Source: Thermoplasmatota archaeon (GTDB lineage: Archaea; Thermoplasmatota; Thermoplasmata; Thermoplasmatales; Thermoplasmataceae). Taken from it: a DNA stretch of 64,000 bases. The stretch covers positions 16 to 64,015 of the forward strand of contig JAMCPQ010000023.1 in assembly GCA_023379825.1 (NCBI GenBank), given 5' to 3'. This document shows, piece by piece, positions 1 through 64,000 of this stretch (position 1 is the first letter of the stretch; each line of letters opens with the position of its first letter). The notes beneath the pieces are model-generated. The model was not told where the DNA came from. It was given only the letters and a program-made list of their open reading frames with translations, and did not search any database. The position numbers and the translations under genes were made by a program.

Positions 1-61
1 GTTCGAACCCCCGACCTATGGATTAAGAGTCCATCGCTCTACCTGACTAAGCTACGGACCC
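1..61 (-). tRNA. tRNA-Lys(CTT), 3' end cut off by the window edge
   Basis: Reverse complement reads GGGTCCGTAGCTTAGTCAGGTAGAGCGATGGACT-CTT-AATCCATAGGTCGGGGGTTCGAAC; D arm, anticodon arm and T-loop present. Confidence 0.93.
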
Positions 62-127
62 GGGATGTAGGAATACCCAATACAAATTTATAACTTATTG
101 TCTGGTGGAATTAAAATGTTGTGAACA

Positions 128-254
128 TTTAAATATGCTCTTGGGTTAACGGTACACTTCAACCATACACTATGGGCAATGCTATATGGCAACCCAGTAG
201 ATGAATCAATCTTTTGATCTCATCAGACAGTGTAACGGTCAATGGTGAATTCGA
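128..254 (+). promoter_or_regulatory. TATA box (TTTAAATA) and ~95-nt structured 5' leader of the ribosomal superoperon
   Basis: TTTAAATA at 128-135; helices 166-171/229-234, 173-183/188-196, 200-209/214-224; SD GGTGA before ATG 255. Confidence 0.6.
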
Positions 255-1244
255 ATGGCAACGCCACATCACCCCAGACGGGGATCAATGGGATATTACC
301 CTAGGGTAAGAGCAAAGAAACTGCAAGGTGACATAAGGAGCTGGCCCGAGACTGAAGGCAATCCAAAACTTCAGGCCTTCGCAGGCTACAAGGTAGGAAT
401 GACTCATGTCGAGGTTGTAGACTATCGTAAATCCAGTGTCACTGCTGGACAGAACATAATGATGCCAGTAACAGTTGTAGAGGTTCCACCTCTTTCTGTT
501 GTAGGAATAAGATATTATGAAGAATCAGAAGAGGGTTTGTTCATCTCAGGGGAGAAATGGACAAAAGAAACAGACAAGAATCTCCAAAGGAGATTGCCTC
601 CTAGGAAGAAAGATCCATCATCTCCGGAAGTAACAAATGTTTCTGATGTAAGGCTTATAGTCCATACAAACCCATCCAAAATTACCGGAGTGCCCTCTAA
701 ATCTCCTGAAATTTTTGAGATAAGAATAGGCGGTTCAGATCTTTCAGCAAAGATGAAATATGCTGAGGAAAAACTTGGAAAGGAGATCAGTTTTTCCGAC
801 TTCAGTGCTGCCGGTAATTTTGTAGATGTAATAGGAGTGACCAAGGGGAAAGGTTTCCAGGGCCATGTTAAGAGATTTGGTGTTAAGTTACTTCCGAAGA
901 AGAACAGGAAACACAGGAGAATGATAGGTACTCTGGGGCCATGGCATCCTGACTGGGTCAGAAATACTGTACCTCAGGCTGGTCAGGTGGGAACCCACCA
1001 GCGCACAGTGCATAATATACGTGTAATAAGGTTTGCAAAGAATGAGAACGAAATGGACGTTAATGTAAAGGGAGGATACCCAGGTTATGGTCTGGTCAGG
1101 ACAGATTACGTCCTTCTTCATGGATCTATTCCTGGCCCAAACAAGAGGCTTATAAAGCTGAGAGAGCCAGCAAGACAGAAGACTCCTGCAGTCAGCAACC
1201 TCAGCGTCTCATATGTTTCCAGGGAATCTAAACAGGGTGATTAA
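255..1244 (+). CDS. rpl3: 50S ribosomal protein uL3
   Basis: HHPRRGSMGYYPR, FAGYKVGMTH, VTKGKGFQG motifs. Confidence 0.98.
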   Translation: MATPHHPRRGSMGYYPRVRAKKLQGDIRSWPETEGNPKLQAFAGYKVGMTHVEVVDYRKSSVTAGQNIMMPVTVVEVPPLSVVGIRYYEESEEGLFISGEKWTKETDKNLQRRLPPRKKDPSSPEVTNVSDVRLIVHTNPSKITGVPSKSPEIFEIRIGGSDLSAKMKYAEEKLGKEISFSDFSAAGNFVDVIGVTKGKGFQGHVKRFGVKLLPKKNRKHRRMIGTLGPWHPDWVRNTVPQAGQVGTHQRTVHNIRVIRFAKNENEMDVNVKGGYPGYGLVRTDYVLLHGSIPGPNKRLIKLREPARQKTPAVSNLSVSYVSRESKQGD

Positions 1245-1246
1245 AC

Positions 1247-2008
1247 GTGAAAGTTAATGTATATTCAAAAAGCGGAGAGAAGAAAGGGGAGGTTGACCTT
1301 CCACCTGTATTCTCCTTTACGCCCAGAGTTGATCTTGTGAGAAAGGCATTCAATGCAATTTCACTCTCACTTAGGCAACCATATGGTTCTAGCCCCACAG
1401 CAGGAATGAGAAGAGTGGGTCACAATGCTGGACCCGGACATGGTACCGCAAGGATCCCCAGAACATCTGGGTCATCAACTGCAGTACTTCTGGCAAACTT
1501 TGTCAAGGGTAAAAGTGCACATTCCCCAAGGACCGAGAAAGTCCTCTTTAAAGGAATCAACAGAAAGGAGAGAAAGATGGCAAAGTTCAGTTCTATTGCA
1601 CTCACATCCAGCAAGGAAGCTGTCAAGGCAAGAGGTCACAGGATTCCTGAAGAAATCACTCTTCCCGTGGTTGTTGAGGATGCCATAGAATCAATAAGGA
1701 GGACAAAAGACGCTGTTGAGTTCCTTGAATCCATTGGGCTTTATGATGATGTCCAGAGGGCAAAAGATGGAACAAAGGTCAGAGCAGGACGCGGAAAGAT
1801 GAGGGGGAGGAGATACAGAACCCCGAAGAGTGTACTGATCGTTGGAAACAATTATGATAATCTCCGGGCTTTTAAATCTCTGCCTGGAGTTGATATTGCA
1901 ACCTATTCAAGCATGAGCATAAGGAAGCTTGCTCCAGGAGGAGTTGCGGGAAGGCTGACCATTTTCACAGAATCCTCACTGAAACAACTGGATGGTGAGA
2001 AGCAGTGA
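1247..2008 (+). CDS. rpl4: 50S ribosomal protein uL4
   Basis: GHGTARIPR, RAGRGKMRGRRY, LAPGGVAGRL; GTG start; operon position. Confidence 0.98.
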   Translation: MKVNVYSKSGEKKGEVDLPPVFSFTPRVDLVRKAFNAISLSLRQPYGSSPTAGMRRVGHNAGPGHGTARIPRTSGSSTAVLLANFVKGKSAHSPRTEKVLFKGINRKERKMAKFSSIALTSSKEAVKARGHRIPEEITLPVVVEDAIESIRRTKDAVEFLESIGLYDDVQRAKDGTKVRAGRGKMRGRRYRTPKSVLIVGNNYDNLRAFKSLPGVDIATYSSMSIRKLAPGGVAGRLTIFTESSLKQLDGEKQ

Positions 2009-2259
2009 CAACAGATCTGATAATTAGACCGATAGCCACAGAAAAGACCATGCTGCAGATGGAAAGAGAGAACAAACTCTCGTTCTATGTTGACAGAAGA
2101 TCAAGAAGAGATGAGATTAAGAAGGAAGTGGAAGAGAGGTTTGCAGTCAAGGTACTTTCCGTGAACATTGCCATAACAAAAAGGGGAAAAAAGGCAGTTG
2201 TAACACTTTCCTCTGAATTCTCTGCAGATGAGATAGGGGGAAGAATAGGAATATTCTGA
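2005..2259 (+). CDS. rpl23: 50S ribosomal protein uL23
   Basis: IIRPIATEK...KKAVVTL...IGIF. Confidence 0.97.
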   Translation: MTTDLIIRPIATEKTMLQMERENKLSFYVDRRSRRDEIKKEVEERFAVKVLSVNIAITKRGKKAVVTLSSEFSADEIGGRIGIF

Positions 2260-2268
2260 GGTGAATTA

Positions 2269-2961
2269 ATGGGAAAGCATATTGTAGCACAGAGAAGAGG
2301 AAAGGGAGGGCTTGTTTATAGAAGTCCCAGTCACAGGCATCTCGGAGAGATAAAACTTGCTGATGAAGGCTCATACAAGGTTAAGCAGTTGATACATGCA
2401 CCTGGAAGGAACACTCCAATCATAGTGCTTAACAGAACAGACGGTGAAAGAAGACTTCAACTTGCATTTTCAGGAGCCTATGTTGGTCAGGAGCTTACTT
2501 CTGGAGAGGGTGCAGCCCCGGAAATAGGAAACACTCTGGCACTGGGGAGAATTCCTGACGGATCTTACGTTCATAACATTGAGAGTATGCCGGGAGATGG
2601 AGGGAAGTTTTGCAGAACCGGAGGAAGCAGTTCACTTGTGGTAAGCCATGGTCTTACTGTATCAGTGAGACTACCCTCTGGAAAGATGAAGCAGTTCAAC
2701 CCTATGTGCAAAGCAACTATTGGTTTTCTTGCAGGATCAGGAGCAAAGGATATTCCTGTTCTTAAAGCAGGAAAGAAGACTCACTATCTAAGGAGCAAGG
2801 CAAGAAGGCCATATTCTGTAAGAGGAGTTGCCATGAATGCCGTAAACCACCCACATGGGGGAGGAAATCACCAGCATGTAGGAAGAGCCAGTACAGTGGG
2901 AAGAGGTACTCCGCCTGGAAGGAAGGTTGGAAGACTATCACCTAAGAGGAGGAAATCCTAA
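2269..2961 (+). CDS. rpl2: 50S ribosomal protein uL2
   Basis: [23 protein letters not shown]. Confidence 0.98.
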
Positions 2962-3419
2962 TGGCGCAGAATAAGCAGGCATCTGTAAAATCAATAAAGA
3001 GGAGATCACGAAAGTCCCAGAAGATAGTAATGGGGAGATCCAAGGAGTTCAAATACAAGGGTTACTCCCTAGAGGAACTCCAGAAGATGGATCTCCAGCA
3101 GGTAATGAGCATACTCCCATCTAGACCAAGAAGGAGTTTGAAAAGGGAGAAGAATCACGAACAGACCATCGTATACGAGAAACTTCAGGACCCATCTGTG
3201 ACTGAGTACAAGACTCATGTAAGGGATGTTGTAATTCTTCCAAAATCAGTGGGGAAGGTCATGGAAGTGTATAACGGGAACAGCTACGTGAAGTTTGAAA
3301 TTCGCCCTGAAATGATAGGGCATTTCCTTGGGGAGTTTGCCCTTACAAGAAAGGCAGTCAAACATTCCGGACCTGGTGTCGGTGCAACAAGATCTTCGAA
3401 GTTCATGCCGTTGAAGTGA
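2961..3419 (+). CDS. rps19: 30S ribosomal protein uS19 with basic N-terminal extension
   Basis: [30 protein letters not shown]. Confidence 0.98.
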   Translation: MAQNKQASVKSIKRRSRKSQKIVMGRSKEFKYKGYSLEELQKMDLQQVMSILPSRPRRSLKREKNHEQTIVYEKLQDPSVTEYKTHVRDVVILPKSVGKVMEVYNGNSYVKFEIRPEMIGHFLGEFALTRKAVKHSGPGVGATRSSKFMPLK

Positions 3420-3877
3420 TAACAATGAAAGGATACTCAATTAAGGAATTGCCGGAAAGATCTGCAATCGCGAGGGTTAAGGAGGCAGATGTTTCTATGA
3501 AGGACTCAGTTAACATTGCACATTATCTCAGGGGAAAGCCCCTGACAATGGCCAAGGAGATTCTGGAGGGGGTCATCAGGAAAACACATCCTGTTCCATA
3601 CTTCAGATACCTTGATTCCGTTTCCCACAGAAAGGGAAAGGTTGGACCTGGGCGTTATCCTGTTAGAGCAGCGAAGGCTTTCCAGGATCTGGTCAACAAT
3701 GTGGAAGCAAATGCAGAATTCAAAAGCCTTGACACGGACAACCTGAAAATTGTTCACATAGCTGCATCCAAAGGCAGAATGGTCAAGAAGTACACACCAA
3801 AGGCCTATGGAAGGGCTGGTGCCAACTTCAAGGATCTGATCAACCTTGAAATAGTTGTAAAGGAGGAGTCAGAATGA
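3416..3877 (+). CDS. rpl22: 50S ribosomal protein uL22 (start may be ATG 3425)
   Basis: [16 protein letters not shown]. Confidence 0.97.
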
Positions 3878-4548
3878 AAGAGAGAAAATTCATCTCAAAC
3901 AACATAAACAAACTCCTGGTTACTGAGTATATCAGACGGGAAACGGACACTGCAGGTTTTGGCGGAATGGAGATGAAAAGAACACCATTCGGCACAAACA
4001 TCACCCTTTCTGTAAACAAGCCGGGCCTTGTAATCGGGAGACATGGTAGCAAGGTTCAGGAGATCACAGAAACACTTGAAAAGAAGTATGGCGTAGAATC
4101 TCCACAGATAGAGGTCAAGGAGGTCGACAATCCTGACCTGAATCCTCAGGTTGTTGCAAGGAAGATTGCACTTTCTCTTGAAAAGGGTTGGTCCTATAGA
4201 AAGGCGGGAAATACTTCACTTAGGAGAATTATAGATAGTGGGACAAGAGGTGTCATGATCCGAATCGGAGGGAAAATTTCCGGAGAAAGGGCAAGATCAC
4301 AGAAATTCATGTTCGGTTCAATAAAGTACTCCGGGGAACCAGCCAGAAGTGGAATGGAAGTCGGCTTTTCTGCAGCAAAGCTGAAACTGGGAATAATTGG
4401 TGTAAGCGTTAAGATGCTCAGAAATGACTACAGGCTTCCCGATGACATTACTGTAAAACTTCAGAATAATGTTTCAGCAGAAAGTGTACCAATGGAGGAG
4501 AATGAGAAAGATGGAACTGAGAGCAAAGAAGCTCAGAGAAATGAGTAA
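3874..4548 (+). CDS. rps3: 30S ribosomal protein uS3
   Basis: KH domain [19 protein letters not shown]. Confidence 0.98.
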
Positions 4549-4714
4549 GGCAGAAGTCCAGGATCAGTTGAAGTCCCTTAAGGAGGCACTTCTTAAGGAG
4601 CGTGCTTCAGTTGCTATGGGTGGAGCTCCGATTAACCCTGGAAAAATCAAGTCAATAAGAAGGCAGATCGCCAGAATAAACACCGTTCTTCATACGGAGG
4701 AAATTAAAAGATGA
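4511..4714 (+). CDS. rpl29: 50S ribosomal protein uL29
   Basis: [12 protein letters not shown]...[17 protein letters not shown]; start moved to ATG 4511. Confidence 0.95.
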
Positions 4715-5013
4715 AGGAGAAGAACTTCACAGGACTGCCCAAGGAGCTTCAGCCTTGGGAAGGTTTTACCCGTGATAATCAGACAGTTAAGGTCAGTGTA
4801 GACAAGAGAAGATACGGTAAGAATGTTACAATAATAGAGGGAATTGATCCTAAGCTGGAAGATATCTGGGATATAGCCAAGGAGCTAAAGAAGAAAGTTG
4901 CTTCAGGAGGCACTGTGAAGGATAACAGAGTCATAGAAATTCAGGGTGACCACAGAGACAACGTCAAGAAATTCCTTGAACAGATGGGTTTCAAGACAGA
5001 GGTGATTTCATGA
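4711..5013 (+). CDS. sui1: Translation initiation factor aIF1 (SUI1)
   Basis: KRRYGKNVTIIEG, ASGGTVKD, IEIQGDHR. Confidence 0.96.
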   Translation: MKEKNFTGLPKELQPWEGFTRDNQTVKVSVDKRRYGKNVTIIEGIDPKLEDIWDIAKELKKKVASGGTVKDNRVIEIQGDHRDNVKKFLEQMGFKTEVIS

Positions 5014-5309
5014 GAACAGATATTAGGCCATATCTGGAGGAGTATCTGGGATGTGAAATCGAAGTGGTGAACCATTCCAACAAAAACAATGAAGGTAAGT
5101 CAGGAATTGTCTTCCAGGAATCAAGAAGGATGTTTACTATAATGGGTGAATCTAAAATGTATATTCCAAAGCATACTGGTAAATTCAGAATAAAACTTGG
5201 GTCATCCGCGTTCACAATAGAGGGGGATGCCATTCTTATGAGGCCGGAAGACAGGCTCAAAAATCAGAGGAAAATATTGAAAACACTTAGCAGGGGGTGC
5301 ACAAACTAA
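5010..5309 (+). CDS. rnp1: RNase P protein subunit Rpp29 (POP4)
   Basis: EYLGCEIEVV, GIVFQES, IPK, MRPEDRLK; conserved position between sui1 and rps17. Confidence 0.9.
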   Translation: MRTDIRPYLEEYLGCEIEVVNHSNKNNEGKSGIVFQESRRMFTIMGESKMYIPKHTGKFRIKLGSSAFTIEGDAILMRPEDRLKNQRKILKTLSRGCTN

Positions 5310-5635
5310 TGCCACAGAACATTGGATTAAACGTAAAAGCTCCAGAAGGGGAATGCAATGATAAGAAATGTCCTTTCCATGGTGAAGTCAAGGTGAGGGG
5401 ACAGATCATTAGCGGAAAGGTTGAGTCAACTTCCATGAAAGGCAGTATAACTGTAGTTCAGGAGAGGAAGAGAAAGGTCAAGAAGTATGAGAGAAAGGAG
5501 ACACGATTCTCCAGATATCATGCACATCTGCCTTCCTGTCTGAATGTTCAGGCAGGGGATGTTGTCAAGATAGCTGAAACAAGGAAACTTGCAAAATCAA
5601 TATCTTTCGTAGTCATAGAGAAGGTGAGCCAATGA
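5309..5635 (+). CDS. rps17: 30S ribosomal protein uS17
   Basis: CNDKKCPFHG, KKYERKE, AETRKLAKS; ATG 5309 overlaps the previous stop. Confidence 0.96.
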   Translation: MPQNIGLNVKAPEGECNDKKCPFHGEVKVRGQIISGKVESTSMKGSITVVQERKRKVKKYERKETRFSRYHAHLPSCLNVQAGDVVKIAETRKLAKSISFVVIEKVSQ

Positions 5636-6030
5636 AGGGAATAGCAGGCAGACAGATCAGGGGGTTGCCACTTGGGGCAACAATGCCCTGTGCAGATAAC
5701 AGCGGGGCCAAGATAATCAGTCTGATTGATGTCAAAGCTTGGCATGGAGTTGCAAGAAGAATTCCGGCAGCAGGCGTTGGCGACATGTTCATAGCAAGTG
5801 TCAAGAAGGGGACACCTGAAATGAGGAGCAAGGTTGTCTATGCAGTTGTCATAAGGCAGAGACGCCCATACAGGCGAGCTGATGGCACAATGGTTCAGTT
5901 TGAGGAAAATGCTGCTGTTCTGGTAACACCTGAGGGAGAAGTGAGGGGCTCTGAGATCAAGGGACCTGTGGCCAGAGAGGCTGCAGAGAGATGGCCAAGA
6001 ATAGCAGCCATCTCATCAACCATAGTGTAG
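5632..6030 (+). CDS. rpl14: 50S ribosomal protein uL14
   Basis: CADNSGAK, FEENAAVL, KGPVAREAAERW. Confidence 0.98.
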   Translation: MKGIAGRQIRGLPLGATMPCADNSGAKIISLIDVKAWHGVARRIPAAGVGDMFIASVKKGTPEMRSKVVYAVVIRQRRPYRRADGTMVQFEENAAVLVTPEGEVRGSEIKGPVAREAAERWPRIAAISSTIV

Positions 6031-6039
6031 TGAGGGAAA

Positions 6040-6579
6040 ATGTATAGCAAAGTTAGGGTAAATCTAGATTCGGATCTGAGAAAGAAGTTCGGCGTCAGAT
6101 CTTATCCCGTCACTGTAGGGGACATTGTAAGAGTTAAGAGCGGTAAGAGAAAGGGCGAAGGCGGAAAAGTAATAGCCGTTGACCACAGTTCAGCAATGGT
6201 GTCTATTGAGGGAATCTCAGTTGCAAAGGAGGACGGTAAGCAGAAGGAACTGTTCCTAAGACCTGCAGATCTGGTAATTACCAGGCTGGACTTTTCAAGG
6301 CACCAGAGATACGATCATCTCAGATCAATTGCAGCAATGAAGAACATTGCACTTTCCGAGGAACCTCCAGAGCAGCCTGTTCCTGAAACAGTCGAGTCTG
6401 AGGAACCATCCGTGGTTGGGTCTGAGGAATCTGAGGCAGCTCCCTCAGAGGTAGACTCCACTGATGAAAATGAGGAGGAATTAACTGAGCCGGAAGAAGA
6501 GGAAAGTGAAGACGCAAATGAAGATGATTCAGACGAACAGGATGATGATGAAGAGGAGGGAGTAGAGAATGATCAATAA
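6040..6579 (+). CDS. rpl24: 50S ribosomal protein uL24 with long acidic C-terminal tail
   Basis: KOW motif GDIVRVKSGKRKGEGGKV; position after rpl14. Confidence 0.95.
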   Translation: MYSKVRVNLDSDLRKKFGVRSYPVTVGDIVRVKSGKRKGEGGKVIAVDHSSAMVSIEGISVAKEDGKQKELFLRPADLVITRLDFSRHQRYDHLRSIAAMKNIALSEEPPEQPVPETVESEEPSVVGSEESEAAPSEVDSTDENEEELTEPEEEESEDANEDDSDEQDDDEEEGVENDQ

Positions 6580-7279
6580 GACGAAGAGACTGGTTGTTTC
6601 ACGATCGGTGAAGCTGCCGAGAAAGACCCATTTCTGGGGAGTAAGTCCATTACCTGGAAAACATAACTCGACAGACAGTGTTCCCGCACTTACAGTTCTT
6701 AGGGATTACCTGAACCTTGGGGACAAGGAGAGAGAAGTCACAAGGATGATCAACAGCGGAGCAGTGAACGTTGACGGAAAGAGGCTTAAGGAAAGGAGAC
6801 ACAGTGTTGGCTTTATGGACTCCCTCTCTGTCCTGCCAATTGACAAGCACTACAGGGTACTATATGACAGAAAAGGAAGGCTTGTTGTTCAGGAACAGAC
6901 ATCTGAGAAAGCACTTGAAAAACCGCTGAAGGTTATGAACAAGGTATCCGTAGGCAATGAGAAATTCATGCTGGTCTTCCATGATGGAACCAACATGCTG
7001 ACTGACAGAAAGGACATAGCAACCGGTGACGTCATTATATCCGGTCTCCCTAAGAAGAGCATCACACATGTTCTGAAGATGCAGCCTGGTAACAGGGCAT
7101 TCTTGACTGGGGGAGAGCATGTAGGGACTATCGGAACCATTAAATCGGTGGAGGTCAAGGAGTCTTCAGGGAAGAACCTTGTACATTTTGAGGAGGGATT
7201 CTCAACTATTTCTGATTATGCTTTTGTAATTTCAAGCTCGAAATACTCATTCGACATTCAGGGAGGTGTTGGGCATTGA
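6569..7279 (+). CDS. rps4e: 30S ribosomal protein eS4
   Basis: PGKH, LRDYL, VDGK, VGFMD, LTGGEHVG. Confidence 0.96.
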   Translation: MINKTKRLVVSRSVKLPRKTHFWGVSPLPGKHNSTDSVPALTVLRDYLNLGDKEREVTRMINSGAVNVDGKRLKERRHSVGFMDSLSVLPIDKHYRVLYDRKGRLVVQEQTSEKALEKPLKVMNKVSVGNEKFMLVFHDGTNMLTDRKDIATGDVIISGLPKKSITHVLKMQPGNRAFLTGGEHVGTIGTIKSVEVKESSGKNLVHFEEGFSTISDYAFVISSSKYSFDIQGGVGH

Positions 7280-7797
7280 GTAAGCAGAATCAGATGTCTG
7301 AGATCACAATAGACAAGGTTGTCGTTAACATAGGCGCTGGGCAGGCTGGAGACAGGTTGAACAAGGCCGCGAAGGTTCTTGAGATGATAACAGACCACAA
7401 ACCGGTTTTCACAACCTCAAAACGTACAGTGAGGGATTTCAACATAAGGAAAGGCCTTCAGATTGGAGCAAAGGTGACTCTGAGAAAGGAAGATGCGGAG
7501 AAGTTCCTCAATAAAGCTCTGGATGCCAGGGAATACAAGATTCAGCATTATTCATTTGACAGCCAGGGAAACGCATATTTTGGAATTGCAGATTACACTG
7601 ACTTTGAGGGTATGAAATATGATCCTGACATCGGCATATTTGGTTTCGATGTGGCGGTTGTTCTCAAGAGGAAAGGTGGATACAGGCTTTCAAGAAGAAA
7701 GGTGGGATCTGCACCAGTATCCAAAAGAATAAGAATCCCAAGGGAAGATGCCATGAAATTCATGGAATCAAAATTCAAGGTAACAGTCCTGAGGTAA
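7276..7797 (+). CDS. rpl5: 50S ribosomal protein uL5
   Basis: [28 protein letters not shown]; TTG start with SD GGAGGTG. Confidence 0.97.
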
Positions 7798-7802
7798 TTC
7801 AT

Positions 7803-7964
7803 ATGGCACAGATAAAATTGGAACCTAAAAGAAAATTCGGGCACAAAGAGGGATGCCTCAGGTGCGGAAGGAAAAGAGGCATGGTCAGAAGATACGGAAT
7901 CAGGCTTTGCAGACAGTGCTTCAGGGAGACTGCTCCCAGCATAGGATTCAAGAAATACAGCTGA
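7803..7964 (+). CDS. rps14: 30S ribosomal protein uS14, zinc-binding (not in ORF track, 53 aa)
   Basis: Translated by hand: [53 protein letters not shown]. Confidence 0.96.
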
Positions 7965-7976
7965 GGTGATCTAAAA

Positions 7977-8366
7977 ATGAGACATGATCCATTAAATGAC
8001 ATTATAAATTCGATAAAGAGTGCGTCCAGAACCGGAAGAAAGTTCATTGAGGCTGAGCCTGCTGCATTACTGCTCGGGAGAGTCCTGAAGGTAATGCAGG
8101 AGTACAACTACCTGAAGAGCTTCGAAGTTGTGGATGAAAACAGAGGGGGCAAATTCAGGATAGAGCTCAGTGACACCATAAATAACTGTGGTATTATTAA
8201 GCCCAGGCTCCCTGTAAAGAGTGCAAGCTTGGGAAAATATGAGGCAAGGTACCTGCCTGCCCAGGATTTCGGAATACTCATACTTACAACGACAAAGGGA
8301 GTTATGAGTCACATCGAGGCAAGGAAACAGGGGCTTGGAGGAAAACTTCTGGCTTACGTTTACTGA
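7977..8366 (+). CDS. rps8: 30S ribosomal protein uS8
   Basis: DPLND, INNCGIIKPR, LTTTKGVMSH, GGKLLAYVY. Confidence 0.98.
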   Translation: MRHDPLNDIINSIKSASRTGRKFIEAEPAALLLGRVLKVMQEYNYLKSFEVVDENRGGKFRIELSDTINNCGIIKPRLPVKSASLGKYEARYLPAQDFGILILTTTKGVMSHIEARKQGLGGKLLAYVY

Positions 8367-8378
8367 ATGGTGAAGGGA

Positions 8379-8903
8379 ATGATTAACTGGAAAGAGGAAT
8401 GGAGCTTTGAAGCACCTCAGGGAACCGAGATATCAGAAATCAAGGGCCTTGTAAAGGTGAAGGGAAAGCTGGGGGAAGTTACCAGAAACATGCTGGATAA
8501 CTATGTCAGGGTTTCTGTGCAGGGCAGGAAAGTCACTATACTCAGCAGCAAGAATAACAAGAGGACAAAAGGAATAGTTGGAACATGGGCATCAGAGATA
8601 AGGAACATGTTTCAGGGAGTACAGTCTGGATTTGAATATGAGATGAAGATCGATTACACTCATTTCCCCATGAGGGTTTCCGTGAGAGGGAGCAATGTTG
8701 TGATCGAGAACTTCCTGGGAGAGCGATCGGCAAGAACTGCCTCAATCATCGGGAACTCCAAAGTCTCTGTAAAAGGGGACAGGGTATTCATATCCGGAAT
8801 AGATAAAAGGGAACTTGGCGAAACAGCTGCCAATGTTGAGAGAGCTACAAAGATAAAGGGATTCGACCTGAGAGTATTTCAGGATGGGATTTACCTTCTC
8901 TGA
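8379..8903 (+). CDS. rpl6: 50S ribosomal protein uL6
   Basis: [25 protein letters not shown]; start may be 8367. Confidence 0.97.
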
Positions 8904-8911
8904 CGGTGAAT

Positions 8912-9325
8912 ATGATGGTACTAAGAAAACCTGTATTGGACAATAACGAAAAACGATTACTGAAAATTAAAAACGAACAGGCCAGAAGAAGGGTTGAATT
9001 CAGAAGGCAGGAATGGTTCAGGTACAAGAAGCTTGGAGATTCCTGGAGAAAACCAAGAGGAAAGCACTCCAAGATGAGAGAGCAACAGGCAAGAAGGCCC
9101 CCAATAGTGGATGCAGGATATGGTGGGCCTGCTAAGGTGAGAGGGCTGCACCCTTCAGGCTTCAGGGAAGTCATGGTATTCAACCCCGAAGATCTTTCAA
9201 CCCTCAACCCTGACAGAGAGGCGGCAAGAATAGGTCACTCTGTGGGAGCGAGAAAGAGGGAGCAGATAATATCGCGTGCAGAAGAACTTGGAGTAAGAGT
9301 TCTCAATCCGGGTGTTGTAAAATGA
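8912..9325 (+). CDS. rpl32e: 50S ribosomal protein eL32
   Basis: [19 protein letters not shown]. Confidence 0.97.
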
Positions 9326-9777
9326 AGGTAGTTTCGGCGAAGAAAATCGCAGCAGAGGAATTCAAATCAGGAATTTCAAGAGTCTGGATAGACACAAATA
9401 GCATTGAGCAGGTTCTTGAAGCTGCATCCCGTTCAGATATCAGGGAACTGATTGAGAGAAATGTAATTCAGCTGAAGCAGAAGAAAGGAAATTCAAACAG
9501 CAGACTGAAGAAAAGGATAACCCAGCTCTCAAAGGAAAGGAGAAGAGGTCCTGGCTCTCTGAAGGGTACAAAGTATGCAAGGTTTCCCCGAAAGGATAGA
9601 TGGATCAGCACTATCAGAGCTTTGAGAAGTGAATTGAGAACCATGAAGGCTAACAACCAGATTGACGGAAAGACGTTCAGAAAATATTACCTTCAGATCA
9701 AGGGCGGGTCATTCAAATCCAGGGCCCAGTTAGCATCGCACCTGAAGGCAAGCGGGGAAATGAGGGGTGAGAAATAA
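9322..9777 (+). CDS. rpl19e: 50S ribosomal protein eL19
   Basis: [26 protein letters not shown]. Confidence 0.97.
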
Positions 9778-10262
9778 TGCAGAGGCTTGTTCAGAGAAGA
9801 AGAAAGCTTGGACTCACAAACTATCCTAAGAGACTCAAGCTCCTCAAGTCAGGACTTCCAAGACTGATTGTAAGACCAACAAACAGGGGTATTGTGATTG
9901 AACTCGCGGAGTTTGATCCTGTTGGTGACAAGGTGCTTCTAACAGTGACAGAGAAAAATCTGGCAAAGATAGATCCTTTACTTGATGGGAACAGTGTTCC
10001 CATATGTTACCTGACAGGTTACCTGGCAGGACTGAGGGCGAAAAAGCTCAAGCTGAAGGAAGCTGTTCTGGACACAGGTCGCTATAACATAATAAAGGGG
10101 GGAAGAATAGCGGCTGCGTTGAAAGGATTCACGGACAGCGGAATAAAGGTCCCTCATGACAAATCAATATTCCCGGACAAAAAGAGGCTCGACGGAACTC
10201 ACCTGAAGAAGAAGCTTCCGGATACGTTACAGAACCTTAAAGCCAAATTGGAGGCGAACTGA
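9777..10262 (+). CDS. rpl18: 50S ribosomal protein uL18
   Basis: TNYPKRLKLLKSGLPRLIVR, YLTGYLAG. Confidence 0.97.
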   Translation: MQRLVQRRRKLGLTNYPKRLKLLKSGLPRLIVRPTNRGIVIELAEFDPVGDKVLLTVTEKNLAKIDPLLDGNSVPICYLTGYLAGLRAKKLKLKEAVLDTGRYNIIKGGRIAAALKGFTDSGIKVPHDKSIFPDKKRLDGTHLKKKLPDTLQNLKAKLEAN

Positions 10263-10930
10263 TGGCAGAAGAAACATGGATACCAAAGACACAGTTAGGT
10301 AAGATGGTTGCCTCTGGTGAAATAAAGACAATCTCAGAGGCGCTTAGAGCGAAACTTCCTCTCAAGGAGTACCAGATAGTCGATTATCTTGTTCCCAACC
10401 TGAAGGATGAGGTTATCGACATAGAAAGGGCCCAGAGAATGACCGACTCCGGCAGGAGAATGAGTTACTCAGTTACTGCTGTTGTAGGAAATGAGGATGG
10501 GTATATTGGCCTTGGAAGGGGAAAGGCGAAGGAAGCAGCACCTGCCATCAGAAAGGCAATAAACAATGCCAAGCTCAACCTCATAGAGGTGAAGAGGGGC
10601 TGCGGATCCTGGGAATGCGGGTGTGGACGTGCACATACTCTTCCTTTTCTTGTTACAGGAAAATCAGGTTCAGTGGAAGTGACACTTAAACCTGCGCCTC
10701 AGGGTGTGGGGAGGGCAGTCGGAGATATTCCAAAGATTATACTGAGGATGGCTGGAATTGAGGATGCCTGGGGAGTTTCTGCCGGGCACACAAAGACCAC
10801 AGTAAACTACGCGCTTGCATCCTTTGACTGCATGAAGAGGACGGCCAAGATGAAAATCAATGCGTCACTGAAGATCAGTACGCCTATATATTCGGGGAGT
10901 GTAGCAAATGCTAGCAGTAATCAGGATTAG
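10262..10930 (+). CDS. rps5: 30S ribosomal protein uS5
   Basis: QRMTDSGRR, RGCGSWECGC. Confidence 0.98.
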   Translation: MAEETWIPKTQLGKMVASGEIKTISEALRAKLPLKEYQIVDYLVPNLKDEVIDIERAQRMTDSGRRMSYSVTAVVGNEDGYIGLGRGKAKEAAPAIRKAINNAKLNLIEVKRGCGSWECGCGRAHTLPFLVTGKSGSVEVTLKPAPQGVGRAVGDIPKIILRMAGIEDAWGVSAGHTKTTVNYALASFDCMKRTAKMKINASLKISTPIYSGSVANASSNQD

Positions 10931-11405
10931 GGGAGAGACAGGAATAAGACCACAGGCCCAGAAGACAACTGAACTTCTCAGACTTCACAAGATTAACCAT
11001 CTGGTTCTTGTAGAAGACAATGACAGTTTCAGGGCAATGCTTCAAACTGCCAAGGACTACCTCACATGGGGAGAGGTTGACGAACATACTGTAGAAGCCC
11101 TTCTGGAGAACAGGGCGCTTCTCAAGGGAAGAAAACCACTTGAGGAAGATAAACTGTCTGAAATCTCAGGATACAAGACATACAAGACACTTGCAAAAGC
11201 CCTTGTATCTGGAAAAAAGAAATTCTCAGAGATAGAGGATATTGTTCCAGTTATACGCCTGAACCCTCCGAGAGGAGGTTATGAGGCAATAAGGAAGAAT
11301 TTCTCGCAGGGCGGATCAGCCGGCTACAGAGGAAAGGAGATCAACAATCTCATTATGAGAATGATCAAACCTGGAGTTGATATGAATGGTAAGGACCAGA
11401 ACTAA
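10908..11405 (+). CDS. rpl30: 50S ribosomal protein uL30
   Basis: AVIRIRG, LRLHKINH, RLNPPRGG. Confidence 0.97.
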   Translation: MLAVIRIRGETGIRPQAQKTTELLRLHKINHLVLVEDNDSFRAMLQTAKDYLTWGEVDEHTVEALLENRALLKGRKPLEEDKLSEISGYKTYKTLAKALVSGKKKFSEIEDIVPVIRLNPPRGGYEAIRKNFSQGGSAGYRGKEINNLIMRMIKPGVDMNGKDQN

Positions 11406-11826
11406 GAAGCTCAGAGGAGGACACTACGGCAGAGGAATGAAGGCCGGACGTGGAAAAGGAAAGAAAGGGGGAAGCGGAATGGCTGGTCTTGGAAAGCACC
11501 ATTCCGTGTGGCTTTTGAAATACGACCGCGACCACTTCGGTGTGCATGGTTTCACCAGTCATCACCCCTCAAAGCCCGTTGTCCCGATCACACTGGGAGA
11601 GCTTTCAAATTTAATGGATTCCCTGACAGAGAGAGGTTTTGCCAAGGAAGTAAATGGAACTCTCAGCATAGACCTTAAAGGAGCCGGATACGACAAGCTT
11701 CTGGGTTCCGGGGATTTCAGGGAGAAGTCTGTGATAAAGGTTTCGAAGGTGACCGAAAAAGCATTAAACAAGCTTAATGCTCAGGGTATTACGGTAGAAA
11801 CTGATGAGGGAGATTCAGCGGCGTAA
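11386..11826 (+). CDS. rpl15: 50S ribosomal protein uL15
   Basis: GKKGGSGMAG, GYDKLLGSG. Confidence 0.97.
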   Translation: MVRTRTKKLRGGHYGRGMKAGRGKGKKGGSGMAGLGKHHSVWLLKYDRDHFGVHGFTSHHPSKPVVPITLGELSNLMDSLTERGFAKEVNGTLSIDLKGAGYDKLLGSGDFREKSVIKVSKVTEKALNKLNAQGITVETDEGDSAA

Positions 11827-13567
11827 GGGAGTAGCCATTCCGCTCGTAATTATTTACGGGCTTCTGGTTGCTGCCTTCTGGTACATCAGCCATTATCCAA
11901 TCCTGCAGGTTGTGGTTGCGGCGGTGCTTCTGGCACCGGTCTTTGTTATTGGTTATCTTGTCTTCAGTTACAACGGTCCGAAAAACAGCAAGCTGTATGG
12001 TCTGGAGTATCTCACCTCAAAACTTCCTGCCGTTAAAAAGGCAAAAGGGCACGTCAAATTCAAGTACAAGCTGATGTGGACAGCCCTTGTGGTTATACTC
12101 TATTTTGCCCTCACAAACGTTTACGTTTATGGTCTAAATGCGTCACGGACAATTGATGTATTTGCCTCATTCAGGGCCATATTCGCAGGTGCAAGTGGGT
12201 CCCTCATGGATCTTGGTATAGGGCCTATCGTCACAGCAAGTATAGTGATGCAGCTTTTTGCAGGAGCCAAGATTTTCAACATAGATCTGCAGAATTCAGA
12301 GGACAGGGCTATTTATCAGGGAGTTCAGAAACTACTTGTTATTATAATGATTTTCGTGGAGGCTATTCCTCAGGCTTTTGGGTACATCGTTCCGGATGCA
12401 AGTCTGGTATCCAGCCTCAATGCGGTGGCCCCAGGGTTCGGCCATTTTCTGGCTGAATCTATAATTGTGCTGCAGCTGTTCTTCGGGTCATACCTGGTAT
12501 TCCTTATGGATGAAGTGGTATCTAAATATGGAATCGGTTCAGGTATATCTCTTTTCATTGCTGCAGGAGTATCACAGCAGCTGGTTACAGGAACATTCAG
12601 CTGGATTCCTACAACAATCGGTGCACCACTTTCACTTAGCAACCCTCCAGCAGGTGCTCTTCCAAAGATGCTTTTCATAATCACACATTCATCCGGAAGC
12701 TCACTTCTTTCAAATGGCGTTCTAAGTGTGCTGTTCCAGCAGCCCAACCCCATGATTGCACTAATAGGCACAATACTTATATTCTTCATAGTTGCATATT
12801 TCCAGAGCAGCAAAATTGAGCTTCCCATTGCTCATGAAAGGGTAAGGGGGGCAAGAGGAAGATATCCATTGCAGCTGCTGTATGCATCAAACATACCTGT
12901 CATACTTGCTACTGCACTCCTTGCAAACGTATCAATGTGGACACTGCTCTTCTGGAGCTCACCGGTTCTGAGTAAGATTCCAATTCTGGGGCATAATCCC
13001 CTTTTAGGCTCTTATCCAACAGCGGCGCAGGTAAGTTCTGTAGCTGGGATATCGTCAACAACACCAATGGGCGGTCTGGCATATTACCTGTACTCCCCTA
13101 ACGGTTTATCGGACTGGCTCTTTCCAATATTGCAGCCCTCCTCATATCAGAATGTTCTGTTCGGGCATGCCGGTTGGGAGGAAGCCATTCACATACTTGT
13201 GTTCCTTGCCTTCATGATCATTGCATCAGTGATATTCGCCAAGTTCTGGATAGAAACCACTAACATGGGTCCTTCAGCTGTTGCAAAGCAGATAATGTCC
13301 AGTGGTATGCAGATTCCCGGATTCAGGCGGGACCCAAAGGTCATTGAGAAGGTGCTGAAGAAATATATACCGGCCATAACAGTATTCAGTGGAGCCATCG
13401 TCGGTCTTCTGGCGGCAGGGGCCAACCTCATAGGGACGGTGGGGGATACAAGCGGTACCGGCCTGTTACTGGCCGTTGGAATTGTGATCCAGTTCTATGA
13501 GGCCATGGGCAAAGAGCAGATGATGGAGATGCACCCTGTCATAAGACAGTTCTTTGCAGGTGCTTAG
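11804..13567 (+). CDS. secY: Preprotein translocase SecY, long form with extra N-terminal hydrophobic segments
   Basis: LMDLGIGPIVTASIVMQL, GIGSGISLFIAA, LLYASNIPVIL, MQIPGFR. Confidence 0.98.
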   Translation: MREIQRRKGVAIPLVIIYGLLVAAFWYISHYPILQVVVAAVLLAPVFVIGYLVFSYNGPKNSKLYGLEYLTSKLPAVKKAKGHVKFKYKLMWTALVVILYFALTNVYVYGLNASRTIDVFASFRAIFAGASGSLMDLGIGPIVTASIVMQLFAGAKIFNIDLQNSEDRAIYQGVQKLLVIIMIFVEAIPQAFGYIVPDASLVSSLNAVAPGFGHFLAESIIVLQLFFGSYLVFLMDEVVSKYGIGSGISLFIAAGVSQQLVTGTFSWIPTTIGAPLSLSNPPAGALPKMLFIITHSSGSSLLSNGVLSVLFQQPNPMIALIGTILIFFIVAYFQSSKIELPIAHERVRGARGRYPLQLLYASNIPVILATALLANVSMWTLLFWSSPVLSKIPILGHNPLLGSYPTAAQVSSVAGISSTTPMGGLAYYLYSPNGLSDWLFPILQPSSYQNVLFGHAGWEEAIHILVFLAFMIIASVIFAKFWIETTNMGPSAVAKQIMSSGMQIPGFRRDPKVIEKVLKKYIPAITVFSGAIVGLLAAGANLIGTVGDTSGTGLLLAVGIVIQFYEAMGKEQMMEMHPVIRQFFAGA

Positions 13568-14122
13568 ATGAGGGTGGTCGTCTCCGGTATTCCAGGGGTG
13601 GGTAAGTCCACCGTCCTTGAAATGCTCAAAAAGAAGACAGATTACGAGATAATAAATTTCGGTACACTAATGTATGAGATGGCAAGGGACATTGGACTTG
13701 TCAGGAGCCGGGATGAACTGAGAAAACTGCCTATTGATACACAGATAAATCTTCAGAAGAAGGCATCGGCCGCAATTGGAAGGATGGAGAATGTTGTCAT
13801 AGATACTCACATGACAATCAAAACTCCGGACGGATACATGCCTGGATTGCCAGAATGGGTTCTCCGTGAGTTGAAATGCTCTGCCTATTTTGTAATTGAG
13901 GCAGATCCTCAGTCCATTCTCAAGAGAAGATCATCCGATGGAACACGTTCAAGGGATTCCGAGATGCTTGATGACATTATTGAACATCAGGCCATTAACA
14001 GATCCTTCGTGGCATCCTGTTCTATTTATACTGGGGCAACGGTGTCACTGATAAAGAATGAGGATGGAAAAGCTGAATTAGCAGCACAGAATATAGTACG
14101 CAGGTTGATGAAGAATGCCTAA
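13568..14122 (+). CDS. adkA: Archaeal adenylate kinase
   Basis: P-loop GIPGVGKST, DTH, GYMPGLP; follows secY. Confidence 0.95.
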   Translation: MRVVVSGIPGVGKSTVLEMLKKKTDYEIINFGTLMYEMARDIGLVRSRDELRKLPIDTQINLQKKASAAIGRMENVVIDTHMTIKTPDGYMPGLPEWVLRELKCSAYFVIEADPQSILKRRSSDGTRSRDSEMLDDIIEHQAINRSFVASCSIYTGATVSLIKNEDGKAELAAQNIVRRLMKNA

Positions 14123-14834
14123 CAATCAGCGTACATCCTCAAGGCCGCAAATGTCTCCTGAGCAGGCTCAGGCTCAGAAGTCTCAGCTGACATTCACAAT
14201 GATATATATGCTGATACTTCTTGTTAACATAACAATCATTTCAAACACAACTCTCAGGAACGATGTGGGTGGAGCTCTTTCTGTGGTACTTATTCCACTC
14301 ATAGGCTTCAACTACAAGTATCCTCTTCTCACAATTGTCCTGGTTGGTGTCCTTATAGGTCTGGTCACCTCCATACCGAGATATTTCTTCACGGACTGGA
14401 TCAAGATGGGGCGCCTTCAGCAGAGACAGCAGGCATTCAATAAGGTTTTCAGGGAGGCTTACAGAAATAACGAGAAGGACAAGATACAGAAGCTTCAGAA
14501 GATGAGAATGCAGATGAGCACAGAACAGATGCAGCAGAGCATGAACACAACTAAGCCTCTCATGGTTCTATCTTTCTTCACACTCCTGCTATTTGCCTGG
14601 GTCTATTACTTCATAGACAAGCTTCACTACAAGATAGTTGCCTATCCATGGAATTTCAACATAAATGTGGTTTCATCACACATTTCAATCGCAGAGTACT
14701 GGATGATCACATATGCTTTCACATCCCTGGTCATAGGATATCTGGCAACGATGCTGATCAAATACTTTGACTTCACCTACAAACTGAAGAAACTTGAAAA
14801 GAAAGAGATAGCCTTCAATGAGAATTACAATTAG
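14115..14834 (+). CDS. DUF106 / EMC3-TMCO1 (Oxa1 superfamily) membrane protein
   Basis: TM - coiled coil (QKLQKMRMQM) - KPLMV - TMs; conserved position after adk. Confidence 0.85.
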   Translation: MPNNQRTSSRPQMSPEQAQAQKSQLTFTMIYMLILLVNITIISNTTLRNDVGGALSVVLIPLIGFNYKYPLLTIVLVGVLIGLVTSIPRYFFTDWIKMGRLQQRQQAFNKVFREAYRNNEKDKIQKLQKMRMQMSTEQMQQSMNTTKPLMVLSFFTLLLFAWVYYFIDKLHYKIVAYPWNFNINVVSSHISIAEYWMITYAFTSLVIGYLATMLIKYFDFTYKLKKLEKKEIAFNENYN

Positions 14835-15354
14835 TGGCCCCATTGGAAGCGGGAAATCCACCGTTGGAAAGATCATAGCGAAGAAGCTTGATCTCCCATT
14901 TTTTTCCGGGGGAAGCATATTCCGGGAACAGGCAAAGAAGCATGGAATGACAGTGGAGGAGTTTAATACATTCTCAGAAACACACAGGGATATTGATATT
15001 GACCTTGACAACATGCAGCTGAACTATCTCAGGGAGCATGGGGATATTGTTTTTGAGTCAAGGCTGGCGGGATGGCTTTGCAGCAGTAATGGCATAGATG
15101 CCCTGAAGATATTTCTGGACGCCTCAGAAAACGTCAGATTCACCAGAGTCAGAAACAGGGAAAATCCATCGGACGATGATACTCTCAGAAATCTGATGAG
15201 GAGCAGGGAAAGGTCAGAGCACATCAGGTATCAGGAACTTTATGGGCTGGACTATAATGATCATTCCTTCTATGATCTATATATAAACACTGACGATATG
15301 CTCGCAGACGAGGTAGCGGAAATTGCCATCAGACATTGCAACAAGATTCAATGA
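14818..15354 (+). CDS. cmk: Cytidylate kinase
   Basis: ITISGPIGSGKST, ESRLAGW, YDLYINT. Confidence 0.95.
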   Translation: MRITISGPIGSGKSTVGKIIAKKLDLPFFSGGSIFREQAKKHGMTVEEFNTFSETHRDIDIDLDNMQLNYLREHGDIVFESRLAGWLCSSNGIDALKIFLDASENVRFTRVRNRENPSDDDTLRNLMRSRERSEHIRYQELYGLDYNDHSFYDLYINTDDMLADEVAEIAIRHCNKIQ

Positions 15355-16402
15355 TTCATTCATTGTCTTAGACAAACCAAAGGGACCAACAAGCCATCAG
15401 GTTGACTACTGGGTCAGAGAGATTACAGGGATACAGAGAGTAGGCCATGTTGGCACACTTGATCCCGGAGTTACAGGGGTTCTGGTGATGGCCACCGGGA
15501 AGGCAGTTAAGCTTATAGACATAATACATGAGCAGCCAAAGGAGTACGTCTGTGTCATGCGCCTGTATCATGATGTCAGTGATGAGAGGCTGAACGAGGT
15601 TTTTCAGGAATTTACCGGTAAAATATACCAGATTCCCCCAATGCGCTCAGCTGTTGCCAGAACCCTCAGGGAGAGGGAGATCTATGGTATGGAGATAATG
15701 GAAAGGTCCGATAAGCTTGTGCTTTTCAGGGTCAGATGTCAGTCAGGTACCTATATCAGGACACTGTGCACAGACATAGGATATGCACTTGGTGTTGGGG
15801 CACAGATGGCAGAGCTCAGAAGGACTTCAACCGGCATATTCAACGAGGATGGAGGAATAATCACCCTTCAGGAACTCAAGGATTCCGTGGCCCTTTTGAA
15901 TGAGGGTAAAGAACCAGGCAAATTGAATGGGATATTTCCTATGGACTATCCCCTTAAAGAACTTCCGAAAATAGTTGTAAAGTCAAGTTCCCTTAAGAAC
16001 ATTTCAATGGGCTCTGATCTCTTTCCTGGGGGGATCAGGGCTGTGCTGGGCAATCCCCACAAAGGAGACAGAGTGGGTGTATACTCTGACAGAAACGATC
16101 TTGTTGGAACAGGAATAATGCTTGTTGATTATGACAGCATATCAGATCTTAAGGTAGTTGATTTTGACAGGATAATGATACCTGCGCCTGAGAATCCCGC
16201 AAAGCATAACAGAGAGGAACGTCCAGCAAAACCTCCTGAACCCAGACCGCGTAATTCAGGAAAGGGCATGGGAGAAAGGACATTTAAGCAGGGGGAGAGG
16301 AAGAGCCCGCAATTCAATCAAAGAGATAGAGTTAGAAATAACGATAAGCCGAAAGTAGACAGGAGGGAGAAATGGAAAAAAAGGCCTCAAAGGAAGAGGT
16401 GA
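15323..16402 (+). CDS. cbf5: H/ACA pseudouridine synthase Cbf5 with basic C-terminal tail
   Basis: LDKPKGPTSHQV, GHVGTLDP (catalytic Asp), SGTYIRTLC, PUA domain. Confidence 0.96.
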   Translation: MPSDIATRFNDSFIVLDKPKGPTSHQVDYWVREITGIQRVGHVGTLDPGVTGVLVMATGKAVKLIDIIHEQPKEYVCVMRLYHDVSDERLNEVFQEFTGKIYQIPPMRSAVARTLREREIYGMEIMERSDKLVLFRVRCQSGTYIRTLCTDIGYALGVGAQMAELRRTSTGIFNEDGGIITLQELKDSVALLNEGKEPGKLNGIFPMDYPLKELPKIVVKSSSLKNISMGSDLFPGGIRAVLGNPHKGDRVGVYSDRNDLVGTGIMLVDYDSISDLKVVDFDRIMIPAPENPAKHNREERPAKPPEPRPRNSGKGMGERTFKQGERKSPQFNQRDRVRNNDKPKVDRREKWKKRPQRKR

Positions 16403-17202
16403 AGTGGTATGGCCTCACAAGCAGAGGCCGTAACATGCTTTTCAGGGACCTTGAGACCAGATATATTGAAATATTCAGTTCCCTCAGAGAGGGCAAGGTT
16501 CCTGAACTTTCCGAAAAAGCAGGGCCGATTCCTGATCTGAGGCCTCTTCTCATAGAATATGGCAGGATGAGGATAAAGGAGGAATTCACCCACGACCAGT
16601 ACCTCAGAAGGGTCTATTCCCTGATCCCTGAACTGAACAAATCGATCAACCTCATATTCGAGAAGATGACAGTTCTCACTCCATTTATAGAGGGCTCAAG
16701 CAACTCCAATGATCCATGCGGGTTTTTCAGAAGCCTTTCCGGTGCAGACTTTCCGGAATACTCCAGAAAGATTATCTCTGAAATATCTGAAACCGCTGGA
16801 AGGCTATGCTCGCTGAAATCCCAGATATCGGATTTCCTCCGTGGGGAAATTGTAGGAATTATGCCAAACACATCATCTCTTGCTGGGGTGGATCTTGCAA
16901 TTGAGCTTCTGGCAAGGGGAGGGAGCCTTGAGAACCTTTCCAAGATGTCAGGGAGTTCAATACAGGTTCTCGGAGCAGAGAAGGCACTGTTCAAACACAT
17001 AGTTTCAGGTTCTAAGCCGCCAAAGCATGGAGTGATATTCCGGTTCCCGGGGCTGTCTTCCCTGAAACCCAGAGAGAGGGGAAAAGCTGCAAGAGTTGCA
17101 GCGAATCAGATTGCCCTGACACTCAGAGCTGATATGGCAGGAAGTGTTATGGATCTGCAACCTCTTAGGGAGAAGATCGCCAGATCCATGAAAAGAAGAT
17201 AG
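16372..17202 (+). CDS. nop5: Box C/D RNP protein Nop5 (short form; start may be GTG 16399)
   Basis: MPNTSSLAG, IQVLGAEKALF, PPKHGVIF, RGKAAR. Confidence 0.88.
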   Translation: MEKKASKEEVKWYGLTSRGRNMLFRDLETRYIEIFSSLREGKVPELSEKAGPIPDLRPLLIEYGRMRIKEEFTHDQYLRRVYSLIPELNKSINLIFEKMTVLTPFIEGSSNSNDPCGFFRSLSGADFPEYSRKIISEISETAGRLCSLKSQISDFLRGEIVGIMPNTSSLAGVDLAIELLARGGSLENLSKMSGSSIQVLGAEKALFKHIVSGSKPPKHGVIFRFPGLSSLKPRERGKAARVAANQIALTLRADMAGSVMDLQPLREKIARSMKRR

Positions 17203-17206
17203 GGGT

Positions 17207-18667
17207 TCAGGTATCCTCAGGTATAAATCTCTCAAGTTCGCTCTGGCCTGCCGCAGTTGGTCCGTGAACATTTATTGGGTATTCACCGGTTACACATGCA
17301 AGGCAGAGGTCATGTTTTTCTTTCTGAATGCTTCTGACCAGACCATCTGTTGAAATGTATCCCAGAGAGTCAACCTCAAGTTCCTTTGCTATCTCATCAA
17401 CTGTCTTTCCGGCAGCTATGAACTGATCTTTTGTTTTCATGTCAACTCCGAAGTAGCATGGGGAGATGATCTGCGGGCAGCCAATTCTCACATGTACCTC
17501 AAGGGCACCTGCCTTCCTGAGGAGATCAACTATCCTCTTCATGGTGTTTCCACGCACAATGCTGTCGTCCACCAGTACTATTCTCTTTCCCCTGACTTCC
17601 GAGGATATAACATTAAGTTTGAGCTTCAGTGCGCTGTTGCGAAGTTCCTGGGTAGGCATTATAAACGTCCTTTCAGAGAATCTGTTTTTTATGAGGCCCT
17701 CACTGTATTCTATACCGGACTCCATTGAAAAACCCAGTGCCTGTGCTCTGCCGGAGTCAGGAACGGCAAATACAACGTCGGCTTCAACAGGATATTCCCT
17801 TGCCAGCTCTCTTCCAAGAGCTACCCGGGCACTGTAGACTTCCCTCCCATCTATTATGCTGTCGGGTCTTGCGAAATAAACATATTCAAACATGCAGTGG
17901 GCCAGTTTCTTCGAAGGCACTGTCAGTATTGATTTAATATCATCAGGCATGATTTCAATGATTTCACCGGGCTTCACATCCCTGAGAAATTCTGCACCGA
18001 TAGTATCAAGTGCACAGCTTTCCGAGGCTGCTGCATAACCTCCCTGAAACTTCCCGATACAGAGGGGTCTGAACCCCATTGGATCACGGATTGCAAAGAG
18101 GCGGTCATTTATCATAAGTGTGATGGAGTATGCTCCTTTCAGCCTCTCCATGGAAAGTTTCAATCCAGGAATTATACCATGATTTACAATGTTTCTTGAG
18201 ATCTCCATGAGCATTACTTCTGTGTCAGAACTGCTCCTGAAGGTCATTCCGGACTTGAGAAGCTCAGAACGGAGGCGTTCGGCATTTGTTATCTCGCCAT
18301 TGTGTGATATGGCTAGATGCCCTACGGAGTTGGAGACTAAAAAAGGACCGGAATTCTCCATGGACTTGGAACCCGCTGTGGAATATCTTGTATGGCCTAT
18401 CCCCACCTTTCCCTCAAGAGTAATATCATTGAAATTTCCCCTTGAGCTGAAAACCTCGCTCACAAGGCCCATGCCCTTCTTGAGGTGAATGAGTCCGTCA
18501 GAATAAGTGGCAATACCAGCGCTTTCCTGCCCCCTATGCTGGAGAGTCTTTAGTGAAGCCAGAATGTATGGAAAACTTTCATCTGTGCCGCATATACCAA
18601 CTACGGCACAGTGATCATTTGGCTTTTGCCCATCTGTAGGATCTGAGTCTTGCAGCTGGGAATCCAC
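17207..18667 (-). CDS. purF: Amidophosphoribosyltransferase with propeptide and Fe-S cysteines
   Basis: CAVVG, LQHRGQES, GHTRYST, CMFEYVYFARPDS, VLVDDSIVRG, CLAC; proposed GTG start 18667 with SD GAGGTG 8 nt upstream. Confidence 0.95.
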   Translation of the reverse strand: MDSQLQDSDPTDGQKPNDHCAVVGICGTDESFPYILASLKTLQHRGQESAGIATYSDGLIHLKKGMGLVSEVFSSRGNFNDITLEGKVGIGHTRYSTAGSKSMENSGPFLVSNSVGHLAISHNGEITNAERLRSELLKSGMTFRSSSDTEVMLMEISRNIVNHGIIPGLKLSMERLKGAYSITLMINDRLFAIRDPMGFRPLCIGKFQGGYAAASESCALDTIGAEFLRDVKPGEIIEIMPDDIKSILTVPSKKLAHCMFEYVYFARPDSIIDGREVYSARVALGRELAREYPVEADVVFAVPDSGRAQALGFSMESGIEYSEGLIKNRFSERTFIMPTQELRNSALKLKLNVISSEVRGKRIVLVDDSIVRGNTMKRIVDLLRKAGALEVHVRIGCPQIISPCYFGVDMKTKDQFIAAGKTVDEIAKELEVDSLGYISTDGLVRSIQKEKHDLCLACVTGEYPINVHGPTAAGQSELERFIPEDT

Positions 18668-18779
18668 AGTGAGAGCACCTCTTCTGTCTAACATGATAAG
18701 TGTGATGTCCACATCTCCTGCATGTGACGTGAACTTTCTTATTATTCATCTTTCCCATTACTGCTGTTCCATTACTCAT
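18615..18779 (-). CDS. rpl37e: 50S ribosomal protein eL37 (not in ORF track, 54 aa)
   Basis: Translated by hand: MSNGTAVMGKMNNKKVHVTCRRCGHHTYHVRQKRCSHCGFPAARLRSYRWAKAK; follows the Sm gene. Confidence 0.96.
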   Translation of the reverse strand: MSNGTAVMGKMNNKKVHVTCRRCGHHTYHVRQKRCSHCGFPAARLRSYRWAKAK

Positions 18780-19030
18780 TGCATATCACCCTTTGATGGA
18801 GAGACAAAAATTACATTATCCCCTCTTACCAGGATCCTGTCATAAACACCACTGACATTCCCGCTAATGGTCTCACCGGCATTCCTGAGCACCAGGTTCA
18901 TGTATATATCATAACCTTCCAGTATACCCGAATATCCCCTGTTTCCCTTTACATCCACCAGGACATTCTTGTCTATCGATCCCCTGAGGACATCCATTGG
19001 CTTTGGGGCATTGGTCTGTGGCTTTGGCAT
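18776..19030 (-). CDS. Sm-like archaeal protein (SmAP1/Lsm)
   Basis: GILEGYDIYMNLVL, ILVRGDNVIFVSP. Confidence 0.95.
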   Translation of the reverse strand: MPKPQTNAPKPMDVLRGSIDKNVLVDVKGNRGYSGILEGYDIYMNLVLRNAGETISGNVSGVYDRILVRGDNVIFVSPSKGDMQ

Positions 19031-19153
19031 TTTGTTTCGGAACTTGATTGGAAGTGAATATATAACACTATTGCGTAATGTCTGTTCTTGATTAAAGGAC
19101 AGGCAATCCTTATCAATGCCGGTATCTTACAATTTACGGGAGATGCATTACAG

Positions 19154-19762
19154 ATGAAAGTGACAGAAAATATTGAACTCATAGACGGAACAATGGCGAA
19201 CTGCTATTCCGTGAAGACTGAATCAGGAGAAATACTGATAGATGCCGGAACAAAAGGATCGGCAAAGAAGATAATATCTTTCTACGAGATGAAGGGGTCC
19301 AAGCCTGTGGCAGTTCTGGTAACGCACTATCATCCCGATCATGTTGGGGGCCTTAAAGCTGTAAATGATGCTTTCCATCCCCAGATATATGTGCCGGATG
19401 CTGAGATTCAGGTCATTAGCGGCCAGGAGAAAATGAAGCCTGCGCCATCGATGCTTAGCAAGATGGTTGCAGGAATGATGAAAAGTTCACCTGTGGAGGG
19501 TTTGAAAAAAGCTTCTGAACTGAATATTCCTGGAATATCTGTGGTGGAAACTCCCGGCCATACTCCAGGAAGCACATCATATTACTTTGAGCCAGATTCC
19601 GCATTGTTTGTCGGTGATGCTGTTGTAATAAGCAAGGGACAAACGGGTATTAATAAGGCGTTCACTCTGGATATGGTCAAAGCTCAGGAATCCAGGAAAA
19701 AGATAGAGAACCACCCGGCATCTTTTCTGCTCTCAGGGCATGGTGAACCCCTGAAGAGGTGA
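19154..19762 (+). CDS. Metallo-beta-lactamase-fold hydrolase
   Basis: LIDAG, THYHPDH, TPGHTPG, GDA, GHG. Confidence 0.92.
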
Positions 19763-19932
19763 TTTTCTGGATCAGGGTCGAGGTAAACTCTACAAATATT
19801 TCTGCTGTCTTAATCAGATACCTTCTCCCTGCTCCCGGAGACGATTTGAAGAAACCTTATAAGAAAAGAATCAATGCAGCAAGACAAACCATTCAATGTG
19901 ATGGTTTCAGATATGCGCTCAAGGTGAATGTA

Positions 19933-20214
19933 TTGAAAATGCCGAAAGTAATTATGAGTTACTGCCCGAAATGCAAGAAGCACACCAAACACGAGGTAGA
20001 GAGGGTCAGGAAGAAAAAGGCGAGTGAGTTCAGGGCAGGACAGAGAAGGTTCAGAAGGGCAACATCAGGATTTGGAGGTTTCCCAAGGCCAAAGTATGAA
20101 GGCAGGGAAAAGCCGACCAAGAGGATTGCTCTGCGTCTCAGATGTACAACATGCAAGAAGGCTGTTACACCACAGGGAATAAGGGCGAAGAAATTCGAGC
20201 TAGTGGAGGCTTAA
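19933..20214 (+). CDS. rpl44e: 50S ribosomal protein eL42 (L44e)
   Basis: [24 protein letters not shown]; TTG start after SD AAGGTGA (or ATG 19939). Confidence 0.96.
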
Positions 20215-20216
20215 TC

Positions 20217-20426
20217 ATGTCAGAGGAGACTACTAAGAAGTTTGTTAAACCTAAAGGAATAGGAAACCGCTTTGTCAGGATAAAATGTAAGGATTGTGGC
20301 AATGTCCAGCCCACCTATACCAGAACCTCATCTGTGGTTGTGTGCAATATCTGCGGAGCAACTCTTTCAAGGCCAACAGGAGGCATAGCTGAAATATCCG
20401 CGGAGCTTGTTGGAGAAACAGAATGA
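20217..20426 (+). CDS. rps27e: 30S ribosomal protein eS27
   Basis: FVRIKCKDCGN, CNICGATLSRPTGG. Confidence 0.96.
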   Translation: MSEETTKKFVKPKGIGNRFVRIKCKDCGNVQPTYTRTSSVVVCNICGATLSRPTGGIAEISAELVGETE

Positions 20427-21181
20427 AGAAAGGACTTCCTGAGCCAGGTGACCTTGTAGTTGTCACCATAAAAAGCGTGAAGAATTTCGGTGCCAATGCG
20501 AAGCTCGAGGAGTACCCAAACTGTGAGGGTTTTGTTCACATAGCTGAAGTTGCCACAGGCTGGGTCAGACACATAAAGGATTATCTCAGGGAGGGGCAGA
20601 AGACTGTCTGCAAGGTACTGAGTGTGGATCCTTCAAGAAATTATGCTGAACTTTCACTGAAGAGAGTTAATGAACACCAGAAAAGGGAGAAGGTCTCAGA
20701 ATGGAAGAATGATCAGAGAGCGGACAAACTTCTTGAGATAGTTGCAAAATCTCTCAAGAAATCTGTTGAAGCCTGCAGAAAGGAATTTGCTGATGACCTG
20801 GTGAAGAGATTCGGCACACTTTATGAGGCTTTTGAGGATGCATCGGCAAGTGCTGATGAATGGCTTCCGGATCTTCAGGGAAAGTGGAAGGATGCCTTTG
20901 TCAGGGTGGCGAAGGAAAATGTTGTACTCCCGTACCTGAAGATCGGAGGGGTTGTTGAGGCCTATTCTCTTGAAAGTGACGGTGTTGAAAGAATAAGAAA
21001 CACCTTCAAGGATTCACTGGAGGAAAATGTAAGGATACAGTATGCCGGAGCTCCAAGGTACAATATAGTTGTAACTGAGAAAGATTATAAGTCGGCAGAA
21101 GATGTATTGAAAAGAGTCGTACAGAAGATCTCAGAGAATTCCAAAAAGTACAGCGTAGTCACTGAATTTACACGGAAATAG
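20423..21181 (+). CDS. eif2a: Translation initiation factor aIF2 alpha
   Basis: PEPGDLVV S1 domain, GFVHIAEVATGW, LSLKRV, GAPRY. Confidence 0.96.
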   Translation: MKKGLPEPGDLVVVTIKSVKNFGANAKLEEYPNCEGFVHIAEVATGWVRHIKDYLREGQKTVCKVLSVDPSRNYAELSLKRVNEHQKREKVSEWKNDQRADKLLEIVAKSLKKSVEACRKEFADDLVKRFGTLYEAFEDASASADEWLPDLQGKWKDAFVRVAKENVVLPYLKIGGVVEAYSLESDGVERIRNTFKDSLEENVRIQYAGAPRYNIVVTEKDYKSAEDVLKRVVQKISENSKKYSVVTEFTRK

Positions 21182-21189
21182 TGGTATAA

Positions 21190-21375
21190 TTGCGTTCGCT
21201 GATATACAGGTGCACCAAATGCCGGAATTACACCATGAGTGACAGATGCCCCAAATGTGGTGGGGTGGCTGTATATGCAATACCTCCGAGATTTTCCACG
21301 AATGACAGATTCCAGAAATACAGATTAATGGAAAGAGGGGGTAGTGATGGAAAAAATAATAATAAGACAGTATAA
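21190..21375 (+). CDS. nop10: H/ACA RNP protein Nop10
   Basis: CTKCRNYTM..CPKCG, PPRFS.NDRFQKYR. Confidence 0.93.
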   Translation: MRSLIYRCTKCRNYTMSDRCPKCGGVAVYAIPPRFSTNDRFQKYRLMERGGSDGKNNNKTV

Positions 21376-22105
21376 GAAGCCCAAGCTAAGCAGTCCTGTT
21401 CTTATTGGAGGACTTCCTGGCATTGGGAATGTAGGAAAGATAGCAGCTGATTATCTCATAGACAAATTCAAGATGGAAAAGCTGGCGGACATGTTCTCAC
21501 AGTATTTTCCACCTCAGGTTTTCATAGATGAGGAAGGAGTTGCAAGGCTGGTCAGAAATAGTATATATTACAAGAAATTCAGGGGAAAGCAGGATCTGCT
21601 CGTCCTTGTTGGGGATTTCCAGGGAACCACGCAGGAGGGTCAGTATGAGGTATCATACGCAATCCTCGAAATGCTGAAGCAGTTCGGGCTTTCAGGCGTG
21701 TATACCCTTGGGGGCTACAGCACCGGAAAGATCGTTGATGAACCCAGAGTTCTGGGAGCAGTTACAGATCCCGCAATGATTGAAAAACTCAAGGAAAGTG
21801 GCGTTGTATTCCCAAAGGGAGAGCCGGGCGGAGGAATAGTTGGCTCAGCAGGTGTGATACTGGGTATGTCAAGCGAGATGTTCTCCATTGGTGGTGCCTG
21901 CCTAATGGGTGAAACATCCGGTTATTTCGCCGATCCCAAGGGTGCGAGGGAAGTTGTGAAGGTTCTCAAAAATCTTCTGAATCTGGACATAAACCTTGAA
22001 GATCTGGATGAGAGGACAAAGCAGATTGAGCAGATTACCGGGCGCATGCAGGAGGAGGCTCAGACAAGAGCTCAACCTAAAGAGGACCTTGGATATTTCG
22101 GATAA
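21344..22105 (+). CDS. Proteasome assembly chaperone (PAC2 family)
   Basis: GLPGIGNVGK, TLGGY, CLMGET, C-terminal GYFG; conserved position after nop10. Confidence 0.92.
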   Translation: MMEKIIIRQYKKPKLSSPVLIGGLPGIGNVGKIAADYLIDKFKMEKLADMFSQYFPPQVFIDEEGVARLVRNSIYYKKFRGKQDLLVLVGDFQGTTQEGQYEVSYAILEMLKQFGLSGVYTLGGYSTGKIVDEPRVLGAVTDPAMIEKLKESGVVFPKGEPGGGIVGSAGVILGMSSEMFSIGGACLMGETSGYFADPKGAREVVKVLKNLLNLDINLEDLDERTKQIEQITGRMQEEAQTRAQPKEDLGYFG

Positions 22106-22143
22106 ATGCCACAAAACAATTTATCCGTATCTGTCTTCTCTTT

Positions 22144-24021
22144 TTGATGAGTTCCAGAAAAATTGATTCTCCCTCGGAGTTCAGGGAAACATCAATTTCA
22201 GAATTCTTTGAGAAGAACAGGCACATACTTGGATTTGACTCACTGCAGAAATCACTTTTCATGGTTATAAAGGAAGCGGTGGACAACTCGCTTGATGCAT
22301 GCGAGGAGTACCAGATCCTTCCAGACATATATGTTGAGATAAGCAGATCCGGTGATGATATTCTCACAGCCGTAATCGAGGATAATGGACCGGGTATATC
22401 ACGTAAGGAGGTCCCGAATGTTTTCGGGAGGCTTCTCTACGGTTCTAGATTCGGTACACTGCGTCAATCCCGTGGCCAGCAGGGGATTGGAATAACAGCA
22501 TCCATCCTCTATGGTCAGATCACAACTGCCCTGCCATCAAAGATCAGGACAAAGATGAGGCAGGACGATGTCGCTTATGATTTCCAGCTTGGCATCAATG
22601 TCAAGGAGAACAGAGCAGATATAATCAGTGAGAAGCCGGTTATATGGGAAAAGGAGAGTGGAACACGAATAGAGATACCACTGAAGGGGAAGTACCAGAC
22701 AGGGAAACAGTCTGTATTTGAGTATCTGAAAGAGTCGGCAATAGTGAATCCCAATGCACAGTTCACGTTTATTGATCCTGAGGGGAAGAAGGTCAGGATA
22801 GAACGTGTCGTTGAAAAGGCCTCCGTTCCTGCAAGATCTATAAAACCCCACCCAATGGGCCTTGAACTGGGAGAGCTTTTCCGCATGGCAAGGGCCGTTC
22901 CCAACAGAACCCTTGGTGAATTTTTGCTCCAGGATCTCAGCAGGGTAACACCAAGGACCCTGGACGATATGACATCAGCCTTTGGAATAGATTTTTCAAT
23001 CCCTGTTGAGAATCTGGAGATCCAGTACATGAAAGGTGTCATGGATGCCTTCAGTTCCGTGAAGATACTTCCTCCCCCCACGGATTGCCTTTCCCCACTT
23101 GGAAGTGACTTCATCAGGCGTGGGCTCAAGAACATATATGGAGAACTTCAGCCTCTATATTTCGGAAAGCCTGTGCAGAGACCTGTGTCAGTTCATAATG
23201 GCAATCCATTTTCAGTTGAGGTGGGGATCGTATATGGCGGGAACCTCCCGGCAGAGGAACAGGTCAGGATTGTAAGGTTTGCAAACAAGGTTCCTCTGCT
23301 TTATCAGCCTGGTGCCTGTGCAATAACCAGGGCAATTTCAGAGATGGACTGGAGGACTTACGGATTTGATCAGAGGGGAGGAAAAGGTGTCCCTTTTGGC
23401 CCGGCCATAATTCTTGTTCATGTTTTCGGCATAAGGCTGCCATTCACATCTGAGTCAAAGGAGGCAATAGCAGGCATTGACATCATAGTGGATGAGATCA
23501 TGGCAGCCCTCAAGACAGCAGCCAGAGGAGTGAGGGGTTTCATAAACAAGAGGGAGAAACGTTCAAAGATTTACGAGAAATTCACACTGGTAGAGAAGAT
23601 AATACCTGAGATAGGTTCAAAGAGTGCATCTCTTCTCGGGCTCCCGCAACCAGATATCTCAATGGTTCTTTCAAGGATCGCTAATGTTATCTTCGTGACC
23701 GAGTCATTCCAGAGAAACGAGGATCATTATGATGTGAAAGCTGAGGTGGTGAACTTCACAAGGAAGACAGCAACATTCAAGCTATACGCTGAGCCTCCGG
23801 GAGTGTCATCCCCTTCGGAGACCTTGAGCTTTGATGTCAGTGGTCTGGAGCCCTCCAGAAGGATCAGCTTTGAATTCCGGGTGAATGGAACATTCAATCA
23901 GTATCCCGGGACGGAATACTATTTCACAGGGATAGACCCAGTGTGGGTTCAGGGTGCAGAGCTGCTGCCCCCAGATTACTTCGAGGAAGAACTTAAGATA
24001 GAGGCTGAAACCGATGAATGA
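22144..24021 (+). CDS. top6B: DNA topoisomerase VI subunit B
   Basis: SEFFEKN, KEAVDNSLDA, EDNGPG, QSRGQQGIG, RFANKVPLLY. Confidence 0.97.
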   Translation: MMSSRKIDSPSEFRETSISEFFEKNRHILGFDSLQKSLFMVIKEAVDNSLDACEEYQILPDIYVEISRSGDDILTAVIEDNGPGISRKEVPNVFGRLLYGSRFGTLRQSRGQQGIGITASILYGQITTALPSKIRTKMRQDDVAYDFQLGINVKENRADIISEKPVIWEKESGTRIEIPLKGKYQTGKQSVFEYLKESAIVNPNAQFTFIDPEGKKVRIERVVEKASVPARSIKPHPMGLELGELFRMARAVPNRTLGEFLLQDLSRVTPRTLDDMTSAFGIDFSIPVENLEIQYMKGVMDAFSSVKILPPPTDCLSPLGSDFIRRGLKNIYGELQPLYFGKPVQRPVSVHNGNPFSVEVGIVYGGNLPAEEQVRIVRFANKVPLLYQPGACAITRAISEMDWRTYGFDQRGGKGVPFGPAIILVHVFGIRLPFTSESKEAIAGIDIIVDEIMAALKTAARGVRGFINKREKRSKIYEKFTLVEKIIPEIGSKSASLLGLPQPDISMVLSRIANVIFVTESFQRNEDHYDVKAEVVNFTRKTATFKLYAEPPGVSSPSETLSFDVSGLEPSRRISFEFRVNGTFNQYPGTEYYFTGIDPVWVQGAELLPPDYFEEELKIEAETDE

Positions 24022-25105
24022 GACACCTGCAGAAAAAAAATTCAGGGAAATAATAAGTTCAATCCATTCTTCCATTGCAGGGGGGGACGTTCCGGAAATA
24101 CAGATGGCATCAAGGAACAAGGATAATATTGTTCTGGACTACCTTTCATCTGTATGGAAGTATGGGGACTCCACTGTGACAAGAAGTGCCAGGAGCCTGG
24201 ATGGGGCTAAGTACATTCTTAAATTACTCTACATGGTGGAATTTATAGAGAGTATGATACAGACCAACAAATCGTCAACCCTCAGAGAAATGTACTATAT
24301 ATCTGAAGGGTGGAATCTGGCCAAATTCGGAGCTCAGGATGAATCCAACATGATGGCCGAGGATCTGGAGGTTCTTTCATCACTTCTCAGGGAGGACTTC
24401 AAGTTAAGGCCAGAGGAGAATGGAGCCAGTATAATGGGTAATATCACCGTGGAGGAAAAGACAAGAAAGGGTGAATTCAAGAAGATAAACTGCAAGGACG
24501 ATGTAGGGGACAGCGGTTACCCTATCCCTTACAATGTGGAGGAGGAAAAACTCAGAATAAAGGATGTTGATGCGGATTTCATTCTTGCCATAGAGACGGG
24601 AGGAATGTTTGACAGGCTTGTGGAGAATGGTTTCGACGAGGAGAGCCGTTCGCTACTGGTGCACCTGAAGGGCCAGCCGGCAAGAAGCACAAGAAGGCTG
24701 CTGAAAAGGCTGAATACTGAAAGGAATCTTCCGGTATATGTATTCACTGACGGGGATCCATGGTCATTCAGAATATTCGGCTCCATTGCGTACGGCGCCA
24801 TAAAGACTGCGCACATATCAGAATACCTTGCAGTTCCGACAGCAGAATTTATAGGTATAACAGCATCAGATATACTGAACTACGATCTTCCAACAGACAA
24901 ACTGAGCGACAGGGATGTTGCCGCCCTCAACTCTGAACTGAAGGATCCAAGATTCAATTCGGAGTTCTGGGTTCAGGAGATTGAGACCATGCTCAGAATC
25001 GGAAAAAAGGCTGAGCAGCAGGCTCTTGCCAAGTATGGGCTGGATTACGTGACAAAAACTTACCTGCCGGAAAAACTATCAGAGATAGACGGATTCAGAG
25101 GATGA
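24014..25105 (+). CDS. top6A: DNA topoisomerase VI subunit A
   Basis: STLREMYY (catalytic Tyr), IETGG, TDGDP, KAEQQAL. Confidence 0.97.
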
Positions 25106-25109
25106 TTGC

Positions 25110-25913
25110 ATGAAGGTTTCATTGATACAATTTCAGTCAGGACCAGATAAAGCGGAGAATCTGGAGAGATCTCTGGGTTTCCTTAAGGATGCACTGAAGG
25201 GGAAACCTGATCTTGTGATATTTCCAGAGTATCATATGCATGTCCCGGACTATGCAAATCCGGATAAGACTGCAGCCGAAGCGGAACCTGTTGATGGTCC
25301 CTTTGTTCAGCAGCTTTCATCAGTAATGAAAGGTTCAGGAGCTTACCTGCTGACAAACATTGCTGAGAAGAACTCATATGCACTCCGTCCTTTTAACACA
25401 TCAGTTCTTGTTGACAGTATGGGCATAGTTTGCGGCAAATACAGAAAAACACACCTTTTTGACGCCTACTCCATGAAAGAGAGCAGTATCTTTGAACCAG
25501 GGAGGATGCAGGTCAAGCCTTTTGGAATAGGAAAAACAAATATCGGCTCCCTGATCTGTTATGATTTGAGATTCCCTGAACCATCAAGGATTCTGAGGAT
25601 CACCGGTGCAAGCATCCTTTCCTATCAGGCAGGATGGTTTTCAGGTAAGAGGAAACTGGATACCTGGCGGAACCTCCTAGTTTCAAGGGCCACTGAAAAT
25701 GGAGCTTTTGTGCTTGCTACTGCCCAGTGCGGTGAGAAGTTCACAGGCCATTCCATGGTCGTGAGTCCATATGGAGATATCATAAAGGAACTGGACAACA
25801 GTGAGGGGATACTTACAGTTGAGATCGATATGGATATGGTTCAGAAATATCTTGAAGAGGTTCCGGTTCTTAAGGAGAGGCGTCTGGACCTTTACGACGT
25901 GTCCGGTTTCTGA
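25110..25913 (+). CDS. Carbon-nitrogen hydrolase (Nit1-like amidase)
   Basis: FPE, YRKTHLFD, ICYDLRFPE, RATEN triad motifs. Confidence 0.92.
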   Translation: MKVSLIQFQSGPDKAENLERSLGFLKDALKGKPDLVIFPEYHMHVPDYANPDKTAAEAEPVDGPFVQQLSSVMKGSGAYLLTNIAEKNSYALRPFNTSVLVDSMGIVCGKYRKTHLFDAYSMKESSIFEPGRMQVKPFGIGKTNIGSLICYDLRFPEPSRILRITGASILSYQAGWFSGKRKLDTWRNLLVSRATENGAFVLATAQCGEKFTGHSMVVSPYGDIIKELDNSEGILTVEIDMDMVQKYLEEVPVLKERRLDLYDVSGF

Positions 25914-26647
25914 GAGGCAATGAATCGAAGAATCTCCCTTACGGAATGAAAATCCTTTACCCTGAAGTGCGCTTTAGTGTCACCTGTCCCGACCTTGACA
26001 GTAATGGCATCAGGATTTACTGAGAAAGCATCCTCATCTGTCAGGTCGTCCCCTATTATGATGGCAGGCCTTTCTTTACGGATGCCCTGTATTGCCATAC
26101 CTTTGTTAATTCCAGGTATCCTGAGTTCATATATCTTGACTCCGGGATAGAAATCAAGCTTCAGTCTCACTGACTCATCCATCAGAAATTTCTCCAGTCC
26201 ACGTACATCAGATTCCTTCATCCCCCAGAGAGAAAAGCTAACAGCTCCCCCTTTGTCCTTAATTACAACTCCGGGGAATCTTTTCCTGATTTCGTTTTCC
26301 TCCTCCATTATGAGACTGAATGCCGGTCTGTATTGCTCAAACAATGGATTGACTGAAGTTTCTCCGTTCTTGGGTCTAACAACAAGGCCGTGAAGACCTA
26401 CTATGTTGAAGTCTGTGCCGATGAACCCGGAAATGGATTCAAGTGATCTGCCTGTAACTATCCAGAGGTTATATGCGCTGTCAAGTTTTTTCAGAAGGTC
26501 CAGCAGCTCCGTGTCAGCTGTTGCAGCATCTGCATCAGGCTGAATCGGGACAAGTGTACCGTCATAGTCCAGAAATATTATGGGGTTATCATTCAGGAGA
26601 GTTGTGAGCGCTTTCTTTACTTCTGAAATCCCGGCCTCCATGCTCAT
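25892..26647 (-). CDS. otsB: Trehalose-6-phosphate phosphatase
   Basis: FLDYDGTL, VTGR, NKG, IGDDLTDEDAF. Confidence 0.95.
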   Translation of the reverse strand: MSMEAGISEVKKALTTLLNDNPIIFLDYDGTLVPIQPDADAATADTELLDLLKKLDSAYNLWIVTGRSLESISGFIGTDFNIVGLHGLVVRPKNGETSVNPLFEQYRPAFSLIMEEENEIRKRFPGVVIKDKGGAVSFSLWGMKESDVRGLEKFLMDESVRLKLDFYPGVKIYELRIPGINKGMAIQGIRKERPAIIIGDDLTDEDAFSVNPDAITVKVGTGDTKAHFRVKDFHSVREILRFIASQKPDTS

Positions 26648-27968
26648 GGATCCTGATGGCTTCGTTCTTTATGCTGTTTAGCCACCATTCAAGATCATAT
26701 TTCTGAATTGTCCTCTTAAGGGCCCAGAGTCTTCTTGTGATTTCATTGGGTTCCATGAACATTGCCTCATGTATTTTCTGCGCAACCTCATCAGGATCGT
26801 TTGGATTGACGAGAATTGCATCCTTCAGATTGAATGCAGCACCAGCGAACTCAGACAGTATGAGAATTCCATTCTGGGAAGCCGCAACAAACTCCTTGCT
26901 CACAAGGTTAAGGCCATCTATCAGCGGGGTGATGAGTGCAATATCGGCCTTCCTGTAATAGCTCATAAGGAGCGTGTCTGAAACCTTTCTGTAGATATAT
27001 ACGATGGGCTGCCAGGAGAGATCTGAGTAGAGCCCGTTAACCCTTCCAATTGTCATCTCCAGTTCCCGTTTTAGTTCCTCATACTGTGTTACAGAGGTTC
27101 TGCTTGGTGTCACTACCATAACATAGATGAACTTCTCCCTGGACTTGGGGAATTTCTTTATCAGGGTCTCTATGGCCATAACCCTGCTGATAAGGCCCTT
27201 TGTGTAATCGAGCCTGTCCACAGAGAATATAAGTTTTCTTCCCTTGAGCGCCTTGGAGGGAAGACCGGCGAAATTGTTGGACGAATAATACTTCACATCT
27301 ATGCCCAGAGAGAAAACGAATGTTTTGTCCTTCAGGCCCTCATCAGAGCCGAAGAGCATTTTCGCTGATTCGTGAAAATTCCTCTCATAGAGATGTGTAT
27401 GGAATGTAATCATGTCTGCCTTTGTTACGCTGGACAGAAGTATCTTAGCCTCAGGAAGGATTGAATAAAACTCGCTTGCGACCCATGGAATGTGCCACGT
27501 GAATATTATCAGGTTCCGGACACCCTTTTCCCTCAGCATGCCGGGAACTAGCATCAGCTGGTAGTCATGGACCCATATGATGGTATCCTTTGTGAGATGC
27601 TCCATGATTTTTTCGGCAAATTTTCTGTTCACGTCCTCATACTTTTTGTAACCGTTCGGGCTAAGCTTCATCTGGTCTCTGAAATAGTGGAAAAGGGGCC
27701 ATAGTGTGCCGTTTGAATAATCATCATAGAAACCCTTTTTCTCCCTCTGCTCAAGCATTATCCTGGAAATGTGGTAGCCTTCATACTCCTCTTCCAGATA
27801 GCGGTTGTCGGCATTCCCGTCTCCCCAGCTAACCCAGGTTCCTCCCTCCTGCATCATCAGCCTCCTGAGGGCTGTAACAACACCGCCTACGTTCTTTTTA
27901 AGGCTCTCACGCCCACTTACAATCTCATGGCTGACAGGTGCACGGCTTGTAACCACAAGATATTTCAT
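26589..27968 (-). CDS. otsA: Trehalose-6-phosphate synthase
   Basis: LWPLFHY, WVHDYQL, VDRLDYTKG, DGLNLVSKE. Confidence 0.96.
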   Translation of the reverse strand: MKYLVVTSRAPVSHEIVSGRESLKKNVGGVVTALRRLMMQEGGTWVSWGDGNADNRYLEEEYEGYHISRIMLEQREKKGFYDDYSNGTLWPLFHYFRDQMKLSPNGYKKYEDVNRKFAEKIMEHLTKDTIIWVHDYQLMLVPGMLREKGVRNLIIFTWHIPWVASEFYSILPEAKILLSSVTKADMITFHTHLYERNFHESAKMLFGSDEGLKDKTFVFSLGIDVKYYSSNNFAGLPSKALKGRKLIFSVDRLDYTKGLISRVMAIETLIKKFPKSREKFIYVMVVTPSRTSVTQYEELKRELEMTIGRVNGLYSDLSWQPIVYIYRKVSDTLLMSYYRKADIALITPLIDGLNLVSKEFVAASQNGILILSEFAGAAFNLKDAILVNPNDPDEVAQKIHEAMFMEPNEITRRLWALKRTIQKYDLEWWLNSIKNEAIRIHEHGGRDFRSKESAHNSPE

Positions 27969-28097
27969 GAATAATTATATTCTGATGCTATATAACATTT
28001 GAGAACATTGAGCCGTCATATCTTTTTACATGTTATATTGGGGGTACCAGCATGGTCTGGTAATAACAATTAAATACATGTGAGAAATAACTGGAGC

Positions 28098-28216
28098 GTG
28101 ACGGCTTGAGCATCAAGGTCACACCCGGTCTCATTCCGAACCCGACGGTAAAGCTTGGTGCAGGTCGTATGTGTACTGTCTTCCGCGAGGGGACGGGAAA
28201 TGCGACTGGCTGTCAT
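28098..28216 (+). rRNA. rrf: 5S rRNA, not linked to 16S/23S
   Basis: Helix I GTGACGGC/GCTGTCAT, CATTCCGAAC loop C, TGTACTG..GCGAG..GGGAAA; TTAAATA at 28070 upstream; T-run downstream. Confidence 0.93.
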
Positions 28217-28225
28217 TTTTAATTG

Positions 28226-28840
28226 TTATTTATTATAACTCTGGGAAGGACTAGATTTTCTTAGTATCTGAAGCCGGTATTGCGGGAGGAATTCCAGGGT
28301 AATTTCAGATATTATCTTCACTTCTGATGGCAGATCATTTTCCGAGGATCTACCTGCTGAAACATTTCCAATGTAAAGATCACCGTAGAAGAAAAAGGAA
28401 TCCGGATTCATTATATCCAGCAGATTTTTGAGAGCACTTCTCCTTCCTTTTCCAAGATTGTGGAGAACTAGATTCGAGACAATCATGTCGTAATTTCCAA
28501 GAGAATGCAGTGGCTTTGAGAGGTCAGCAGCAATAAATCTGACTCTTTCACTGATTCCTAGTATCTCCATGTTCTTTTCTGCACCTGGCATATTTATCTC
28601 TTTAAGGCTTCCATCTTTGAATAGATCAACACCTGTGATCACCGCATTGCGAAAATAAGAAGCCACAACATCACAGAGAAACCCTAGCCCGCAACCCGCA
28701 TCCAGCACGGAAATATTCTGGCTGCTGCTTAAGCCGGATTGTTTGAAGGCCTTATTGAAAAGATCTCTGACTGAATCTCTCAGGATTTCAGACTGTTTTC
28801 TGCTTGAATGGTGATAGATCCCGAAGTCCGGTTCCTGCAT
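28226..28840 (-). CDS. Class I SAM-dependent methyltransferase
   Basis: VLDAGCGLG, GVD, YDMIVSNLVLHN. Confidence 0.88.
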   Translation of the reverse strand: MQEPDFGIYHHSSRKQSEILRDSVRDLFNKAFKQSGLSSSQNISVLDAGCGLGFLCDVVASYFRNAVITGVDLFKDGSLKEINMPGAEKNMEILGISERVRFIAADLSKPLHSLGNYDMIVSNLVLHNLGKGRRSALKNLLDIMNPDSFFFYGDLYIGNVSAGRSSENDLPSEVKIISEITLEFLPQYRLQILRKSSPSQSYNK

Positions 28841-28889
28841 GATTGCAGATTCGGGACAGGCTTAAAATGTTGCCTGAAGTTTCTGAATA

Positions 28890-30044
28890 TCACTGGAAAC
28901 TATCTATGAGCCTTTCCTCTGAGAATAGGAACTCTTCATAACTTTCAACAGTTTCCTCTCTCTTTTCCTTGAGCTGAGCCAGAACCTGGGAGATCTTCTC
29001 TGCCACCATTGTCTTCAGCTCCCCGGAAAGCATTGCACCAGTTCTGTAATCCTCTCGTATCCGGCTGACTTTTGCCTGATCTTCCTCAATGAGTCTGTAT
29101 ACATTGAAAGAGAAGTCTACGTCAGGATTCGCTCCGTATTTCCTCTGTTCCTCTGCTGTATCTCTCCCTCCGGAGAATGCATATTTCATTATCTTCTTTC
29201 TGACAACCTGGGGACTATCGTCAAGGAAAATTCCGCTGTTTGGATCCGAAGAGGACATCTTCCCTCCACCCTTCAAAGAGGGAAGAAACTTAGACATGAT
29301 TGAGGATGGTTTCAGGTATCCCAGTTTGGGAAACACATCTCTGGAAACCTTGAAGTGTGGGTCCTGATCTATGGCATGAGGTATGAGGCATCTGACATTT
29401 CTACCTAGCAGTGAACTTACCAGAAAGGCCGGAACAGACTGTATGCTTGTGAAGAAATATTTGCCCACATTATCACTGTCCTGAAAACCGAATACAGCTT
29501 TTGAAAGTGTTACGTTGATGTGCCTTGAAACCTCAACTGCTCTCCTGTAAAGAGTGGAGCCATTTAGGGAGTCTATGAGAATATGTGTTTTCTGCGGATC
29601 AAATCCCAGACTGAGTATGTCAAGGATATTGTTTCGTGTCACTTCTGAAAGTTCCTTCCATTCAAGGTCACGGAAAAGATACTTTTCATCATCGGTTATC
29701 TGAATTATGAGGTTTACATCAAATGATTTCTGGAGCCATCTTGTAAACATAAATGGGAGAAGATGCCCCAGATGCATCTTTCCTGATGGCCCCCTTCCTG
29801 TGTATAGATAGAAACCATTTCCATTTTCAACGTCATTCAGAACAAGATCCAGATCCCTGTGCGCAAAAAAGACCCCCTGATCAAGAAAGGGGTTCGTTCC
29901 TCCGGCCAGCCTCTCAAGCCTATTCCGTAAATCATTATCTATGATCCCTGCACCGAATTCTCTGGCAATTCTTAGATAGTCACCCTCCCCAAGAGATTCA
30001 GAAACCTCCCATGGAGTAACTTCCCTGTTGTCGTTCAATGGCAT
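28890..30044 (-). CDS. trpS: Tryptophanyl-tRNA synthetase
   Basis: YLYTGRGPS, MHLGH, IDQDPHF, KMSSS. Confidence 0.97.
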   Translation of the reverse strand: MPLNDNREVTPWEVSESLGEGDYLRIAREFGAGIIDNDLRNRLERLAGGTNPFLDQGVFFAHRDLDLVLNDVENGNGFYLYTGRGPSGKMHLGHLLPFMFTRWLQKSFDVNLIIQITDDEKYLFRDLEWKELSEVTRNNILDILSLGFDPQKTHILIDSLNGSTLYRRAVEVSRHINVTLSKAVFGFQDSDNVGKYFFTSIQSVPAFLVSSLLGRNVRCLIPHAIDQDPHFKVSRDVFPKLGYLKPSSIMSKFLPSLKGGGKMSSSDPNSGIFLDDSPQVVRKKIMKYAFSGGRDTAEEQRKYGANPDVDFSFNVYRLIEEDQAKVSRIREDYRTGAMLSGELKTMVAEKISQVLAQLKEKREETVESYEEFLFSEERLIDSFQ

Positions 30045-30067
30045 GTAAAGCGCATCTGGATTAAATT

Positions 30068-31105
30068 CTATTTGGCGTCCTGAGGGGTGGCCTTCATGAA
30101 GAGGTCTTTCTCCATGCTTCTGCGAAGTTTAGGCAGGTCTTCAGGTCTGAATATACCGTACTCAGTGATAAATCCGGAAACATACCTGAAAGGTGTGACG
30201 TCAAAAGCTGGATTAAGTGCCGTGCTCTGTTCCGGTCCAAGTCTTTTACCTTCAATGTAGAGAACCTCATCAGGAGACCTTTCTTCGATGGGAATATCCT
30301 GTCCTCCCGAAAGTGAGAAATCGAAGGTGCTTCCTGGTGCAGCCACATAGAATGGAATTCCATTCTCCTTTGCAAGGACTGCCTTTTCATAGGTGCCGAT
30401 CTTGTTGGCAAAATCCCCTGAAGCGGTGATTCTGTCTGCACCAACGATCACAAGATCAACCTTTCCCGCCTTCATGTAGTGACCAGCGGCGTTGTCGGCA
30501 ATGATTGCATGGTCAATTCCTTCCTGTGCAAGTTCCCAGGCAGTCAGGCGTGCTCCCTGCAGTCTGGGTCTCGTTTCATCAACGTAAACAAACAGTTTCT
30601 TTCCCGAATCATGAGCAATTCTCATAGGTGCAATAGCAGTACCCCAGTCTACCACAGCCAGAGCTCCAGCATTACAGTGGGTGAGTATTCTGGAATCATT
30701 ACCGATCAGTTCATTCCCATACTCTCCGATTTTCTTGCACCTGCTGCTGATTTCATTGGAATACCTTCTGGCCGCAGCTTCCAGAAATCCATTCTCCTTC
30801 ATGAAGTCTATGGCCTTGAACAGATCATATGCTGTCGGTCTGGTTGATCTTATTTTGCGAACAGCCTCGTCCATATCCTCGCCATTTATTTTTGCCATGG
30901 CAAGCCCATATGCTGCAGTGACACCAATTGCAGGCGCTCCTCTGACTAGCATATCCTTTATTGAATAAGCTATGTCGTCACTGTTTTTAGCATCAAAAAT
31001 CTCAATCTTCTCAGGGAGTTTTCTCTGATCGATCAACCTCACGACACCGTTTTCCATCCACACAGCAAAAAGGTGCCTTGTCTCGCCATCTATGTTCATC
31101 TTCAT
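30068..31105 (-). CDS. mtnA: Methylthioribose-1-phosphate isomerase (eIF2B-like family)
   Basis: DQRKLP, VRGAPAIG, THCNAG, DETRPRLQG, ANKIGT, NPAFDVTP. Confidence 0.9.
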   Translation of the reverse strand: MKMNIDGETRHLFAVWMENGVVRLIDQRKLPEKIEIFDAKNSDDIAYSIKDMLVRGAPAIGVTAAYGLAMAKINGEDMDEAVRKIRSTRPTAYDLFKAIDFMKENGFLEAAARRYSNEISSRCKKIGEYGNELIGNDSRILTHCNAGALAVVDWGTAIAPMRIAHDSGKKLFVYVDETRPRLQGARLTAWELAQEGIDHAIIADNAAGHYMKAGKVDLVIVGADRITASGDFANKIGTYEKAVLAKENGIPFYVAAPGSTFDFSLSGGQDIPIEERSPDEVLYIEGKRLGPEQSTALNPAFDVTPFRYVSGFITEYGIFRPEDLPKLRRSMEKDLFMKATPQDAK

Positions 31106-31132
31106 AGGGTGTCATATCCCCAATCAATATAT

Positions 31133-31996
31133 TTATTTCATCGCTGGGAGCTCTAAGTATTCAGAAATCTCTTCAGGTTCAGGGGGATTCTGCAGATCAA
31201 GAAAAGGTTCCGGCATATAGTTTGACGGCTCCTTCTCACCCAGCAGGAGGCGCCTGAAAAGATAGTTATGAACAGAGGGGATATCATATCTGCTGATGAT
31301 ATCCATAAGCTTGGATAACTTCATAGAGGATGTGTATCCTTCAGATCTCCCCTTTGCGATATTCAGGGTATTCAGGCAGAAATTTGAGCTGGAACATACA
31401 CCCCCGGTGGCTCCAAGTTTTAAGGAATCCGCAAGTAAAGAATCCTTCCCTTGAAAGACCTCCAGACCCCTTATTCCAAGCAGTTCCCTGAAGTGTTCCA
31501 GATTTCCGCTTGAATCCTTTATGCCCTTTATGGTGTCGTACTGCTTCATCATCTTTTCAACCAGTTTTGCGGAAAGCGAATGCCCGGAAAGAGCTGGATT
31601 GTTGTACAGATAGAGATCACCTCTGATGGAGCTTGCAATCCTGGAGAAGAAGCGCACTAAGGAAGCTTCGGAATATCTATGATAGAAAGGATTTATGGCA
31701 ACCATCCTCTGGAAACCAGCCTTTTCCGCCTCCCTGGCAAGTTCCAGAGTTTCTGGAAGGTCTGATCTTGAAATTCCTGCATATTTCTCCATTTTGTCAG
31801 GTATTTCATCCGCCACAAGCTTTATGATTTTCCTGTGAAGCCTGAAATCGAGAGCAGCAAAACCTCCTGTTGAACCAAGCACAAAAACTCCATCAAAATC
31901 ATTATCGGATGCGTATTTCATCAACTTCCTGAACGATTTCAGATCGAAAACTCCATTTCTAAATGGGGTTACGCATGGTATTACAAGCTTGGCCAT
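31133..31996 (-). CDS. DHDPS/NAL-family class I aldolase (possibly KDG aldolase-like)
   Basis: VTPF, GSTG, YLYNNP, GIKDS (Schiff-base Lys). Confidence 0.85.
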   Translation of the reverse strand: MAKLVIPCVTPFRNGVFDLKSFRKLMKYASDNDFDGVFVLGSTGGFAALDFRLHRKIIKLVADEIPDKMEKYAGISRSDLPETLELAREAEKAGFQRMVAINPFYHRYSEASLVRFFSRIASSIRGDLYLYNNPALSGHSLSAKLVEKMMKQYDTIKGIKDSSGNLEHFRELLGIRGLEVFQGKDSLLADSLKLGATGGVCSSSNFCLNTLNIAKGRSEGYTSSMKLSKLMDIISRYDIPSVHNYLFRRLLLGEKEPSNYMPEPFLDLQNPPEPEEISEYLELPAMK

Positions 31997-32172
31997 TGGT
32001 GTCGATTATGTTTTGCTGCGTTAATAATAATATTGGTTCAAACAATATGCGTATAACCAGTTCAGGTTCATGAACGATTTACTGGTACTTTCGGGAAACT
32101 CCCGGAAGATCAGTCATGCTCTTGTAAACTTTTATTAATGTAGTTACAATAGGAAGGGGCATTAAAAACAAT

Positions 32173-32246
32173 GGGCCCGTAGCTCAGCCAGGTAGAGCAT
32201 CTGGCTTTTAACCAGGTGGTCGAGGGTTCGAACCCCTCCGGGCCCG
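32173..32246 (+). tRNA. tRNA-Lys(TTT)
   Basis: Acceptor GGGCCCG/CGGGCCC, anticodon loop CT-TTT-AA, GGTTCGAAC. Confidence 0.96.
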
Positions 32247-32263
32247 CTGAAGGGGGTGCGAAA

Positions 32264-32527
32264 ATGGCCAAACTTAACGTACTGCAGCACGAACTTGTAC
32301 CGGCACATCATGTTGTTAAAAAAGAGGAAGAGGATAAAGTTTTAAAGGAGTTGGGGATAGCTAAGGACCTGTTGCCCAGAATTAGCAGGAGTGATCCAGC
32401 TATAAAAGCCCTAGAAGAGATTCACGGACCCCTTGAGGGGGGGACTATTATTAAGATTAGCAGAAAGAGCCCGACAATGGGTTATTCTGTGTATTACAGG
32501 GTTGTCACAAGTGAGGTTTTTAAATGA
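32264..32527 (+). CDS. rpoH: RNA polymerase subunit Rpo5 (H)
   Basis: [26 protein letters not shown]. Confidence 0.96.
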
Positions 32528-35500
32528 AGGAATTGGTTGAGTATTTTTTCAAGAATGCAAGTGTTGTCAGTCACCAGATAGATTCTTACAATAATTTTGT
32601 TGCCACAATCGGGAACCCCGACAGTGTTATGCAGCAGATTGTGGACGAAACCAAAATCTCTGAGGATGAAGAACCGGGAGTTATGACTCTGGATCCAACA
32701 AAGACCGGTGGTAGAGACATCAAGGTATATTTTGGAAGAGTAAGGGAGAAGGGGAAATTCGTCGGAGAACCAACAATATGGGTTGAGCGCCCAGAGATCA
32801 AAGAGGCATCCGGCGCTTCAAATCAGATAACTCCAACAGAGGCGAGGCTTCGTGACCTCAATTACATGGCTCCCATCACTCTCAGGGTAAGTGTTGTTGA
32901 GGATGGTGTGGATAAGCAGCAGGAAACACTGAAAATCGGTGATATGCCGGTAATGGTAAGGTCAAAGGTATGCACCCTTTATGGAAGCAATCTGGAGCAG
33001 TACATAGACAAGAACAATGGCCCGGTAAACGCAAGCAGAAGGGAAAAGCTGCAGTATGTTGGAGAAGACCCGGATGATTCCGGCGGTTATTTCATCATAG
33101 GCGGTTCGGAGAGAGTGATCGTTTCACTGGAAGATCTGGCTCCGAATAAGATTCTTGTTGAGTACGAGGAAAAGTACGAGTCAAGAGTGGAGGTTGCAAA
33201 GGTATTCTCCCAGAAGGCAGGATTCAGGGCCTTAACATCCATGGAGAAAGGTACGGATGGAATAATAAATGTATCAATACCCAGCGTTGCGGGGCCCATT
33301 CCTCTTGTCATTCTGATGAAAGCTCTGGGAATGGAGAAGGAAGTCAGCATACATGATTCCATATCCTCCGCCAGGGCTATGGAACCGATCATTTATGCAA
33401 ATATAGAGGAATCAAGGAATCCAAAGATATTCCCTCCAAATGGTGTCGTGAACCATGAAGATGCCATACAGTACCTTGAGAAGAGGTTTGCTGCAGGTCA
33501 GGCTAAGGAATTCAGAGAAAAGAAGATCTCACAGATGCTTGACAGGTCACTTCTGCCTCACCTGGGTGACAAGCAGGAAGACAGGATCAAGAAAGCGGTA
33601 TATCTGGGAAGGATGGCCCGATCCTTACTGGAACTTCATCTTGGCATAAGAAAAGAGGATGACAAGGACCATCTTGCAAACAAGAGGGTTAAGGAGGCAG
33701 GAGACCTTCTGGATGAACTTTTCAGGAGTGCTTTCCAGGCAGTAATGAAGGATCTTAAGTATCAGTTAGAGAGAACTTACAACAGAAAGAAGGGAATCAG
33801 GCTCAAACCTGCAGTCAGGCAGGACCTGCTCACTCAGAAGATCCTCCATGCAATGGCAACGGGAAACTGGATTGGTGGCAGAACTGGTGTATCACAGTTG
33901 CTGGACAGGGTTTCAAATGTCAGCACCCTGAGCCACCTGAGAAGAATAATTTCACCCCTTACCAGATCCCAGCCGCACTTTGAGGCGAGAGACCTGCATC
34001 CGACGCAGTGGGGCAGAATATGTCCTAACGAAACACCCGAAGGCCAGAACTGTGGACTGGTTAAGAATGCGGCTCTTATTATCAACGTTACTGAAGGAAT
34101 TGATCCCCAGACGGTTGTGGAAACACTGAAGGGAATGAACCTGATGGAGGTTCTTGGTGAGGAGGCAGAACTGGGCAGGGTTTACCTGAACGGTGATCTG
34201 ATTGGGTATCATCAGGATCCTGCTGGGTTGACTGAAACTGTCAGGGAGTATAGAAGAAATGGTAAATTGTCACATGAGGTCAACGTGAGATATGATCCGG
34301 AGACAAGAGAGGTCATCATTAACTGTGACCGCGGACGGATCAGAAGGCCTCTGATAGTTGTCAAAAATGGAAATACAGTTATGAACAGGGAAACACTGGA
34401 TGCACTCTCAAGAGGGGAGCTCAACGTTGAAGACCTCATAAGGAGAGGGGCACTGGAATACATTGACGCCGAAGAGGAAGAGAACCTTTTCATTGCAGTT
34501 TACGCCTACGATTTCCCGGAGAGATGCCCAAGCTGTGATTCCTACCTTTACAGGAGCAAACTCAAATGGGTCAACCCTGGTGATTCAAGACCCAATCCGC
34601 CAATTGTATTGCAGTGTGAAATATGCGGTGGTACATTTGAGGCGCCAAGAATCCTCAATGAAGAGCACACTCATCTCGAAATAGATCCCGCACTGATTCT
34701 TGGTGTGGTTGCATCCGTTACACCATATCCGGAGCACAACTCATCTCCAAGAATCACCATGGCATCAGCAATGACAAAACAGTCAATCGGGCTTGCTTCA
34801 ACAAACTTCAAGATCAGGACAGACACGAGGGGACACATGCTGCACTACCCTCAGATACCACTGGTTAAAACAAAGATCATGGATTTCATAAAGTACGACA
34901 AGAGGCCTGCCGGACAGAATTTTGTCGTAGCCATAATGTCGTATCAGGGTTACAATATCCAGGACGCGCTTGTTTTCAACAAAGCCTCCGTTGAAAGAGG
35001 TCTGGGGAGAAGCTCATTCTTCAGGACATACAGCGCTGAGGAGAGAAGATACCCCGGTGGGCAGGAGGACAAGTTCGAAATCCCGACGCATGATGTTCTG
35101 GGAGCCAGAGCGGAAGAATTTTACAGGAATCTGGATGAAAACGGCATAATATTTCCGGAGTCTTACGTTGAAGGATCTGATGTTCTTGTTGGAAAAACTT
35201 CACCTCCCAGGTTCCTTGAGGAGGGAGCTGACAAACTTGGTCCACAGAGGCGCAGAGAATCATCCATTACCATGAGGCCAAATGAGAAAGGATTCGTGGA
35301 TAATGTTATCCTGACTGTTTCGGAAAGCAACAGCAGGGTTGTCAAGATAAGGGTCAGAAGCGAAAGGATACCTGAGCTAGGAGACAAATTTGCCTCAAGG
35401 CATGGGCAGAAGGGTGTTATCGGTGCTGTGGTTCCACAGGAGGATATGCCATTCACAGAAGACGGAATAATCCCGGACCTGATCATCAATCCGCATGCCA

Positions 35501-36119
35501 TTCCTTCAAGGATGACAGTAGGTCATATACTGGAAATGATAGGGGGCAAAGTAGCATCCATGAAAGGTGAGATTGTTGACGGGACTATATTCAGTGGAGA
35601 ACCTGAGAAAAGCCTCAGAGATGGTCTGCTGAAATACGGTTTCAGGCATTCATCAATGGAGACAATGTATGACGGAATAACCGGAAGAAAGCTGGAAGCC
35701 GACATATTCACTGGAGTGATATATTACCAGAAGCTGCACCACATGGTTGCAGGGAAGTTCCATGCCAGATCAAGAGGGCCTGTTCAGATCCTCACTAGAC
35801 AGCCTACTGAAGGGCGTTCTAGGCAGGGAGGTCTGAGGTTCGGTGAAATGGAAAGGGATACCCTGATTGCACACGGTGCTGCAATGGTGATAAAGGACCG
35901 TCTTCTCGACCAGAGTGACGGTACTGTTCTCTACGTATGCGGCAATCCAAAATGCGGACATATTGCTATACTGGACAGAAAGAGAGGTCTGCCTAGATGC
36001 CCTGTCTGTGGAAATACAGGAAACATTCACCCGATTGAGACGAGCTATGCTTTCAAACTCATGAGAGATGAGCTGAGTTCCATGGGTGTAATGATGAGGC
36101 TTGTGCTGGGTGATTTAAA

Positions 36120-36123
<4 letters not shown>
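32524..36123 (+). CDS. rpoB: RNA polymerase subunit Rpo2 (B), single chain
   Basis: [36 protein letters not shown]. Confidence 0.99.
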
Positions 36124-40312
<4,189 letters not shown>

Positions 40313-40354
40313 CGCATCGTATCCAAGGAAAGGTATTAAGGCGGTAATGCTCAG

Positions 40355-40783
40355 ATGAAAGAGATCACCATAGACAACAGGATAATGGGTTACATAACCC
40401 TTTTTGAGAAGGTTGCCCACGTAGAGGTTAAGGAATGCTCTGAAAACGAGGATATGATACTTTTCATCGTTGGTGAAAGGAAACTACAGGACCTCTTCAG
40501 GCGGAATGAAAATGCACTCGCAACCATAAGGGAAAGAACAAACAAGCACGTTCTCGTGGCGGAGCAGTCCAGAGATCTCATAACTTTTGTGAGAAATATA
40601 TTCCACAGGTTCGGAGTAAGGGAAATAATCGTTACATGGAAGGAGGGAAACACCGACGTACTTGTAGGCGTGAACCAGAATGACGTGGGAAAAGCCATAG
40701 GAAAGGAGGGAAGGAATATAAAGCTCTTTCGGGAGGCAATTGTAAGGGCATTCAACGTCAGAAGTGTCAATATAAAGCAATAA
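40355..40783 (+). CDS. nusA: Archaeal NusA (KH domains)
   Basis: GKAIGKEGRNIK; position after rpoA2. Confidence 0.93.
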   Translation: MKEITIDNRIMGYITLFEKVAHVEVKECSENEDMILFIVGERKLQDLFRRNENALATIRERTNKHVLVAEQSRDLITFVRNIFHRFGVREIIVTWKEGNTDVLVGVNQNDVGKAIGKEGRNIKLFREAIVRAFNVRSVNIKQ

Positions 40784-40876
40784 TTTTCAAGTTTCTCTAA
40801 ATAAAATATATATTTTCATAGAAAGTATACGAATGTTTATATACATAAACGTCGTGAAACCTCTTACTGATTGATA

Positions 40877-42652
40877 ATGACAGATGCACATGTAAGTGGA
40901 ACCGGGCAATCTCTGGAGTCTAACAAACTGAAGCGTGGAATGCGCCTGCGAGACCTCTATTTTGCAGGTCTCACAGCAGTTATAGGTTCCGGATGGCTCT
41001 TTGGAAGTTATGAGACAGCCAGTGCTGCAGGGCCTGCCTCTATCCTTTCCTGGATTATAGGGGGTATATTTATCCTGATTATAGCTCTGGCCTGGTCTGA
41101 GATCTCGACATCAGTGCCAATTGCTGGAGGTGCTGCAAGGTACGCCAACTTTACACATGGCGGAATTGCTGCATCCATAATCGCATGGAGTACCATTCTG
41201 ACGTATATTGCAGTTCCTGCTGTTGAGGCAGTTGCTGTTGTTCAGATCCTTCAGGGTGCCATAGGATTCTATGCTCCTGCGAGCACACTGGTTCTTGTAA
41301 ACTCCTCGGGAATACCTTCATATTATGGAGTAATCGTGGCAGGAGCTTTTTCACTGGCTTTCTTCTATGTGAATTTCATAGGGCTGAAGGGTCTGATAAA
41401 GACAAACTTCGGAATGACCATATGGAAACTCATCATACCGCCCATAGCTGTCATACTCCTACTGATCTTCGGGCTTCAGCATGGGTTCGGAGTTAACTTC
41501 ACATCTGGTGGCAAGGGTTTTGCAGGGTTTGCGCCATATGGTATAGATCCAATCTTCAGCGCCCTACCTACAACCGGTGTGGTTTTCGCATTTCTGGGAT
41601 TCAGGCAGCCAGTTGAAATGGCTGCTGAAGCAAAATCACCAGGTTCAGATATATGGAAGGCCCTCGTGGCAGTTGTGTTAACTGGAATTGGGGTATACAC
41701 ACTTCTGGAGGTAGCATTCATTGGATCAATAAACTTTAACTCATCAGCCTTCGGCACATCAGGCCTTGCTGCATACACCTGGAGCGGGCTTTCAACTTCA
41801 CTGCCAATGTACACATTCCCGTTCTTCTATGAAGGTGTAGGCCTGGGACTTGGTGCACTGGGTGTTGTTCTGGTTATTGATGGAGTGGTTAGCCCAACAG
41901 GTACTCTGAGCCAGTATATGGGGTCAACATCAAGAGTGCTTTACGGAACTGCAAAGGAAGGATACCTCTCATCGGGATTCTTTAAAGTGAGCCCAAAATC
42001 AAGGATACCTGTTCTTGGTCTGGTAACAACATTCATCGTAACACTTATACTCCTAATTGCTGCAGCAGTAGGATACCTTGTTTCAAGCATAGGGGGAGCA
42101 TGGTCTGCTTTAACGTCCATAGTTACGACAACTGGTGTCTTTTCTTACATAATTGGGCCAGTTGCTCTTGTAGCTTTCAGAAAATCCCACCCGAAACTGA
42201 AGAGACCATTCCTTCTCAGAGGGCACAGTGTGATCGGTGTACTTGCATTCATAATATCCGGCCTGCTGATATACTGGGGTGCAGGAGGTCTTGATGTACC
42301 TAATGTTGATCCATATGGCGGATACATACTGATTGTCATAATCCTTGTAGGTTTCATCCTTTACGGATACGCTAAGGACAGGGACTTCGCAAAGGACCTT
42401 AAATCTGGAATGTGGGTCATCGTACTGCTGCTGTTCAACCTTGTGCTACTGACATTTGGTGAATTCAGTCCATTTCCGTCTCTGGCAACATCCCTCGTCA
42501 TACCAGGTCACGCAACCATACCAGTTGACTGGTTCATTGATATAGTGGCATCAGTCATTTTCTATCTGTGGGCCATAAAATCCGCTTTCCCGGATGACGA
42601 GATCAGGAAAGCCATAGACAACAGTATATCCCTGACAGAAGGAACAGATTAA
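40877..42652 (+). CDS. APC-family amino acid permease
   Basis: IGSGWLFG, AGPASILSW, FAFLGFR, AEAKSP; many TM segments. Confidence 0.93.
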   Translation: MTDAHVSGTGQSLESNKLKRGMRLRDLYFAGLTAVIGSGWLFGSYETASAAGPASILSWIIGGIFILIIALAWSEISTSVPIAGGAARYANFTHGGIAASIIAWSTILTYIAVPAVEAVAVVQILQGAIGFYAPASTLVLVNSSGIPSYYGVIVAGAFSLAFFYVNFIGLKGLIKTNFGMTIWKLIIPPIAVILLLIFGLQHGFGVNFTSGGKGFAGFAPYGIDPIFSALPTTGVVFAFLGFRQPVEMAAEAKSPGSDIWKALVAVVLTGIGVYTLLEVAFIGSINFNSSAFGTSGLAAYTWSGLSTSLPMYTFPFFYEGVGLGLGALGVVLVIDGVVSPTGTLSQYMGSTSRVLYGTAKEGYLSSGFFKVSPKSRIPVLGLVTTFIVTLILLIAAAVGYLVSSIGGAWSALTSIVTTTGVFSYIIGPVALVAFRKSHPKLKRPFLLRGHSVIGVLAFIISGLLIYWGAGGLDVPNVDPYGGYILIVIILVGFILYGYAKDRDFAKDLKSGMWVIVLLLFNLVLLTFGEFSPFPSLATSLVIPGHATIPVDWFIDIVASVIFYLWAIKSAFPDDEIRKAIDNSISLTEGTD

Positions 42653-42657
42653 ACAAA

Positions 42658-42676
42658 TTTTTTTCCCATTTTTTTT
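42658..42676 (+). terminator. Oligo-T terminator after the permease
   Basis: T7 and T8 tracts directly after the stop codon. Confidence 0.55.
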
Positions 42677-42725
42677 AAATTCTGTCACCATATTTATAAA
42701 GGTTTATCCCATAACATCGGGCTAA

Positions 42726-43076
42726 ATGGAAGACGACGAAGATTTGAATGATATTCCGCCAGAGGAAGGAAGTTACGGAGAAGGTGTGCGTGTTATACTC
42801 CCCAACAAGAGAAGAGGGGAGATGTTCGGTATTGTTGAGAAGCTTGCAGGTGCGTCACATCTGAATGTGATGTGCGAGGATGGTTTCACCAGAAACTCAC
42901 GTATTCCCGGGAAGATGAAGAAGAGGATGTGGATAAGGGAGGGAGACCTGGTTATTGTCAAACCATGGCAGTTTCAGAGCGAGAAAGCTGATGTTGTATA
43001 CAGGTACACAAAGACCCAGGCATCATATCTGAGCAGAAGCAACCTCCTTCCGGAAGTTATAAACATATTCAAATGA
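42726..43076 (+). CDS. eif1a: Translation initiation factor aIF1A
   Basis: RIPGKMKKRMWIREGDLVIV, YRYT; TTTATAAA ~26 nt upstream suggests a leaderless transcript. Confidence 0.97.
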   Translation: MEDDEDLNDIPPEEGSYGEGVRVILPNKRRGEMFGIVEKLAGASHLNVMCEDGFTRNSRIPGKMKKRMWIREGDLVIVKPWQFQSEKADVVYRYTKTQASYLSRSNLLPEVINIFK

Positions 43077-43125
43077 ATGGATTTTCCCAATCATTATCTA
43101 CGTGTCAGTTATATTAAAGGTATAA

Positions 43126-43896
43126 ATGGAAGATCTATCTGCTCTTGAAAAGCTGCTGAAATCGGGGGAATTTCTCCAGAGCCTGCAGATGGAAAGGAAG
43201 ACTGCGGATCTGGTTTTTGACAGCAGGACTCTGAAGGCAATATATGAGCTGGTGAGCAGATACCGTGTGGACTATATAGATTACCCCATCTCAAGTGGAA
43301 AAGAATCCATTGTGTTCAAGGCATACCTTAACGGAAAAGCTGTGGCACTTAAGATTTACAAGATGTCCACGCTGCGGTTCTCCAACATCTGGAAGTACAT
43401 AGATGGGGATTACAGGTTCTCAAAGGAGCATCTTACCCGTTCATCTCTGGTTTATCTGTGGGCAAGAAAGGAATTCACCAATCTCAGTGAATGCCGCCGC
43501 TACAGGATAAACGCACCGAAGCCAATTGCATTCCATAAGAATCTACTGATGATGTCCTATCTCGGAACAAAGTCAAGGGGTGCACCAATGCTCAAGGATG
43601 CTGATGTGGACTTCGGGAAAACCTTCGAAGGGATCATGGATTCAGTAAAAAGACTGTACGGGCAGGCAAAACTGGTCCACGCTGACCTGAGCGAGTATAA
43701 TGTTCTAATTTACAGGGCAAAACCCTATCTCCTTGATATGGCACAGTCTGTTTCAAGAGAACACCCTGCTGCAGACTTCTTCCTTGAGAGGGATGTAAAG
43801 AATATCTGCAATTTTTTCAGAAAGAAAGGAGTGGAATGCAACTGGGAGGACGCACTCAGAGAGATCAGGCAGTCAGGAAATTCTGGAAAGGCTTAA
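43126..43896 (+). CDS. rio1: Rio1 kinase
   Basis: ISSGKES, WARKEF.NL, LVHADLSEYN, DMAQSV. Confidence 0.95.
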   Translation: MEDLSALEKLLKSGEFLQSLQMERKTADLVFDSRTLKAIYELVSRYRVDYIDYPISSGKESIVFKAYLNGKAVALKIYKMSTLRFSNIWKYIDGDYRFSKEHLTRSSLVYLWARKEFTNLSECRRYRINAPKPIAFHKNLLMMSYLGTKSRGAPMLKDADVDFGKTFEGIMDSVKRLYGQAKLVHADLSEYNVLIYRAKPYLLDMAQSVSREHPAADFFLERDVKNICNFFRKKGVECNWEDALREIRQSGNSGKA

Positions 43897-43898
43897 TA

Positions 43899-44492
43899 AT
43901 GATGGATAATAAGAGGATAGATATGTCGGAAGAAATCCCTGAACAGACACCGCTTGAAGTTAGAATACCCGAGGAAAGAATTGCTGTTCTCATAGGGAAA
44001 AGGGGAAGCACCAAAAAGCTGGTTGAAAGAATGGGTGAATGTAATCTGATCATAGATTCTGGAACAGGAATAGTTGAGGTCCAGGGAAAAGGAGACCCAT
44101 TAAAGTCTGTGATCACAGGAAGCGTTGTACAGGCAATAGGCAGAGGGTTCAGCCCTGAAAAGGCAGTTCTGCTCTATCAGGAGAATTTCCAGCTGGCGGT
44201 GATATCCCTGAGAGACTTTGCAAATCCCGGTTCAAAGAGGATATCGCAGATCAGGGCAAGGCTCATTGGAACAAATGGGCGCACTCGCCAGATAGTGGAG
44301 GAACTGACAACTTCAGCAATCTCCATATACGGGGACACTGTTTCAATAATCGGCGACTATGTATCTATGGAATACGCAAAGGAAGCTGTGTTGATGCTTG
44401 TCAACGGAAGTAAGCAGAGGACCGTTTACACATATCTTGAAAGGAATGCAAGGGACATGAGGATCAAGAAGATCGAGGAGACATTCGGATAG
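43899..44492 (+). CDS. Dim2/Pno1 KH-domain ribosome biogenesis protein
   Basis: RIAVLIGKRG, AIGRGFSPE, RLIGTNG; follows rio1. Confidence 0.93.
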   Translation: MMDNKRIDMSEEIPEQTPLEVRIPEERIAVLIGKRGSTKKLVERMGECNLIIDSGTGIVEVQGKGDPLKSVITGSVVQAIGRGFSPEKAVLLYQENFQLAVISLRDFANPGSKRISQIRARLIGTNGRTRQIVEELTTSAISIYGDTVSIIGDYVSMEYAKEAVLMLVNGSKQRTVYTYLERNARDMRIKKIEETFG

Positions 44493-44538
44493 CAATATAA
44501 GGCAAAACCTATTATTTTACAAGATTATTACGGAGGGA

Positions 44539-44613
44539 AGCGGGGTGGGGTAGTTAGGAGATCCCGACGGGCTCATAACCCGTAGATCAATGGTTCAAAT
44601 CCATTCCCCGCTA
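44539..44613 (+). tRNA. Initiator tRNA-Met(CAT)
   Basis: A1-U72 pair (AGCGGGG/CCCCGCT), GGG-CTCATAA-CCC anticodon arm. Confidence 0.96.
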
Positions 44614-44621
44614 TTTTCCAT

Positions 44622-45335
44622 TCAGGAGAGAAATTTTCTGCATACTTCCTGTACCAGTGAGCTCAGATCTGAATTTCCAACAGGTTCTGATGGTGAGATC
44701 CCAAGGTCTCTCATTGTTCTGGCTGTGGTCTCCCCTATTGCAAACAGTGGTTTAAGGGTGGCCCTGGAACCTGCAATCTCCCTGAATAATCTGGCCTCGT
44801 GGGAGGATGTTATGATAACGCAGACAACATCGTTCCTGGAAAGGTAATCATTCAGTTCATTTTTCCTTACCGGAACAGCATCATAGAGGTCGCACTGAAT
44901 ATATTGGAAACCATTTGCAGAGAGATAATTCTGAATGATCCTGTTGCTCTTCGCACTGCTGAAAAGAGCAACAGTTTTTCCTGAGTATTTTTCGGTTCTA
45001 AGCAATTCAACAATTCCATCAGAGCTCTGTCTTGAAGGGACAGCGATCCCATGGAACCTCCTGGAAAGTTCCTGGGCTGTGGCATTGCCTATGGCAATCA
45101 CCTCGGGATCTTTCAGCCTGTTTCCACCTTCATGATCAAGGAATATTCTGGCACCCACAGTGCTGGTGAATACCAGAACCTGAGGGGCAGAAGCCCAGAT
45201 GTGGTCCCAGTCCACGGGAAGCTCCCTGATTTCTGTCAGAGGAATGTTAACAATACTGAAACCTTGAGGTGCATTAACGGGATAGAATTTTTCCAGAGGT
45301 CTTGTTGTAAGAATAATCCTGGAACTGCTATTCAT
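44622..45335 (-). CDS. hemD: Uroporphyrinogen-III synthase
   Basis: LTTRP, VFTS, AIGNAT, ITSS, AIGETT; next to hemC. Confidence 0.9.
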   Translation of the reverse strand: MNSSSRIILTTRPLEKFYPVNAPQGFSIVNIPLTEIRELPVDWDHIWASAPQVLVFTSTVGARIFLDHEGGNRLKDPEVIAIGNATAQELSRRFHGIAVPSRQSSDGIVELLRTEKYSGKTVALFSSAKSNRIIQNYLSANGFQYIQCDLYDAVPVRKNELNDYLSRNDVVCVIITSSHEARLFREIAGSRATLKPLFAIGETTARTMRDLGISPSEPVGNSDLSSLVQEVCRKFLS

Positions 45336-46222
45336 TTCACATCTCCAAGACCGTAGTCTGATGGAACCGTCTTCCTCAATTCCTTTATCAAGGAACCGAG
45401 ATCATCAGCTCCTGAAACCTGTCCAGTCACCTCGGAGTGCCTTTTTCCATCTCTGGAATAGAACGCTGAGATCACATCATAGGATCTGCCATTGTATCTG
45501 GCAAATATTCCTGCCGGAGCTGAACACCCAAGGTTCATTGCTGCTGTCAGGCCTCTCTCGATTCTCATCTCCTCCATTGTAACGGCATCGGAAATTGAGG
45601 AAATGATCTTATAATCTCTGTGAGCACTGAGGCAGGCCACTGCAATTATGCCCTGACATGGTGCCGGAACAAAATCTTTCTCGGGAAGGATCTGTCTGAT
45701 AACTGGAAAACCAAGCCTGCTGAGACCGGCCTCTGCAAGGATTATGGCATCGTACTGTCCATTTTCAAGCTTTCTGAGCCTGGTGTCAACGTTTCCCCTT
45801 ATGTCCTTAACGCTGATGTCGGGCCTTATCCTTTTTAGCATGAAAGTCCTTCTGGGGCTGGAACTTCCAACCACAGATCCCGGAGGCAGGCCAGCCAGCG
45901 GCAACCTTGAAACAAGTGAATCATTGTGGGGGCCTCTCTTCAGGGTTGCGCTTATTGAGATCCCCTCTGGCATTCTTGAAGGGAGATCCTTGGCGCTGTG
46001 CACTGCAACATCTATTCTACCCTCCAGAAGGGCATCATTAAGGCTTGAAACGAAGACACCCCTGTTGCTGAATCCAGAAAGAGGGGTATTGTGATCCATA
46101 TCCCCATGAGACTCTATTTTGACAATATCCCATTCTATGCCGATCTTCGAGAAGGCCTCTCCTGTGAGTTCTGCCTGTTTTACTGCGAGAGGGCTGGGCC
46201 TGGTCCCAATCCTGAGCCTCAT
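45332..46222 (-). CDS. hemC: Porphobilinogen deaminase
   Basis: IGTRPSPLA, DVAVHSAKDLP, SSPRR, IRGNVDTRL, LGCSAP. Confidence 0.96.
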   Translation of the reverse strand: MRLRIGTRPSPLAVKQAELTGEAFSKIGIEWDIVKIESHGDMDHNTPLSGFSNRGVFVSSLNDALLEGRIDVAVHSAKDLPSRMPEGISISATLKRGPHNDSLVSRLPLAGLPPGSVVGSSSPRRTFMLKRIRPDISVKDIRGNVDTRLRKLENGQYDAIILAEAGLSRLGFPVIRQILPEKDFVPAPCQGIIAVACLSAHRDYKIISSISDAVTMEEMRIERGLTAAMNLGCSAPAGIFARYNGRSYDVISAFYSRDGKRHSEVTGQVSGADDLGSLIKELRKTVPSDYGLGDVK

Positions 46223-46322
46223 TTGACTGACATCGCTTTTTAAGATTTATCTTCTTGCAATGGAATGGCAGGTTATTCATGCAAATTTTATTGATTTCAT
46301 CAGAATACACTTTTATCAGGAT

Positions 46323-47351
46323 ATGACAGAAAGGCCAATGATTAAAGTGGCAAAGGAGGACGCAAACACTGTGATATCACAGCTTCTCCGCAAAAATATC
46401 ATTGATAAGGCATATCGCATTAGAAGATCGGGTGAGCATATACTGATTCCTCTCAAAGACAATGTTTCTGTGAACGGCTTCAATCAGGAGATCGGGAGCT
46501 TCAGCAGAAGGCAGATACCTGTCTCACCCCATTCCTATCTGGATAGAGAGAGGTTGAGTGGGAGCTCCAGATATTTTGTTCCGCATAAGTGGATCAGGCT
46601 GGGTGATTCCATAGTTCTGAAATCAAGAGAAGGGAAAATTCCTTCGAAAAGGGCCATGAAAGCAATCCTTGATTTCACCGGGGCCAGGGCAGTATACATT
46701 GACAGCTCCCTGACTAAGGGAGTTGAAAGGAAACCTGGATTAAGGCTGATACATGGTGAACCACATGAGCTGGTCCACCGTGAGAATGGAGTGAGGTATA
46801 TATTTGATCCACAGAAGGTAATGTTCTCACCTGGAAATGTGAATGTCAGGGGGATTCTCCGTAACAGGGATCTGAAAGGGAAAACTGTTTTAGACATGTT
46901 CGCAGGGATAGGTTATTTTGCCATACCTTGTGCAAAATATTCAGGAGCTTCTGCTGTTTACTGCAGTGAAATAAACCCGGTATCATACAGCTATCTGCTG
47001 CGGAATATATCCCTGAACGGACTGGACTCAAATGTAAAGGCGGTAAATTCAGACTGCCGCAATTCTTGGGGCTCGCTTGAGGCGGATCTCATAATAATGG
47101 GGCATTTTTCATCTCCGGATTTTCTATCTTCTGCCCTTCTGAGATCCCATGAGGGGACTGAAATAATTATGCACGTTCTTGCACCCACAGGAGAGATTGG
47201 AAGTGTGTGCGGGAAGTTGATAGAAAAAGCCCTGAATATGGGCTATTTAATTGACATCCCCGATTCAAAGATCATAAAGTCCTATTCTCCGCACAACTGG
47301 CACTGGCAGATAACAATGGTGGTTTTCAGGTCCCCTCAGGGAAAAGCATAA
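46323..47351 (+). CDS. Trm5/Taw2-family tRNA modification enzyme (Taw2-like)
   Basis: HRENG, KVMFSPGN, DMFAGIGYF, EINP, IIMG, KSYSP. Confidence 0.85.
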   Translation: MTERPMIKVAKEDANTVISQLLRKNIIDKAYRIRRSGEHILIPLKDNVSVNGFNQEIGSFSRRQIPVSPHSYLDRERLSGSSRYFVPHKWIRLGDSIVLKSREGKIPSKRAMKAILDFTGARAVYIDSSLTKGVERKPGLRLIHGEPHELVHRENGVRYIFDPQKVMFSPGNVNVRGILRNRDLKGKTVLDMFAGIGYFAIPCAKYSGASAVYCSEINPVSYSYLLRNISLNGLDSNVKAVNSDCRNSWGSLEADLIIMGHFSSPDFLSSALLRSHEGTEIIMHVLAPTGEIGSVCGKLIEKALNMGYLIDIPDSKIIKSYSPHNWHWQITMVVFRSPQGKA

Positions 47352-47381
47352 AGAACCAAGAACGCATGGTTATGAAATTTC

Positions 47382-47708
47382 ATGGTGAATAAGGCAAATA
47401 AATCCAGCAGGTTCAGCAGGTTTAACAGAGCGACCAGATACAATCACCCGGAACCGGCGGGAAAGAAAATAAGAAAATTGGATATGAGAAAATCAGAAGA
47501 GTTCAACTTCATGCTTGGAAGAGCAGTTGAAGATCTCCCTGACAGTGTAAGGGGTGCCGTTATGGGCAGCATATATTCAATTGCATCCAAGAGGGGCATA
47601 AAGGAAGCAAGGGATTACATTCTCAAAAAGGAAGAAGAGGGTGCGTTCGATCAGGAGACGAAACGGAAGCTTCTTGATCTGATCGCCAACTACAGCAGAT
47701 CCAGATAA
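47382..47708 (+). CDS. Hypothetical protein, basic N-terminus and helical C-terminus
   Basis: Clean ORF filling the gap; no family recognised. Confidence 0.7.
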   Translation: MVNKANKSSRFSRFNRATRYNHPEPAGKKIRKLDMRKSEEFNFMLGRAVEDLPDSVRGAVMGSIYSIASKRGIKEARDYILKKEEEGAFDQETKRKLLDLIANYSRSR

Positions 47709-47793
47709 CAGATTTTTGATCATTCTGATGCCAGGTCAATTACTGAATTAGACGATATATCGGGAGGGTCTTTCTGAAATACAGTTTTTAGGA

Positions 47794-48516
47794 TCAGTTC
47801 TCTCTCCATCTTGTCAGGTATCTTGCCATTGAGAAATATATGACAGTCTCAATAATGAATATGTAGAGTTCATTGATCATTGGAGGAGAAAGTCCGAAAG
47901 CCCACTGTGCCAGGACAGCCGCAGGGGTTACAGGTGTTGCTGAAAGTGCATAGAGAGCCCATTTGGGAATATACTCATAGGGGTAGAAAGTTGGTGGAAG
48001 TACCGTCATTATAACCGACATTATTCCTGCAATTCCCCATACATTTCTGACATGTTTTATGCTGCTGGAAACTATAAATGATATGGATGATGTTCCCACA
48101 ACCAGGAAACACATGATACCTATGAGGGCAAGGACAGCGCCGAGGGTGAATATGTGGAAGATTGCGCCCAGTATTGCATACAAAATGATACCTGGGAGAG
48201 AGAATATAACATAACTCAGGGTAAGGCCGATCATGTAATCTGATGGGGACACCTTTGACGCAACATACAGGTCCTGGAACCTGAGCTGCAACCTCATGAA
48301 GGCAGCATCACCGGAGCTGGAAAGTGCCACAGATGCTATGAGCCCAAGAAAACCTCCAACAAGGGCATAGTCGATGAGTGTCCCATGAGAGAGTATGGAT
48401 ACTATGAAGAGCAATGTAAGGGGTGCGCTCATTGATGATATTATGTATGAAGGCCCTCGGAATATAACCCTGAATCCATAGGACCATGCCAGTGAAACAA
48501 TGAATCTAAGGTTCAA
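47794..48516 (-). CDS. ABC-2 type exporter permease
   Basis: About 6 TMs, PTFYP..IPKW motif; TTG start 48516 with SD GAGGTG. Confidence 0.88.
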   Translation of the reverse strand: MNLRFIVSLAWSYGFRVIFRGPSYIISSMSAPLTLLFIVSILSHGTLIDYALVGGFLGLIASVALSSSGDAAFMRLQLRFQDLYVASKVSPSDYMIGLTLSYVIFSLPGIILYAILGAIFHIFTLGAVLALIGIMCFLVVGTSSISFIVSSSIKHVRNVWGIAGIMSVIMTVLPPTFYPYEYIPKWALYALSATPVTPAAVLAQWAFGLSPPMINELYIFIIETVIYFSMARYLTRWREN

Positions 48517-49363
48517 TCTCAACACCTCTTGAGATGAACACATCGTCAAGACTAATGGGTTTGATGGTACATCCTTTTTCAAGGTATTCCGCAGTATCAC
48601 CTGAAGAAACATAGGAAATCCACATTGTTCCAATCTTTACAGAGTCAGGAATCTCTGACCGGGACTCCACACGAACCTTTCCGGAGAATGGTTTCAGAAG
48701 GTCATTTACGGAACCGCGGGCTGCTATGTTTCCATGCTCAAGCAAAAAAACATGGTCCGAAAGATCCTGTGCCTCCTCCATGTAATGGGTTGTGAGGAAT
48801 ATTTCTGAGTCTATCTCCCTGATTGCAGACCAGACTTCTATTCTGGATATGGGGTCTAAACCTGTGGTAGGCTCATCCAGGAATACAGTGTCGGCCCTGG
48901 ATGCTATGGCCATCGCAACAAAGATCTTTCTCTTCATCCCGCCGGAAAGCTTGTCAGCAGGCAGGTTTCTGAAATCACCCAGACCAAGGGTCTCCAGTGC
49001 AATCCTTGCCTCCTCCTTTGCTGACCTAAAGGAATGACCCCTGCCGATGAGAAACATCCCCACCTGTTCCTGGGCAGTTAGGATTCCAAGCGGCGATGCC
49101 TCCTGGGGAATACTCACAATACTCCTCCTGATCTCAGACACATTTTTTGTTATGTCCATTCCGTTGATGGTTGCGGTGCCAGAGGTTGGCATCAGCTGTG
49201 TTGAAAGTATTCTCGTGAGTGTTGTCTTTCCAGCCCCGTTTCTTCCTATGAGGGTGTTGATCCTTCCGGAAGTGTCAAAGGAAATTGAATTGAGGGCAAC
49301 AAATCCATCACTGTATTTCTTGGTAAGGTTTTCACAGTGTATCATCAGGAGATCACCATTCAT
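48506..49363 (-). CDS. ABC exporter ATP-binding protein
   Basis: GRNGAGKTT, LSGGM, FLDEPTTGLD, TTHY. Confidence 0.95.
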   Translation of the reverse strand: MNGDLLMIHCENLTKKYSDGFVALNSISFDTSGRINTLIGRNGAGKTTLTRILSTQLMPTSGTATINGMDITKNVSEIRRSIVSIPQEASPLGILTAQEQVGMFLIGRGHSFRSAKEEARIALETLGLGDFRNLPADKLSGGMKRKIFVAMAIASRADTVFLDEPTTGLDPISRIEVWSAIREIDSEIFLTTHYMEEAQDLSDHVFLLEHGNIAARGSVNDLLKPFSGKVRVESRSEIPDSVKIGTMWISYVSSGDTAEYLEKGCTIKPISLDDVFISRGVEIEP

Positions 49364-49439
49364 GCTGAATTTGCCTGCGACTTAGGTGGAAATGCAGATC
49401 ATGAGGAGCCTAATAAATAATGGCAGATTATACCATAAC

Positions 49440-49727
49440 ATGGAAGATCTGAAGGAACGGGTTTTGCGCTACATTTCCATTGAGGAGGAAGCTCTCAGCA
49501 AAATCACTGTTTCACCTCACAGTGACTCATTTCTTTTCAGGTTTGCTGAGGATTCAATGAATCTCATAAGAAGTTACTTTGAAGATTCAAAATATTTTCT
49601 GGAAAAGGGTGACCTTCTAAATGCATTTGCTGCCCTGAACTACTCATATGGATGGATCGATGCCCTTGTAAGACTTGGTGTTCTTGATGGAAAGGGAGAT
49701 CACAGGCTATTCACAAATTTCACCTAG
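49440..49727 (+). CDS. DUF357 family protein
   Basis: SYFEDSKYFLEKGD..NAFAALNYSYGWIDA. Confidence 0.88.
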   Translation: MEDLKERVLRYISIEEEALSKITVSPHSDSFLFRFAEDSMNLIRSYFEDSKYFLEKGDLLNAFAALNYSYGWIDALVRLGVLDGKGDHRLFTNFT

Positions 49728-49794
49728 TCTTGTGGTGCTTCGTTATAAGTACATTAAGGTGTATGCTTTTTAAATCTGTTGAATCTATATAAAT

Positions 49795-50263
49795 ATGAAA
49801 ACAGATATTGCCTTCATCCATCCACTTTGCCCATTCATCGATACGGGCTCTCTGATCTATGAAAAACCAGAAAAATACGGGTTTCATATTACTGCCAGAA
49901 CTATAACGGAATATTATGACCTGCTCGACCGGGGGAAATCATGGATAGACTTTCTAAATTATTATAATGACTGGATGGGCCCGGCTGATATAGAGAGGCT
50001 TACCTGCATTTCAGAGATAAAAATGATCAAGGCAAGAAAAGAGGTTGGCTAATAGATCCCGGAAGCACAGAAAAAAATAATCGAGGACATCAGCAATTAT
50101 ATGGAAGGGAAGGATTTGAGAAGGATTACAGAAAAAAACCCACCTGTCATATCTCAACAGGGAGATAGAATGGTCAAGGAAGCACGCAATCACAAAAGGG
50201 TCAATACTTGTTTACTGGTACAGGGAACTTAAAGACCTTGAGAAGGAAATCGGGAAGTTGTAG
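49795..50263 (+). pseudogene. Remnant of a B12-binding/radical SAM gene (internal deletion plus frameshifts)
   Basis: PFIDTGSLIYEKPEKYG..SW...NY...WM resembles the C-terminal part of this family; TAA-TAG at 50050-55; protein-like sequence continues in shifted frames to TAG 50263. Confidence 0.65.
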
Positions 50264-50440
50264 AATGAATCAGGAAACTTTATCCCTCCTGACTTGAAAT
50301 GCCCTATATGAAAGACTGGAGAGCTGTTTTCAGATCAGGCAATTCAGGTTAATATTTCGCATTCAACCAATTTTTGGAAAATTCAGAGAAATATGTAATG
50401 GTCAATTATATCCGGACTTAATCCGTTTGAGACGGCTCAA

Positions 50441-50539
50441 TTTATATATCCTTAAGGAATACTCTTAGACGCTCCATCGTGAAAGGACAATAATATATGT
50501 GTCAGTGCGATTGGGGGATAATATTCAAAGGATGGTTTA
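50441..50539 (+). promoter_or_regulatory. TATA box and ~70-nt hairpin leader of the rps13 operon
   Basis: TTTATATA at 50441; stems 50472-80/50507-16 and 50486-89/50500-03. Confidence 0.5.
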
Positions 50540-51052
50540 ATGGCATCTAAGCAGGATAACAAGCAGGATAATAAAAAACAGGAACCTAAAAAGCAGGATG
50601 CAAAGAAGGAGAATTTCCAGTACATTGTAAGGATTGCAGGAAAGGATCTGGACGGTGAGAGGTCCGTTGAGCTGGCTTTGTCCGACCTTAAGGGGATAGG
50701 GCCCAGGCTTGCACAGATAATCACCAGAAAACTAAATGTCAACGGGAAAGCAAAAATAGGTGAGCTGCCGGAAGAAGAGACCGACAGAATCAGGGACTAT
50801 GTGGAGTCAAAAGAGTATGAGGGAGTTCCCGTATGGGCTAAAAATCACCGCAGAGATGCGGTGAATGGTGAAGACCTGAATCTTGTTTCAAACGATCTTG
50901 ACATAATTATTCAGGATGACATCAATCTTATGAAGAAGATGAAGTCATACCGTGGCATCAGGCACGAGAATGGCAAAAAGGTCAGAGGCCAGAGGACAAG
51001 ATCAAACGGAAGAAGAGGCCTTACAGTGGGAGTACAGAGGAAGAAGGAGTGA
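50540..51052 (+). CDS. rps13: 30S ribosomal protein uS13
   Basis: YIVRIAGKDLDG, KGIG, YRGIRH, VRGQRTR. Confidence 0.98.
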   Translation: MASKQDNKQDNKKQEPKKQDAKKENFQYIVRIAGKDLDGERSVELALSDLKGIGPRLAQIITRKLNVNGKAKIGELPEEETDRIRDYVESKEYEGVPVWAKNHRRDAVNGEDLNLVSNDLDIIIQDDINLMKKMKSYRGIRHENGKKVRGQRTRSNGRRGLTVGVQRKKE

Positions 51053-51058
51053 TGAATC

Positions 51059-51688
51059 ATGGGAGATCCTAAATTTCCGCACAAGACTTATTCAACACCA
51101 AGGCACCCTTGGGAGAAGGATAGAATAGATTCCGAGAGGATCATAGTAGAAAAATATGGTCTGAAGAATAAGAGAGAGCTATGGAAGGGACAGTCTTTTC
51201 TGGACAATTTTAGAAGCCAGGCAAGAGATCTTCAGGCTAAACTGAGAAACAACGATCCAAATGCCCAGAAACAGTATGATGCACTCATAGCGAGACTGAA
51301 CAGATACAAACTCCTGGGTGGAAACGCAACTCTTGATGATGTTCTTTCACTGGACATTGAGGCAATTCTTTCAAGAAGGTTGCAGACAATAGTATACAGA
51401 AGAAACCTGGCAAGAACCCTTAAACAGGCAAGACAGCTCATCACACATGGTCATGTCACTATGAATGGGAGGAGAGTTACTATACCAAGCATCATGGTCG
51501 AGGGCACACTTGAGGACAGCATCGAGTACGTTGAAAACTCACCATTCAAGGATGATCTTCACCCAATGAGGCAGGTAATTATGAGCAATGTCCTTCCAAA
51601 TGGAGAGAGGGAACAGAAGGAGGAGGCTCCTCCTGAGCGTCCCAGAGGAAGGAATGACAGGCAGGGGAGGAGAGGTAGAGGAAGATGA
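51059..51688 (+). CDS. rps4: 30S ribosomal protein uS4
   Basis: [29 protein letters not shown]. Confidence 0.98.
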
Positions 51689-52068
51689 ACAAGACAGGTA
51701 TAGCGCACATATTTGCCTCGGCAAACAACACAATTATTCTCGTTACGGATCCCACAGGAGCTGAAACTCTTGCAAAGGCCACCGGCGGAATGGTTGTAAA
51801 GAACGACCGTGACGAGTCCAGCCCTTATGCGGCAATGAAGGCAGCTGATCTGGTTGCCGAAAAACTGAGAGAGAAGGAAATATCCGATCTCATCATCAAG
51901 GTGAGAGCTCCAGGTGGAAACAAATCAAAGATTCCCGGTCCAGGGGCACAGAGTGCAATCAGGGCACTATCAAGGGCAGGTTTCAAGATTCTCAGAATAG
52001 AGGAAGTCACCCCGATCCCTCATGATGGGACAAAAAAGAAGGGTGGCAAGAGAGGCAGGAGAGTATAA
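51685..52068 (+). CDS. rps11: 30S ribosomal protein uS11
   Basis: [27 protein letters not shown]. Confidence 0.98.
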
Positions 52069-52072
52069 TCAG

Positions 52073-52891
52073 ATGTCTGTGACAATCAACACTGTTTCGG
52101 ATAACTTCATACGCTTCACCGTTGATGGCTTGACACCCTCAACGGCCAATGCTCTGAGAAGAACCCTGATGGATGACATCCCAAAACTTGCCATAGACAA
52201 GGTCATCTTCCATCACGGCCAGATAAGGGACAGTGAGGGCAATGTATATGACTCATCCCTGCCGCTATTTGATGAGATAGTTGCCCACAGGCTTTCCCTC
52301 GTCCCTATTGTTTCTGATCTTTCAATGAACTTCAGGGAAAACTGCTCATGCAAAGGTGAGGGTTGCCCTCTCTGCACAATGACATTCTCAATTAACAAGA
52401 TTGGCTCTGGGGTAGTTAATTCAGGAGATCTCCAGCCAGTTGGAAAATCAGACCTTATACCTGCTGATAAGGACATACCCATAGTCAAACTTGGTCCAAG
52501 ACAGGCAATACTCGTGACTGCTGAGGCCATTCTTGGAACAGGGAAAAAGCATACAAAATGGCAGGTAACCTCAGGTGTTTCTTACAAATATCACAGGGAA
52601 TTTTCAGTTGCAAAGAAACTAGTTAAAGACTGGGAGAAGTTCAAGAATCACTGTCCTGATTCAGTTATTTCCGAGAATTCCGAAAGAATTGTGTTCAGCG
52701 ATGACACAAGATGCAGTTTCCTTTCACAGTTGCTTGATAACCCGGACGTTAAAGTAACTGAGGACGACACCAAATACGTATTCCAGTTTGAGACTGATGG
52801 TTCACTGAAGGCAATAGATGTTCTGGACTACGCCCTTAAAAGGCTCTCCCAGAGACTAAACCTTCTACTTGACAGTGTCGTCGGGGACTGA
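52073..52891 (+). CDS. rpoD: RNA polymerase subunit Rpo3 (D)
   Basis: [29 protein letters not shown]; start ATG 52073. Confidence 0.96.
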
Positions 52892-52945
52892 TCCCCATCT
52901 CCTTTTTCCCAGAAAGGTTATCTTGAGTGTCATAATATTGACACT

Positions 52946-53716
52946 GTGTCAGATCTCGAAAAGGAACTCATTGACCTTGGAAATTCTTTAAGGGAAGTTG
53001 TTTCTACAAGACCAGATTCAAAAAGCAAATTCCTGGTAGTAGGAATGGGTGCAGACGGTACAGCGACTCATCAGCTGGACAAGATTTGTGACGAGCACAT
53101 TCTGAACTTCATAAGAGAAAGAGATCTTCCGCTGAATCTGATAAGTGAGGAGAGCGGATTCACTGATTTCGGTTATGAGGAGTCACTGATGGTAGATCCT
53201 CTGGACGGAACCTACAATGCTGAACACGGAATACCCTTCTATTCTTTTTCAGGTGCTGTTGTCCGGAAAGATCTGTCTTCAGCAAGGATTGCAATAGTAT
53301 CGGACCTTGCCAGGGAAGTCAACTATCATGCGGTAAAGGGCAAAGGAGCTTTTGCTAACGGAAAGCCCATTCATGTTTCAAAAGAACCTGTGGGATGTGC
53401 ACTTGGTGGACTAGGACGGGCGGGACATGATCACGTTTCCCCCATTCTGAGGGGAGGATGGAGAATACGTTCACTGGGATGCGCTTCAATGGAACTCTGC
53501 CTTGTTGCGGCAGGTTCTGCGGATATTATGGCATATGTCGGGGATTTCAATTCACTGAGAAACATAGACGTTGCAGGTGGTGTACTCATACTAAGAGAAG
53601 CTGGTGGGGTTGTACTTGATGGCGAATTCCTGGATTTTAACATGGGACTGGATGTCAGGGAGAGGAAATCTGTGATCGGTGCAAGTACTAGAGAAGTTGC
53701 GGAGGCGCTGAGATGA
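52946..53716 (+). CDS. Inositol monophosphatase/FBPase family protein (possible NADP phosphatase)
   Basis: GADG, SEE, VDPLDGTYN, RSLG, DVAGG. Confidence 0.92.
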   Translation: MSDLEKELIDLGNSLREVVSTRPDSKSKFLVVGMGADGTATHQLDKICDEHILNFIRERDLPLNLISEESGFTDFGYEESLMVDPLDGTYNAEHGIPFYSFSGAVVRKDLSSARIAIVSDLAREVNYHAVKGKGAFANGKPIHVSKEPVGCALGGLGRAGHDHVSPILRGGWRIRSLGCASMELCLVAAGSADIMAYVGDFNSLRNIDVAGGVLILREAGGVVLDGEFLDFNMGLDVRERKSVIGASTREVAEALR

Positions 53717-54531
53717 AGATAGGATTCATTGTAAGAAAAGACTGCACACGATGTGCAAATATAGTGAGAAGAATAGTGGAGATACTCCCATCTGACTGGG
53801 AAGTCATATATGACCGGGAGGCAGCCCGTATGCTGAACAGGAAGGGAAACAGCATTGAATCCATGGAGGCGGACATACTCATAACTGTTGGCGGGGACGG
53901 CTCAGTATTGAGGTCTCTGCAGCTAGCAAAGGGTCCTGTTCTTGGAATAAACATGGGAAGCCTAGGCTTTCTCTCAGAGGTCGAGATAGGTGAGGTTGAA
54001 TCTTCTGTGTACAAACTCATAAAGGGGAACTACAAGGTTGAAGAGACCATGAAACTTAGGCTTACAATCAACGGTACACAGACCATAGATTCGACAAACG
54101 AGGTTGTCCTTCACTCAAGCAAGATAGCAAAGATAAGGAAGTTCAGGCTATTTGTTGACGGGACATTTTTCGACAGCACAACGTCCGATGGAGTCATAGT
54201 TGCCACACCAATAGGATCCACATCATATTCCTTCAGTGCAGGAGGCCCCATCCTCTATCCTACACTAGATGCAATGGTTGTAACATATCTTGCCCCATTC
54301 AGGTCAAGGAGCAGGCCTCTTGTCATACCTAGTTCCCAGGAGATAAACCTCAGGATTTTCGGGAAGAAACAGTCATGTGATCTCATTGTGGATGGACAGG
54401 AACAGTTTGCAGTTGACGAGAATGATGATATAAGAATCACAGTGTCCCCGGAAAAGGCAAGATTTGTGACGTTCAGAAATTCATTCTACGAGAGAATAAG
54501 GGAGAAACTGATAAGAAATGTGGTCAATTAG
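53713..54531 (+). CDS. nadK: NAD kinase
   Basis: GGDGS, GSLGFL, NE, DGVIVATPIGSTSYSFSAGGP. Confidence 0.96.
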   Translation: MKIGFIVRKDCTRCANIVRRIVEILPSDWEVIYDREAARMLNRKGNSIESMEADILITVGGDGSVLRSLQLAKGPVLGINMGSLGFLSEVEIGEVESSVYKLIKGNYKVEETMKLRLTINGTQTIDSTNEVVLHSSKIAKIRKFRLFVDGTFFDSTTSDGVIVATPIGSTSYSFSAGGPILYPTLDAMVVTYLAPFRSRSRPLVIPSSQEINLRIFGKKQSCDLIVDGQEQFAVDENDDIRITVSPEKARFVTFRNSFYERIREKLIRNVVN

Positions 54532-54880
54532 GCTCCGCACTCTGAAAATGATAATGGAGGCCTCAAAGGACAGTTACCCAAAAGAATTCGGGGCATTTCT
54601 GAAGGCAGAACATGAAATAATCTATGAAATACTGATGCTTCCGGGTACGGTTCAGGGGGACCACCATACTCTCTTCAACCTCTACCATAAGGGTATTGAT
54701 TTTTCTGTGGTCGGGAGTGTTCACTCGCACCCATCCGGGGTTGCTTTACCTTCGGATGCTGATGTTTCCATGTTTTCAAATACTGGACCAATACACATAA
54801 TTGTGGCAAGCCCTTACAGAATATCTGATTTTCAGGCCTTCAACAGAAAAGCGGAAAAAATAGATCTCAAGGTCCTCTGA
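54518..54880 (+). CDS. JAMM/MPN+ metalloprotease
   Basis: PKEFG...HSHPSG..PSDAD. Confidence 0.92.
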   Translation: MWSIRLRTLKMIMEASKDSYPKEFGAFLKAEHEIIYEILMLPGTVQGDHHTLFNLYHKGIDFSVVGSVHSHPSGVALPSDADVSMFSNTGPIHIIVASPYRISDFQAFNRKAEKIDLKVL

Positions 54881-54882
54881 GA

Positions 54883-55947
54883 TCAGAGAACCCTGTCTTT
54901 CTTGCCCACGTATTCCGATGAAGGGCGGATCAGTTTGTTATCGCTCAGCTGCTCTTCATAGTGGGCCCACCACCCGAAGACCCTGGCAGCAGCAAATATT
55001 GCGGTGTACAGGTCCTGCGGTATTCCAAGCTGATCCATGAGGATGGCAGCATAGAAATCCAGGTTTGCAGGAAGGTGCTTTTTCTCCCATACCCTCGCCT
55101 CTATTGCCTCAGCTATCCTGAGCTCCTTCGAGTCCGGGTTCAGTTCCTTCATCAGCTGTTTGACAAGCTGTGCACGCGGGTCCTTCTGCTTATAAACCCT
55201 GTGCCCGAACCCCATTACCTTCTTTCCCGACTCAAGCTGGGAATCAACAAATTTCACAGCTTCCTCCTCATTCCTGAAGCTCTTGAAGAAATCCAGTATC
55301 TCAGCATTAGCTCCGCCATGGAGAGGACCCTTCAGGGTTCCCAGGGCGCTGGTGAATGCAGAAGCCGGATCAGTGAGAGTTGATGCAGCGACTCTTAGAA
55401 CAAATGTGGAAGCGTTGAACTCATGTTCCATGTAAAGGATCATCAGTTTTGAAAGGAATTCCGATTTTCTGGAATCTGAATTTCCTGTTATCATCTGGTA
55501 GAATCTTCCGCTGTAAGTTGGAGCATCTGAGTTTCCAACCTTTTTACCAGTGACGGAGGCATATGAATGGGCAATTATGCCGGGAACCTTGGAAATGATC
55601 TCAGGCAGCATATGGGATGCATCCGCAGTGCTGTATGGATAGAGAGATATCATTGATCTCAGATTCTTCATTATATCTCTCTCCTTTAGCAGATCAATAA
55701 CTTTGAGTACACGGGAATCTATCTCACCGTTCTTAACCAGCATTTCATTGAATTCCTTCAGCTGGTTTCTGTCAGGTAGATCACCATGTACTATGAGATA
55801 TGCAACTTCCTCGAATGTCTTTTTACTGACAAGATCAACTGTCTTGTAACCTCTGTAGACCAGATTCCCTTCAGCATCAGTTGTGCATATTGCAGTCTTG
55901 TCAACTATAACTCCTACCAGTCCCTTTGGAACACTTATCTCAGTCAT
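54883..55947 (-). CDS. prpC: 2-methylcitrate synthase / citrate synthase
   Basis: EHEFNAST, KGPLHGGAN, GFGHRVY, NLDFY; operon with prpB and prpD. Confidence 0.88.
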   Translation of the reverse strand: MTEISVPKGLVGVIVDKTAICTTDAEGNLVYRGYKTVDLVSKKTFEEVAYLIVHGDLPDRNQLKEFNEMLVKNGEIDSRVLKVIDLLKERDIMKNLRSMISLYPYSTADASHMLPEIISKVPGIIAHSYASVTGKKVGNSDAPTYSGRFYQMITGNSDSRKSEFLSKLMILYMEHEFNASTFVLRVAASTLTDPASAFTSALGTLKGPLHGGANAEILDFFKSFRNEEEAVKFVDSQLESGKKVMGFGHRVYKQKDPRAQLVKQLMKELNPDSKELRIAEAIEARVWEKKHLPANLDFYAAILMDQLGIPQDLYTAIFAAARVFGWWAHYEEQLSDNKLIRPSSEYVGKKDRVL

Positions 55948-56842
55948 TTTTTTCACCTTTCATGTTAAAGATATCTCTGTCGTCTTTCTCATATTCATCA
56001 TAGCCTATAACCTCATAAAACTGCTTTCTTGTCATGAGGTTTCCAATGAAGTTTCGCTGAGTGCCATCCTTCAGGAGGCTTTCATATGTTTCTTTAAGCG
56101 ATCTCAGGGCTACCCTGAATCCCGTCAGAGGGAATATCACTGCGCTGTAACCTGCAGCTTTCAGTTCCTTTGCTGAGAGAAGAGGGCTCTTTCCAAACTC
56201 AGTCATGTTTGCAAGGAGGGGAATCCTTACCTTCGATGAAAATTCCCGGAATTCTTCAACAGACTCCAGAGCTTCAGTGAAAATCATGTCGGCACCGCAC
56301 TTTGCGTAATATTTTGCCCTCTCAATTGCATCATCCAGGCCGTTCACCGATCTGGCGTCAGTCCTTGCAATTATCATGAAATCAGGATTGTGTCTTGACG
56401 ATATAGCCGTCATTATCTTCTTTCCCATTTCCTCTGTTTCTATGACCTTCTTTCCATTAAGGTGTCCGCACCTCTTGGGAAGTACCTGGTCTTCCAGATG
56501 AATGGCAGATGCACCTGCATCCTCCAGTACCCTGACGGTTCTCATCACGTTAATCGCTTCTCCGAAGCCGGTGTCGGCATCTACTATCAGGGGCAGTCTG
56601 GAAACTGAGGTTATTCTCCTGGTCTCATCGGCAACTTCAGTCAGTGTGGTTATGGAGAGATCCGGCAGGCCCATTGCTCCGGCAACACCGGAGCCTGAAA
56701 GATAAATGGCCCTGAATCCTGAATGCTGTGCAAGAAGCGCACTGATACCGTTGAAAACCCCTGCAGCTTCGACAAACCCTTCTGAAAGAATCTTCCTCAA
56801 TCCAGAAGGTCCTATATTGTGGTTATCCCTTAAAGTGGACAT
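55940..56842 (-). CDS. prpB: 2-methylisocitrate lyase
   Basis: DADTGFG, KRCGHL, ARTDA, ANMTEFG. Confidence 0.95.
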   Translation of the reverse strand: MSTLRDNHNIGPSGLRKILSEGFVEAAGVFNGISALLAQHSGFRAIYLSGSGVAGAMGLPDLSITTLTEVADETRRITSVSRLPLIVDADTGFGEAINVMRTVRVLEDAGASAIHLEDQVLPKRCGHLNGKKVIETEEMGKKIMTAISSRHNPDFMIIARTDARSVNGLDDAIERAKYYAKCGADMIFTEALESVEEFREFSSKVRIPLLANMTEFGKSPLLSAKELKAAGYSAVIFPLTGFRVALRSLKETYESLLKDGTQRNFIGNLMTRKQFYEVIGYDEYEKDDRDIFNMKGEKND

Positions 56843-58157
56843 CAGATATCACTTCCATTAGCTCCCTCACAGATACCTTCTCCAGTCTCCTTGCAACATT
56901 CATCAGGATCTTTGAATTGTCGTCCCCCATGACCTTTCTTCCCTTTTCCTGCAAATCATCCCATGTGTATGGCTTCCTGTGATGACCCTTGGGGACATCC
57001 ATTTCTCTTTCAAATTTGCCTGAGGAAGTCTCCACGACCATCTTCACAGGGAGGTATTCGGGATACATCTTGTTGAACCGCTCAGTCACAACGTATTTTG
57101 AATGGTCAATAACATTCAGTATTTTGCTGTCCTTCAGGAAATTCTCTTCATATGATCCAGGCCCCGGAGAACCATATACAAGAGAGTATGCCACTATATA
57201 CGGCATGCTGTGATCAGCTGTTTCCCTTGTTCTTGGCCTTAATTTTTCAGGGTCCTTAATTATTATGTCATTTGCAACCTTGAATGTTTCCACATTGACG
57301 GTCTTAATCTCCCCCTTTATCTCATCATGTATTGAAGTAGCAGCTTCTGCAGCACTCATTGCATGATATTCAACCGGGTAATTCTTGATCATGGTCCTGA
57401 GAACAGCATCCCTCTTTGGCCTGATGTTCATCGGGCCTGAGACCTGCCTGAAAAATCCCATCTCTCCAGAGAATTCCGGTGAAGGGCCCGTGAATCCTTC
57501 TGCAGCAAGCAAAGTGCCGAATACACTGTTCCTGCATGCGTTTGCGGTTGTTGCCCCCTTCCACATGCTCAGCTCCCCAGCTCTAGTCTGGCGCATACTT
57601 ATGTTGTTGTTCAGGGAGAGACTTATAGCATGCTCAAACCTTCTCTGATCCAGATCAAGCAGCATTGAAAGTCCAGCTGCAGATGAAATTGAGATATATG
57701 TGACATGATCCCATCCTCTGTCTCTTATTGAAGACTCGTCAGAGAGATTTGCGGCAACATCATATGCCATGTTGGCTGCTCTTATAAGATCGGAGCCATT
57801 CATATCAAGGCTGTAGGCAAGTGCAATAAGTGGAGGAATATTGTCAGATGGATGCATTGCCTCCTTTGACAGGTAGGTATCATTGTAGTCAAGATATCTT
57901 GTCATAGTTCCATTTATGAATGCTGCAGTATCAACCGGGGCCTCGTCTGTGCTGAAATATATCCTGCCATTCCTTTTTCCTCGAGATGGCAGCAGGACTG
58001 ACCTTGCTATGCGAACTGGCTCAGCTTTCATTGCTCCATAGGCAGTAATAATGGAATCAGCAATCCTCTTCTTCATCTCATCGGTGCTTTTTTCGCTAAC
58101 CCCATGCTCCCTGAGGTCTATCATATGATCATACATGGCTTCCAAAGACGGTTCCAT
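56823..58157 (-). CDS. prpD: 2-methylcitrate dehydratase (MmgE/PrpD)
   Basis: RYLDYND, HPSDN, GWDH, LSMWKG, ETADHS. Confidence 0.93.
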   Translation of the reverse strand: MEPSLEAMYDHMIDLREHGVSEKSTDEMKKRIADSIITAYGAMKAEPVRIARSVLLPSRGKRNGRIYFSTDEAPVDTAAFINGTMTRYLDYNDTYLSKEAMHPSDNIPPLIALAYSLDMNGSDLIRAANMAYDVAANLSDESSIRDRGWDHVTYISISSAAGLSMLLDLDQRRFEHAISLSLNNNISMRQTRAGELSMWKGATTANACRNSVFGTLLAAEGFTGPSPEFSGEMGFFRQVSGPMNIRPKRDAVLRTMIKNYPVEYHAMSAAEAATSIHDEIKGEIKTVNVETFKVANDIIIKDPEKLRPRTRETADHSMPYIVAYSLVYGSPGPGSYEENFLKDSKILNVIDHSKYVVTERFNKMYPEYLPVKMVVETSSGKFEREMDVPKGHHRKPYTWDDLQEKGRKVMGDDNSKILMNVARRLEKVSVRELMEVISDVHFKG

Positions 58158-58312
58158 GATTGTGGTATCACATCTGGATATATAATTCGAAACTCCCTGA
58201 AACAATATGTGTGACTTATTGACATACTGGAAAAAATGTACTAAAGATTCATTTTTTTCCTAAATCAGTCTTGAAGCCGATTTGAGATAGCGAAATTACC
58301 TGTTGAAATAGA

Positions 58313-58442
58313 AAAAATTTATATATAGTTTACACAATCAATGGGATACTCTACCACGATGTAACCCGGATATACACTATCAAAGGTGGTACACCGGTAA
58401 AACATTCTGGTGATGTTTGACGCTTTCACGAGAGGTGAATAA
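58313..58442 (+). promoter_or_regulatory. BRE/TATA box, imperfect direct repeats and ~90-nt leader of the actin gene
   Basis: AAAAA-TTTATATA; TACACAATCAATGG (58331) and TACACTATCAAAGG (58373); SD GAGGTGA at 58432. Confidence 0.55.
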
Positions 58443-59423
58443 TTGATAGTATTGGGAGTAGACTTGGGATATGGTGACACAAAAGTTGTTGGTCCTGATT
58501 CTGGAAGGGCTAAATTTCCATCCAGATGGGCAGCTACAGAGGCGAAGAACTGGGGAATAGGGGGATCTTCTACAATCCTCACTATAAATGACAGTGATCC
58601 GTTCTTCTTCGGTGATGATGCAACAGGAGCTGGGGTAAGGGAACCCCAGGGAGATGGAAGACTTTCGGACCCTGACTCCCTTCCGCTTCTGGCAGGTGCA
58701 TTGTGGATGAGCGGCGCCGGAAAGGATGGTAATAAGGCTGACATCGTCCTTGGCAGCGGAACTCCCCTGGGAACATTTGAACATGAACTGAACGCAGCAA
58801 AGGAATACCTTCAGGGCAAGGAATTCACAATCAAATCAGTGTCAGGTGAAACAAGGACTTTCAATATAACAAAACTGATCATGAGACCACAGGGAGTGGG
58901 GGCAGCCCTTTATCTTCTGGACAAGGGTATGCTCAAGGCACAGTACGGATATGGTGTGGTGGTCGATATTGGTTCAAGGACAACTGATGTCCTGACTGTA
59001 AACCTGAAGAACATGGAACCTGTGGTTGAAATGTCATTCAGTATTCAGGCAGGTGTCGGCGATCTTGTATCAGGAATCTCAAAGGCAATTGCCAAAGAGA
59101 CTGGCTTCATAGTGCCAAACGATGTTGCCAGAGAGGCAATAAGCCAGACTGTACTCTTCAAGCAGCGGGAAGTTGGTGGTCCCAAGGTTTCTGAACCAAT
59201 CATGGCGAACCTTGCCAACAGGATCCTTGACAAACTCAGGGAGAACCTAAGAGAGGAACTGGACAGAATAACCGCTCTGATACCAGTAGGTGGAGGGTCA
59301 TCCCTTATTGGTGACAGGCTTGAGAAACTTGCTCCAGGTGCTATGGTGAAGATTCCCCAGGAGGATATTCAGTTCGCCAATGCCCTTGGATACAAGGATG
59401 CCGCAGCCAGGTCATCAAACTGA
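58443..59423 (+). CDS. ParM/StbA-like actin-fold ATPase (Ta0583 family)
   Basis: GVDLGYGDTK, PQG, VDIGSRTTD, VGGG, FANALG; closely resembles T. acidophilum Ta0583 as I recall it. Confidence 0.95.
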   Translation: MIVLGVDLGYGDTKVVGPDSGRAKFPSRWAATEAKNWGIGGSSTILTINDSDPFFFGDDATGAGVREPQGDGRLSDPDSLPLLAGALWMSGAGKDGNKADIVLGSGTPLGTFEHELNAAKEYLQGKEFTIKSVSGETRTFNITKLIMRPQGVGAALYLLDKGMLKAQYGYGVVVDIGSRTTDVLTVNLKNMEPVVEMSFSIQAGVGDLVSGISKAIAKETGFIVPNDVAREAISQTVLFKQREVGGPKVSEPIMANLANRILDKLRENLREELDRITALIPVGGGSSLIGDRLEKLAPGAMVKIPQEDIQFANALGYKDAAARSSN

Positions 59424-59494
59424 CCCGGTTAGCATATATTTTTTTATATGTCTCCTGTATGCATTCTGGTCGCCAACGGTTAGGATGAACCAAA

Positions 59495-59884
59495 ATGCCC
59501 GAAGATGATATACCTGATGAGGATCAGGAAGACAGCGGCCAGGAGACCTACTCTCTTGAGCTTACAAAATCTGAATTTATAGCCATTAGCCTTTTGCAGA
59601 GAGAGGGTGAAACTCTGAAGGATACCATCATGCGTGTTATTCAGGAGAATATGGAATACGGGGCGATGAAGGATATTCTTCAGACCATTGACGGAAGAAT
59701 TTCAGACCTGTCCAAGAAATACAAACTTTCACAGTCTTCCATAATCAATTTCAAGTATGATGTTCAGGAAGGTCTCAGGATTCCAGAAGAATTGAGGTCA
59801 TCAGATGACAAGGCCAAAAAACCGGAAGCTCTCAAGCTCCAGTTGGAGAAGAAATGGGCGGAACTGGAAAAGGGCCGAAAATAA
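59495..59884 (+). CDS. Small putative ribbon-helix-helix + coiled-coil protein (ParR-like adaptor candidate)
   Basis: Strand TYSLEL, helix, GETLKDTIMRVI helix, heptad segment, C-terminal amphipathic helix. Confidence 0.6.
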   Translation: MPEDDIPDEDQEDSGQETYSLELTKSEFIAISLLQREGETLKDTIMRVIQENMEYGAMKDILQTIDGRISDLSKKYKLSQSSIINFKYDVQEGLRIPEELRSSDDKAKKPEALKLQLEKKWAELEKGRK

Positions 59885-60010
59885 GGGCACAGCCATTTCC
59901 ACAATAAATGGTTCCTGAAATTCTTGAAAAGATTATATATCCATGTGAAATGTCAGCAAACTGTTGTTTCAACTTGAAATAGCGGATATTTACAGGTGAG
60001 AAGTGAATTT

Positions 60011-60178
60011 ATGAGATACAAGGAAAACTGTTCATCATGTGGCGTAGGCCTCGTTGACCCGGGATATTCAATATTCGAATGCCCTCAGTGCGGTGAAGAG
60101 CTGATCGGCAGATGCAAGAACTGCAGGGAACATTCTACAAGATACACATGCAGCAAGTGCTCCTTTGTCGGGCCGTAA
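60011..60178 (+). CDS. Small zinc-ribbon protein (DUF1610/HVO_2753-like)
   Basis: CSSC, CPQCG, RCKNCR, CSKC..GP; conserved position before EF-1beta. Confidence 0.92.
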   Translation: MRYKENCSSCGVGLVDPGYSIFECPQCGEELIGRCKNCREHSTRYTCSKCSFVGP

Positions 60179-60188
60179 GGTGGTAATG

Positions 60189-60455
60189 ATGGGGGACGTT
60201 GCTGTTGTAATGCGTATACTTCCTGAGGACGCAGACAGGGATATTAACGCCATAATGGGTGCTGCAAAGGACAGACTGAAGGATAAGTGTACAATTAATA
60301 AGGTTGAAGTTCAGGAGGTAGCATTCGGCCTGAAGGCCGTCAGGCTTGAGATCATTATCCCGGATGAGGAGGGGAAAATTGACAGTGTAGAGGCAGTACT
60401 CAGCGGGATAGAAGGAGTAAGTCAGGTTGACACCGAGGACATGACTCTTGTTTAG
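60189..60455 (+). CDS. ef1b: Elongation factor 1-beta
   Basis: MGDVAV..RILP, EVAFGLKA, IEGVSQV. Confidence 0.95.
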   Translation: MGDVAVVMRILPEDADRDINAIMGAAKDRLKDKCTINKVEVQEVAFGLKAVRLEIIIPDEEGKIDSVEAVLSGIEGVSQVDTEDMTLV

Positions 60456-60457
60456 AC

Positions 60458-61552
60458 ATGCCCCCTCTCATTCATGATTTTCTGTTCTATTTTTTCATCC
60501 CGCTCAACATTCTTATTTTTGTGGGTCTTCTGTATATTTCTCTCGTCCGTGGCAGGAATGAAAGTTATGGATTGGACACAGAAACCCCTGCCCTTGTAAT
60601 TCTGCCATGCAGAGGCATAGATCATGGCATGGAGAGAAACATACGATCCCTGAAGGACCAGAAACATGGGAATTTCAGACTTCTAGCTGTTGTTGATTCT
60701 GATGATGATCCAGCTGTAAGGCTGCTAAATGAAGCAGGGATTGAACATATTAAATCAAAACCGGGAAACGGAAGTGGAAAGGTAAACGCAATTGTTTCGG
60801 CAATTGAGGAAGATAATGGTTCCCACAAGGTAACTGTGATTGTGGATTCTGATACAGTGGTGAGTGACCGATGGCTTTCCAGCCTCATTGCACCCCTGAA
60901 TGACAGGTCAGTAGGGATCTCAACAACCTTCCCATTTTTCGAGCCTGTGGGAGGGCTATGGTCAAAGGTAAAGATGGTCTGGGGCTATGTGGGGCTTGGA
61001 ATGATGCAGTCCAATCTCACAAGGTTCGGCTGGGGGGGTTCACTGGCATTCAGATCAGAGATGCTCACGGGGCAGGACCTGGATTTCTTCAGATCATATG
61101 TTTCGGATGACATAGCCATCACAAAAATATGCCATAAATATGGCATGAAAATTGCCTATGTTCCTGAAGCTGCCCCTTTTGTGCCTTCTCCCGACGGCTT
61201 CTCCACATTCATGGAATGGGCAAACAGGCAGACTGCCCTATCCATATATGCCACCAGAAAGGTTCTCAGCTATGGGCTCCTTTTTTATGGCGCAACATTA
61301 TTTGAATTTCTATCTTCAGTAGTACTGACAGTGATTTACTGGCCTTTCTATCCTGTTCTGATTCTATTTCTCCCCTCAGTGATTAATGCTGCCAGATCCT
61401 CATCCAGATCAGGAAAATACTGGAAAAGCGGCTTCCTGATACAGTTCATGATCCCATTTGTCTATTTCTACAACCTCATCAAGGGGGGAAGAATGAGGTC
61501 AATAGTATGGAGAGGGAGAGAATACAGACTTGACAGGACCGATGATCCATAG
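60458..61552 (+). CDS. Membrane-bound GT-A glycosyltransferase (GT2/GT21-like)
   Basis: N-terminal TM, PCRG, KV, VDSD, GGSLAF, SDD, C-terminal TMs, WRGR. Confidence 0.88.
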   Translation: MPPLIHDFLFYFFIPLNILIFVGLLYISLVRGRNESYGLDTETPALVILPCRGIDHGMERNIRSLKDQKHGNFRLLAVVDSDDDPAVRLLNEAGIEHIKSKPGNGSGKVNAIVSAIEEDNGSHKVTVIVDSDTVVSDRWLSSLIAPLNDRSVGISTTFPFFEPVGGLWSKVKMVWGYVGLGMMQSNLTRFGWGGSLAFRSEMLTGQDLDFFRSYVSDDIAITKICHKYGMKIAYVPEAAPFVPSPDGFSTFMEWANRQTALSIYATRKVLSYGLLFYGATLFEFLSSVVLTVIYWPFYPVLILFLPSVINAARSSSRSGKYWKSGFLIQFMIPFVYFYNLIKGGRMRSIVWRGREYRLDRTDDP

Positions 61553-61639
61553 GAAGTGCATTCTGAAGAGAATCCTAAACCAGAAATTGAGAGGAATTTT
61601 CACTATAATGATAAATACGGGGCTACCATTATAAAACAT

Positions 61640-62989
61640 ATGGAACGAGAAGGAAAACTCTTTGGGACAAACGGAATCAGGGGAACACCAAACAGAGACC
61701 TCACATCTGATTTTGCCCTTAATGTTGGCAGGGCCTGCGCAACAGTTTTTGGAACCAGGACCATAGCCATGGGAAGGGACACAAGAGACACAGGGGACAT
61801 GCTCTTTTCTGCTGTTATGTCCGGTGTCCTGTCCACAGGTGTCGACGTCATTGACCTGGGGATACTTCCAACACCTGCTGTCCAGTATTACTGCAAAGTT
61901 CATGGCCTGTATGGGATTGTGATAACCGCTTCCCACAATCCTCCTGAATTTAACGGTATAAAATGCATTGACAGGGATGGCACTGAGCTGCGGCAGGAAG
62001 ATGAAAGAAGGATTGAGGATGCAATACATGGAAAGAACTGGACACTGTGCCCATGGGACCGGGTGGGCCGAGTTTCAGTTGACACTAGAGGTGGTGACCT
62101 CTATATCAGCTCGGTGATCGCAAAGGTTGATGCATCCCGGATAAGATCCCGCAGATTCAGGGTTGCAGTGGATTGCGGAAACGGGGCGGCCTACCTCACC
62201 ACGCCGAAACTTCTGAGGGCTCTTGGATGCAGTGTTGTGGAGCTTAATTCATATCCAGACGGACAGTTCACATCAAGGCAGTCTGAACCGAAACCCGAGA
62301 ACCTTGCTGATCTTATTTCGGTGATGAAGTCCGGCAATTTCTCACTTGGCATCGCTCATGACGGGGACGCGGACAGGGCTGTCTTCATAGACGAGAATGG
62401 GAATTTCATTGACGGAGATCAGTCTCTGTCCCTGCTTATATCCAGTATTGCGGGAAAAGGTGATACTGTTGTGACTCCGGTGAGCAGCTCTGATAATCTT
62501 GAGCATATTGCCCAACAGAAAGGGTTCAATGTTGTCAGGACCAGAGTTGGGGCCCCCATTGTTTCACGCACAATTATAGAGAGAAAGGCTAAAATCGGCG
62601 GGGAGGAAAATGGTGGCGTGATCTATGGCGAGCACCAGTACTGCAGGGATGGAGCCATGACCGTTGCCCTCATGTTGAACCTTATTGCAGAGAGCGGAAA
62701 GAAAATTTCCGAGCTGGTATCATCACTTCCTGGCTTCAGGCTGTGCAGGACAACAATGAAGACAGAAGGCAGAGACCCTCAGAAAATTCTGCATGATTTG
62801 GAAAATAAGAAACTTTCAGATAATATTGACCACACAGACGGCCTTAAGATATACATGGACGGAGGATGGGCACTTGTAAGAGCATCAGGCACTGAACCCA
62901 TAATACGAATTTACGGGCATGGAAAGAGTATGGAAGAGGCGGAAAAGATCAACCGGAAGGTGACCGGAATAATCAGTTCTCTTCTCTAA
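61640..62989 (+). CDS. Phosphoglucosamine mutase / phosphomannomutase
   Basis: FGTNGIRG, TASHNP, DGDADR, GGEENGG, RASGTEP. Confidence 0.95.
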   Translation: MEREGKLFGTNGIRGTPNRDLTSDFALNVGRACATVFGTRTIAMGRDTRDTGDMLFSAVMSGVLSTGVDVIDLGILPTPAVQYYCKVHGLYGIVITASHNPPEFNGIKCIDRDGTELRQEDERRIEDAIHGKNWTLCPWDRVGRVSVDTRGGDLYISSVIAKVDASRIRSRRFRVAVDCGNGAAYLTTPKLLRALGCSVVELNSYPDGQFTSRQSEPKPENLADLISVMKSGNFSLGIAHDGDADRAVFIDENGNFIDGDQSLSLLISSIAGKGDTVVTPVSSSDNLEHIAQQKGFNVVRTRVGAPIVSRTIIERKAKIGGEENGGVIYGEHQYCRDGAMTVALMLNLIAESGKKISELVSSLPGFRLCRTTMKTEGRDPQKILHDLENKKLSDNIDHTDGLKIYMDGGWALVRASGTEPIIRIYGHGKSMEEAEKINRKVTGIISSLL

Positions 62990-63603
62990 TATGGGTGCTT
63001 CAGGGATGAATAACTGTCCCTGAACCTCAGTATGGCCGTGATATTCCCGGCTATGGCAAACCAGAGCAGCAAAATGGCCGTGGGGGTTATGTTGAATAGT
63101 AACATGTGAATGAAAAAAGGGGCCAGCAGCTGAATGAGGATGAATATCATCATGAATGCTAGCCGGTCTGCTCTTCCAAGTATTCCTGAGTAATTTCTCT
63201 TCAGGCCAAGTGCCTGGGATTGGGTACCCATGTATGAGGTCATCAATACTCCGATGAGAGCAAATATGCCAAGAAATCTTGAGCCTGGAACGCTGAAGAT
63301 GAAGCCGAGCATTATCAGGATGTCTGAATATCTGTCCAGAACATGATCAACAAGGTCTCCCAGGGGTGAGGACAGGTGCTTTGTCCTTGCCACCTTTCCG
63401 TCAACAGCGTCAAACAGTGCCGAAAGTACAAGGAAAATGAAGGCAGCGATCAGATAAACTCCCCCCATCCATATGGTCAGACCTGAAAGACCTGCCAGAA
63501 CAAGAGAAAGTAAGGAGATGGTATTGGGGTTCATGCCCATAAAGGGCCTGCTCAGGGATGAAATCAATCCGTCTGTTTTTCCTCTGAGGCTGTCCAGAAC
63601 CAT
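62986..63603 (-). CDS. CDP-alcohol phosphatidyltransferase (archaeal phospholipid head-group synthase)
   Basis: PN, DAVDGKVAR...GDLVDHVLDR. Confidence 0.93.
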   Translation of the reverse strand: MVLDSLRGKTDGLISSLSRPFMGMNPNTISLLSLVLAGLSGLTIWMGGVYLIAAFIFLVLSALFDAVDGKVARTKHLSSPLGDLVDHVLDRYSDILIMLGFIFSVPGSRFLGIFALIGVLMTSYMGTQSQALGLKRNYSGILGRADRLAFMMIFILIQLLAPFFIHMLLFNITPTAILLLWFAIAGNITAILRFRDSYSSLKHPY

Positions 63604-63649
63604 GACATTGGATCGTGATTGCCGATATAATATATATCGTGAGCAGGGG

Positions 63650-64000
63650 TCATAAGGAGTGCCTGGAAAAAATATCCACAATGATCTTCTTTACATCTTC
63701 AGCGGTTTTTTCCTTTCTATCTTCAACATTCATTATTCGGAATATTCTTGTTGAAGGCAGCCGATCCAGTGATTCCTGATAAATGATGTCAGAATACAGG
63801 GAATCCATGTTTTCGAATATCTTTTCCGAAGAATATCCTCTCTCCAATAGTGATTTCTCGATAAATTCAGGTTTCCTTTCAAGGATTATCACATAATCTG
63901 CCCCGAGAAGATGAGAATAATGTGATACAATGACAACGTCATTTTCCTCACTTCTGGCCCATAATTGAGCGAGGCAGTCCAAATCAACCTCGTCATTTTC
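63650..64000 (-). CDS. AK6/Fap7-type nucleoside monophosphate kinase, 5' end outside the window
   Basis: SHYSHLL, RGYSSEKIFEN; typical neighbour of the CDP-alcohol transferase. Confidence 0.8.
   Translation of the reverse strand, partial: ENDEVDLDCLAQLWARSEENDVVIVSHYSHLLGADYVIILERKPEFIEKSLLERGYSSEKIFENMDSLYSDIIYQESLDRLPSTRIFRIMNVEDRKEKTAEDVKKIIVDIFSRHSL

Follow-up and report, generated by a model that had tools for sequence, protein, structure and literature searches.

Gene content of the locus

The window (the whole 64,000-nt stretch of Thermoplasmatota DNA analysed here) begins with part of a tRNA gene and, on the opposite strand, the head of a ribosomal protein (r-protein) operon.

1-61, minus strand: 5' part of a tRNA-Lys(CUU) gene, divergent from uL3 and cut by the window end (Rfam tRNA, 46.9 bits)
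255-1244, plus strand: uL3 (rpl3; Pfam PF00297, E 8e-77)
1247-2008, plus strand: uL4 (Pfam PF00573)
2005-2259, plus strand: uL23 (Pfam PF00276)
2269-2961, plus strand: uL2 (Pfam PF03947)
2961-3419, plus strand: uS19 (Pfam PF00203)

The tRNA-Lys gene is complete in the family member L001 (positions 2-76; ARAGORN). A gap of 193 nt lies between the tRNA gene and the start of uL3, and it contains a TTTAAATA box (128-135) and the RNA element studied here (162-239). Because the tRNA-Lys gene has its own likely TATA element (aaatttataa at 85-94, within 62-127 of the window), the gap appears to carry two back-to-back promoters.

The leader folds into a three-way junction

The initial annotation had paired the leader by hand into a three-way junction, and this drawing turned out to be the exact minimum free energy (MFE) fold, with all three helices in place. 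The junction was obtained from 153-260 at -27.4 kcal/mol (z -2.09) and again from the core, 162-239, at -22.9 kcal/mol (z -3.13), a value equalled by 1 of 200 dinucleotide shuffles. Its parts are the following.

162-171, plus strand: 5' strand of P1, with ACC in the outer helix, A165 in the internal loop and UACACU in the inner helix (MFE folds)
162-164 (ACC) with 237-239 (GGU), plus strand: outer helix of P1 (MFE folds)
A165 opposite A235-C236, plus strand: 1x2 internal loop of P1 (MFE folds)
166-171 with 229-234, plus strand: inner helix of P1 (MFE folds)
173-196, plus strand: P2, with a UGGG/CCCA base, CAA (177-179) opposite A192, a UGC(U)/(G)GCA upper helix and an AUAU loop
200-224, plus strand: P3, a 10-bp hairpin with a bulged C219 and an apical UUYUG motif (212-216)
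229-239, plus strand: 3' strand of P1, with AGUGUA in the inner helix, A235-C236 in the internal loop and GGU in the outer helix

A kink-turn of the kind found in L7Ae-binding leaders was considered for P2 and rejected: after the CAA bulge, U-G-C pairs with G-C-A, and there are no tandem G-A (GA/AG) pairs. The energy z-scores are by themselves suggestive; the comparative data make the case and are decisive.

The junction is conserved and covaries among relatives

A uL3 protein search across 40 relatives yielded 30 loci, the upstream regions of which were compared. Within the family, the same words recur upstream of uL3 in the order ACCAUACAC..GGGCAAUGC..GCAWCCC..hairpin..GUGUAACGGU. Sister families have a fully compensated P1, GCCAGACGCC...GGCGUCACGGC. 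When the cores of 29 relatives were folded, each alone and unconstrained, the same three-way junction was recovered.

We then quantified pairing with covariance models. Model R1, seeded solely with the window and its near-identical relative, recovered 26 of the 30 loci with a single match each, always at the uL3 leader. In the resulting alignment 94.7% of cells were paired, compared with 29–40% when partners were slid, none of 500 shuffles reached the observed value, and compensatory (double) changes were present in 22 of 26 pairs. A class-wide alignment of 57 sequences behaved in the same way (92.9% paired versus 29–40% with slid partners; 0/500 shuffles reaching the observed value). In this larger alignment all ten pairs of P3 showed compensatory changes. 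The upper helix of P2 was 100% paired with double changes in 3/3 pairs, and P1 alternated between UACAC/GUGUA and GACGC/GCGUC. Both alignments were fitted to the model, and the independent single-sequence folds of the 29 relatives guard against circularity. The independent folds and the pair counts bear out the earlier proposal that a structured leader precedes the uL3-uL4-uL23-uL2 operon, and show that this leader is conserved and covaries. We conclude that the structure of this leader is far above chance and that it is an undescribed structured RNA with strong support.

Invariant nucleotides of the element

Some positions never change across the 57 sequences. These are, on the 5' side, the second C and the A of 5'-CCA and the A-C of the inner helix; on the 3' strand of P1, the G, A, C and G of 'G-U-N-A-C-G-G'; and, in P2, the central G-C pair, set within a nearly invariant GGG/CCC. 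The consensus of P1 is (N)NCC-A-[G/U]AC.. / ..GU[C/A]-AC-GGN(N). P2 consists of GGG, [C/A][A/U]A, a covarying helix of 3–4 bp, one nucleotide and CCC, and is cut down in some families to a plain GGG-loop-CCC hairpin. The stem of P3 is free in sequence and its apical U-rich UUYUG loop is conserved. Family f21 (L194-L196, L352) keeps P1 and P2 in a motif of 54–60 nt and has lost the P3 hairpin, so P3 is dispensable in at least one lineage, despite the conservation of its loop elsewhere. Because unpaired nucleotides are invariant over 57 sequences, the pattern points to recognition by a specific partner, not to stability alone.

Distribution across Thermoplasmatota

Using model R2, we obtained matches in 105 of 151 genomes of the order, one per genome save for a single genome with matches on two contigs, and in 85 of 151 genomes of the class, again with one match in each. 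Model R3, a covariance model built from the 57 sequences, matched 99 of 151 genomes of the phylum, with exactly one match in each. Each of the 69 matches whose surroundings were checked precedes uL3; 30 of them come from the order, 19 from other orders within the class and 20 from outside the class. Where the strict whole-genome filters had missed a family, reading or searching its uL3 upstream regions directly mostly revealed the motif.

Several lineages depart from this pattern. The one genome with two matches (G109, contigs C20:12-93 and C89:38545-38623) may be a mixed bin or carry a duplicated operon head. The clearest exception to the presence of the motif is the GC-rich family f17, with 0/15 matches, counts that include one unpublished genome (G242) from which no sequence was used. 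Two of the three f17 upstream regions that were read (L340-L342) have no obvious motif; in L341 the sequence GCCAGACCCGG...CCGGGGCACGGC, some 200 nt ahead of uL3, may be a distant form of it. R2 matched 0/26 in family f3, where uL3 of locus L030 is preceded by a divergent three-way junction with a P2 of UGGC-GAUAGU-GCCA; the loop word GAUAG recurs in 23S helix 20 (GGGUGAUAGCCCC). A contig from a hypersaline metagenome gave a weak R3 match (L255:13983-14053; 12.5 bits, E 1.5), GGACCACACG...CGUCACGGUCA, away from its site for the Rfam family RF03135.

Predicted promoter and distance to the start codon

Upstream and downstream of the junction, the gap contains the following signals.

128-135, plus strand: predicted archaeal TATA box TTTAAATA of the uL3 operon promoter, a TTTAWATA-type box conserved in relatives
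159-162, plus strand: predicted transcription start, at or 1-4 nt before P1, from TATA-to-start spacing
243-247, plus strand: Shine-Dalgarno sequence GGUGA, 3 nt after P1 and 7 nt before the ATG

The spacing between TATA box and transcription start in archaea is about 24 nt, and it is on this basis that the box is assigned a promoter role and the start is predicted. In 16 of 21 family members, 24–28 nt separate the end of the TTTAWATA-type box from the start of P1. Because the predicted start falls at or 1–4 nt before P1, the motif is predicted to be the very 5' end of the mRNA and to be wholly transcribed. The geometry of the TATA box thus agrees with the leader position assigned at first, the element lying wholly downstream of the predicted promoter.

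In the window's family a GGUGA-type Shine-Dalgarno sequence follows P1 by 1–9 nt. It is unpaired in the MFE fold of 160-257, and the centroid structure keeps the inner helix of P1, P2 and P3. In other orders and classes the motif lies 60–320 nt from the start codon, with further possible helices between. In other orders of the class (L185, L186, L187-L189), the 60–110 nt separating motif and ATG hold apparent helices, such as GCUGUG...CACAGC, or CUAUC...GAUAG around a Shine-Dalgarno-like GAGGG, and in family f12 a CGUCUG word in the spacer is complementary to the 5' strand of P1. These spacer helices and the f12 word may act as an additional regulatory module or offer P1 an alternative partner.

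Comparison with Rfam and the L4-Archaeoglobi leader

No Rfam 15 family, r-leaders included, matched the element in the window or its relatives (cmscan), even at E<=10 on a 107-nt query, and full-text searches of a library of papers found no description of it. The closest known leader is L4-Archaeoglobi (RF03135), a candidate r-leader that Eckert and Weinberg (2020, PMC7247131) described ahead of rplC-rplD-rplW-rplB in Euryarchaeota, the same gene order that Pfam assigns to the open reading frames downstream of our element. Both are three-way junctions with a variable third hairpin. In both, P1 is broken by an asymmetric internal loop, the 3' side of which is AC here and mostly N-A-C (CAC, GAC or AAC) in RF03135, and P2 starts at the junction as GGG...CCC with a 3-nt 5' bulge opposite 1 nt. 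In haloarchaeal rows of RF03135 this bulge is literally CAA, as here (GGGU-CAA-U-UGCG...UGCA-A-C-ACCC). These likenesses were judged by eye, from the published SS_cons and rows against the column counts of our 57 sequences, and involve no statistical test.

There are also differences. The outer helix is conserved as CUGAN/NUCAG in RF03135, which has a larger internal loop; here it is (N)ACC/GGU(N) and the loop is 1x2. In the window itself it is just ACC/GGU, without CUGAN/NUCAG; some other families, such as that of L187, read CUGACC/GGUCAG. Many examples of RF03135 overlap a methyltransferase gene, unlike those in Thermoplasmatota.

Searches with the models gave the following results. The RF03135 model, which detects Haloferax volcanii as a positive control, produced no match at E<=10 on positions 150-256 of the window or on one class member, and none at E<=1 on 20 loci. 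Among the 151 class genomes none reached its gathering threshold of 34.5 bits, and the eight weak matches were not near uL3 (families f15, f17 and f18). Conversely, R2 and R3 had no match at the motif in 16 haloarchaeal loci with the RF03135 core; with filters off, the best result at these loci was a local alignment of 4.4 bits in the right register. The published L4-Archaeoglobi alignments contain no sequence of the Thermoplasmatota type (PMC7247131). Membership in RF03135 therefore fails in both directions of the reciprocal searches, and because these failed, the relation between the two leaders rests on inspection. We regard the element as a variant of the archaeal rpl3-operon leader that is new, spans the phylum and falls outside RF03135 as currently modelled. 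It is probably either distantly related to RF03135 or a site for the same protein that arose by convergence.

Comparison with ribosomal RNA

Leaders that bind r-proteins often, though not always, mimic the rRNA site of their ligand, and rRNA was searched on this account in several ways. Motif words, allowing up to 1 mismatch, revealed no specific conserved mimic in 23S rRNA, and scans of rRNA with descriptors of the P1 loop and of P2 returned nothing conserved. R3, run with filters off on the 23S, 16S and 5S rRNAs of three relatives, gave no match inside an rRNA. A P2-like pattern, GGG-YRAU...CCC, fits 23S helix 20, which we take to lie in the uL4 site of domain I. Because a census of GGG...CCC hairpins turned up at least three more in rRNA that fit this loose pattern, the likeness of P2 to helix 20 is only a lead. 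The H18-H19-H20 junction of 23S rRNA was rejected as a model for the element, as the order of its arms differs. The 23S, 16S and 5S rRNA genes are unlinked in complete relatives (G014, G010, G029); in G014 they are located at 1.0436, 1.0544 and 1.377 Mb, respectively.

Discussion

We propose, with a probability of about 0.6, that the uL3 operon mRNA carries in its first ~80 nt a three-way-junction binding site for an r-protein encoded downstream, and that this site provides feedback. By precedent, uL4 is the most likely ligand, followed by uL3 as the product of the adjacent gene; gene order cannot tell one from the other because every example precedes uL3-uL4. When rRNA is limiting, free r-protein would bind the junction. 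It would presumably contact what does not vary there: in P1 the A / AC internal loop, in P2 the GGG-CAA...N-CCC base and perhaps, in P3, the UUYUG loop. In the window's family, where P1 ends 1–9 nt before the Shine-Dalgarno sequence, the bound protein could for this reason sterically bar the 30S subunit from the start of uL3. Less uL3 would then be translated, and less from the downstream genes, which are closely packed and probably coupled. The default state would be ON, because the Shine-Dalgarno sequence is open in the free RNA. Blocking the Shine-Dalgarno sequence in this direct way cannot serve as a general mechanism, because outside the window's order the motif stands 60–320 nt from the start codon. 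The analysis itself establishes the fold and how widely it is conserved, its occurrence once per genome, its fixed location ahead of uL3 and its place right behind a conserved TATA box. Protein binding, the identity of the ligand and repression by occlusion we infer from the precedents of uL4 acting on the E. coli S10 leader (PMC10931766) and of the archaeal candidate leaders (PMC7247131).

Archaea offer an example of an r-protein leader in the L1 mRNA site of Methanococcus. Other archaeal r-leaders are S15-Halobacteria, S15-Methanomicrobia and eL15-Euryarchaeota (PMC7247131). Like the present element, they are lineage-wide structured 5' UTR elements that are thought to bind the encoded protein. 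They differ in their genes, folds and sequences, and they show recognisable rRNA mimicry, whereas none was found here. In E. coli, uL4 represses the S10 operon via its leader (PMC10931766). That system, which we take as our functional model, resembles ours in that a structured leader heads an operon with uL3 and uL4, autogenous control being known for E. coli (PMC10931766; PMC3616713). The E. coli leader combines NusA-dependent attenuation with translational repression, is confined to Gammaproteobacteria and has a different fold. We found no evidence of an attenuator of this type in the window: no terminator-like site was predicted in 62-254, and no Rfam L4 leader matched.

The initial annotation had favoured a translational switch, in which the Shine-Dalgarno sequence would be covered by pairing of ACCAU with AUGGU, or P1 would face competition from another UACACU, toggling the ribosome-binding site between open and closed. 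Both complementarities exist in the window, and ACC can always pair with the GGU of GGUGA. However, the second TACACT (153-158) is absent from relatives and, because it is upstream of the predicted start, is probably not transcribed. The 5-nt ACCAT/ATGGT pairing is real in the window, but among the 21 family members it occurs only in L001, L002 and L006; the others have just 3–4 nt, the ACC/GGU that any GGUGA Shine-Dalgarno sequence supplies. As the pairings are not conserved, TACACT lies upstream of the start and GGUGA is unpaired in the predicted free RNA, we reject the switch, which appears highly improbable.

The predicted position at the 5' end of the transcript suggests another role, in which a cap-like fold would shield this highly expressed mRNA from 5'-3' exonucleases or direct an activating endonucleolytic cut, with no r-protein feedback involved. 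The fold begins at or a few nucleotides from the predicted transcript start, the motif is far from the start codon in other orders, and processing of r-protein 5' UTRs is reported to stabilise and activate the mRNAs in a methanogen (PMC5499594). Yet a protective hairpin would not need invariant unpaired A / AC and GGG-CAA nucleotides or a conserved UUYUG loop throughout the phylum, nor would it be restricted to a single mRNA per genome, and we consider this role unlikely. The same single-copy distribution, at the head of the longest r-protein operon, would suit a site that recruits a non-ribosomal factor to the machinery of transcription or translation, for example a processive anti-termination or elongation factor for read-through of the ~20-gene superoperon, or a ribosome-assembly factor; the invariant loop nucleotides and the failure to find an rRNA mimic would fit as well. 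Against this, no linked non-ribosomal gene stands next to the motif in the loci that were read, the precedent for leaders of the uL3 operon is r-protein feedback, and we know of no such recruitment system in archaea; this possibility seems to us quite remote. Neither the protective nor the factor-recruiting role sits easily with invariant loops in an element confined to a single mRNA per genome.

Returning to r-protein feedback, the resemblance to RF03135 allows an evolutionary reading that we find doubtful but worth stating. The Thermoplasmatota motif and RF03135 could be diverged forms of one ancient euryarchaeal uL3-operon leader that predates the split between Thermoplasmatota and Halobacteriota. 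Its GGG-YRA(U) arm would imitate 23S helix 20 (domain I, the presumed core of the uL4 site), and feedback by uL4 would be ancestral. If this is true, uL4 feedback would be shared in principle with bacteria and realised by an independent RNA.

Collectively, our analysis makes an r-leader function of the element probable. Only four candidate r-leaders have been described for archaea (PMC7247131), and among archaeal r-leaders there is no proven mechanism for the main uL3-uL4 superoperon. The element is present in single copy in most sampled genomes of a whole phylum that includes cultured acidophiles such as Thermoplasma, Picrophilus and Ferroplasma. Adding a covariance model of it to Rfam would close a gap there and help to annotate Thermoplasmatota genomes better. 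It also provides a concrete RNA of 80 nt, with about ten invariant nucleotides, for studying the balance between r-proteins and rRNA in archaea, and opens a direct test of whether uL4-type feedback is common to bacteria and archaea.

What the first reader, a model, noticed from the sequence alone, without database searches (positions are those of the whole stretch)
58443..59884. Candidate chromosomal ParMRC-like (type II) segregation or cytoskeletal system in an archaeon
Seen: an actin-fold ATPase followed, co-oriented, by a 129-aa protein with ParR-like architecture: an RHH pattern (TYSLEL-helix-GETLKDTIMRVI), a coiled coil, a linker and a terminal amphipathic helix (EALKLQLEKKWAEL). Phased repeats lie at the promoter. 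The pair sits among housekeeping genes with no plasmid, phage or integrase genes in the window. Known: Ta0583 is ParM-like and polymerises, but I know of no assigned partner or cellular role; ParR binds parC through its RHH and ParM through a C-terminal helix; characterised archaeal segregation systems (SegAB, AspA-ParB-ParA) use Walker ATPases. Inference: a domesticated actin-based partition or DNA-anchored cytoskeleton. Caveats: the RHH strand lacks Lys/Arg, the N-terminus is very acidic, and a T-tract separates the genes.
Basis: partly seen in the sequence, partly recalled or inferred. Interest (0 to 1): 0.82.

Follow-up and report, generated by a model that had tools for sequence, protein, structure and literature searches.

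The report
Archaeal actin with ParR-like partner
A Thermoplasma-type archaeal actin gene is followed, here and in almost every relative that has it, by a small unnamed gene whose conserved tail is predicted to plug into the actin, which gives this long-orphaned actin a testable partner, although the partner looks poorly suited to bind DNA.

Summary
Both genes are real. ORF 58443-59423 is an orthologue of Ta0583 (PDB 2fsj, E 1e-133). ORF 59495-59884 belongs to an unannotated family of only 18 clusters among 1.84 billion representatives. It lies directly downstream of the actin at 44 of 46 loci in 103 Thermoplasmataceae genomes, and the pair is duplicated together in one genus.

The partner has three parts:
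- an N-terminal module distantly related to archaeal RHH-type VapB antitoxins (hhalign 86.5%);
- a linker of 39-159 residues;
- an invariant C-terminal L-K-x-x-L-E-x-x-W helix.

A controlled complex prediction puts that helix in the actin's hydrophobic groove (ipSAE 0.83, best control 0.00). Actin contact residues D319 and R323 are invariant where the partner exists and replaced where it is missing. Related actins on conjugative elements of acidophilic Bacillota carry basic RHH-like adaptors with the same tail motif.

Against a true ParMRC system:
- the archaeal RHH core is acidic (mean net charge -2.6);
- 8 of 20 genera lack both genes.

Verdict: a domesticated ParM/ParR-like actin-adaptor pair, more likely cytoskeletal than DNA-segregating. 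The scan reached the same reading earlier on another genome (e1-3989127).

The parts
58319..58328 (+). TATA-box-like element (TTTATATATA) of the actin promoter
   Evidence: It aligns with an invariant TTTAAAT, preceded by a conserved CGAAAT, in 16 upstream regions of sister genera. It lies about 115 nt upstream of the start codon, which implies a long leader.
58331..58344 (+).
   Evidence: A CAAT core sits 13-17 nt after the start of the TATA box in genera g1, g16, g35, g12 and g4. In several it forms a CAATTG or ACAATTGT palindrome.
58373..58386 (+). Second copy of the repeat (12/14 match, 42 bp from the first)
   Evidence: It is present but conserved only within the genus (L041, L075). The pair is not beyond chance (8% of shuffles).
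58432..58438 (+). Shine-Dalgarno-like GAGGTGA ahead of the TTG start
   Evidence: Read from the sequence. AGGTGA is conserved at this place in all aligned relatives.
58443..59423 (+). Ta0583-type actin-like ATPase (326 aa)
   Evidence: PDB 2fsj E 1.3e-133; pCBH ParM E 5e-11. Pfam ALP_N and MreB-like_C. It is 55-79% identical to 21 family orthologues and paralogues. The predicted partner-contact residues are 112-116, 146-166, 186-193 and 319-324.
59433..59449 (+). AT-rich spacer with a run of seven T (59438-59444) between the two genes: partial terminator or internal promoter, undecided
   Evidence: Read from the sequence. In other genera the two genes are 0-86 nt apart and overlap or nearly touch in g4, g12 and g13, so an operon is the ancestral arrangement.
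59495..59884 (+). Actin partner (129 aa), an unnamed family of ParR-like design
   Evidence: It lies downstream of the actin at 44 of 46 loci. Only 18 clusters match among 1.84 billion representatives. Every named member is called 'hypothetical protein'. No member matches a Pfam family at or above its gathering score; the sub-threshold matches are scattered.
59495..59545 (+). Acidic, variable N-terminal tail (residues 1-17, net charge -9)
   Evidence: Its length is 3-29 residues across the family, and only 3 in Thermoplasma.
59546..59647 (+). RHH-like core (residues 18-51): strand xLxL, helix, G-E-[ST] turn, helix with a conserved Arg
   Evidence: hhalign against 25 PF02697 domains gives Prob 86.5%, E 4.6e-6 over 32 columns. 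The A1 profile reaches the PF02697/DUF7557 proteins P0017 (E 1e-7) and P0018 (E 3.6e-4). Net charge is -1 to -4 in all 17 members.
59615..59767 (+). Long helix (residues 41-91) that continues RHH helix 2; holds the invariant E54
   Evidence: AF2 model, pLDDT 72-85. Structure searches match only coiled coils and MazE-type antitoxins at Z 5.3-5.7.
59768..59818 (+). Low-confidence linker (residues 92-108)
   Evidence: pLDDT is 55-59 here. The region between the N-module and the C-terminal motif varies from 39 to 159 residues in the family.
59819..59869 (+). C-terminal actin-binding helix (residues 109-125) with L113, K114, L117, E118 and W121
   Evidence: E118 and W121 are invariant and K114 nearly so. 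All high-confidence contacts of the complex model fall in residues 109-125. No other of the 9339 open frames of 50 aa or more in the genome carries the motif near its C-terminus.

Best explanation
The two genes form a conserved actin-adaptor module of ParM/ParR design that has become a chromosomal, vertically inherited feature of Thermoplasmataceae.

Shown. The 326-aa protein is the Ta0583 orthologue, a ParM-like actin whose Thermoplasma relative polymerises in vitro (as reported in the literature). The 129-aa protein nearly always accompanies it.

Predicted in silico. The partner's invariant C-terminal amphipathic helix (L-K-x-x-L-E-x-x-W) inserts into the hydrophobic groove between actin subdomains IA and IIA. 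This is the site used by ParR on ParM and by arcadin-2 on crenactin.

Inferred. The N-terminal RHH-like module makes the partner a dimer, so each partner presents two groove-binding tails on flexible linkers. Such a dimer would act at filament ends or on monomers, by nucleating, capping and stabilising, or sequestering, and so control where and when filaments grow. The RHH core has turned acidic, no centromere-like repeat array accompanies the genes, and the module is dispensable in many genera. I therefore think the cargo is probably not DNA. The system would then be a domesticated partition machine working as a cytoskeletal or filament-regulating module, as CorMR and FcmBC are in cyanobacteria. 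The pair most likely shares ancestry with mobile-element cassettes like those now found on conjugative elements of acidophilic Bacillota.
For: Identity of the actin.

Synteny. All 13 first hits of the small protein lie directly downstream of the actin. In 103 genomes of the family the actin was found in 50 and the partner in 42. The partner is adjacent at 44 of 46 loci, and the other two are at contig breaks. Genus g11 has two actin-partner pairs in each of its 4 genomes.

Architecture and invariant tail.

Complex prediction: ipSAE 0.83, 0.82 and 0.84 against a best control of 0.00. The runs agree in at least 82% of contacts and the partner's pLDDT is 62. The mark was reached by 58 of 80 solved complexes and 2 of 110 mismatched pairs. 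Contacts run between actin 146-166 plus 319-324 and partner L113, K114, L117, E118 and W121.

Covariation. D319 and R323 of the actin are invariant in 17 of 17 partner-bearing actins and replaced in 5 of 5 partner-less ones. The bacterial relatives have L or W at position 319 (one has D), and their adaptors have L or V where the archaeal tail has K.

The motif is unique in the genome.

RHH link. COG1753/PF02697 is a predicted RHH family (PMC2701414). Language-model neighbours are all of the RHH clan, which is only a lead.

Acidified core. No repeat array.

Bacterial cassettes lie next to a T4SS coupling protein, ParB and a weak MobL-like relaxase match.

Precedents for groove binding and for repurposed ParMR pairs: PMC5173319, bioRxiv 10.1101/2025.06.27.661541, PMC12645912.
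Against: - Nothing here is experimental.
- The complex score is the model's own confidence. Peptide-in-groove complexes of ParM, crenactin and actin are solved, so the model may be reproducing a general likeness.
- The dimeric RHH fold was not modelled. The monomer model shows no strand, and structure searches were inconclusive.
- Acidity is only an indirect argument against DNA binding. The G-x-[ST] turn typical of RHH DNA binders is retained.
- A conserved element between the TATA box and the expected transcription start could be an operator for this very protein.
- All 3 genomes of genus g14 (which includes Acidiplasma aeolicum) keep an intact actin without the partner, so the actin is not strictly dependent on it.
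- The partner-less actins may represent a single evolutionary event (AU test p 0.11), so the covariation rests on one or two events.
- The archaeal and bacterial adaptors show no profile-level homology (Prob 0.24). The shared tail could therefore be convergent.
- What binding does to filaments is wholly inferred.
Confidence: 0.55

Rival explanations
1. This is a true ParMRC-type DNA segregation system. The partner binds a centromere-like site through its RHH ribbon, and growing actin filaments push or position the chromosome, or a replicon that once carried the genes.
For: - The N-module is related to RHH-type DNA-binding antitoxins and keeps the G-x-[ST] turn (PMC2701414).
- The design matches ParR.
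- Relatives of the actin sit in conjugative elements with basic RHH-like adaptors.
ParR commonly autoregulates through parC.
Against: - The RHH core has net charge -1 to -4 in all 17 members, against a mean of +2.0 in PF02697 and +1 to +5 in the bacterial adaptors.
- The strand has no conserved Lys, Arg or Asn and often carries Asp or Glu.
- There is no iteron array here or at orthologous loci, and the single repeat pair occurs in 8% of shuffles.
- Neither gene was found in 8 of 20 genera of the family sampled, and the partner was not found in two further genera that keep the actin.
- No mobile-element genes flank the archaeal copies, including the second pairs of g11.
Confidence: 0.2
2. The partner is purely a negative regulator, a monomer sequesterer or depolymeriser like arcadin-2 or thymosin beta-4. 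Its tail competes with the next subunit for the groove, and the N-terminal module serves only stability or dosage control.
For: - The tail is predicted to occupy the groove that forms the longitudinal filament contact in actins.
- Arcadin-2 uses a Trp-containing C-terminal helix in this way and depolymerises crenactin (PMC5173319).
- Cb-cParR of Clostridium botulinum acts as a depolymerisation factor for mature filaments (bioRxiv 10.1101/2024.09.12.612785).
- The T-tract and a possible internal promoter would allow separate dosage of the partner.
Against: - A simple sequesterer would not need a conserved dimerisation module. Yet the N-module is the best conserved part after the tail.
- A linker varying from 39 to 159 residues suggests a tether rather than a compact inhibitor.
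- No sequence relation to arcadin-2 or any other family appeared in the library-wide profile search.
Confidence: 0.15
3. The small protein does not bind the actin. It is an RHH-type transcription factor or orphan antitoxin-like protein that merely shares an operon or neighbourhood with the actin gene.
For: - The only sequence relatives outside the family are VapB-type antitoxin-like modules.
- Seven of 44 blind neighbour pairs passed the tool's own test, by its description, so passes can be false.
- A T-tract separates the genes here.
Against: - The protein is adjacent to the actin at 44 of 46 loci across genera whose other neighbours all differ.
- The pair was duplicated together.
- The tail motif is invariant and unique in the genome.
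- The complex score is 0.83 against 0.00.
- Contact residues D319 and R323 change exactly where the partner is missing.
- No PIN or RelE toxin gene is adjacent.
Confidence: 0.06

Closest known systems
ParMRC type II partition systems (plasmid R1, pSK41, pCBH)
   Same: An actin-like ATPase of the ParM/ALP superfamily (pCBH ParM E 5e-11) is followed by a small adaptor. The adaptor has an N-terminal RHH-type module, a flexible linker and a C-terminal helix predicted to enter the groove between subdomains IA and IIA.
   Different: The pair is chromosomal and vertically inherited in an archaeal family. No parC-like repeat array exists. The adaptor's RHH core is acidic. The adaptor matches no Pfam family at or above its gathering score, so no curated ParR model is matched; ParR proteins themselves were not compared directly.
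CorM/CorR of Anabaena (bioRxiv 10.1101/2025.06.27.661541) and FcmB/FcmC of Nostoc punctiforme (PMC12645912)
   Same: A chromosomal ParM/ParR-derived pair repurposed as a cytoskeleton. CorR is reported to have lost DNA binding while keeping the C-terminal peptide that binds CorM. FcmB and FcmC interact and control cell shape.
   Different: CorR gained an N-terminal amphipathic helix for membrane binding. The archaeal partner instead has a variable acidic tail, or none at all in Thermoplasma, and no evident membrane-binding element. The hosts are wall-bearing bacteria, not archaea. No homology between these adaptors was tested.
Crenactin and arcadin-2 of Pyrobaculum (PMC5173319)
   Same: An archaeal actin is regulated by a neighbouring gene product whose conserved Trp-containing C-terminal helix binds the hydrophobic groove.
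   Different: Crenactin is a eukaryote-like actin, whereas this one is ParM-like. Arcadin-2 has no reported RHH module. No sequence relation was found: the family profile reaches only 18 clusters.
Ta0583 of Thermoplasma acidophilum (PDB 2fsj, 2fsk, 2fsn)
   Same: The window's actin is its orthologue (E 1.3e-133). The Thermoplasma genomes carry the same partner gene 13-14 nt downstream (loci L028-L030 and L032).
   Different: No paper in the searched library names a partner for Ta0583. From memory, unverified here: Roeben et al. 2006 proposed a plasmid ParM origin for Ta0583 but described no adaptor.
Bacterial chromosome-encoded ParMRC cassettes (Dh-cParM1, Cb-cParMR; bioRxiv 10.1101/2024.09.12.612785)
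   Same: ParM-like genes with ParR-like neighbours lie on chromosomes and are conserved within a genus. Dh-cParM1 (PDB 8x1i) is a weak sequence hit of the actin (E 6e-6).
   Different: Those cassettes are described with parC-like palindromic repeats. Here none is conserved, and the host is an archaeon.
COG1753 / PF02697 (DUF217) archaeal VapB-type antitoxins
   Same: The N-module aligns over strand, helix, G-E-S turn and helix (hhalign Prob 86.5%). Both have the design of an RHH head plus a partner-binding C-terminal tail.
   Different: The Pfam model itself does not hit any of the 17 members or the genome. The neighbour is an actin, not a PIN or RelE toxin. The core is acidic instead of basic.

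Membership tests
Ta0583 / ParM-like actins (Pfam ALP_N + MreB-like_C) | Sequence membership and actin-fold nucleotide-binding core | tested here: met
   ALP_N 2.3e-30 and MreB-like_C 1.1e-45, both above cut-off. PDB 2fsj E 1.3e-133 over the full length.
Ta0583 / ParM-like actins (Pfam ALP_N + MreB-like_C) | ATP-dependent polymerisation into filaments | not testable with these tools
   Polymerisation is reported for T. acidophilum Ta0583, as summarised in PMC2651865. It is inferred here from the close similarity to that protein (alignment).
ParMRC type II partition system | Small adaptor gene next to the actin gene and conserved with it | tested here: met
   Adjacent and co-oriented at 44 of 46 loci in 103 genomes, and duplicated together in genus g11.
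ParMRC type II partition system | The adaptor's C-terminal peptide binds the ParM groove between subdomains IA and IIA | tested here: met
   In silico only. ipSAE 0.83 against a best control of 0.00; runs agree in at least 82% of contacts; partner pLDDT 62. The mark was reached by 58 of 80 solved complexes and 2 of 110 mismatched pairs. Contact residues D319 and R323 covary with presence of the partner. Assigning the contacts to the IA/IIA groove rests on homology to actin's Q137-helix and C-terminal helix.
ParMRC type II partition system | The adaptor's N-terminus is a ribbon-helix-helix dimer | tested here: inconclusive
   For: hhalign Prob 86.5% to PF02697, profile hits to PF02697/DUF7557 proteins, and a G-E-[ST] turn. 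Not settled: the monomer AF2 model shows no strand, Foldseek and VIA-align gave no clear match, and a dimer could not be modelled.
ParMRC type II partition system | A centromere (parC) of repeated adaptor-binding sites next to the genes | tested here: not met
   No repeat array at 58150-59520. The single 12/14 pair occurs in 8% of shuffles, and no orthologous upstream region has a pair above shuffles. Only a short promoter-proximal element is conserved.
ParMRC type II partition system | The adaptor binds DNA sequence-specifically | not testable with these tools
   A proxy argues against it. The RHH core has net charge -1 to -4 in 17 of 17 members, against +1 to +5 in the bacterial adaptors and a mean of +2.0 in PF02697.
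PF02697 / COG1753 VapB-type antitoxins | Match to the family model above its cut-off | tested here: not met
   No PF02697 hit for any of the 17 members or in the window's genome. The relation appears only at profile-profile level, so this is a distant relative and not a member.
PF02697 / COG1753 VapB-type antitoxins | Operon with a PIN or RelE toxin | tested here: not met
   The upstream gene is the actin. Downstream lie a zinc-finger protein and EF-1beta.
Arcadin-2 | Sequence homology to arcadin-2 of Thermoproteales | tested here: inconclusive
   The family profile found only 18 clusters, all of them this family or VapB-like modules. Arcadin-2 itself was not compared directly.

The most novel reading that the evidence does not exclude
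The partner still binds DNA through its acidified RHH-like dimer, for instance at the conserved promoter-proximal ACAAT-type element or at sites elsewhere. The pair would then be an actin-driven chromosome-positioning or segregation machine in wall-less archaea. That would be the first actin-based, rather than Walker-ATPase-based, chromosome segregation system in Archaea.
Probability: 0.17. Interest if true: 0.9.

Novelty: new variant of a known kind. Interest (0 to 1): 0.62.

Why it matters
Ta0583 has a crystal structure and polymerises in vitro, yet no partner or cellular role is named for it in any paper I could search. This work supplies three things:
- a specific, conserved and testable binding partner;
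- a predicted interface with named residues (partner L113, K114, L117, E118, W121; actin D319, R323);
- a natural control, namely lineages that lost the partner and changed those actin residues.

It also ties the archaeal actin to ParM/ParR-like cassettes on conjugative elements of bacteria from similar acidic habitats. That suggests a partition machine was domesticated in Archaea in parallel with the cyanobacterial CorMR and FcmBC systems. If the adaptor really has lost DNA binding, this would be a second, independent case of that transition, and in organisms without a cell wall, where a cytoskeletal role is of particular interest.

Tried and rejected
- Sequence search of the small protein and of its family profile against PDB chains found only coiled-coil noise. 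P0017 and P0018 against PDB found nothing useful.
- A Pfam scan of all 17 members found no family.
- Foldseek against PDB gave no match at E <= 0.001. The top weak rows were the SeqA N-terminal domain.
- VIA-align wide gave MazE antitoxins at Z 5.7, tied with dozens of coiled coils, which is inconclusive.
- Folding P0017, a protein with four tandem copies of the related module, was meant to show whether the copies pair into RHH pseudo-dimers. The single-sequence model had pLDDT 34 and is unusable.
- Profile-profile comparison of the archaeal adaptors (A1) with the bacterial ones (A3) showed no homology (Prob 0.24). I therefore do not claim the adaptors are homologous, only that the tails are alike.
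- I looked for a replacement partner with a similar tail beside the partner-less Ferroplasma and Acidiplasma actins and found none.
- I tested whether the partner-less actins arose twice. The tree shows two clades, but the AU test does not reject a single clade (p 0.11), so independent events are not claimed.
- The sigma-70 promoter and intrinsic-terminator scan does not apply to an archaeon and was ignored.
- A toxin-antitoxin reading was considered and rejected, because no toxin gene is adjacent and the tail is predicted to bind the actin.
Full report
**The observation**

The window holds a 326-aa ORF at 58443-59423 (+) with a TTG start behind GAGGTGA. Seventy-one nucleotides downstream lies a co-oriented 129-aa ORF at 59495-59884. 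The first ORF matches Pfam ALP_N and MreB-like_C above their cut-offs. It aligns over its full length with Ta0583 of Thermoplasma acidophilum (PDB 2fsj, E 1.3e-133), and the next hits are plasmid ParMs (pCBH ParM, E 5e-11). The small ORF matches no Pfam family above cut-off and has no relative among solved structures.

The neighbours are housekeeping genes. PrpD lies upstream, and the two ORFs beyond it look like PrpB and citrate synthase from their sequences, though I did not scan them. Downstream lie an HVO_2753-type zinc finger, EF-1beta and a glycosyltransferase. Large ORFs that are presumably the RNA polymerase subunits lie further upstream. The genome's single tyrosine integrase is on another contig.

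**Is the pairing real?**

A search of 101 genomes of the order with the small protein gave 13 hits, all in one family (f1). Every hit lay immediately downstream of a Ta0583 orthologue on the same strand.

Profiles of both proteins were then run over 103 genomes of that family. The actin was found in 50 genomes and the partner in 42. Of 46 partner loci, 44 are adjacent to an actin gene, and the other two sit at contig breaks. The partner was never found elsewhere in a genome.

All four genomes of genus g11 carry two actin genes, and each has its own partner gene. The two sets are mutually divergent, so the pair was duplicated as a unit. Genes beyond the pair differ from genus to genus, so only these two genes travel together. 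In some genera the gap between them is 0-14 nt (g4 Thermoplasma, g12, g13). The T-tract spacer seen here is therefore a local feature on an ancestral operon.

**Anatomy of the partner**

An alignment of 17 members (A1) shows three parts:
- a conserved N-module of about 45 residues, made of a strand-like x-L-x-L, a helix, a G-E-[ST] turn, and a helix with a nearly invariant Arg followed by an invariant Glu;
- a spacer of 39 to 159 residues;
- an invariant C-terminal motif L-K-x-x-L-E-x-x-W.

An AF2 monomer model (mean pLDDT 70.8) gives helix 25-34, a long helix 41-91 and helix 99-128, with low confidence between the last two.

The family is tiny. A profile search of 1.84 billion representative proteins found 18 clusters. 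The members that carry a name are all called 'hypothetical protein'. In the window's own genome, no other of 9339 open frames carries the tail motif near its C-terminus.

**Does it bind the actin?**

I gave the one available complex job to the actin (alignment A2) and residues 88-129 of the partner (alignment A1). The scores were ipSAE 0.83, 0.82 and 0.84, against 0.00 for all three controls. The runs agreed in at least 82% of contacts and the partner's pLDDT was 62. The mark was reached by 58 of 80 solved complexes and by 2 of 110 mismatched pairs in the tool's calibration.

The confident contacts join partner residues 109-125 (L113, K114, L117, E118, W121) to actin residues 112-116, 146-166, 186-193 and 319-324. 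By homology with actin, residues 146-166 (M-R-P-Q-G-V-G-A-A-L-Y-L-L) form the helix that follows the catalytic Gln, and residues 319-324 belong to the C-terminal helix. Together these line the hydrophobic groove between subdomains IA and IIA. ParR binds that site on ParM, and arcadin-2 binds it on crenactin with a Trp-containing C-terminal helix (PMC5173319). Because such complexes are solved, the pass may partly reflect learned likeness. It supports binding but does not show it.

**An independent check from natural variation**

Two genera keep the actin, but no partner was found in them with the profile. In g3, which includes a Ferroplasma MAG, 5 of 11 genomes have the actin. In g14, which includes Acidiplasma aeolicum, 3 of 3 have it. 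No substitute gene with a similar tail lies nearby.

Of the 25 predicted contact positions, D319 and R323 are invariant in all 17 partner-bearing actins. In all 5 partner-less actins they are replaced, by I or L at 319 and by E, Q, G or a gap at 323. D319 is predicted to touch K114 of the tail.

In g3 the actin is also decaying: it is broken in G043, carries stop codons in G055, and is reduced to a fragment in G035. The partner-less actins fall in two clades on the tree. An AU test does not reject a single clade (p 0.11), so this counts as one or two evolutionary events, not five.

**Where the module comes from**

A scan of one genome per prokaryotic species found the actin family outside Thermoplasmatales only in MAGs labelled Bacillota. 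By their isolate names these come from the same sampling series as several of the Thermoplasmata MAGs. The bacterial copies are 37-47% identical to the window's actin, and several occur per genome.

They sit beside a type IV secretion coupling protein (PF02534, 2e-41), a ParB (PF02195 and PF17762) and a weak MobL-like relaxase match, that is, in conjugative elements. Each of the ten examined is followed by a 85-125-aa ORF. That ORF has a basic strand-helix-helix N-terminus (for example L-Q-F-R-V-S-I-G-V-R-S), an Ala/Pro-rich linker and a C-terminal L-x-x-L-[ED]-x-x-[WFY] motif.

Where the archaeal tail has K at position -7 from the Trp and the actin has D319, the bacterial tails have L or V and their actins mostly have L or W. 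On the tree the archaeal actins form one clade (99/97), with one bacterial pair as its sister.

Profile-profile comparison finds no homology between the archaeal and bacterial adaptors as wholes (Prob 0.24). The shared tail may therefore be either retained or convergent.

**Is the N-module an RHH?**

The two weakest hits of the library-wide profile search are P0017 (E 1e-7) and P0018 (E 3.6e-4). They are members of Pfam DUF7557 and of VAPB_antitox PF02697.

I aligned 25 PF02697 domains taken from genomes of the phylum and compared them with residues 14-70 of the family. The result was hhalign Prob 86.5%, E 4.6e-6, over 32 columns spanning strand, helix, turn and helix. PF02697 (COG1753, DUF217) is an archaea-specific antitoxin family predicted to have the RHH fold (PMC2701414).

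Language-model neighbours of the module are all RHH-clan families, at scores of 0.81-0.85 that count only as a lead. Structure searches were inconclusive, and the attempt to fold a four-module relative failed. I rate an RHH-like dimer as likely, at about 0.75, but not shown.

**Is it a centromere-binding ParR?**

- Over the 34-residue RHH core, net charge is -1 to -4 (mean -2.6) in all 17 archaeal partners. It averages +2.0 in PF02697 domains and is +1 to +5 in the bacterial adaptors.
- The strand has no conserved basic or Asn residue and often carries Asp or Glu.
- No repeat array lies around the genes.
A pair of that quality arises in 8% of shuffles, and none of 20 orthologous upstream regions has a pair above shuffles.

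Aligning the upstream regions of the three closest genera does reveal a conserved promoter. It has CGAAAT, then TTTAAAT, then an ACAAT(T/C)(G/A) element 13-17 nt after the start of the TATA box. The last element is often palindromic (CAATTG, ACAATTGT) and overlaps the first repeat copy. It could be an operator, for this protein or for another. It is a single short site, not a parC.

Finally, neither gene was found in 8 of 20 genera sampled in the family. That is hard to square with an essential chromosome-segregation role.

**Synthesis**

The best-supported picture is a ParM/ParR-like actin-adaptor pair that has been domesticated on the chromosome of Thermoplasmataceae. The adaptor keeps the groove-binding tail and a dimerising RHH-like head. 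The head has lost the charge expected of a DNA binder.

This parallels CorMR of Anabaena, where a chromosomal ParR homologue is reported to have lost DNA binding and now organises a cortical cytoskeleton (bioRxiv 10.1101/2025.06.27.661541). It also parallels FcmBC of Nostoc (PMC12645912). Unlike CorR, this partner shows no N-terminal amphipathic helix.

What the bivalent adaptor does to filaments remains inference: it may nucleate, cap, stabilise, sequester, or tether them to an unknown cargo. No paper in the searched library names a partner for Ta0583. An earlier report of this scan on another genome (e1-3989127) reached the same general reading. I treated it as a lead only, and every point above was tested here.

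Noticed in passing
L085-L096 (Bacillota MAGs; e.g. L085:3001-4301, L089:1705-4264, L087:1160-4426): Ta0583-type actins that are 37-47% identical occur in several copies per genome in MAGs labelled Bacillota. They lie on conjugative elements (a weak MobL-like relaxase match, T4SS coupling protein, ParB). Each is followed by a basic RHH-like adaptor of 85-125 aa ending in L-x-x-L-[ED]-x-x-[WFY]. This could be the donor or the recipient pool of the archaeal module.
   Followed up: partly
L021, L022, L023, L027, L033, L065, L076; genomes G043, G035, G055, G145: The two genera that include Ferroplasma and Acidiplasma keep the actin without the partner, and D319 and R323 are replaced. In the first of them the actin is patchy (5 of 11 genomes) and broken or truncated in three genomes. 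G145 (g34) has a frameshifted actin next to an intact partner.
   Followed up: partly
L024-L026 with L036-L038; L078, L081 (uncultured archaeon ASS_A1, CP009479.1): Genus g11 carries two divergent actin-partner pairs per genome. Both sit among ordinary genes (an MFS transporter, a polysaccharide deacetylase, a phosphodiesterase; a DNA methylase at one locus).
   Followed up: partly
window 58206-58442 and upstream regions of L041-L055: The actin promoter lies 100-165 nt upstream of the start codon in genera g1, g16 and g35, which implies a long leader. A conserved CGAAAT...TTTAAAT...ACAAT(T/C)(G/A) arrangement is present. In Thermoplasma the TATA box lies only 46 nt upstream.
   Followed up: partly
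P0017 (255 aa, from the representative library): This protein consists of four tandem copies of the RHH-like module (DUF7557 4e-16, VAPB_antitox 5e-7). Its origin and context were not examined.
   Followed up: no
L093:2998-4390 (Thermogymnomonas acidicola JCM 13583): The actin reading frame is split into several overlapping pieces in this draft assembly, while the partner gene downstream (117 aa) is intact. This could be sequencing error or a pseudogene.
   Followed up: no
window 59996-60455: A 60-aa HVO_2753-type double zinc-ribbon protein overlaps by 14 nt the start of a 96-aa EF-1beta-domain gene. This tight pair lies just downstream of the partner gene. It is not conserved next to the actin in other genera.
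   Followed up: no
window 54883-58205 (- strand): A run of three minus-strand ORFs diverges from the actin gene: a 357-aa and a 300-aa ORF that look like citrate synthase and a PrpB-like methylisocitrate lyase (read from their sequences, not scanned), and PrpD (Pfam). Together they suggest a methylcitrate-cycle cluster.
   Followed up: no
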